Source of the DNA: an uncultured virus (IMG/VR IMGVR_UViG_3300025128_000028)
Lineage: Duplodnaviria > Heunggongvirae > Uroviricota > Caudoviricetes
Reading direction: 5' to 3' (one strand)
IMG/VR virus record: IMGVR_UViG_3300025128_000028
Length of the DNA: 20,000 nucleotides
Shown one piece after another: positions 1 through 20,000 of this stretch. The notes beneath the pieces were generated by a model. The model ran no database searches. It was not told the origin of the DNA and saw only the letters and a program-made list of their open reading frames with translations. The position numbers and the translations under genes were made by a program. Position 1 is the stretch's first letter, and each line of letters begins with the position of its first letter.

Positions 1-2
1 CA

Positions 3-1028
3 CAATTAGGAAAGTCAGATTTATTATTAAAAATGTATGCACTACTACCGGGATCAGGTTATACTGTTGGTAGAAATACATCAGGGGCAGGTCTTACTAT
101 TGCTATGGTTAAATTATATAATGGGACAATGATTCCTAAAGCAGGTTTTTTCCCACAGCATACAGGACACCCATGTATTATAGACGAGATAGATAAAATG
201 AAAAGAGATGATCATAACTCATGTCTTGAAGTTATGGAGCAACAAACAACTTCACAAGCAAAAGCAGGGACAGGTGGTGGTCTTACACTACCAACAAAAT
301 GTCCTTTACTCATAGCGGGAAACCCTAAAAACGGTAAGTTTAACTCTAAATACCCTACTGTCATGGACAACTTTGACATGGAAACACCATTTGTATCACG
401 ATTTGATATTTTATGGCTTCTTATTGACGACAATAACCCTGAAACTGACAAGTTAATTAGGAAATTTATCAGAAGTTATCAAAGTAGAAAGCAAGAATAT
501 ATGACCGTTGAAGAACTTCAGCGTTACTTTGTATATATAAGAAGTCTTGATGCAACTGTACCTGATGAGTTTATGGATAAGATTGATGAACTACACACAA
601 AAATGCGACCATTAAATATTGCAAGTGGTGTTCCTATTGGTTGGCGACAATATCATGGATTATATAGACTACTAACTGCTAGTGCAAAAGCCAATCTGCG
701 TAGTGTTGTGAATGATAAAGACTTTGAAATAGTTGAAAATATAATTAAAGAGTCATATAAGAGTATGAAAATGAACTTGGAAAGTGGGGAAGTTAATGAT
801 ACATATAAGAAAACAAAGGATACCAAAAAGGAAATAATACTAGTAACTTGGGGTGAATGTATGGACGAATCTTTAGATAATACAGTAGATAAGAAAGAGT
901 TTATTGATACTTTGGCAACTAAAGAGGGCTTTAACTCCCTAGATGCTCCAATGGTATTTAATAAAATGCTAAGTAATGGTGATCTTATATATGACAACGA
1001 CTTGGAACGATACAAGAAGGTAAGATAA
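3..1028 (+). CDS. mcm: MCM replicative helicase, C-terminal AAA+ and winged-helix part (5' truncated by window)
   Basis: Frame is open from base 3 (QLGKSDLLLK, end of Walker A); also TSGAGLT, Walker B IIDEIDKM, LEVMEQQT, AGNP and arginine finger SRFD. Confidence 0.95.
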   Translation, partial: QLGKSDLLLKMYALLPGSGYTVGRNTSGAGLTIAMVKLYNGTMIPKAGFFPQHTGHPCIIDEIDKMKRDDHNSCLEVMEQQTTSQAKAGTGGGLTLPTKCPLLIAGNPKNGKFNSKYPTVMDNFDMETPFVSRFDILWLLIDDNNPETDKLIRKFIRSYQSRKQEYMTVEELQRYFVYIRSLDATVPDEFMDKIDELHTKMRPLNIASGVPIGWRQYHGLYRLLTASAKANLRSVVNDKDFEIVENIIKESYKSMKMNLESGEVNDTYKKTKDTKKEIILVTWGECMDESLDNTVDKKEFIDTLATKEGFNSLDAPMVFNKMLSNGDLIYDNDLERYKKVR

Positions 1029-1325
1029 TTGGGAAAACTTAGAGATTTAAGAGAACGTAGAGAACAAATGGATTGGGATGATCCAAATAGGATAGCCATT
1101 GAAGAAGAAATAAACAAGATAGAACAATGGTGTATTGACAATAATAAGGGATTTGTAACCAAATTAACCACTTGGACTAACGGTTTGGGTGGTGATAACG
1201 AACTCTACCCGTGGCATACTGGATATATTGATGTAAAAGATATATGGATGGTTGGGAGTTTGAATGGTAAAGGATTAAACTATAATGCTGACAAAAGTAT
1301 TCACATTTGTCAACATTGTTCGTAA
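1029..1325 (+). CDS. Hypothetical protein with C-terminal CxxC
   Basis: 98-aa ORF; TTG start directly abuts the MCM stop (TAA-TTG). Confidence 0.75.
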   Translation: MGKLRDLRERREQMDWDDPNRIAIEEEINKIEQWCIDNNKGFVTKLTTWTNGLGGDNELYPWHTGYIDVKDIWMVGSLNGKGLNYNADKSIHICQHCS

Positions 1326-1356
1326 TTCTTATATATATCGACTGTATATATAATAT

Positions 1357-1491
1357 ATGTCGAAATCCACAGGACTGAAACAATTTGATAAAGTAATAAA
1401 ACCTGAAGATATATTGGGTTTGACAGATATACTTTGTCCTATTTCATTATGCACAGATGACAACTGTACTTGTGAAGATGAGAAAGATTAA
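1357..1491 (+). CDS. 44-aa Cys-rich microprotein (MSKSTGLK...CPISLCTDDNCTCEDEKD)
   Basis: Read manually; TTATATA box about 28 nt upstream; stop overlaps the convergent Mom-like stop (TTAA). Confidence 0.6.
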   Translation: MSKSTGLKQFDKVIKPEDILGLTDILCPISLCTDDNCTCEDEKD

Positions 1492-2294
1492 TCCATTTGT
1501 TCTAAATGAAATCTTCTTGTTAAATGGGAATCAAACGTTGGTTGATCAGGTGCAGTATATCCACATATATCGCATATAAGAGGATTATTTTCTACAGGTG
1601 GCACTTGCCTTTCAGGGTTTTGCGACCAATCATTTTCCTCTTTGTTATATTCAGGTATAAAATCAGTCTTTGGATATGGCTCTATCTTATATTTTAATTT
1701 ATTAAGTAGGTATTTTTTCTTACCCTTTGAACAGTTAAAGTAAATATATCTATGTTTTCTTGGTCTTCGTTTCATTTTTATATTATCATCGCCAAACCTT
1801 TCCTTTAATTCAGCAAAATTTTGTGTTTTACCTTGACCAAACTCAAGCCCACGATTGTGTTTATCTTCCATTCCTTTAATTTTTGGATCAGTTCTTTTCG
1901 CAGATAGTCCAATATATATAAAATTGGTGGCTTGATATACAACGCCTCTATGGTTATGTTGTGGTTCAGAATATGATATTATTATATCTTCTTTCACCTG
2001 TTTTATTGTGTTAGCAATTAAATATGATTCGGCATTTTTCAAACTGTCATCTTTTATCCATAATCTTGCAAGTTCCATAACATTATTTCTTTCTTCTTTT
2101 CCACATATACCTGCACTAACTGTTGGTGAGGCAGGTACACTATATAATATAACACCTATTAATTCGTTATTTTCAAACAAACCAAAGGAATATGAAGCTG
2201 GTCTTGCCCTATGTAAATAATGGTTTTCTAAAATTATATGAAGTCCTTCTTCATTGGTTATTTTCCTTATTTCATATTTTTCTTTTATGTTCAT
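1488..2294 (-). CDS. mom: Mom-family GNAT-fold DNA adenine modification enzyme with C-terminal C2H2 zinc finger
   Basis: Motifs ENHYLH, LIGVILY, ELARLW, NAESYLI, ISYSEPQHNHRGVVYQATNFIYIG and KHRYIYF resemble phage Mom-like proteins; tail C-x2-C-x12-H-x5-H. Confidence 0.85.
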   Translation of the reverse strand: MNIKEKYEIRKITNEEGLHIILENHYLHRARPASYSFGLFENNELIGVILYSVPASPTVSAGICGKEERNNVMELARLWIKDDSLKNAESYLIANTIKQVKEDIIISYSEPQHNHRGVVYQATNFIYIGLSAKRTDPKIKGMEDKHNRGLEFGQGKTQNFAELKERFGDDNIKMKRRPRKHRYIYFNCSKGKKKYLLNKLKYKIEPYPKTDFIPEYNKEENDWSQNPERQVPPVENNPLICDICGYTAPDQPTFDSHLTRRFHLEQMD

Positions 2295-2304
2295 TTTATA
2301 TCAA

Positions 2305-2397
2305 TGGTACGGAATACAGGTATTTCACCTATATCTTTCATGTGGAACATGAACATCATAATCACTCGATTCGAGGAAATATTTAGACCAATTCCGT
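2305..2397 (-). tRNA. trnG: Non-canonical tRNA-Gly(UCC), 93 nt, CCA encoded, enlarged D-loop
   Basis: Minus strand folds as ACGGAAT TG GTCT [AAATATTTCCTCGAATCGAGTGATTA] TGAT G TTCAT GT-TCC-AC ATGAA AGAT ATAGG TGAAATA CCTGT ATTCCGT A CCA: 7-bp acceptor, 5-bp anticodon stem, 4-nt variable loop, 5-bp T stem with 7-nt loop; anticodon at 2344-2346. Confidence 0.9.
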
Positions 2398-2418
2398 AAT
2401 TTGTATAATATGAAAACT

Positions 2419-2427
2419 AAATATAAA
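2419..2427 (-). promoter_or_regulatory. TATA box for the tRNA-Gly/mom transcript
   Basis: TTTATATTT starting 30 nt upstream of tRNA position 1; the same spacing is seen for TATA boxes ahead of 5741 and 6058. Confidence 0.65.
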
Positions 2428-2432
2428 CGTAT

Positions 2433-2768
2433 CTATAATGCGACATATTGTCTATATTCATCAATAGTTAATTTAATAATAACAGTTTTTTGTCCTTCTC
2501 TAATACCTTGTGCTAGTTGCATACATCTATTAGAACAGTATTTATTAGCCTGTTTTCTTTCACCAACCTTTAATATATCTCTATGACAAATTTCACAATC
2601 CCTACTTGTTGGAATATATTTTTCTCTATAATATTTTTTTCTTAAATCTTCACTACATTTTTTAGAACAATATTTAGAGCCACTTCCAAAAAATCCCTTT
2701 TCATATAATTTATTACAATAACTGCATTTTAAATGAGTTTTTGTATATTGATTTGGCATATATAACAA
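2433..2768 (-). CDS. Protein with two CxxC...YCSxxC treble-clef zinc modules (start may be ATG at 2759)
   Basis: CSYC...KYCSKKC and CEIC...KYCSNRC, a module often attached to HNH nucleases; no nuclease motif visible. Confidence 0.8.
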   Translation of the reverse strand: MLYMPNQYTKTHLKCSYCNKLYEKGFFGSGSKYCSKKCSEDLRKKYYREKYIPTSRDCEICHRDILKVGERKQANKYCSNRCMQLAQGIREGQKTVIIKLTIDEYRQYVAL

Positions 2769-2793
2769 CTATTATTCCGTAATTTAAACGTAC

Positions 2794-5199
2794 CTACCAT
2801 TGTGTCATGGTAGTTTGTGATCCCCTTCCCATCAATATATCAATACTGATTTGCATTGGCTCACATACTTGGCTCATTACACTTTCTAAACTATCCATAT
2901 ATTTTTCCTTATCAATATCACTACGGTTAGCCATACTTAGTGGACATACTTTGGGATCTTTCCACGTTTTTATAAACTCTACAAACTGTCCCTTCTTCAC
3001 CTTGCCAAGTTGTTCACCAGCTTTAACTGCTTGTGGTTTTGTCTTATATTCGCTAGGTTCTTTGGCAACCATGACCTTAAATGACAGTTGATCTAGTGGT
3101 ATAGAATCAAAATTGTCTATTACAGATTTGATAACATACTTCACTTCTTCTTTTACCTCGTTAAAATCTGATATATTTTGAATTGGAATTAATTTTTGCA
3201 GAACATCAGTAAATAATTGTTTTACAAACGGTGGTGTATTTGATTTTTTACCACTCAAACCTTTAATATCTAACGTTCCGTCAGTTTTTACACCAAAATA
3301 ATTCTTCTTTCTATCACTTAATACTAAATATTTATACTCTTTTTCCATTTCCAAGTCTATTGAATAGTTGTCTTTACAGTATTTTATCAGGGTATCTATC
3401 TGTTTTTGGGTAGGTTTATGGACAAAAACACTATCGGTATCACCATATAGTACGGGTAATGATTCAGAATTTGCTACTTTAATTGTTTCCATAATTATAT
3501 TTCGACCAATGGCAGTTACAGCTTCGGCAGTTGGTAGGAAATATAACGAGAAGGTTTCAGCACCAATTACACCATAACTTGCATTGAGGAATACTTTTAG
3601 TGCTTGGGCTATTGTAGTGTTTATATCACGATCCTTTTTTGTCTTTGCCATTTTGCTTAGAATCTTGAAGTGATTTACCCTTAATTCCTTTAATGAGCCA
3701 ATTAATAATGATGCCATTCCAATCTTTTTCGTGCATGACCAATGTTGTGTGTACGGGATTATATTGTTTTTGCATTGTTCGTGCCTACAACATACTGTTT
3801 CATACGATATATTCCGAGTTTTGATAATACTTGGATATAGACTTGCGAAATCAAGAACAGATACTTGAAAGTGTATTCCACTCACAGGCTTTAATACTTC
3901 AGCACCCTGATATTTCTTGCCCCTCACCCCTGCAATCGTAGTTCCTTCAATTTTAGGGAAATCTGCATTTCGAGGGATCATTTGACCATTTATTCTATGT
4001 TCATTATAGAACATACTCTTGATCCAATTAGATATACTAAGCCTTGATATATCGTCAATAGGCATATTAGCAACCCTACATAATATAACAAGCAAGTTCA
4101 TAACCAAGTCGTTGTTATAGTGCGACAATTCATACGTTAATCTACTATCGTTATAACAATATTTACTCAACAGATTAAGTGATATATCAGCAAGACTACC
4201 AACATACTCTACTTTTTTCTCACCCAACATAGCCTCACTAACATCGTCTAATTTATCCGTAACATACTTTCCACCAAAGGCATATATTTTGAGGGAACGA
4301 TTTGAAAATACACTATATAAGTCAATATGAATACCATTGTTCAACGTAGCCTTTTCCTTCATCATCTTGAACGGATTATATTCTAGTTCAAGAACATTGG
4401 CACGATTATATAAATATGGCATATCAAATATATCACCATTATATGTTAGAACAATAGGATAGGAATCTATGATTCTAAATGCCTCTTTTAGCAATTCTTT
4501 CTCGTCCTCAAACCAAACAATTTCATATTTTCTGCCGACTTCTTCTTCGCCCATAGCAATTTCAGGTCTTTTAAGAGTTAATACCTTCTGCATATCTTCC
4601 GAGTGAAATGATATTGCTGTGATTCTTTCTTTTGCTTTACTACTGTCAGGCATTGTATCACCAACTTCCACCTCAATATCAAATGCAAGTCGTTTTATAT
4701 TCGGTATATTTTGACCAAGAAGATTAGCCCACTTACCCACCTGTTTTGAAAATAGTTCTGTATCTACGACTGAATCCATGTCTATATTTTTTAATTGTAT
4801 TGTATCAGTTGATTCTATTGGCGATATATTGTGGTTATCAATGTCATACCAAGTTCCAACCACATATTTTTTGTCATATAAGAAACTTTGATAATATTTT
4901 ATATCACCTTCCCAACATATCCCACTATCACGCAGGTCATATATAACGCTTGGATTATCAACCCTCACCCGAAGCATGGACACATATTCATCTTTTATTA
5001 CATCATATATATCGACTTCCTCTATATTATTTATACCTAGAATCCCATTCAGTTCAGATTTTTGGGACGGTTTTACATAACAATATTGCTTATATTCCGA
5101 GTCGTCCACCATTATAATTTTATTACTAAGAGGCTCATAAAATTTGAGTATAATCTTTCTATTTTGAAATACACAAGATAATAATATACACTTTGTTAT
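2794..5199 (-). CDS. polB: Family B DNA polymerase, archaeal PolB1-like, ~801 aa, probable ATA start
   Basis: Exo motifs FDIEV, YNGDIFD, YCYND; pol motifs DFASLYPSII, KVFLNASYG, YGDTDS, KKNYFG, KGLSGKKSNTPPF; PIP-like tail QTTMTQW. Frame stays open 29 codons upstream of ATG 5112 (ITKCILLSCVFQNRKIILKFYEP). Confidence 0.97.
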   Translation of the reverse strand: MTKCILLSCVFQNRKIILKFYEPLSNKIIMVDDSEYKQYCYVKPSQKSELNGILGINNIEEVDIYDVIKDEYVSMLRVRVDNPSVIYDLRDSGICWEGDIKYYQSFLYDKKYVVGTWYDIDNHNISPIESTDTIQLKNIDMDSVVDTELFSKQVGKWANLLGQNIPNIKRLAFDIEVEVGDTMPDSSKAKERITAISFHSEDMQKVLTLKRPEIAMGEEEVGRKYEIVWFEDEKELLKEAFRIIDSYPIVLTYNGDIFDMPYLYNRANVLELEYNPFKMMKEKATLNNGIHIDLYSVFSNRSLKIYAFGGKYVTDKLDDVSEAMLGEKKVEYVGSLADISLNLLSKYCYNDSRLTYELSHYNNDLVMNLLVILCRVANMPIDDISRLSISNWIKSMFYNEHRINGQMIPRNADFPKIEGTTIAGVRGKKYQGAEVLKPVSGIHFQVSVLDFASLYPSIIKTRNISYETVCCRHEQCKNNIIPYTQHWSCTKKIGMASLLIGSLKELRVNHFKILSKMAKTKKDRDINTTIAQALKVFLNASYGVIGAETFSLYFLPTAEAVTAIGRNIIMETIKVANSESLPVLYGDTDSVFVHKPTQKQIDTLIKYCKDNYSIDLEMEKEYKYLVLSDRKKNYFGVKTDGTLDIKGLSGKKSNTPPFVKQLFTDVLQKLIPIQNISDFNEVKEEVKYVIKSVIDNFDSIPLDQLSFKVMVAKEPSEYKTKPQAVKAGEQLGKVKKGQFVEFIKTWKDPKVCPLSMANRSDIDKEKYMDSLESVMSQVCEPMQISIDILMGRGSQTTMTQW

Positions 5200-5741
5200 A
5201 TCTGATCACCCCAACTGTCCCAACCTTCTGCACGTTTCCGAGCAAAAAGTTCAATTCGTGGTATATCACCACATAGTTCCACTATTTTATCTCTTATTAT
5301 ATCAGGTTTTTGTGAGTGTTCCCCTCTTGGACTCATTACAACACTTGATATATAATTACTAACTACTATTGGTTTTCCTTTCACCCCTATTAAACAACAT
5401 TCACAGTTCGATTTTGTATAATATCCTATACCGAAAAATGGTTTGCCGTTCTTTTTATTAGTTTTTATCCATGAGAAACCAAGCGTTTTATATTTAAAAC
5501 CCCATGCGTTTATTGTTTCTAATCCTTCTCGTAAGTTAGGGAACGTTGTCCACAAAAATAACATACAATTAGTATCAGCAATATCATTTACAGGTAGGTT
5601 TTTTATATCTTCTAATGACATTGTTTTATAATGTACTGTTGCTCCGCCACATAATCGTGCGTGTTTATCACGCTTATCCCTGTAGCTCCAAGCGGGATCA
5701 GCATATATTATATTATATTTTTTATCTGTTGGAAAATCCAA
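5196..5741 (-). CDS. MT-A70 family N6-adenine methyltransferase
   Basis: IIYADPAW catalytic motif, LFLWTT, WGFKYKT..WIK, HSQKP, RIELFAR, GWDSWGDQ. Confidence 0.95.
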   Translation of the reverse strand: MDFPTDKKYNIIYADPAWSYRDKRDKHARLCGGATVHYKTMSLEDIKNLPVNDIADTNCMLFLWTTFPNLREGLETINAWGFKYKTLGFSWIKTNKKNGKPFFGIGYYTKSNCECCLIGVKGKPIVVSNYISSVVMSPRGEHSQKPDIIRDKIVELCGDIPRIELFARKRAEGWDSWGDQI

Positions 5742-5787
5742 TATATTATTAACTATTGATCTGTTATATAATCGTTTCTAAAAATAA

Positions 5788-6058
5788 GGCAATACAACTA
5801 AGCATGGTTTAGCTAAACAAATCAATGTCGTCTTTCTAGAATAGCGACTCTTGTTCCCATATCGTTATGGTATTTGTTCCCCTCGTTGTTGCCGAGTAGT
5901 TTTATTTTATGGTTGTCGGTGTACTCAAACCATTTCTGCCCACAGTTCGCTTTCAACACTACTCCACAGGGTTTCATGTTGATTCCGTACTGTTCAGGTC
6001 TTAATGGAAATATACTAGATTTTAGACTGTCGCAACAGATTTCATTGTATTGTTCCAT
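5788..6058 (-). ncRNA. Candidate ~270-nt structured RNA (alternatively a 78-aa ORF, 5822-6058)
   Basis: Own TATA box (about 6082-6087); 5' and 3' ends pair (CAATACAA/TTGTATTG); several nested stems; T-run follows. Confidence 0.45.
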
Positions 6059-6095
6059 AACATATCATAGTTAAACACTAATATAAATCTTTATT

Positions 6096-6434
6096 TTATG
6101 TCTTGGTCATTTTTCTTGCTATCGACATTTTGTTATATATTTTATCGCCAAACCTACAAAACTTTTCCAATGCAAAGTGGTGCGTATTACACAGATACAT
6201 AAATCGCTTTGGATTCTTTTTTATCATTGGCAACAAGTCCTTGTAATATTCAAGTGTGCCTGAATCATTTTTGGGATACGTTTTATATATTATATCTTTT
6301 TTCAAATACCACAGGTGGTGGATTGTCATACCTCGCTTTGCCGATTTGCAATTACATATCCAACAATTTCCATTTCCTAAAGCAATTCGACCACATTCAG
6401 TTTTTATAATATTTATTTCTTCTTTAATTGTCAT
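6096..6434 (-). CDS. HNH-type endonuclease (Zn-binding)
   Basis: CWIC...TIHHLWY...YLCNTHH pattern. Confidence 0.75.
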   Translation of the reverse strand: MTIKEEINIIKTECGRIALGNGNCWICNCKSAKRGMTIHHLWYLKKDIIYKTYPKNDSGTLEYYKDLLPMIKKNPKRFMYLCNTHHFALEKFCRFGDKIYNKMSIARKMTKT

Positions 6435-6470
6435 ACACCTTTATATACTATGAATGTATTTAAGGCTTTA

Positions 6471-6686
6471 TTAGATTTGACTAGAATTATATTGTCCTCG
6501 TATATATTTATTAAAATATTTTCCTTTTGATTCTGCTCTTTTAAATTCTGACCATACGTCTTTGGGAACACCTTCGCACTCATATACTTCGCTTCCTTCA
6601 CCGATATATATCACCATACGTTCAGTTTCAGTATTATATTTTGCACCACGAATCCATGACATACCTGCAAAACTATCTTCACTCAA
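6471..6686 (-). CDS. KTSC-domain protein
   Basis: SWIRGAKYN...VYECEGVP..VW.EF..AESKGKYFNKYIRGQY matches the KTSC pattern. Confidence 0.9.
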   Translation of the reverse strand: MSEDSFAGMSWIRGAKYNTETERMVIYIGEGSEVYECEGVPKDVWSEFKRAESKGKYFNKYIRGQYNSSQI

Positions 6687-6940
6687 TCTTCTTCCTCCTC
6701 ATTTCGAGCATTATATCTATCTTCAACGTCTTTTTTTGTTGGGTATAATGGTGCAAGGGGATATTCTAAAGTATCAATACGGTTTCTTAAAGTTTGGCAA
6801 GTTTCTCTTAAATTTATTATATCTTGTTGCATTTCAGCTATAGTTAATTCTTCTTGAGTACATTCACATTCGTCATTCATACACGATCCACAATTCCAAC
6901 ATTCTTTATATTGTTTAACCCCACAAGTACAATAAGTCAA
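6683..6940 (-). CDS. Cys-rich N-terminus plus coiled-coil hypothetical protein
   Basis: CTC, CWNCGSC, CEC; coupled to both neighbours. Confidence 0.75.
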   Translation of the reverse strand: MTYCTCGVKQYKECWNCGSCMNDECECTQEELTIAEMQQDIINLRETCQTLRNRIDTLEYPLAPLYPTKKDVEDRYNARNEEEED

Positions 6941-7156
6941 TTATACACCCTCGCCTTCTTGTTTTCGTTTTCTTATATTACTCAATAAATAATCTAACGT
7001 TTGATCTAGTTCACGTTCAATTTTACTTATTTCGTCAGGCTCTAATCCTAAATTTTTACAAAATTCTGTTTTGATTATATTTTTAAAATGTGGGGGAATT
7101 TCTAGTATTTCTAAAGCCCCAAACACCGTACAAAACATTTCTCTATTAGTTATCAA
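6941..7156 (-). CDS. Hypothetical protein (start refined to TTG 7156)
   Basis: TTGA overlap with the upstream stop; GGGTGA Shine-Dalgarno. Confidence 0.7.
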   Translation of the reverse strand: MITNREMFCTVFGALEILEIPPHFKNIIKTEFCKNLGLEPDEISKIERELDQTLDYLLSNIRKRKQEGEGV

Positions 7157-7299
7157 TCTACAAATCTCACCCATGTAAATTGTTTGCAATCACATTCATT
7201 ACATTTTCCATGTCCTTTTTGGTATCTGTCGCTATGTAAACCATTGGGCGACACTCCACCTAAATGACCGCAACTACACAATTCTTTTTCATGTTTCAT
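7153..7299 (-). CDS. 48-aa Cys/His zinc-binding microprotein (MKHEKELCSCGH...GHGKCNECDCKQF)
   Basis: Read manually; ATGA overlap upstream and TTGA overlap downstream. Confidence 0.75.
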   Translation of the reverse strand: MKHEKELCSCGHLGGVSPNGLHSDRYQKGHGKCNECDCKQFTWVRFVD

Positions 7300-7493
7300 T
7301 TCAGTTTTTCAAGCTCCTCTTTACTTGTTTCATTATGTCTATAGTTAACACCCCTGAAATATAAATGTATGTCTTTTTGATTTTTCATATACCAATAATA
7401 TAATATACAAGCAGTTCCAATCCAACCAAAAGGAATTAATAGTAAAAACATACTTAGTGAAGGCAATAAAAATAGCCGTCTTGCTCGGATCAT
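7296..7493 (-). CDS. Small membrane protein
   Basis: Hydrophobic stretch LFLLPSLSMFLLLIPFGWIGTACILYYWY; ATGA overlap at 7490-7493. Confidence 0.7.
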   Translation of the reverse strand: MIRARRLFLLPSLSMFLLLIPFGWIGTACILYYWYMKNQKDIHLYFRGVNYRHNETSKEELEKLK

Positions 7494-7660
7494 TTTTTCT
7501 TTTTCAACCAATCCCATTCAGGTCTTTCTTCTTCTTCGTCCAATTTTTTTTCTACCTGTTTATTTATTTTACAATCACATTTAAATTTACAGAAATGATT
7601 TAGACATACTACACCATTATGAGTTCTAAATCCACTTTTACAATATATACAGCGATTCAA
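7490..7660 (-). CDS. Cys-rich microprotein (start refined to TTG 7660)
   Basis: CIYC...CLNHFCKFKCDC; TTGA overlap. Confidence 0.7.
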   Translation of the reverse strand: MNRCIYCKSGFRTHNGVVCLNHFCKFKCDCKINKQVEKKLDEEEERPEWDWLKKKK

Positions 7661-7764
7661 TCTGCTCCCTTCTTCCACAAGTGTACTTTTTGAACGTGGT
7701 CTTTTAAATCTACAAAAAATGTATCACAATATATACACTTTTCCCACTTTTCAGGGAAGGTCAA
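7657..7764 (-). CDS. 35-aa C2H2 zinc-finger microprotein (MTFPEKWEKCIYCDTFFVDLKDHVQKVH...)
   Basis: Read manually; GAGG upstream; stop overlaps the next TTG. Confidence 0.7.
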   Translation of the reverse strand: MTFPEKWEKCIYCDTFFVDLKDHVQKVHLWKKGAD

Positions 7765-7815
7765 TGTAATTTTCCTCTAATATACAACATAATAGTGTGT
7801 GCAATATATAACAAT

Positions 7816-8007
7816 TCAGTCAATCTTAACTTCACCACTTAATATTTTTTTCATTAGTTCTTCTTGTGATCTAATTATTTCTGTTGCAAGTAAATCAATT
7901 ACATGATTTATATGGTCTTCATGAACATTATCTTTTGAAGCCACCGCTAACCATTCACCACAATATTTTACTTTTACTTCAACTGTTCCAATTAATTCGT
8001 CAGTCAA
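7816..8007 (-). CDS. Hypothetical protein
   Basis: 63-aa ORF with TTGA overlap. Confidence 0.7.
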   Translation of the reverse strand: MTDELIGTVEVKVKYCGEWLAVASKDNVHEDHINHVIDLLATEIIRSQEELMKKILSGEVKID

Positions 8008-8249
8008 TAATATCCCCTTCCATAGTTATCTTCCGAAGGCTCTAACCAATATTCTTTGCTTAGTTCGTGTTCAATAGCATATTCTTCAATAGATTCTTTG
8101 CTAATTTTATCTAATAACCACCATTCAAGTTTGCCTAAAAGATATAATCTTCGCATTTTTCCTCTTATTTTATAATATATTCTATTAAGAAAATTATTAT
8201 TGGTAAAGGTATAAGTATTATTTGAGCCTTTAATGGTAAAATCTGACAT
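8004..8249 (-). CDS. Hypothetical protein
   Basis: 81-aa ORF, GGTG upstream of ATG. Confidence 0.7.
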   Translation of the reverse strand: MSDFTIKGSNNTYTFTNNNFLNRIYYKIRGKMRRLYLLGKLEWWLLDKISKESIEEYAIEHELSKEYWLEPSEDNYGRGYY

Positions 8250-8255
8250 ACTTTG

Positions 8256-8462
8256 CTACACCATGAGCCTTTTATAACTCTTTAGTTCTGCTCTAAGTTG
8301 CTTGAGATAGCATTTATTGTGCATTTTTATATATTGATCTCTACTAAAATATTTTGAATAATCTTCGCCCTTCTTTATTTTCTTATCACACACCCTGCAA
8401 GTGTGTTCAAATCTAGCAGTTGAGTCAGAAAATCTTCTGATTATATAATGTATCAGGGGCAA
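8256..8462 (-). CDS. Zinc-finger protein (CxxC...HxxC)
   Basis: STARFEHTCRVCDKKIKKGE...MHNKC; resembles ORF 9015-9290. Confidence 0.75.
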   Translation of the reverse strand: MPLIHYIIRRFSDSTARFEHTCRVCDKKIKKGEDYSKYFSRDQYIKMHNKCYLKQLRAELKSYKRLMV

Positions 8463-8629
8463 TCTTTCAAATCCTCTCGTACACGTTGTTCATAGTCTAA
8501 TAATGTTTCTAAATATTCCTTACCTGTTGCTTCTTTATTATTAACAATATATAACAAATCGTCTATTGCTTCTTCGTAAGTTTCAGCAAAATTCATTAAT
8601 CGTTCTCTTGTTATTATATTATTCTTCAA
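8453..8629 (-). CDS. Hypothetical protein (start refined to TTG 8629)
   Basis: GGTGAT Shine-Dalgarno 4 nt before TTG. Confidence 0.65.
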   Translation of the reverse strand: MKNNIITRERLMNFAETYEEAIDDLLYIVNNKEATGKEYLETLLDYEQRVREDLKDCP

Positions 8630-8804
8630 CTGTATCACCCTCTATTACTTCAACGTCTTCAAATGGAACAAAGTATGTATGGTTCTTATACAATGCTCTA
8701 TACACACCTTCAAGATTTATTCCTACAATACCGTTTGTATAAGAGTCTTCATTTTCATAACTAAAATCACATTTTTCTGTATCTATAGTTATTCTGATTT
8801 TCAA
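8619..8804 (-). CDS. Hypothetical protein (start refined to TTG 8804)
   Basis: AGGTGAT Shine-Dalgarno 4 nt before TTG. Confidence 0.65.
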   Translation of the reverse strand: MKIRITIDTEKCDFSYENEDSYTNGIVGINLEGVYRALYKNHTYFVPFEDVEVIEGDTVEE

Positions 8805-8813
8805 CTGTATCAC

Positions 8814-9014
8814 CTATCTATGTGTTCCGTCATATATGAACGCTTCGTTTTCTACTTCTACCAATTCTTTTTTATACATTATCATATAACTTGTTCCACA
8901 TTCTTGACAAGTCCCTGCTTTGTCATAATCATATTCTTCCATACTAAACATAGTTGTTTTATTACACTTTGGGCAATCTTCTGTTTCTTCCCAATTTCCT
9001 TCGGTATGTCCCAA
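8814..9014 (-). CDS. Zinc-ribbon protein
   Basis: CPKC...CQEC. Confidence 0.75.
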   Translation of the reverse strand: MGHTEGNWEETEDCPKCNKTTMFSMEEYDYDKAGTCQECGTSYMIMYKKELVEVENEAFIYDGTHR

Positions 9015-9290
9015 TTATATAATCACCTTATTTTTAATTTCTTCAAGTATTTTTTGTTTTGACTCTATTTCTTTTGCGACATATTCTGCTTCTTTCTTTA
9101 ATTCACGTTGATATACTTCGTTATAACATTTCATACAATATTCAGTATATACCATACAATTATTACCGTTCCGTCCATGTTGCCTACGCATACATTTATC
9201 ACCACGTTCTATTTTTTCCTTACATTCCTTACACCAAGTCCCCCATTTTCGCTGTCGTGCTGTTGATTCGTAATAATCTGATATACCCAA
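9015..9290 (-). CDS. Zinc-finger protein with C-terminal coiled coil
   Basis: STARQ...CKECKEKIERGD...CMKC. Confidence 0.75.
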   Translation of the reverse strand: MGISDYYESTARQRKWGTWCKECKEKIERGDKCMRRQHGRNGNNCMVYTEYCMKCYNEVYQRELKKEAEYVAKEIESKQKILEEIKNKVII

Positions 9291-9494
9291 TTATATATTC
9301 CCCTCTAAATGTTGATAATGTTTGTTTTTTTCTATATGTATTTTGTCTAAATATCCTTCAAAAACTTGAAAGTAATGACAACAAGAAGTATCTAAACTAG
9401 AACAAAAATATACTTTGTCTTTTGGATCATAAGCAAGTTTACTTGCTCTTGCAACAAATTTATTTGATCTACATTTTGGGCATTTTGGCTTCAA
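9291..9494 (-). CDS. Zinc-ribbon protein
   Basis: CPKC...YFCSSLDTSCC. Confidence 0.7.
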   Translation of the reverse strand: MKPKCPKCRSNKFVARASKLAYDPKDKVYFCSSLDTSCCHYFQVFEGYLDKIHIEKNKHYQHLEGNI

Positions 9495-9500
9495 TATATA

Positions 9501-9731
9501 TCACAAATCCCTCAATTTTTCGTCATTATACCCTGCACACCACTTATAAAAAAGTTCAAACCATAATTTTTTCTCGTCCTTATCTGTAGGGGCTTCTTGA
9601 CTATAGTTATCTTTTAATCTTCGACACGCTAAATCAAGTATTCTTTCTATTTGTGCATTAGTAAAAGTATCTTCTATATATTTTAGTGTTTTTTTCTTTG
9701 CACTAAGATTGATTTTTTTACAACTAGTCAA
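9501..9731 (-). CDS. Hypothetical protein
   Basis: 76-aa ORF with TTGA overlap. Confidence 0.7.
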   Translation of the reverse strand: MTSCKKINLSAKKKTLKYIEDTFTNAQIERILDLACRRLKDNYSQEAPTDKDEKKLWFELFYKWCAGYNDEKLRDL

Positions 9732-9934
9732 GTTGGTGTCCCCTCATATAACATGGTAGAAAATCCATTGTTGGTAAAATGTGCCGAAGTACATAATATC
9801 CATTCTAATACTTCAATTTCAGCACAAATTATATTATAATCTTCTTGTGTCATTTCATTAGGGGGTGTGTCCCATTCTTTCACCTGTTGTTTTAATTCCT
9901 CTAAGTGTTCATATATTTCTTGTTTAGTTTTCAA
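9728..9934 (-). CDS. Hypothetical protein (start refined to TTG 9934), IEVLEWIL motif
   Basis: GGAGTGA Shine-Dalgarno upstream of TTG. Confidence 0.7.
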   Translation of the reverse strand: MKTKQEIYEHLEELKQQVKEWDTPPNEMTQEDYNIICAEIEVLEWILCTSAHFTNNGFSTMLYEGTPT

Positions 9935-10076
9935 TTTTTTCACTCCAAATTTTTTCACTCCTTAAAAATCCTTCACCACATTCAATATGACATGGTTTGC
10001 CTTTATGAAAAAATGCACCATGTTTGTTTACACGGTAGTCAGAAATATATTTTTTACAAAATTTACATTTATTCAA
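9924..10076 (-). CDS. 50-aa CxxC...CHxxC zinc microprotein, tandem paralog B
   Basis: MNKCKFCKKYISDYRVNKHGAFFHKGKPCHIECGEGFLRSEKIWSEKIEN, read manually. Confidence 0.75.
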   Translation of the reverse strand: MNKCKFCKKYISDYRVNKHGAFFHKGKPCHIECGEGFLRSEKIWSEKIEN

Positions 10077-10198
10077 TTTTTTCACTCCAAATTTTTTCAC
10101 TCCTTAAAAATCCTTCACCACATTCAATATGACATGGTTTGCCTTTATGAAAAAATGCTTCAAATAAATTTATATATTTTTTACAAAATTTACATTTA
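9930..10198. repeat. Tandem duplication: identical 87-nt and 27-nt blocks around a divergent middle
   Basis: 9930-10016 = 10072-10158; 10045-10071 = 10172-10198. Confidence 0.95.
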
Positions 10199-10203
10199 GT
10201 CAA
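10069..10203 (-). CDS. 44-aa CxxC...CHxxC zinc microprotein, tandem paralog A
   Basis: MTKCKFCKKYINLFEAFFHKGKPCHIECGEGFLRSEKIWSEKIE, read manually. Confidence 0.75.
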   Translation of the reverse strand: MTKCKFCKKYINLFEAFFHKGKPCHIECGEGFLRSEKIWSEKIE

Positions 10204-10343
10204 TTTGATTTCCCCTTCTTTGATTCTGAATATGTTTTGGGCATATATTTTGGATCAATAGCCATTCTACCAAGTTCTGCATATACATGGTCAATAACTT
10301 CCTTAGTATTAGGACGATCACATATTGGGCATTTTTCACACAA
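10200..10343 (-). CDS. 47-aa microprotein (MCEKCPICDRP...)
   Basis: AAGGTGA Shine-Dalgarno, TTG start, stop overlaps the next TTG. Confidence 0.65.
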   Translation of the reverse strand: MCEKCPICDRPNTKEVIDHVYAELGRMAIDPKYMPKTYSESKKGKSN

Positions 10344-10593
10344 GTATATATTCACCTTTAATTGGACTAAATTTTGTTATGTCTATTTTATCTTTTGATT
10401 CAATAGGGTATTCATTAGGGTTATCTTCTTTAACTAAAATCAAACTACCGCCTGTATCTATTATACCTTGATCCCCTGTTGAATTTACTGCAATTAATTT
10501 TCCTCTAAAGCCGTCCCCACGCAAACCGATATATTTGTTATAACCTTCATTTGATTTGGGATCGGTATCAGGGCGATCTCCGTATTTAATCAT
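10336..10593 (-). CDS. Hypothetical protein (start refined to ATG 10593)
   Basis: ATG lies 1 nt after the upstream stop. Confidence 0.7.
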   Translation of the reverse strand: MIKYGDRPDTDPKSNEGYNKYIGLRGDGFRGKLIAVNSTGDQGIIDTGGSLILVKEDNPNEYPIESKDKIDITKFSPIKGEYILV

Positions 10594-10594
10594 A

Positions 10595-10861
10595 TTATAT
10601 AATCCCCTCATTACCGTTAAATTTAGTACGAAATAATCTTTTACTTTCACTTTCAATTATATTGTCCCTTATCATTTTCACATAGTCAAATCCTACTTCG
10701 TCATAATATTTTGGAAAATGTTTGGCTACAAATGGCACAACCATATCAGTTATAGATTTTTTATCATAACCTTGATTGGCTTTAATCATGACAAATTTTT
10801 CGATTGAATGACCAACTGTTTCACGTTGACTAGCACATGAATCACATTGACATAAATCCAA
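10595..10861 (-). CDS. Hypothetical protein, N-terminal CxCxxC
   Basis: GAGGTGA Shine-Dalgarno, TTG start. Confidence 0.75.
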   Translation of the reverse strand: MDLCQCDSCASQRETVGHSIEKFVMIKANQGYDKKSITDMVVPFVAKHFPKYYDEVGFDYVKMIRDNIIESESKRLFRTKFNGNEGII

Positions 10862-10901
10862 TTATATATTCACCTCAAAAAAGGGGGAGTGGGAAGACAT
10901 T

Positions 10902-11288
10902 TTAGTTATCTTCCTCCTTTTCTAAAAATTTTTTTAAAACAGCAAAGTCCACGCCTAATATTTCGTTATATAGTCCGTATTGTCTTTCTTTTGGGTAATC
11001 ATATAGATCGCTAATGATATACTCTATAGAAGATATTAAATTATCCCTTGTTTTTGCGTACATATATTTTTTACTTTGCAATTCAGGTCTAATTTTTTTT
11101 CTTTTTTCGTCTTCGTTTTTATAAGTTCCACCGACTTTTAGCCTATAATAATCTAGTGCCATGTCAATATCTTTTGACAACCATTCAATGTAGTCTTTTA
11201 AAGAAACTAACTGATCAATTATTGGCATTTCGGCTTTTCTTATTTTAGCGTTTGCACTTTGTTGTCCGATTTTTTGTTTTTGTTTCAT
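10902..11288 (-). CDS. Hypothetical protein
   Basis: 128-aa ORF with TTTATAAA box about 30 nt upstream. Confidence 0.8.
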   Translation of the reverse strand: MKQKQKIGQQSANAKIRKAEMPIIDQLVSLKDYIEWLSKDIDMALDYYRLKVGGTYKNEDEKRKKIRPELQSKKYMYAKTRDNLISSIEYIISDLYDYPKERQYGLYNEILGVDFAVLKKFLEKEEDN

Positions 11289-11360
11289 TATTAATCTCTA
11301 ATAACACATATTATTTATAAATCTTTACCTATTTCTAAAACGCTGTTATAAAAATAAAAA

Positions 11361-11481
11361 TGGTGTCGCACTTGGAATAATGGAAAGGTTAAATTCCTTA
11401 AAACCTTTGAAGAAGCCCACAAACGAGGTTGTGAAGCAAATGAATAGATCAAAGCGTGGTCTTCTTCTACTCCAATGCGAC
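11361..11481 (-). ncRNA. 121-nt three-way-junction RNA with an acceptor-like stem and 3' ACCA
   Basis: GTCGCA-TTGGAGTA pairs with TATTCCAA-G-TGCGAC, followed by A-CCA and a T-run; arms GAAGAAG-A-CCAC/GTGG-G-CTTCTTC and AAAGGTT/AACCTTT. Confidence 0.75.
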
Positions 11482-11613
11482 TTGAGAAAGTTTGGTAGAT
11501 TGGATTTATGAGTCCGTTATCAAACATTCTGAATCTATTACGTTAATGCCTAATATTAGTGTTTGGTATCATTAGTATCTATACTTTGCATACTATTAAT
11601 AATAAAACTTTGA

Positions 11614-11645
11614 TAGGAATATTAAAACGATTCCTAATATAAATG
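11614..11645 (-). promoter_or_regulatory. TATA box plus palindromic operator TAGGAAT-N9-ATTCCTA (copy A)
   Basis: 30/32 identical to 19490-19521. Confidence 0.75.
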
Positions 11646-11998
11646 TTTAATATTATACCGTACTATACCGTACTTAAATACTCATATTAATTTTTAGTTC
11701 AAAAATATATTATATATTCAGGAAAACCATCATCCGTTACATCATCCAGAGATGTTACTGTTACTGGTTTCCTGACATATATATATAAAATATATTGTGC
11801 CTAATAGTATATTTCGTGCCTATTTTTTTCAATTTAGGTCTAGGCAGAATTGTGTGGTTTGCCAAGACTTGGGTAATGTGTGCCGTGTATATATTTTAGA
11901 AACATTTATACAATTTTTCTAGCCTGTTTATAACGCTGTTATATTTTTTCTTTCAATTTTTGATTGCAAAATGAGTAGAAAAAATGGGGGGGTTGTTA

Positions 11999-12253
11999 TT
12001 AGATTTGTTCTAAACAAAATCTATATAACAATTTGTCATTTTTGATTGCTTCTTGAAATGACTGTTCGGATATTTTTGAGAAACTAAAAATATGCAATAC
12101 ACCTTTTTTTGCCTTTAATGTCTTGGCACTTTCTAAGGTGTGTTGTAATATTTCTCTCAAAGCCCTTTGTGATTTTCGATTGAGTTTTCTTATTAGTTTA
12201 CTACCTTCTTCTCGTTCTTCCTCACTAACTTTTGGATTGCTGTATTCGTTCAT
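11999..12253 (-). CDS. Hypothetical protein
   Basis: 84-aa ORF, TATA-like box upstream, C/T tract after the stop. Confidence 0.7.
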   Translation of the reverse strand: MNEYSNPKVSEEEREEGSKLIRKLNRKSQRALREILQHTLESAKTLKAKKGVLHIFSFSKISEQSFQEAIKNDKLLYRFCLEQI

Positions 12254-12307
12254 TAATTACTATACGTTAAACTTGTTAATATATCTTGCTTAACAGTTTA
12301 TATTAGG

Positions 12308-12323
12308 AAAAAAGGGGGGGGGG
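12308..12323 (-). terminator. C10-T6 pyrimidine tract, probable archaeal-type terminator
   Basis: Just after the stop at 12333; similar C-then-T tracts follow stops at 11999 and 10902. Confidence 0.5.
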
Positions 12324-12332
12324 TAAAGTATA

Positions 12333-12527
12333 TTATACTATACCATTGATTACTGTTTTTGCGTTTGCTTCTTCATGGTGATCTATTACAATTTTCATAA
12401 CTTGATCAAGAAGAAATTCAGCATTTGAATTTTTGCCTTCTTGATTAGTTTGGTTTTCGTCTTTCAAACCAATTTTGAAAGAGTTGACCAAGTTGCATAT
12501 ATCACACTTACAATATATTGTTTCCAT
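12333..12527 (-). CDS. Hypothetical protein, CxCxxC...HH
   Basis: GAGGTG Shine-Dalgarno upstream. Confidence 0.7.
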   Translation of the reverse strand: METIYCKCDICNLVNSFKIGLKDENQTNQEGKNSNAEFLLDQVMKIVIDHHEEANAKTVINGIV

Positions 12528-12535
12528 GATTATAA

Positions 12536-12697
12536 TTACACCTCAATATACTTTGGATTTCCAAAGTTTATGTTGCTTGTTGCGTGTTTTATTTTTATAT
12601 TATGAAAGTCAGAATGTCTTTTAATTCTTTGATCATAGTTTGGTTCACTTTGATCAAATTCTGCACTACATAAATCACATTTTACTAAGTTTTTCAT
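12536..12697 (-). CDS. 53-aa C2H2-like microprotein (MKNLVKCDLC...RHSDFH...)
   Basis: Read manually; ATGA overlap. Confidence 0.7.
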   Translation of the reverse strand: MKNLVKCDLCSAEFDQSEPNYDQRIKRHSDFHNIKIKHATSNINFGNPKYIEV

Positions 12698-12930
12698 TTT
12701 ATATTCTCACTTTCTTTAACAAGATTTTGATAATATTTATTTGATAATTCATATCTTCTCATAATATCTTTGTATGTTATATGACTTTGTTTCATGTGAT
12801 TATCATATATTTCTTGCATTTCTTTAATTTCTTCTTTTGTTCCGTATTGTTTTATTAATTCCAAAGAATTTTCAGTATGATAATTTATATTTTCATTTTT
12901 TTCATATTGTTTTAAAGTAAATCTTGACAT
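12694..12930 (-). CDS. Hypothetical protein (start refined to ATG 12930)
   Basis: TAATG overlap, GGTG upstream. Confidence 0.7.
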   Translation of the reverse strand: MSRFTLKQYEKNENINYHTENSLELIKQYGTKEEIKEMQEIYDNHMKQSHITYKDIMRRYELSNKYYQNLVKESENIK

Positions 12931-13469
12931 TATATACACCATTCACCTATTTTTACAACTTTTTCAGTTCGTGATTTCATTTTTATTACTTTGAATATTT
13001 TTAGGGCTTCTTTTTTCATTTTTTCGGTTATATATTTACTATTTTTGATAGCTGTTAGCATTGATAAAGGCACGATTATAACGTCAAATGATTTAGGACT
13101 TTGCCCAAGCCTATCTACGTTTTTATTCCAACGTAATATATTATTGATTTGAACAACTATAGCTTCTGATAATCCAAAGTCTAATGATATATTTTGAATA
13201 TCAATATTTCTGATTTTTTCGGTTTTTTTAGTTTCATAAAAATTAACTTTAAGTTTTTCTGCTCGTTGATCTGTGCATTTTTCTAATATATTGCCGTCCT
13301 CAAATTCAAAGTTATGCGGACTTGAAAAATTAGCCACGATTAAACCATTTGATAATTCAATAATCGGCATTTCAAATATATCGTCATGTTCAAACTCGTC
13401 AACTTTTAAAGTTCCCTGTTTAGTTTCAATAACTAAAGATTTAATATATTTAAGAGATTCTGTTTTCAT
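12930..13469 (-). CDS. Hypothetical protein with NFSSPH motif
   Basis: 179-aa ORF with ATGA overlap. Confidence 0.8.
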   Translation of the reverse strand: MKTESLKYIKSLVIETKQGTLKVDEFEHDDIFEMPIIELSNGLIVANFSSPHNFEFEDGNILEKCTDQRAEKLKVNFYETKKTEKIRNIDIQNISLDFGLSEAIVVQINNILRWNKNVDRLGQSPKSFDVIIVPLSMLTAIKNSKYITEKMKKEALKIFKVIKMKSRTEKVVKIGEWCI

Positions 13470-13786
13470 TCTAATTCTTCACCACTTCTTATTATTTCAT
13501 TTTGCAAAACTGCTGATATACTTTGATATAATTCGACTTTATCAGTTTTTGAAAAATATTTTTCATATAATTTCCATACGATTTTTATTATTTTAGTGTC
13601 GTTTGTGTGCATTATTATATCTTGAAATTCGTCTATACTAATTCTTTCATTAATTACCGCTAATGAATTAGCCAAAATTTTATTTATTGAGTTTAAATTA
13701 TCACCTGTTAAGTTTTGACTTGTCATATATTCACCAATTTCTCTTTTTATTGGGTTTGTTTCGTTTGGGTTAAATTCGTTTTTCAT
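13466..13786 (-). CDS. Hypothetical protein
   Basis: 106-aa ORF, GGTGA Shine-Dalgarno. Confidence 0.75.
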   Translation of the reverse strand: MKNEFNPNETNPIKREIGEYMTSQNLTGDNLNSINKILANSLAVINERISIDEFQDIIMHTNDTKIIKIVWKLYEKYFSKTDKVELYQSISAVLQNEIIRSGEELE

Positions 13787-13788
13787 TC

Positions 13789-14100
13789 TTATATATTCAC
13801 CAATTCCTCATGTAGTTCCATTTCTTCAAGTAAAATATTGCAATCCACAACACTATTTTTGAAATGATTTTCAAAATCAGTATAATTATCATATTCAGAT
13901 TCGCAATTATTACAAAAATATATGGGGTGATCTAAAATTTTTGTAATTAGTTGTATTTCTTCCTCACATTCTTTAAAATATTTTGTATTTGAAATAAATT
14001 TACGTTGTTCTTCATTTAACATATCCCTTCGATTATATATTTTATCTATTTCGCCCTTTTTTAATAATTTAATTATTTCTTTTTTATCCATTTTTACCAA
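13789..14100 (-). CDS. Hypothetical protein with CxxC-x12-H zinc finger
   Basis: YFCNNCESEYDNYTDFENHF. Confidence 0.7.
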   Translation of the reverse strand: MVKMDKKEIIKLLKKGEIDKIYNRRDMLNEEQRKFISNTKYFKECEEEIQLITKILDHPIYFCNNCESEYDNYTDFENHFKNSVVDCNILLEEMELHEELVNI

Positions 14101-14369
14101 GTCCTCATTTGCATGGGTTCAGCTAATTCAGTTTTTGCAAGATTATAACCTTTTTGAATATTCATTATTATTTTTCGGTCTTTTTGTGGCATATATTTTT
14201 TAACGCAATCCATACAATAAAGCCAACCTTCAAACCAAATTGAATCAGCATTGGCTATAAATTCGCTATCACTTAGCGATATATTGCATGAATCACACAC
14301 TAAGCAATCTTTGGGTATAATTGTTATTTGGCATATACATTTTTCGTTAAAGCAATATTCACAAGTCAT
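14094..14369 (-). CDS. Cys-rich zinc-binding protein
   Basis: CEYC, CIC, CDSC, CMDC. Confidence 0.75.
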   Translation of the reverse strand: MTCEYCFNEKCICQITIIPKDCLVCDSCNISLSDSEFIANADSIWFEGWLYCMDCVKKYMPQKDRKIIMNIQKGYNLAKTELAEPMQMRTW

Positions 14370-14611
14370 TATATATTTCCACCTTCAACGATTAGTTTTT
14401 TGTATGTTTTTCCGTTATATCCTTCGATATTTTCATATCGGACTTTGATATTTTTAAATAAACATTCAAAAAATGAATCAATAACCGATCCCTGTCTTAA
14501 CATTGTGCAACCGTGCATTATTTCGTTTATTGTTTGCATTTGTTCAGGCGTAAAATTAGCATTATATATTTTATCTTGCAATTTTTCGGCTTTGTCGTGA
14601 TATTGTGCCAT
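14369..14611 (-). CDS. Hypothetical protein
   Basis: 80-aa ORF with TAATG overlap. Confidence 0.7.
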   Translation of the reverse strand: MAQYHDKAEKLQDKIYNANFTPEQMQTINEIMHGCTMLRQGSVIDSFFECLFKNIKVRYENIEGYNGKTYKKLIVEGGNI

Positions 14612-14612
14612 T

Positions 14613-15002
14613 TTAAATCAAATCTGCCTCTTGTTTTTTCAAGTCGTTTAATGCTTGATATTGTATTTTATAAGTCAAATCGCTTTGAATACTGCATATC
14701 AATAACGATTTTAAAAGAAGTTCTCGATCATGCTTTGATAATAAATCTAAAAATATTTTGCATTGTTTACCAATATCAAGCGTTATATCTGGATCTTTTG
14801 TGTTTTCATATCCGATCGCATAATAATTTTCTTTTTGATTATATGCTATTTGTATTTCATTAACTTTCATATATTCGTCTAATGTTTGCTCATGGGCTTG
14901 TTTAACTGCTCCCATTTTTATTAAATCTGAAAGATTGTTTATTTCTTCCCAAGTTTTTTTAATTTCTTTTTCTCTTTCAGTTTCTTTTTTATCTTGTTTC
15001 AT
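14613..15002 (-). CDS. Hypothetical protein (start probably ATG 15002)
   Basis: GAGGT Shine-Dalgarno before ATG AAA CAA. Confidence 0.7.
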   Translation of the reverse strand: MKQDKKETEREKEIKKTWEEINNLSDLIKMGAVKQAHEQTLDEYMKVNEIQIAYNQKENYYAIGYENTKDPDITLDIGKQCKIFLDLLSKHDRELLLKSLLICSIQSDLTYKIQYQALNDLKKQEADLI

Positions 15003-15024
15003 TCTAACATACCTCACAACATAT

Positions 15025-15522
15025 TCATTTATAAATCTTATGCAATTCATTAAACGCTGTTATATTTTTAGCCTTGACATATTGGTAATAATGAAATAAA
15101 ATTGGAATACATAATGAATATTTTTTGGTATCTGCTCGAATTTCCAATAATATATTATTGGGAATTTCTACGCCCATATACTCCGATCCGTATCTATCTT
15201 TTGAATTTTGGGTATTAATCGCTAATGTAGGATCGACAACTTCATTATTATTATTTATTAAAAATGCGTGTTCGATTGGTATTATGCTCAATGTATAACC
15301 TTCTATATATTTTAAATTATGACCATAAGCAAATTTGAAACAATTATTATAACATTCTTTGATAATTGATTTTTTACTAAGTTTTTTTGATTCGACTTTA
15401 TCAATTTTTATATATTTTTGGGAATTTTTTAAAAACCATTCATAATAGTCTTTAATTTCACCATTAGAAATATTAGCTACACTTTGGACATATTCCGTTA
15501 ATTTTGATTTTATCTTAGACAT
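15025..15522 (-). CDS. Transglutaminase/papain-like fold protein (putative Cys-His-Asp triad)
   Basis: ECYNN...YIEGY...IEHAFL...VVDPT...YMGV. Confidence 0.65.
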   Translation of the reverse strand: MSKIKSKLTEYVQSVANISNGEIKDYYEWFLKNSQKYIKIDKVESKKLSKKSIIKECYNNCFKFAYGHNLKYIEGYTLSIIPIEHAFLINNNNEVVDPTLAINTQNSKDRYGSEYMGVEIPNNILLEIRADTKKYSLCIPILFHYYQYVKAKNITAFNELHKIYK

Positions 15523-15525
15523 TTT

Positions 15526-15639
15526 TCATAATTCACCTTGACATATATCACAAATATATAATGAAGTTGTTTTCATTGGTGTTTTGTCAAAAAATTGTCT
15601 AATATCTAGACATTTTCTGCAATATGAAAATTTACTCAA
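15526..15639 (-). CDS. 37-aa zinc ribbon (CRKC...CDIC)
   Basis: Read manually; fills the gap between neighbours. Confidence 0.65.
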   Translation of the reverse strand: MSKFSYCRKCLDIRQFFDKTPMKTTSLYICDICQGEL

Positions 15640-15919
15640 ATATACCAAGCCTCTCTAAATTATTAAAAATTTCGCCTAATGGAATATATTTAACCGTATC
15701 TGATATTTCTAAAAGTCTTAAAAATAATTCCTCGCCTTCGGTTAATTCATATATATTTTTTTTATTCTTAATTTCATTAATTGACATAAATTTTAATTCT
15801 TCAGAATTATAATCTAAATTTTTATTATATTGTTCGTTTTTAATATTCAGCTTTAATTTTTCATTTAAATTTTTCATAAATTGTTGCCGTCCACGTTTCC
15901 AAGATTTTTTATTTTTCAT
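15632..15919 (-). CDS. Hypothetical basic protein
   Basis: 95-aa ORF. Confidence 0.65.
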   Translation of the reverse strand: MKNKKSWKRGRQQFMKNLNEKLKLNIKNEQYNKNLDYNSEELKFMSINEIKNKKNIYELTEGEELFLRLLEISDTVKYIPLGEIFNNLERLGIFE

Positions 15920-16155
15920 TTGTCATATCCTAAGAATTTATTTAATTCTGTTTTTTTGTCTTCAAGTTTTTTTTCTAAAACTTTAATTTCTTTTTTAAGT
16001 TTTAATTTATTCATTTTATATATGCCTCAATTTTGGTTTGAAATTCTACAAATTTTAATTTTTTAGTTTTTTGATTTTTGATATTTTTAGAAATATATAT
16101 TTTATTTCTTAAAGTTTTAATTTCTTGTGAATTAGGCTTAACGAAAATATACATT

Positions 16156-16449
16156 TTATCTAATCCTCACTAAAATTTTTTTAGTTAACGCTTCATGTAA
16201 ATTTATTTTTAAATCTTTAAAATATTGCGTGAAATATTCAGAATCTAAATTATATATTTCTAATCGACTTGACAAACTCAAATATTCTAAATCTACTGAT
16301 TGAATAGCTTCTGAAATATTCTCTAAATTATCAAAGTTTTGAGATCCACAATAACCGCAATAATTATTTTTAGCATTTATTTCATTTTGACAATTTGCAC
16401 AATTTACAAAAACTATTGTTTCATTTTTGTGATTTTTATATATTTTCAT
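16156..16449 (-). CDS. Zinc-ribbon protein
   Basis: CANC...YCGYCG. Confidence 0.75.
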   Translation of the reverse strand: MKIYKNHKNETIVFVNCANCQNEINAKNNYCGYCGSQNFDNLENISEAIQSVDLEYLSLSSRLEIYNLDSEYFTQYFKDLKINLHEALTKKILVRIR

Positions 16450-16450
16450 T

Positions 16451-16645
16451 TTAAATCATATCCTCGTAAAAATATGAAACTTTATTTCTTATAATTTTTG
16501 GAATTTTTTTAATATCACTATTTTTATTTGTAATTATCCTAAAATTAGTCTTATGATAAAATGATAAATCGTGAATTAATTGCCAATTTTTTTTATTTTG
16601 ACTAAATTCACAAAAATTATCAAAGTTTGAAATTATATAATTCAT
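16451..16645 (-). CDS. Hypothetical protein
   Basis: 64-aa ORF with 1-nt gaps to both neighbours. Confidence 0.6.
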   Translation of the reverse strand: MNYIISNFDNFCEFSQNKKNWQLIHDLSFYHKTNFRIITNKNSDIKKIPKIIRNKVSYFYEDMI

Positions 16646-16646
16646 T

Positions 16647-17657
16647 TTAATTCAAATTTCCTTGATTTAATTTTTCTATTGATTCTGTTAATTTTTGGAT
16701 TAATACTTTTTCAACTTGATCAAAGTTTTGAGTTTCATAAAGCATACCTCTAAATAATTTTCTCATGGGTTTTACGGTGTCTTCAATGTGATTAAACCAA
16801 ATACAAAATATGGGTATTTCTTGGTTTTTTGCTTCTATGACTGAACGTTCCATTAAATTACGTGGTATATCTGAATTTTCAAATTTTAATCTCATTCCTT
16901 TTTTTAGTGATCTTGATCTGCCTGTATAATCTCGATCAATAGTCCAAACAATTTCTGGGTATCCGTCAGTTATCATTAAAATTAATTTTTTGTTATCTGA
17001 ATTAGTTTTTAAAATTTCTTCAACGGCATAATTAATATTCAAATTATGATTATCGTGATAATCTTCAAAGTCAGCGTGGATACGTCCGCATTTTTCTTTT
17101 TTGTCGATTATTTCAACAACGTGCTGATAGTCATGCGATTTAGCTGAAAAAGCTATAACTTTGAAATTTACTTGATCTGATTTTTCTAGGGCTTGAAAAA
17201 TTGAAGCGGATAAATCAGCTAATTTTTGATTTAATCTACTCATTGAACCTGAACAATCAATTAATAAAATTATGTCGATTCCGTTTTTTTCTGATTCTTC
17301 TTCAAAAAATTCTAAGTTTTGAATTGTCTTTGCACGTTTATCAACTTTGTATCTGATAAATTCATTAATTTCTAAATCTCCACTTTCAGAAATTTCCGTT
17401 GTAATTTGTCCCTTAATTTTATTCAATGTTTGTGTTAATCTGTTTGATAATTGGGAATTTATTGTAAAACCCTTATCAGAACGATTTGTAAAAATTGGTT
17501 TTTTCTCGTGTGATAATTTGAATAAATCTTCTTCAACAAGATCCCAATCAGCATTAACACCGTATCCGCCTGAAGATCCACCATTTGACATAATGAATCT
17601 AGAATAGTTTTCTTTATAACTCTTGTGCATCTGTGGACTTAGTGAAATTTTGATCAT
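16647..17657 (-). CDS. vWA (MIDAS) domain protein, CobT/CbbO-like AAA partner
   Basis: SGDLEI, LLIDCSGSM (DxSxS) and LMITDGYP; start uncertain (17657 or 17630). Confidence 0.9.
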   Translation of the reverse strand: MIKISLSPQMHKSYKENYSRFIMSNGGSSGGYGVNADWDLVEEDLFKLSHEKKPIFTNRSDKGFTINSQLSNRLTQTLNKIKGQITTEISESGDLEINEFIRYKVDKRAKTIQNLEFFEEESEKNGIDIILLIDCSGSMSRLNQKLADLSASIFQALEKSDQVNFKVIAFSAKSHDYQHVVEIIDKKEKCGRIHADFEDYHDNHNLNINYAVEEILKTNSDNKKLILMITDGYPEIVWTIDRDYTGRSRSLKKGMRLKFENSDIPRNLMERSVIEAKNQEIPIFCIWFNHIEDTVKPMRKLFRGMLYETQNFDQVEKVLIQKLTESIEKLNQGNLN

Positions 17658-17681
17658 TTTTTACCGCTTTTTTCGATTTGT

Positions 17682-17773
17682 TAGGAATGTTAAAATCCTT
17701 AGCTTATTAAATGTTTGTTTTTTCAGTTTTTCGGTAAAATTTAACCTAAGCTAAAAAAGTTGCACTAAGCTAA
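17682..17773. promoter_or_regulatory. Degenerate operator/TATA copy C plus CTAAGCTAA pair
   Basis: 17677-17695 = 19485-19503; CTAAGCTAA at 17746 and 17765. Confidence 0.65.
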
Positions 17774-17840
17774 CTTTTTAATTTTAAAAAATATATATTT
17801 TTTTGAAATATATAAAAAAAAGGAAAAAAGAAATTTAGAT

Positions 17841-19253
17841 TTAATTGAAAATTAAATCTATTTCTCTTTGAATGGTTTTTCGATCTTCTTTGTCGCTAAA
17901 TTTTGTTATATAATTTGCTTCAAAGCTTGTTTGTACTGCATTTGGTATTTCCAAATGTTCGAATTCTTCAATATCTTCTAAAATTGCCTTCATTGAACGA
18001 ACGCTTAGAGATTCTTCATTTGACAATTTCATTTGACCTTGTAAAAGATCTAGTTTGTCGTCCAATTTACAAAGTTTTTCTTTGAATTCTTTTGAAACGT
18101 TGTAAGGTTCAAAAATTTTCATTTTTGTTTCAAACGTTAAACGCTTCATTTCTATGTATCTAAACCTATTTCGAATAGGCTTGTTTAATGGATTTGTTCC
18201 GCTGTAGTTGTCATTCATAGTAATGACAACATTGAATTTTACACCTTTATTGATTTTTATTCGTCCGTCAGGCAAATCAATAAAGCCTGTGTCGTCAGTT
18301 AGTCCCTGTAATAAAATTTGGACTTTTGGAATTAATGCGTTTCCTTCATCTAGGATTAAAATTGCTTTGCCTGTTTTGTTGCCTGTTAAAACAGCTTTGA
18401 CAATCATTCCGCATACGATTTTTACTCGTTCTTGTTCGTCTATTGTTTTTGATCCGATTAGATCATTTTTTCTAGAGTCAGCAGAACAAGAGTATTTGAA
18501 AACACTTGTATCACGTTCATGACCATACAAACAAGCCAATTCGGTTTTACCTGTTCCCGCCTGACCAACTAAAACAATATGTTTTCCGCTATCCATTAAA
18601 GCGAAAAATATTTGTTTTTCGTTTTTTTGCTCAAAATATTTTTTGGCTTCTGCTATTTTGAATTCAGAAGGATCGAATACAATAAATTTTTGAGGTATGT
18701 TTTCAGATTTAAAACCGCTAAATCTATCAGCTATTCTTTTTTCATGAGCAATTTTTTTGGCTTCTGCTATTTTTTTTGCTTCAATTTCGATAGCTAATTT
18801 TTTAGCTCGTTCTAATTCTTCAGCTTTTTTCAAGTTTTCGATTCTTGTTTTTTCTAATTCTTCAGCTTGGATTTGTTGCATTTCTTGGCTTTGCCTTAGT
18901 GCTTCTTGTCTTCTGCTGATAGATTCAGAAGATTCCGAATTTTCAAAAGTTGATTCGGTGTCTTGTTTTTCGGTTGATTCTTGTTCGGTTTTTTCTTCTT
19001 GGCTTTGACTTTGAGAAAATTTATAAAATTTTCTTATTGTCGAACCTTGACTTTGTTGAGTTTTGCTTGTAAAACCTCTAAGATATTTTGTCAAAGATTC
19101 TTCAAAAGTCAAATCTTTTGTGTTGATATCTCGTTCAAGCATGGTTGAAAATTTACCTAACAAGGATCTAGTAGGTTGAGAATTTTGCATTTTACCCTGT
19201 GATTGTTCACTAGATATAAAATCCTCTATTTCTGTTGGTGTGATTTGCTTCAA
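17841..19253 (-). CDS. MoxR-type (CbbQ/NirQ/CobS-like) AAA+ ATPase with long N-terminal extension
   Basis: Walker A GQAGTGKT, DLIG, Walker B ILILDEGN, TMN..YSGT.PLNKPIRNRF. Confidence 0.92.
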   Translation of the reverse strand: MKQITPTEIEDFISSEQSQGKMQNSQPTRSLLGKFSTMLERDINTKDLTFEESLTKYLRGFTSKTQQSQGSTIRKFYKFSQSQSQEEKTEQESTEKQDTESTFENSESSESISRRQEALRQSQEMQQIQAEELEKTRIENLKKAEELERAKKLAIEIEAKKIAEAKKIAHEKRIADRFSGFKSENIPQKFIVFDPSEFKIAEAKKYFEQKNEKQIFFALMDSGKHIVLVGQAGTGKTELACLYGHERDTSVFKYSCSADSRKNDLIGSKTIDEQERVKIVCGMIVKAVLTGNKTGKAILILDEGNALIPKVQILLQGLTDDTGFIDLPDGRIKINKGVKFNVVITMNDNYSGTNPLNKPIRNRFRYIEMKRLTFETKMKIFEPYNVSKEFKEKLCKLDDKLDLLQGQMKLSNEESLSVRSMKAILEDIEEFEHLEIPNAVQTSFEANYITKFSDKEDRKTIQREIDLIFN

Positions 19254-19489
19254 CTTAAGGAATCTTGGATATTTTATATATATTAATCTTTAAACGGTCA
19301 AAATGGGCTTCTTTTGTCAAATAGGGCTTATTTTGGGCTTATTCGTATATATTTCTTTTTTGGGTTTTTGTTTTTGTAAAAATAATAGGTAAATTCTCAA
19401 ATTGTGGACTTAAGGAATTTTCATATATTTTTTCAAAAATCAGATCGGTTTAGCACTATTTTCAACTAGTGCCAAAATCGTATTTTTGT

Positions 19490-19521
19490 TAGGAATGTTA
19501 AAACTATTCCTAATATAAATG
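19490..19521 (-). promoter_or_regulatory. TATA box plus palindromic operator TAGGAAT-N9-ATTCCTA (copy B)
   Basis: Near-identical to 11614-11645. Confidence 0.75.
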
Positions 19522-19856
19522 AACTAGTCCCTTTAGGCGTGGATTTTTGGGAATTATATAAAAAATAAAAAAAGAAGAATAACAGATTAATTTTTATTTT
19601 CAATCTGTTTAATTATGTGATCGGCTAAATCCACTAATTCAAAAAAATCTAATCGTGCAATTAAATTTTCTTGTATTTGTTTTTGACTTTTTGCCATGAA
19701 TTATATTGAAAAATTCGATTAAGGGTTTTAGAGTCAATTATAATTGATTTTTTATATAAATTTTTTTGGGAATTGTTGAAAAAAAAATAAAGTAAGTAAA
19801 AACAGTATTTTTGACTTAATGAATTAAAAAATATATATTTCAATCAAAGCTCAATT

Positions 19857-19890
19857 TTTAACCTAAGCTAATAGTTTTAGCCTAAGCTAA
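19857..19890. repeat. CTAAGCTAA direct-repeat pair, 19-nt period
   Basis: 19863-19871 and 19882-19890; 19857-19871 = 17740-17754. Confidence 0.8.
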
Positions 19891-20000
19891 CAATTTTAGC
19901 GTTTTTTGAAAAAAATTGGGCGATCATTCACTTATAATCGTTTTTCTGTAGAATTTTCTGTATTAGGCACAATATATATTATATATACAAAGCCGATCAA

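Follow-up and report, generated by a model that had tools for sequence, protein, structure and literature searches.

Why would a virus place a degenerate tRNA gene directly in front of a gene for a DNA-modifying enzyme? The question is raised by a stretch of 20,000 nucleotides from an uncultured virus (hereafter the window), in which the following features were read:

2422 to 2427, minus strand: TTTATA, an archaeal-type TATA box that starts 30 nt upstream of tRNA base 1, read from the sequence
2305 to 2397, minus strand: degenerate tRNA-Gly gene of 93 nt, with the anticodon UCC at 2346-2344, A73 at 2308 and an encoded CCA at 2307-2305
2362 to 2378, minus strand (boundaries approximate): enlarged D loop of the tRNA, about 14 nt beyond its relatives, with a 4-bp hairpin at 2375-2365 and no G18G19
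2295 to 2304, minus strand: spacer of 10 nt between the CCA and the mom ATG, with an in-frame stop inside, read from the sequence
1488 to 2294, minus strand: mom, an ORF for a Mom-family GNAT enzyme of 268 aa, with its ATG at 2294
2433 to 2768, minus strand: Cys-rich ORF of 111 aa between polB and the cassette, with weak HNH-family matches only
2794 to 5112, minus strand: PolB1-type DNA polymerase of family B, serving as context and host marker (best solved match 1s5j, the Sulfolobus PolB1, E 6.8e-141)

An original prediction, made from the letters alone, had described the TATA box, the UCC anticodon, the encoded CCA and the 10-nt gap to the mom ATG, and had proposed that the tRNA is a private glycyl donor for the enzyme; each of these sequence elements could be read on the minus strand. 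The TTTATA is the probable promoter of the tRNA-mom cassette, and in a background of 70% A+T it is similarly placed in 8 of the 10 clade members with upstream DNA (the window counted), the other 2 having TATATA-like sequences. A sigma-70 promoter scan, which is ill-suited to archaea, returned 11 sites where 11.7 were expected. The spacer between CCA and mom is 10 nt long in 9 of 11 clade members and 8 nt in the other 2. An N-terminal extension of the mom reading frame through the RNA, as called in P0009 and P0010, was rejected because of this constant spacer length across the clade and the in-frame stop in the window. The Cys-rich ORF is optional and lies outside the tRNA-mom system; a contig of run X3 joins 2404 directly to 2781 without it. 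The window also codes for MCM, an MT-A70 methyltransferase, and vWA and AAA proteins. The RNA runs X19 and X20 gave read-length contigs at a depth of 2-4, and since the 151-nt contig from an oligo-dT RNA library that crosses the tRNA-mom junction (2214-2364, depth 3.3) may be DNA, expression of the tRNA-mom pair is not claimed.

The ORF at 2294-1488 is a member of the Mom family by both profile and fold, as had been predicted. It matched Pfam PF25680 (Mom) with an E value of 7e-45 (153.6 bits, cut-off 27.1) and PHROG 1384 with an E value of 2e-53. Mom of phage Mu (8BV8) was the only solved match by sequence (E 4.6e-13) and, in a search with a predicted model of the viral protein (mean pLDDT 82.6), the top fold match (ranks 1-2, E 1.9e-13; next 1e-5). 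Single-protein scans gave no match. With Mu residue numbers mapped from the 8BV8 alignment and PMC13219725, H25, Y26, R77, S90 and Y120 align with Mu H58, Y59, R111, S124 and Y159, and Mu D149 corresponds to E110. R151, essential in Mu Mom (PMC13219725), is Q112 here and is likewise lacking in the 10 other aligned homologues that are not Mu-like, thus it may be specific to Mu. The viral enzyme hence resembles Mu Mom (PF25680, 8BV8; PMC13219725; bioRxiv 10.1101/2023.03.24.534169) in family, fold and most active-site residues, and differs from it in belonging to an archaeal virus, in following its own tRNA, in the Q at the position of R151 and in a C-terminal Cys/His motif (C241, C244, H257, H263). 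Mu Mom moves glycine from Gly-tRNA-Gly to the N6 of adenine in dsDNA (PMC13219725), a donor that the original prediction had named and that is borne out by that paper, and by analogy the viral Mom presumably uses Gly-tRNA-Gly for the same modification. In contrast to the viral system, Mu Mom worked with host tRNA-Gly, and since it accepts all three E. coli tRNA-Gly isoacceptors (PMC13219725), the chemistry of Mom can do without a private tRNA.

The tRNA-like element is built on an acceptor stem in which 2397-2391 pairs with 2315-2309 (including A1-U72, C2-G71 and G3-C70), an anticodon arm with G32 (2348), U33, U34-C35-C36 (2346-2344), A37 and C38 (2342), and a T stem of A49-U65, U50-G64, A51-U63, G52-C62 and G53-C61 closing the T loop UGAAAUA, whose A56 occurs in the window copy only, the relatives having C56. 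Between the acceptor and anticodon stems, a standard tRNA has 19 nt; this stretch measures 23 nt in the relatives and 37 nt in the window copy because of a 14-nt surplus holding the hairpin. The surplus, absent from the description in the original prediction, is covered by overlapping contigs of the independent DNA run X3, one of which has a variant at 2372. Removing 18 nt would restore a standard 19-nt D region, and the relatives lack the surplus; inspected by eye as a bulge-helix-bulge motif, its central helix would pair at 2 of 4 positions and does not make a clean BHB intron, though a relaxed form of the motif may apply. When the isolated RNAs were folded in silico, the D arm was open or rearranged.

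Neither ARAGORN nor Rfam detected a tRNA at the element in the window, and relaxed ARAGORN recovered the relatives with a misread anticodon. However, with an anticodon-blind tRNA descriptor the element was the only match in the 20-kb window (score 19.8), and since this score was reached by none of 100 approximate dinucleotide shuffles (best 17.0), the element is not a product of chance. A covariance model (R2) for which only tRNA-Gly genes of bacterial phages and of the host were used matched six relatives at 37.7-40.7 bits, and did not match the window copy or the copies with an ACC anticodon. Measured against the canonical tRNA (RF00005), the element lacks G18G19, the U54-Y55-C56 loop, a standard D arm and a Rfam or ARAGORN score, but it has the acceptor, anticodon and T stems of a cloverleaf with covariation, as well as N73 and CCA.

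The source of the window is probably a marine Nitrosopumilaceae virus, as judged from its genes. Among annotated phages, the MCM protein matches only archaeal viruses, and the polymerase shares 45-47% identity with those of Nitrosopumilaceae in a scan that was seeded with Nitrosopumilaceae relatives, and so names this family without ranking it against other archaea. The best match to the viral RNA among the 44 tRNAs of one Nitrosopumilus genome (G002) was tRNA-Gly(CCC), with a score of 48 vs 32 for the next. The Nitrosopumilaceae tRNA-Gly(CCC) shares with the viral RNA A73, the 5' strand of the D stem and C35/C36, and in another host genome (L456) acceptor pairs 2-7 are identical as well. In contrast to the viral RNA, it has G1-C72, a D-loop GG, a canonical T loop and a G-C-rich T stem, and its CCA is not encoded. 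The viral RNA may therefore be described as a candidate descendant of a host tRNA-Gly(CCC) gene, joined to a mom gene that groups among those of bacterial-type phages, and other phage lineages would have joined mom with bacterial tRNA-Gly separately. A scan for host tRNAs with a DNA pattern found nothing, and a Mom profile run over 401 genomes of the host class gave 0 matches, a result that is uninformative since the positive control was silent too.

Next to its mom gene the RNA is strongly conserved. The close clade was defined as the 11 loci with a Mom at least 57% identical, of which two (L206 and L260) start inside mom and have no upstream DNA; the RNA is present in all nine close loci with upstream DNA, corresponding to 8 distinct contigs. 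A DNA-pattern scan from the side of the RNA, from which the loci of a first, too-loose pattern were left out, gave 10 loci with 5 true copies (2 of them repeating contigs already counted), and mom begins 8-10 nt after the CCA in 5/5. The genes flanking the pair differ between loci, therefore the RNA and mom travel as a cassette. All 8 aligned copies are invariant in the acceptor stem (C2-G71, G3-C70), C35, C36, A73 and CCA, with either U or A at base 34. The glycine identity bases and A73 that the original prediction had named are accordingly present and unchanging, and its proposed check on the flanks of homologues came out in its favour: within the close clade, no mom locus with upstream DNA lacked the tRNA and no unrelated anticodon was seen. 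The archaeal Gly identity set consists of C2-G71, G3-C70, C35 and C36, with A73 not required (PMC9976931), and the viral RNA carries these bases, while the G1-C72 of the Gly consensus is changed to A1-U72.

This conservation bears directly on whether the element is a relic, that is, a decaying tRNA gene or the remnant of an integration site hitch-hiking with mom. Its ancestry in a host tRNA gene, its variable D loop and its escape from ARAGORN and Rfam are what a relic might show. However, over aligned columns the RNA of the relatives shares 86-94% identity with the window copy, vs 45-60% at the third codon positions of conserved mom residues. Moreover, all 147 stem cells of the alignment pair, and two pairs have changed on both sides; this covariation, reached by 9 of 500 shuffles, is a modest signal from 7 distinct sequences, but compensatory changes are not expected of a relic, nor is the retention of both halves of the molecule and of the CCA. 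A model (R1) run over 61 genomes of the host family also found no clear copy, with one weak match at E 0.08. The pattern of conservation thus appears to have largely refuted the relic already, and we regard it as extremely improbable.

If the RNA is maintained, does it serve in translation? Each of the 44 host tRNAs carries Y55, C56 and a GG in its D-loop region, and has a G-C pair at one or more of the positions 49-65, 50-64 and 51-63. In contrast, the viral RNAs lack the D-loop GG, have G55 and never show G51-C63, with some clade members retaining one G49-C65 pair. In 7/7 distinct copies, extra pairing can narrow the anticodon and T loops to 3 nt. The host intronless tRNAs have G32-C38 in 0/38 and A34 in 0/38, the rarity of A34 resting only on those 38 host tRNAs since a literature search for ACC anticodons gave no result, and a 32-38 pair is known to tune ribosome binding (PMC4238358). 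Five members (L199, L200, L201, L207 and L364) carry A49-U65/U50-A64/A51-U63, which is the weak EF-Tu set of the S. aureus non-proteinogenic tRNA-Gly (PMC7826273), a tRNA also without G18G19 (PMC4574755), though such T-stem rules for EF-Tu are bacterial and may not hold for the archaeal factor. Since the genome has 29.5% G+C, the weak pairs could partly be drift. The statement in the original prediction that translation features are missing held in so far as every base it named is there and the RNA departs from the 44 host tRNAs, but A1-U72, which it had listed among them, is by itself no sign of non-translation, since 4 of the 44 host tRNAs, including tRNA-Gln, share this pair.

These departures argue against an ordinary, translating tRNA-Gly that refills a pool drained by Mom or reads Gly codons ending in A or T, and that would be linked to Mom without being private to it. 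Such a role would fit with Mu Mom taking all E. coli isoacceptors (PMC13219725), and with codon usage: in 13 ORFs of the window, GGT (74) and GGA (56), the two most frequent, make up 130 of 163 Gly codons and are matched by the anticodons ACC and UCC. It may also suit the lineages in which the Mom-linked tRNA-Gly looks canonical (L125 type, L252 and phage Bush). For the RNA of the archaeal virus, however, a translating role has to contend with the missing D-loop GG and with a position 55 that is Y in 44/44 host tRNAs, with loops closable to 3 nt in every distinct copy, with an A34 that no host tRNA among the 38 uses, and with a window copy that tolerates a 14-nt surplus in its D loop. We therefore consider it unlikely that the RNA merely supplements the translating pool.

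Several lineages of bacterial phages, outside the original prediction, also have a tRNA-Gly next to mom. Of 192 distinct mom loci, 28 had a tRNA-like match within 700 nt of mom, and in 26 of the 28 it was of the Gly type. After clustering at 85% (94 clusters), 12 clusters had a Gly-type tRNA near mom and 1 had another kind (246 kb), vs 3 Gly-type and 3 other farther away (733 kb); the binomial p by bases is 1.3e-5, and the near and far sets compared by composition gave a p of 0.07. An adjacent tRNA-Gly is missing in 82 of the 94 clusters, so the majority of mom loci are without one. In a quick Mom tree of 125 rows, in which L164 was wrongly labelled as tRNA-less and L206 has no upstream DNA, the tRNA label needs 10 changes, at least 6 of them forced by starred branches, and the clade of the archaeal virus forms a single well-supported branch within the phage sequences. 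The bacterial copies have G1-C72 and mostly U73, and many of them show an anticodon loop of 6 nt, a 32-38 pair or a bulge in the T stem. Among cultured phages, 25 records were chosen for their mom gene; a tRNA-Gly stands at the mom end in 3 of them (Arthrobacter phage Martha, Microbacterium phage Bush and Salinibacter phage B2_17), and the other 22 lack one. In Martha, Sicarius2, Bush and B2_17 the sole tRNA found is a tRNA-Gly at most 35 nt from the end of mom; that of Martha is unannotated and overlaps the mom stop, lies in a region common to 22 Arthrobacter records, and covaries, with 84/84 cells paired in 4 aligned copies. In phage S-SSM7, four tRNAs that are not of the Gly type immediately precede mom, the mom region of the Mu-like phage D108 has no adjacent tRNA, and the L148-type tRNA had no match among annotated phages.

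The placement in these lineages is informative for the possibility that the element is a tRNA-like leader acting in cis on the mom mRNA, either as a processing signal at which RNase P/Z would cut to give a message with a short leader or as a sensor of GlyRS, rather than a donor. Across the whole close clade the RNA does hold a fixed place 8-10 nt before the start codon behind its own TATA box, and in the L147-type phages, too, the copy stops right before mom. In other lineages, however, the tRNA is found after mom, overlapping the mom end, or on the other strand, and a processing signal would need neither an invariant C35/C36 nor an encoded CCA, which makes a purely cis-acting leader improbable in our view. 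A cis-acting leader and a donor role are not mutually exclusive.

We also considered a role in counter-defence, in which a nuclease-resistant or decoy tRNA-Gly would offset a host defence that cuts or acetylates Gly-tRNA, the pair with mom forming part of a counter-defence island. TacT-type toxins do act on Gly-tRNA-Gly (PMC9976931), and Watson-Crick 32-38 pairs or 6-nt anticodon loops recur in most non-canonical copies. On the other hand, resistance to tRNases would equally secure the donor of Mom, and tRNA-Gly follows mom and not the other modification gene tested: around MT-A70 (60 loci, 39 clusters), a near tRNA with Gly identity was found in 0/39 clusters (p 0.018), or in 1/39 (p 0.11) when one long-armed tRNA with anticodon ACC is counted. 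The comparison of the MT-A70 control with mom is not decisive, and we judge a counter-defence RNA to be very improbable.

We consider it likely, from the sequence evidence taken together, that the RNA is a virus-encoded, largely non-translating glycyl donor for Mom. This private-donor interpretation, put forward in the original prediction, gains from the family and fold of the enzyme, the donor used by Mu Mom, the conservation of the junction and of the identity bases, the departure from host norms and the recurrence of the pair, although the private nature of the tRNA is not demanded by the chemistry. In the proposed mechanism, one TATA promoter would drive the tRNA-Gly-derived RNA and then mom, and host tRNA processing would free the RNA with its encoded CCA end. 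Judging from the identity bases, the dimeric GlyRS of the host would charge it via C2-G71, G3-C70 and C35/C36. Without the elbow and loop features on which EF-1alpha and the ribosome rely, the RNA would be excluded from translation, and the charged RNA would therefore stay available to Mom. The enzyme would then transfer the glycyl group to adenine N6 of the viral dsDNA, where it would rearrange to N6-carbamoylmethyladenine and block host nucleases; glycyl transfer, rearrangement to N6-carbamoylmethyladenine and the nuclease block have been shown for Mu Mom (PMC13219725).

Phage-encoded tRNAs generally supply codons or replace cleaved host tRNAs, and they take part in translation and are often clustered. 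The viral RNA is likewise a tRNA gene carried by a virus, but it is solitary, tied to one enzyme and degenerate. A close parallel is the staphylococcal non-proteinogenic tRNA-Gly, which feeds a GNAT-fold transferase outside translation and escapes competition from the elongation factor (PMC7826273, PMC4574755). As the original prediction had stated, these tRNAs for Fem transferases have no G18G19 and weak 49-65/50-64/51-63 pairs (PMC7826273, PMC4574755), features shared by the viral RNA. They are, however, chromosomal, serve peptidoglycan bridges and belong to a bacterial lineage, whereas the viral RNA is virus-encoded, has an archaeal tRNA-Gly(CCC) as its apparent ancestor and would supply DNA modification. 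The viral RNA would thus work like the staphylococcal tRNAs, but it does not appear to be one of them: it was set apart by A73 (vs the bacterial U73) and by tRNA-Gly(CCC) as its best match among the 44 host tRNAs.

Both halves of the system, Mom and a non-proteinogenic tRNA-Gly, accordingly have precedents, while their viral pairing is unreported within the literature searched. Term searches of the main text and two supplements of PMC13219725 showed no mention of archaea or of a virus-encoded tRNA. A literature search largely of open-access papers, combined with term searches of PMC13219725, the 2023 preprint, PMC7824862 and PMC8651126, returned no virus-encoded tRNA-Gly tied to mom and no Mom in archaeal viruses.

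Taking the archaeal and bacterial loci together, we lean slightly towards a more general reading, in which viruses of both prokaryotic domains would repeatedly have built private aminoacyl-tRNA channels for DNA chemistry. Each would have taken a tRNA-Gly of its own domain (A73 archaeal, mostly U73 bacterial), kept the GlyRS identity, left translation by different routes (a lost elbow, a closed or 6-nt anticodon loop, a bulged T stem) and become fixed beside mom, where Mom would prefer it as a virus-encoded cofactor; an archaeal virus would thereby join those whose adenines are hypermodified by Mom. Tests are already feasible, since the pair occurs in cultured phages of Arthrobacter, Microbacterium and Salinibacter and an in vitro Mom assay has been published, and the natural donor variants also chart the demands that Mom and GlyRS make on a tRNA. 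The use of Gly-tRNA by Mom has been established only recently and was read as scavenging of host tRNA. If the present reading is true, it would reveal how viruses escape competition with the elongation factor, and it would account for a group of solitary, unusual phage tRNA-Gly genes overlooked by annotation tools. The reach of non-proteinogenic tRNAs would then go beyond bacterial cell-wall synthesis and include DNA modification as well as archaeal viruses, whose likely hosts here are marine ammonia oxidisers, organisms whose conflicts with their viruses are poorly known.

Some phages carry tRNA-Gly-like genes beside mom, and these are listed here by locus (retrieved DNA stretch) and position within it.

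L147, L148, L149, L150, L163, L164, L191, L236 and L274: phage tRNA-Gly-like genes abutting mom, before or after it
L372, 2077-2150 (Arthrobacter phage Martha, KU160656.1, 46356-46426): unannotated tRNA-Gly(UCC), also in L462, L463 and L464
L516, 1716-1791 (Salinibacter phage B2_17): annotated tRNA-Gly, sole tRNA, starting 33 nt past mom
L513, 1773-1847, strand opposite (Microbacterium phage Bush): annotated tRNA-Gly, sole tRNA, 33 nt past mom

In the first set, the anticodon loop measures 6 nt, G50 and A64 are mismatched, and one additional base follows the T stem; ARAGORN labeled most of these genes tRNA-???. The Martha-type gene overlaps the final 21 nt of mom, in a region common to 22 Arthrobacter phage records, and its product has a D-loop without GG and a Watson-Crick pair between positions 32 and 38. 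The tRNA-Gly of B2_17 shows a bulged T stem, C32-G38 and G33, while that of Bush, placed on the opposite strand, appears near-canonical.

Unusual tRNAs were also observed away from mom.

L574, 4081-4164, minus, and L575, 4050-4133, minus: phage tRNA with ACC anticodon, close to an MT-A70 gene

This tRNA combines a leucine-like body with a long variable arm, and no mom was found in the L574/L575 locus. In the Nitrosopumilus genome G002, two additional divergent tRNA genes, Asn and His (L478, L486), lie on a 68-kb contig, C3, which is perhaps a mobile element.

In the window, the following features accompany the cassette.

1357-1488, plus: short ORF of ~43 codons, read by eye
1488-1580, minus: C-terminal Cys/His motif (Mom residues 241-263)
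2433-2768, minus: Cys-rich ORF, 111 aa
5196-5741, minus: MT-A70 family methyltransferase, adjoining polB
6471-6686: KTSC-domain gene
16647-19253, minus: vWA-domain and AAA ATPase genes, side by side

The Cys/His motif, modeled with low confidence, is present in the archaeal-virus clade, though absent in some members, and was not found in the aligned phage homologs. Since the Mom match in L144, L145, L256, L259 and L265 spans ~1200 nt rather than the usual ~620, these genes seem to contain a ~580-nt insertion (intron, intein or mobile gene). The short ORF converges with mom, the stop positions of both coinciding, and a strain variant in the independent sequencing run X3 lacks the Cys-rich ORF, with 2404 joined directly to 2781. 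The vWA and AAA ATPase neighbors are presumably a MoxR-like pair. Locus L119 carries an MT-A70 copy 82% identical to that of the window, 1.1 kb away from the cassette, and the window's MT-A70 methyltransferase is probably a second DNA-modification gene besides mom.

Follow-up and report, generated by a model that had tools for sequence, protein, structure and literature searches.

The minus strand of the window (the whole 20,000-nucleotide stretch of viral DNA analyzed here) encodes, on the best reading, an uncatalogued viral RNA that mimics the end of a tRNA but is not a tRNA and has no Rfam family. The existence of a real structured RNA can be asserted with high confidence, a judgment based on its fold and its covariation and not on the terminal ACCA alone, and it is on balance probable that its tRNA-like end is functional. 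The role placed first for this stand-alone viral non-coding RNA, a decoy for tRNA(CAU), is put forward tentatively and falls short of probable. The features of the locus, from the promoter to the downstream gene, are as follows.

11573-11595, unstranded: palindromic operator-like site TAGTAT-N11-ATACTA, with a putative operator function
11552-11559, minus strand: TATA-like box, of degenerate sequence in the window (CTAATATT) and ~29 nt upstream of 11530
11361-11530, minus strand: whole predicted type A non-coding RNA of ~170 nt, its 5' end placed by TATA spacing
11485-11530, minus strand: hairpin H1 at the 5' end, its sequence almost invariant (1 of 49 columns varies)
11505-11512, minus strand: loop CUCAUAAA closing H1, resembling the tRNA-Met anticodon loop CUCAUAA
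11468-11481, minus strand: 5' strand of the terminal stem P1 (7-bp acceptor-like part plus 7 bp), with 70 of 70 cells paired in five sequences
11409-11467, minus strand: long arm P2 with a hypervariable apical region (11455-11421), stem cells 98% paired
11384-11408, minus strand: hairpin P3, not a T-arm, forming in five of five individual folds
11365-11383, minus strand: junction strand CCAU and 3' strand of P1 with a bulged A (11372)
11361-11364, minus strand: discriminator A and CCA in four of five distinct sequences, AACA in L018
11350-11360, minus strand: T tract, a likely archaeal terminator, with at least four T right after the end in five of five sequences
11315-11527, minus strand: overlapping 70-codon ORF, not a conserved gene
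10902-11288, minus strand: downstream 128-aa gene of unassigned function, the synteny anchor, with its own TATA-like box at 11321-11314

Fold of the 121-nt element

The 121-nt element runs from 11481 to 11361 on the minus strand and is followed directly by the T tract. Its two ends pair through 7 bp, the bulged A, and a further 7 bp, and this terminal stem meets a 7+4-bp arm with a 35-nt apical region (P2) and a 7-bp hairpin (P3) in a three-way junction. The minimum free energy of the fold is −37.8 kcal/mol (z −4.91), with none of 200 shuffles as stable, and the 14-bp paired ends with one bulge, the three-way junction, and the non-cloverleaf body described in an earlier, sequence-only reading of this DNA were thus reproduced. 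The plus strand of the element folds weaker (z −2.53). Pair probabilities are 0.64-1.0 in the terminal stem, the 7-bp arm, and the hairpin, and only 0.38 in the 4-bp CCAC/GUGG extension of the P2 arm. ARAGORN calls no gene in the element and Rfam returned only chance-level matches (E 0.36 elsewhere in the window, E 8.4 on the opposite strand, and two in a type B locus, see below), in line with the earlier statement that the family was not recognizable.

Homologs and covariation

The homolog search was anchored on the downstream 128-aa gene, for which a first scan of viral contigs gave no match and a metagenome scan gave eight loci. The same RNA (type A) was found in six of these (L016, L017, L018, L019, L020, and L023) and a different RNA (type B) in L021 and L022, the latter type being present also in L011 and in L012 (L012 and L021 are one contig). 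As L017 has exactly the window sequence, the two entered the counts as one; L016, identical through P3 and then continuing as ~60 nt of T-rich sequence, an apparent sequencing fault, was left out of the counts. The type A set therefore comprised five distinct full-length sequences, the window and four homologs.

Across these five sequences 194 of 195 stem cells are paired, whereas slid registers pair only 25-59%. Three of the 39 pairs have changed on both sides. The score of the alignment is attained by 2 of 500 shuffles, although these shuffle figures are not probabilities, since the sequences are few and related and one of them supplied the structure. For the same reason, with about three lineages represented, the covariation evidence is good and not formal. 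Within P1, four of the 14 pairs vary, two of them on both sides, including a change from G-C to A-U at acceptor position 4, and the fold z of the element lies between −3.6 and −5.4 in all five sequences. The loops diverge while the stems hold: 38 of 41 columns of the P2 apical region and 11 of 25 columns of P3 are variable, and the P3 loop, of 11 nt in the window, is reduced to 4 nt in three homologs. Swaps in the stems are of the G-U/A-U and G-C/G-U kinds, which are tolerated on one strand only and so indicate an RNA of the minus strand. The proposal of a structured RNA is hence borne out by compensatory changes in its homologs.

A model of the RNA, R1, recovered six copies in full length, which score 174-197 bits, and a seventh that is truncated, five of the six having been used to build it and the sixth (L017) being the window sequence. 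A sixth variant, on a contig of run X12, differs from the window by nine substitutions (six apical, two at the P2 mismatch, and one converting G-U to A-U in P1) and nine gap letters (eight apical and one in the T tract), with the acceptor and ACCA unchanged. Nothing above 13 bits was found with R1 in L009-L014, L021, L022, six whole viral records, or 16 of the 39 new PolB loci, the distant-relative records searched being mostly fragments. All eight matches of an exact 17-mer of the 3' end in viral contigs were unrelated, a 19-mer of H1 had no match in the viral contig collection, and BLAST against named phages gave ten short matches attributable to chance only. At L009 4425-4560 (plus strand), a virus related more distantly has a third hairpin-rich sequence in the corresponding non-coding slot, whose first stem has UGGA/UCCA and a bulged A in common with P1; its fold is weak (z −2.1) and model R1 gives it no score.

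The ACCA end

With the X12 contig added, ACCA is kept in five of six variants, and in L020 the similarity to the window stops just past ACCA and the T tract. The tRNA-like ACCA and T-rich terminator reported from the sequence alone therefore hold in the window and in four of the five distinct sequences and fail in L018; conservation of ACCA, on which that report was to stand or fall, is partial, the RNA in the type B slot having no CCA. The register of 7 bp, A, CCA, and T tract has a chance of ~1% for a given RNA or place. A search for the signature of a 7-bp end stem, N[A/C]CA, and a T tract gave nine non-homologous matches in 565,032 nt, four of them with CCA; this end signature is not rare by itself, and it is the one for which the element was picked, a point counted against it. 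The two of these nine acceptor-like matches that were inspected, in L013 and L032, lie inside reading frames and were rejected.

The 5' hairpin and its CAU loop

A further hairpin had been noted just upstream of the element; it exists (11530-11485) and is not an extra but the most conserved part of the probable gene. H1 is predicted to fold with high pair probabilities and its one variable column keeps pairing (U-A to U-G). The fold is a prediction only, since H1 has no two-sided covariation and alone reaches z −1.3, with 19 of 200 shuffles at least as stable. Between lineages, the strands of promoter and P1 on either side of H1 are 80-88% identical. At the 18% divergence of such flanking blocks (18-20% diverged) the invariance of H1 has an expectation of 0.82^49 = 6e-5; set against the 5-7% divergence of the neighboring gene it is weak (P 0.03-0.07). 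The anticodon loops of Escherichia coli metZ, metT, and metU all read CUCAUAA, with which CUCAUAAA was compared; from a real anticodon arm, H1 differs in its loop of 8 nt and its closing stem of 3 bp. Its first six bases are found also in the unrelated type B RNA.

Promoter, transcript extent, and expression

The palindrome TAGTAT-N11-ATACTA is present in the window, L012, L018, and L022, and both of its arms are invariant in the five aligned type A sequences. The TATA-like box reads TTTATATT in L018, L019, and L020 and is degenerate in the window and L023. Archaeal TATA boxes are located about −30 from the start, and transcription probably begins near 11530, the first base of H1, predicting ~170 nt to ACCA. 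This start is uncertain, given the degenerate box in the window and L023 and a second, better TATA-like copy (TTTATATT) 84 nt upstream, at 11643-11636 of the window and also in L023, from which a longer transcript could arise in both. The full-length ~170-nt RNA folds with z −3.75 (−2.5 to −4.2 in the homologs). Palindrome and TATA-like box are common to type A and type B loci, and the next gene downstream has a TATA-like box of its own. A scan for bacterial promoters and terminators, a method ill-suited to archaea, gave nothing above shuffles. The promoter-like region suspected upstream of the element is thus supported, and the length of 121 nt originally given describes the folded 3' part, the gene being probably ~170 nt with the upstream hairpin included.

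Among the 24 listed sequencing runs, none on record as RNA covers the region. In run X24, for which an RNA-Seq label is a guess, the sole contig on 1601 bases spans 11330-11488 at a depth of 2.2, beginning 7 nt before G11481 and extending 31 nt beyond CCA. Coverage of the whole element by this contig has a probability of ~3% by chance; it is a weak hint of expression and may be DNA.

A different RNA in the sister clade

The sister clade carries the type B RNA behind the same promoter.

L012 1234-1394, plus strand: type B RNA of ~161 nt, also in L011, L021, and L022

Type B is unrelated to type A by BLAST and by model R1, has no Rfam family, and folds strongly (z −3.6 to −5.3) into a long hairpin capped by a GAAA tetraloop, a hairpin with a CUCAUAU loop, and a terminal hairpin with a T tract, its 3' end being without the acceptor-NCCA arrangement. 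The CUCAUAU sequence forms a 7-nt loop on a 7-bp stem, in which one pair changes from G-C to U-G between alleles. The six-base loop start shared by types A and B was attained in 3 of 1500 shuffles, and six shared bases anywhere in the loops, a looser test, in 46 of 1500. As the motif was spotted before the test, the recurrence of the loop in type B is no more than suggestive.

The RNA is not a tRNA, a tmRNA, or a C/D box guide RNA

Compared with a tRNA, the RNA has the 7-bp acceptor stem, the discriminator, and CCA (encoded in four of five sequences). A T-arm (5 bp with a 7-nt UUCRA loop) beside the acceptor is absent from the type A sequences, as the earlier report of no TPsiC loop had it, and the sole invariant UUCAA lies within the P2/P3 stems, without a flanking stem. 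A D-arm and an anticodon arm between the acceptor strands are likewise absent, the CAU loop being outside the acceptor, and the D-loop pattern is missing in four of the five type A sequences, with a single match in a variable loop. Without a T-arm or D-arm the RNA cannot decode, and a tRNA was rejected on these grounds, together with the want of a spliceable cloverleaf and the negative results of ARAGORN and the Rfam tRNA models. An intron-containing tRNA was also rejected: a permissive search gave 8-11 loose BHB candidates per sequence, as expected of it, and on inspection the only BHB common to all sequences is incompatible with the covarying P1, and its removal would give 58 nt without a cloverleaf. 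The acceptor strands are in the normal order, which excludes a permuted tRNA. The alanine-type acceptor of tmRNA is marked by G3-U70; here the third pair is C-G, there is no T-arm, and ARAGORN was negative, and a tmRNA was rejected too.

On the plus strand a C/D box guide RNA was rejected, the SNORD19 match being weak (E 8.4) and the CUGA box altered in three of five sequences. Kissing loops of the phi29 type were rejected as well, exceeding shuffles only in two near-identical alleles of the five and showing no cognate preference. The overlapping 70-codon ORF has frameshifts or stops elsewhere in the homologs, and the sole change in its first 16 codons is non-synonymous.

Virus, host, and genome context

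Nearly all genes of the window are on the minus strand, and they encode, among others, MCM, Mom, a family B polymerase (PolB), an MT-A70 methylase, KTSC, an AAA ATPase, and a VWA protein. The PolB of record G001 (55.9 kb) is 82% identical to that of the window, and G001 encodes a portal, a prohead protease, a major head protein, a terminase, a minor tail protein, and a UvsX-like recombinase; because this relative has head, portal, terminase, and tail genes, the virus of the window is taken to be tailed. The named relatives of the PolB share 45-58% identity with it and come from Nitrosopelagicus, Nitrosopumilus, and Nitrosopumilaceae; of the 24 listed sequencing runs, 23 have a marine label. 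The host is therefore probably a member of the marine Nitrososphaeria. Tailed viruses of this group are called marthaviruses in the accessible part of PMC9238414.

The 128-aa downstream gene has 23 close homologs and no Pfam match above the cut-off, nor a PHROG or Atlas match. The Mom-family DNA-modification gene (1488-2294), the MT-A70 methyltransferase (5196-5741), and the stand-alone KTSC-domain protein (6471-6686) are located close to the replication genes, and at 16647-19253 the VWA-domain protein adjoins the AAA ATPase (CobS-like by PHROGs), for which the viral-contig scan gave no close relative. TTG is a very frequent start codon in the window and in its relatives, for example at 10850-10870 and at many gene junctions, often within an ATAATTG stop-start junction. 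The region 9905-10210 contains an exact 87-nt direct repeat (9930-10016 and 10072-10158) and further 35-nt repeats, which suggests a recent duplication or an assembly artifact. The non-coding region 11656-11800, with GGATGATG repeats, AT-rich inverted repeats, short TAC(C/G)GTA palindromes, and a flattening GC skew, has counterparts in L009, L012, L013, L018, L022, and L023 and is a candidate replication origin or regulatory hub.

Proposed function and alternatives

In the tentatively preferred mechanism, host RNA polymerase would transcribe ~170 nt from the operator-controlled TATA promoter and stop in the U tract. The 3' 121 nt form the three-way junction, with a closing stem that copies the tRNA acceptor end, a fold supported by covariation, and the tRNase Z and CCA-adding enzyme of the host may trim or rewrite the NCCA end to give a stable RNA. 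The Met-anticodon-like loop of H1 and the acceptor stem together would mimic tRNA(CAU), and the mimic could soak up or compete for host tRNA-acting proteins, such as tRNA-cutting or CCA-modifying defense toxins. Hosts deploy tRNA-cutting toxins against phage, and an AACA allele could still mature through tRNase Z and CCA addition. In the accessible parts of the papers concerned, acceptor-like terminal stems of non-tRNAs are substrates of the CCA enzyme (PMC4477674), a Shigella VapC targets tRNA-fMet (PMC10264068), and a VapBC module is present in a Nitrosopumilus element (PMC6563490). The decoy role is ranked first as the only reading that draws on both tRNA-like features and accounts for a loop kept by the unrelated type B. 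Against it stand the AACA of L018, a type B RNA without NCCA, and the absence of R1 matches from the distant relatives searched. If it is true, viruses of a major group of marine nitrifiers would blunt tRNA-targeting defense with RNA alone, by a route other than the resistant replacement tRNAs that have been proposed for phages. Ready controls exist in the natural alleles with ACCA or AACA and in the unrelated type B.

A doubtful but serious alternative is an ordinary stable viral small RNA, in which the stem protects the ends, ACCA is coincidental, and H1 binds a host protein or RNA unrelated to tRNA. Such an RNA would account for AACA in L018, for a type B RNA filling the same slot without CCA, and for the lack of a T-arm or D-arm, and end signatures do occur by chance. 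It would leave to coincidence the exact end register, at ~1%, as well as the retention of ACCA in five of six variants and the conservation boundary of L020 just past the ACCA-T tract.

It is unlikely, though likewise a serious alternative, that the tRNA-like domain is a processing signal, at which RNase P would cut at G11481 and free the 49-nt H1 as the active RNA, the 121-nt part being a by-product, as in mascRNA, or a carrier, as in the gammaherpesvirus TMERs. The constraint on H1 is indeed one of sequence, that on the 3' domain one of structure alone, and the X24 contig begins 7 nt before G11481, although contig ends are not transcript ends. In the accessible part of PMC4919922, model substrates with a long hairpin are cut by the RNA of archaeal RNase P, and the tRNA-like structure of MALAT1 is matured by RNase P and Z. 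However, there is no T-loop for RNase P binding, the CUCAUA hairpin of type B is internal with no acceptor stem downstream, and a search for targets of H1 in 1-20 kb per allele found none.

Distinctly unlikely is a tRNA-Met mimic of new geometry, with an anticodon-like hairpin on the 5' end of the acceptor and with sister viruses swapping RNAs in the same slot while CAU is kept. If it were true, a 170-nt RNA would show a CAU loop and ACCA to methionyl-tRNA synthetase or to tRNA(CAU)-cutting nucleases, as an interchangeable RNA-only counter-defense cassette in viruses of ammonia-oxidizing archaea.

Aminoacylation of the non-cloverleaf RNA, for example by MetRS, which would make it an amino-acid carrier or a synthetase trap, is improbable. 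Discriminator A, CCA, and a CAU loop do occur in one molecule, E. coli tRNA-Met also ends in ACCA, and the available text of PMC7749636 has plant-virus tRNA-like structures being charged; the 8-nt loop, however, lies 5' of the acceptor, which is not tRNA geometry, herpesvirus tRNA-like RNAs are uncharged in the part of PMC4337559 consulted, and no partner enzyme gene was recognized among the 31 window proteins scanned. The "second aminoacyl carrier" raised in the sequence-only reading is without direct support. A processed or charged RNA would be a natural test of the minimal tRNA shape for archaeal RNase P, tRNase Z, CCA enzyme, and synthetases.

The phage P1 C4 and P4 CI RNAs are matured by RNase P and pair through their loops with the virus's own transcripts. 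An antisense immunity RNA of this kind has a similarly low probability here, even though closed ends, hypervariable loops, and the swapping of alleles are compatible with a specificity determinant and the antisense search found a 12-nt complement of the H1 loop region over a TTG start (~10862-10851). That match is of chance size, L019 alters the target and not the RNA, and no variant loop has a match longer than 11 nt within its own locus (1-20 kb per allele). A DNA-level element or a small protein gene is highly improbable: the site adjoins the repeat-rich non-coding region and the 70-codon ORF overlaps it, but the G-U-type swaps work on one strand and the ORF is frameshifted or truncated in homologs.

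Comparison with known systems

A literature search, with most subscription papers outside its scope, gave no description of a non-cloverleaf, CCA-ended RNA of an archaeal virus, and the phage candidate-RNA set of Fremin et al. (PMC10690425, seen in part) had no match in three of its six supplement files, overlap being possible. With canonical tRNAs, including the intron-containing, split, and permuted ones of archaea, the RNA shares a 7-bp acceptor-like stem starting from G, discriminator A, CCA, a T tract, and a CAU loop nearby. Unlike them, it has no T-arm or D-arm, its stem continues for seven more pairs past a bulge into a three-way junction, and its CAU loop is 5' of the acceptor.

MascRNA keeps a cloverleaf-like body. 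Like mascRNA/menRNA and the TMERs, the RNA described here joins a tRNA-like module to other RNA, is not a decoder, and may be handled by tRNA-processing enzymes, as far as the accessible parts of PMC4919922 and PMC4337559 describe those systems, the latter also noting that the TMER vtRNAs are similar in sequence to tRNAs. Those systems are eukaryotic, whereas the RNA of the window has no sequence likeness to tRNA beyond its ends and one loop.

The phage P1/P7 C4 and P4 CI RNAs are small virus RNAs with paired ends and open loops. Phage-induced regulatory RNAs are among the RNase P substrates in the part of PMC4919922 available. Unlike C4 and CI, the RNA of the window has no Rfam match, an archaeal host, and no cognate antisense targets in the 1-20 kb per allele. 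The prohead RNA of phi29, of ~170 nt, contains a three-way-junction domain of 120 nt, which a helix of the 5' and 3' ends closes; here, in contrast, there is no loop-loop complementarity across variants and the locus is among early and replication genes. The tRNA-like structures at the 3' ends of plant viruses are likewise non-cloverleaf RNAs ending in NCCA. They terminate RNA genomes and use a pseudoknotted acceptor, whereas the RNA described here, closed by a plain 5'/3' stem, is predicted to be transcribed from a gene of its own in a DNA virus.
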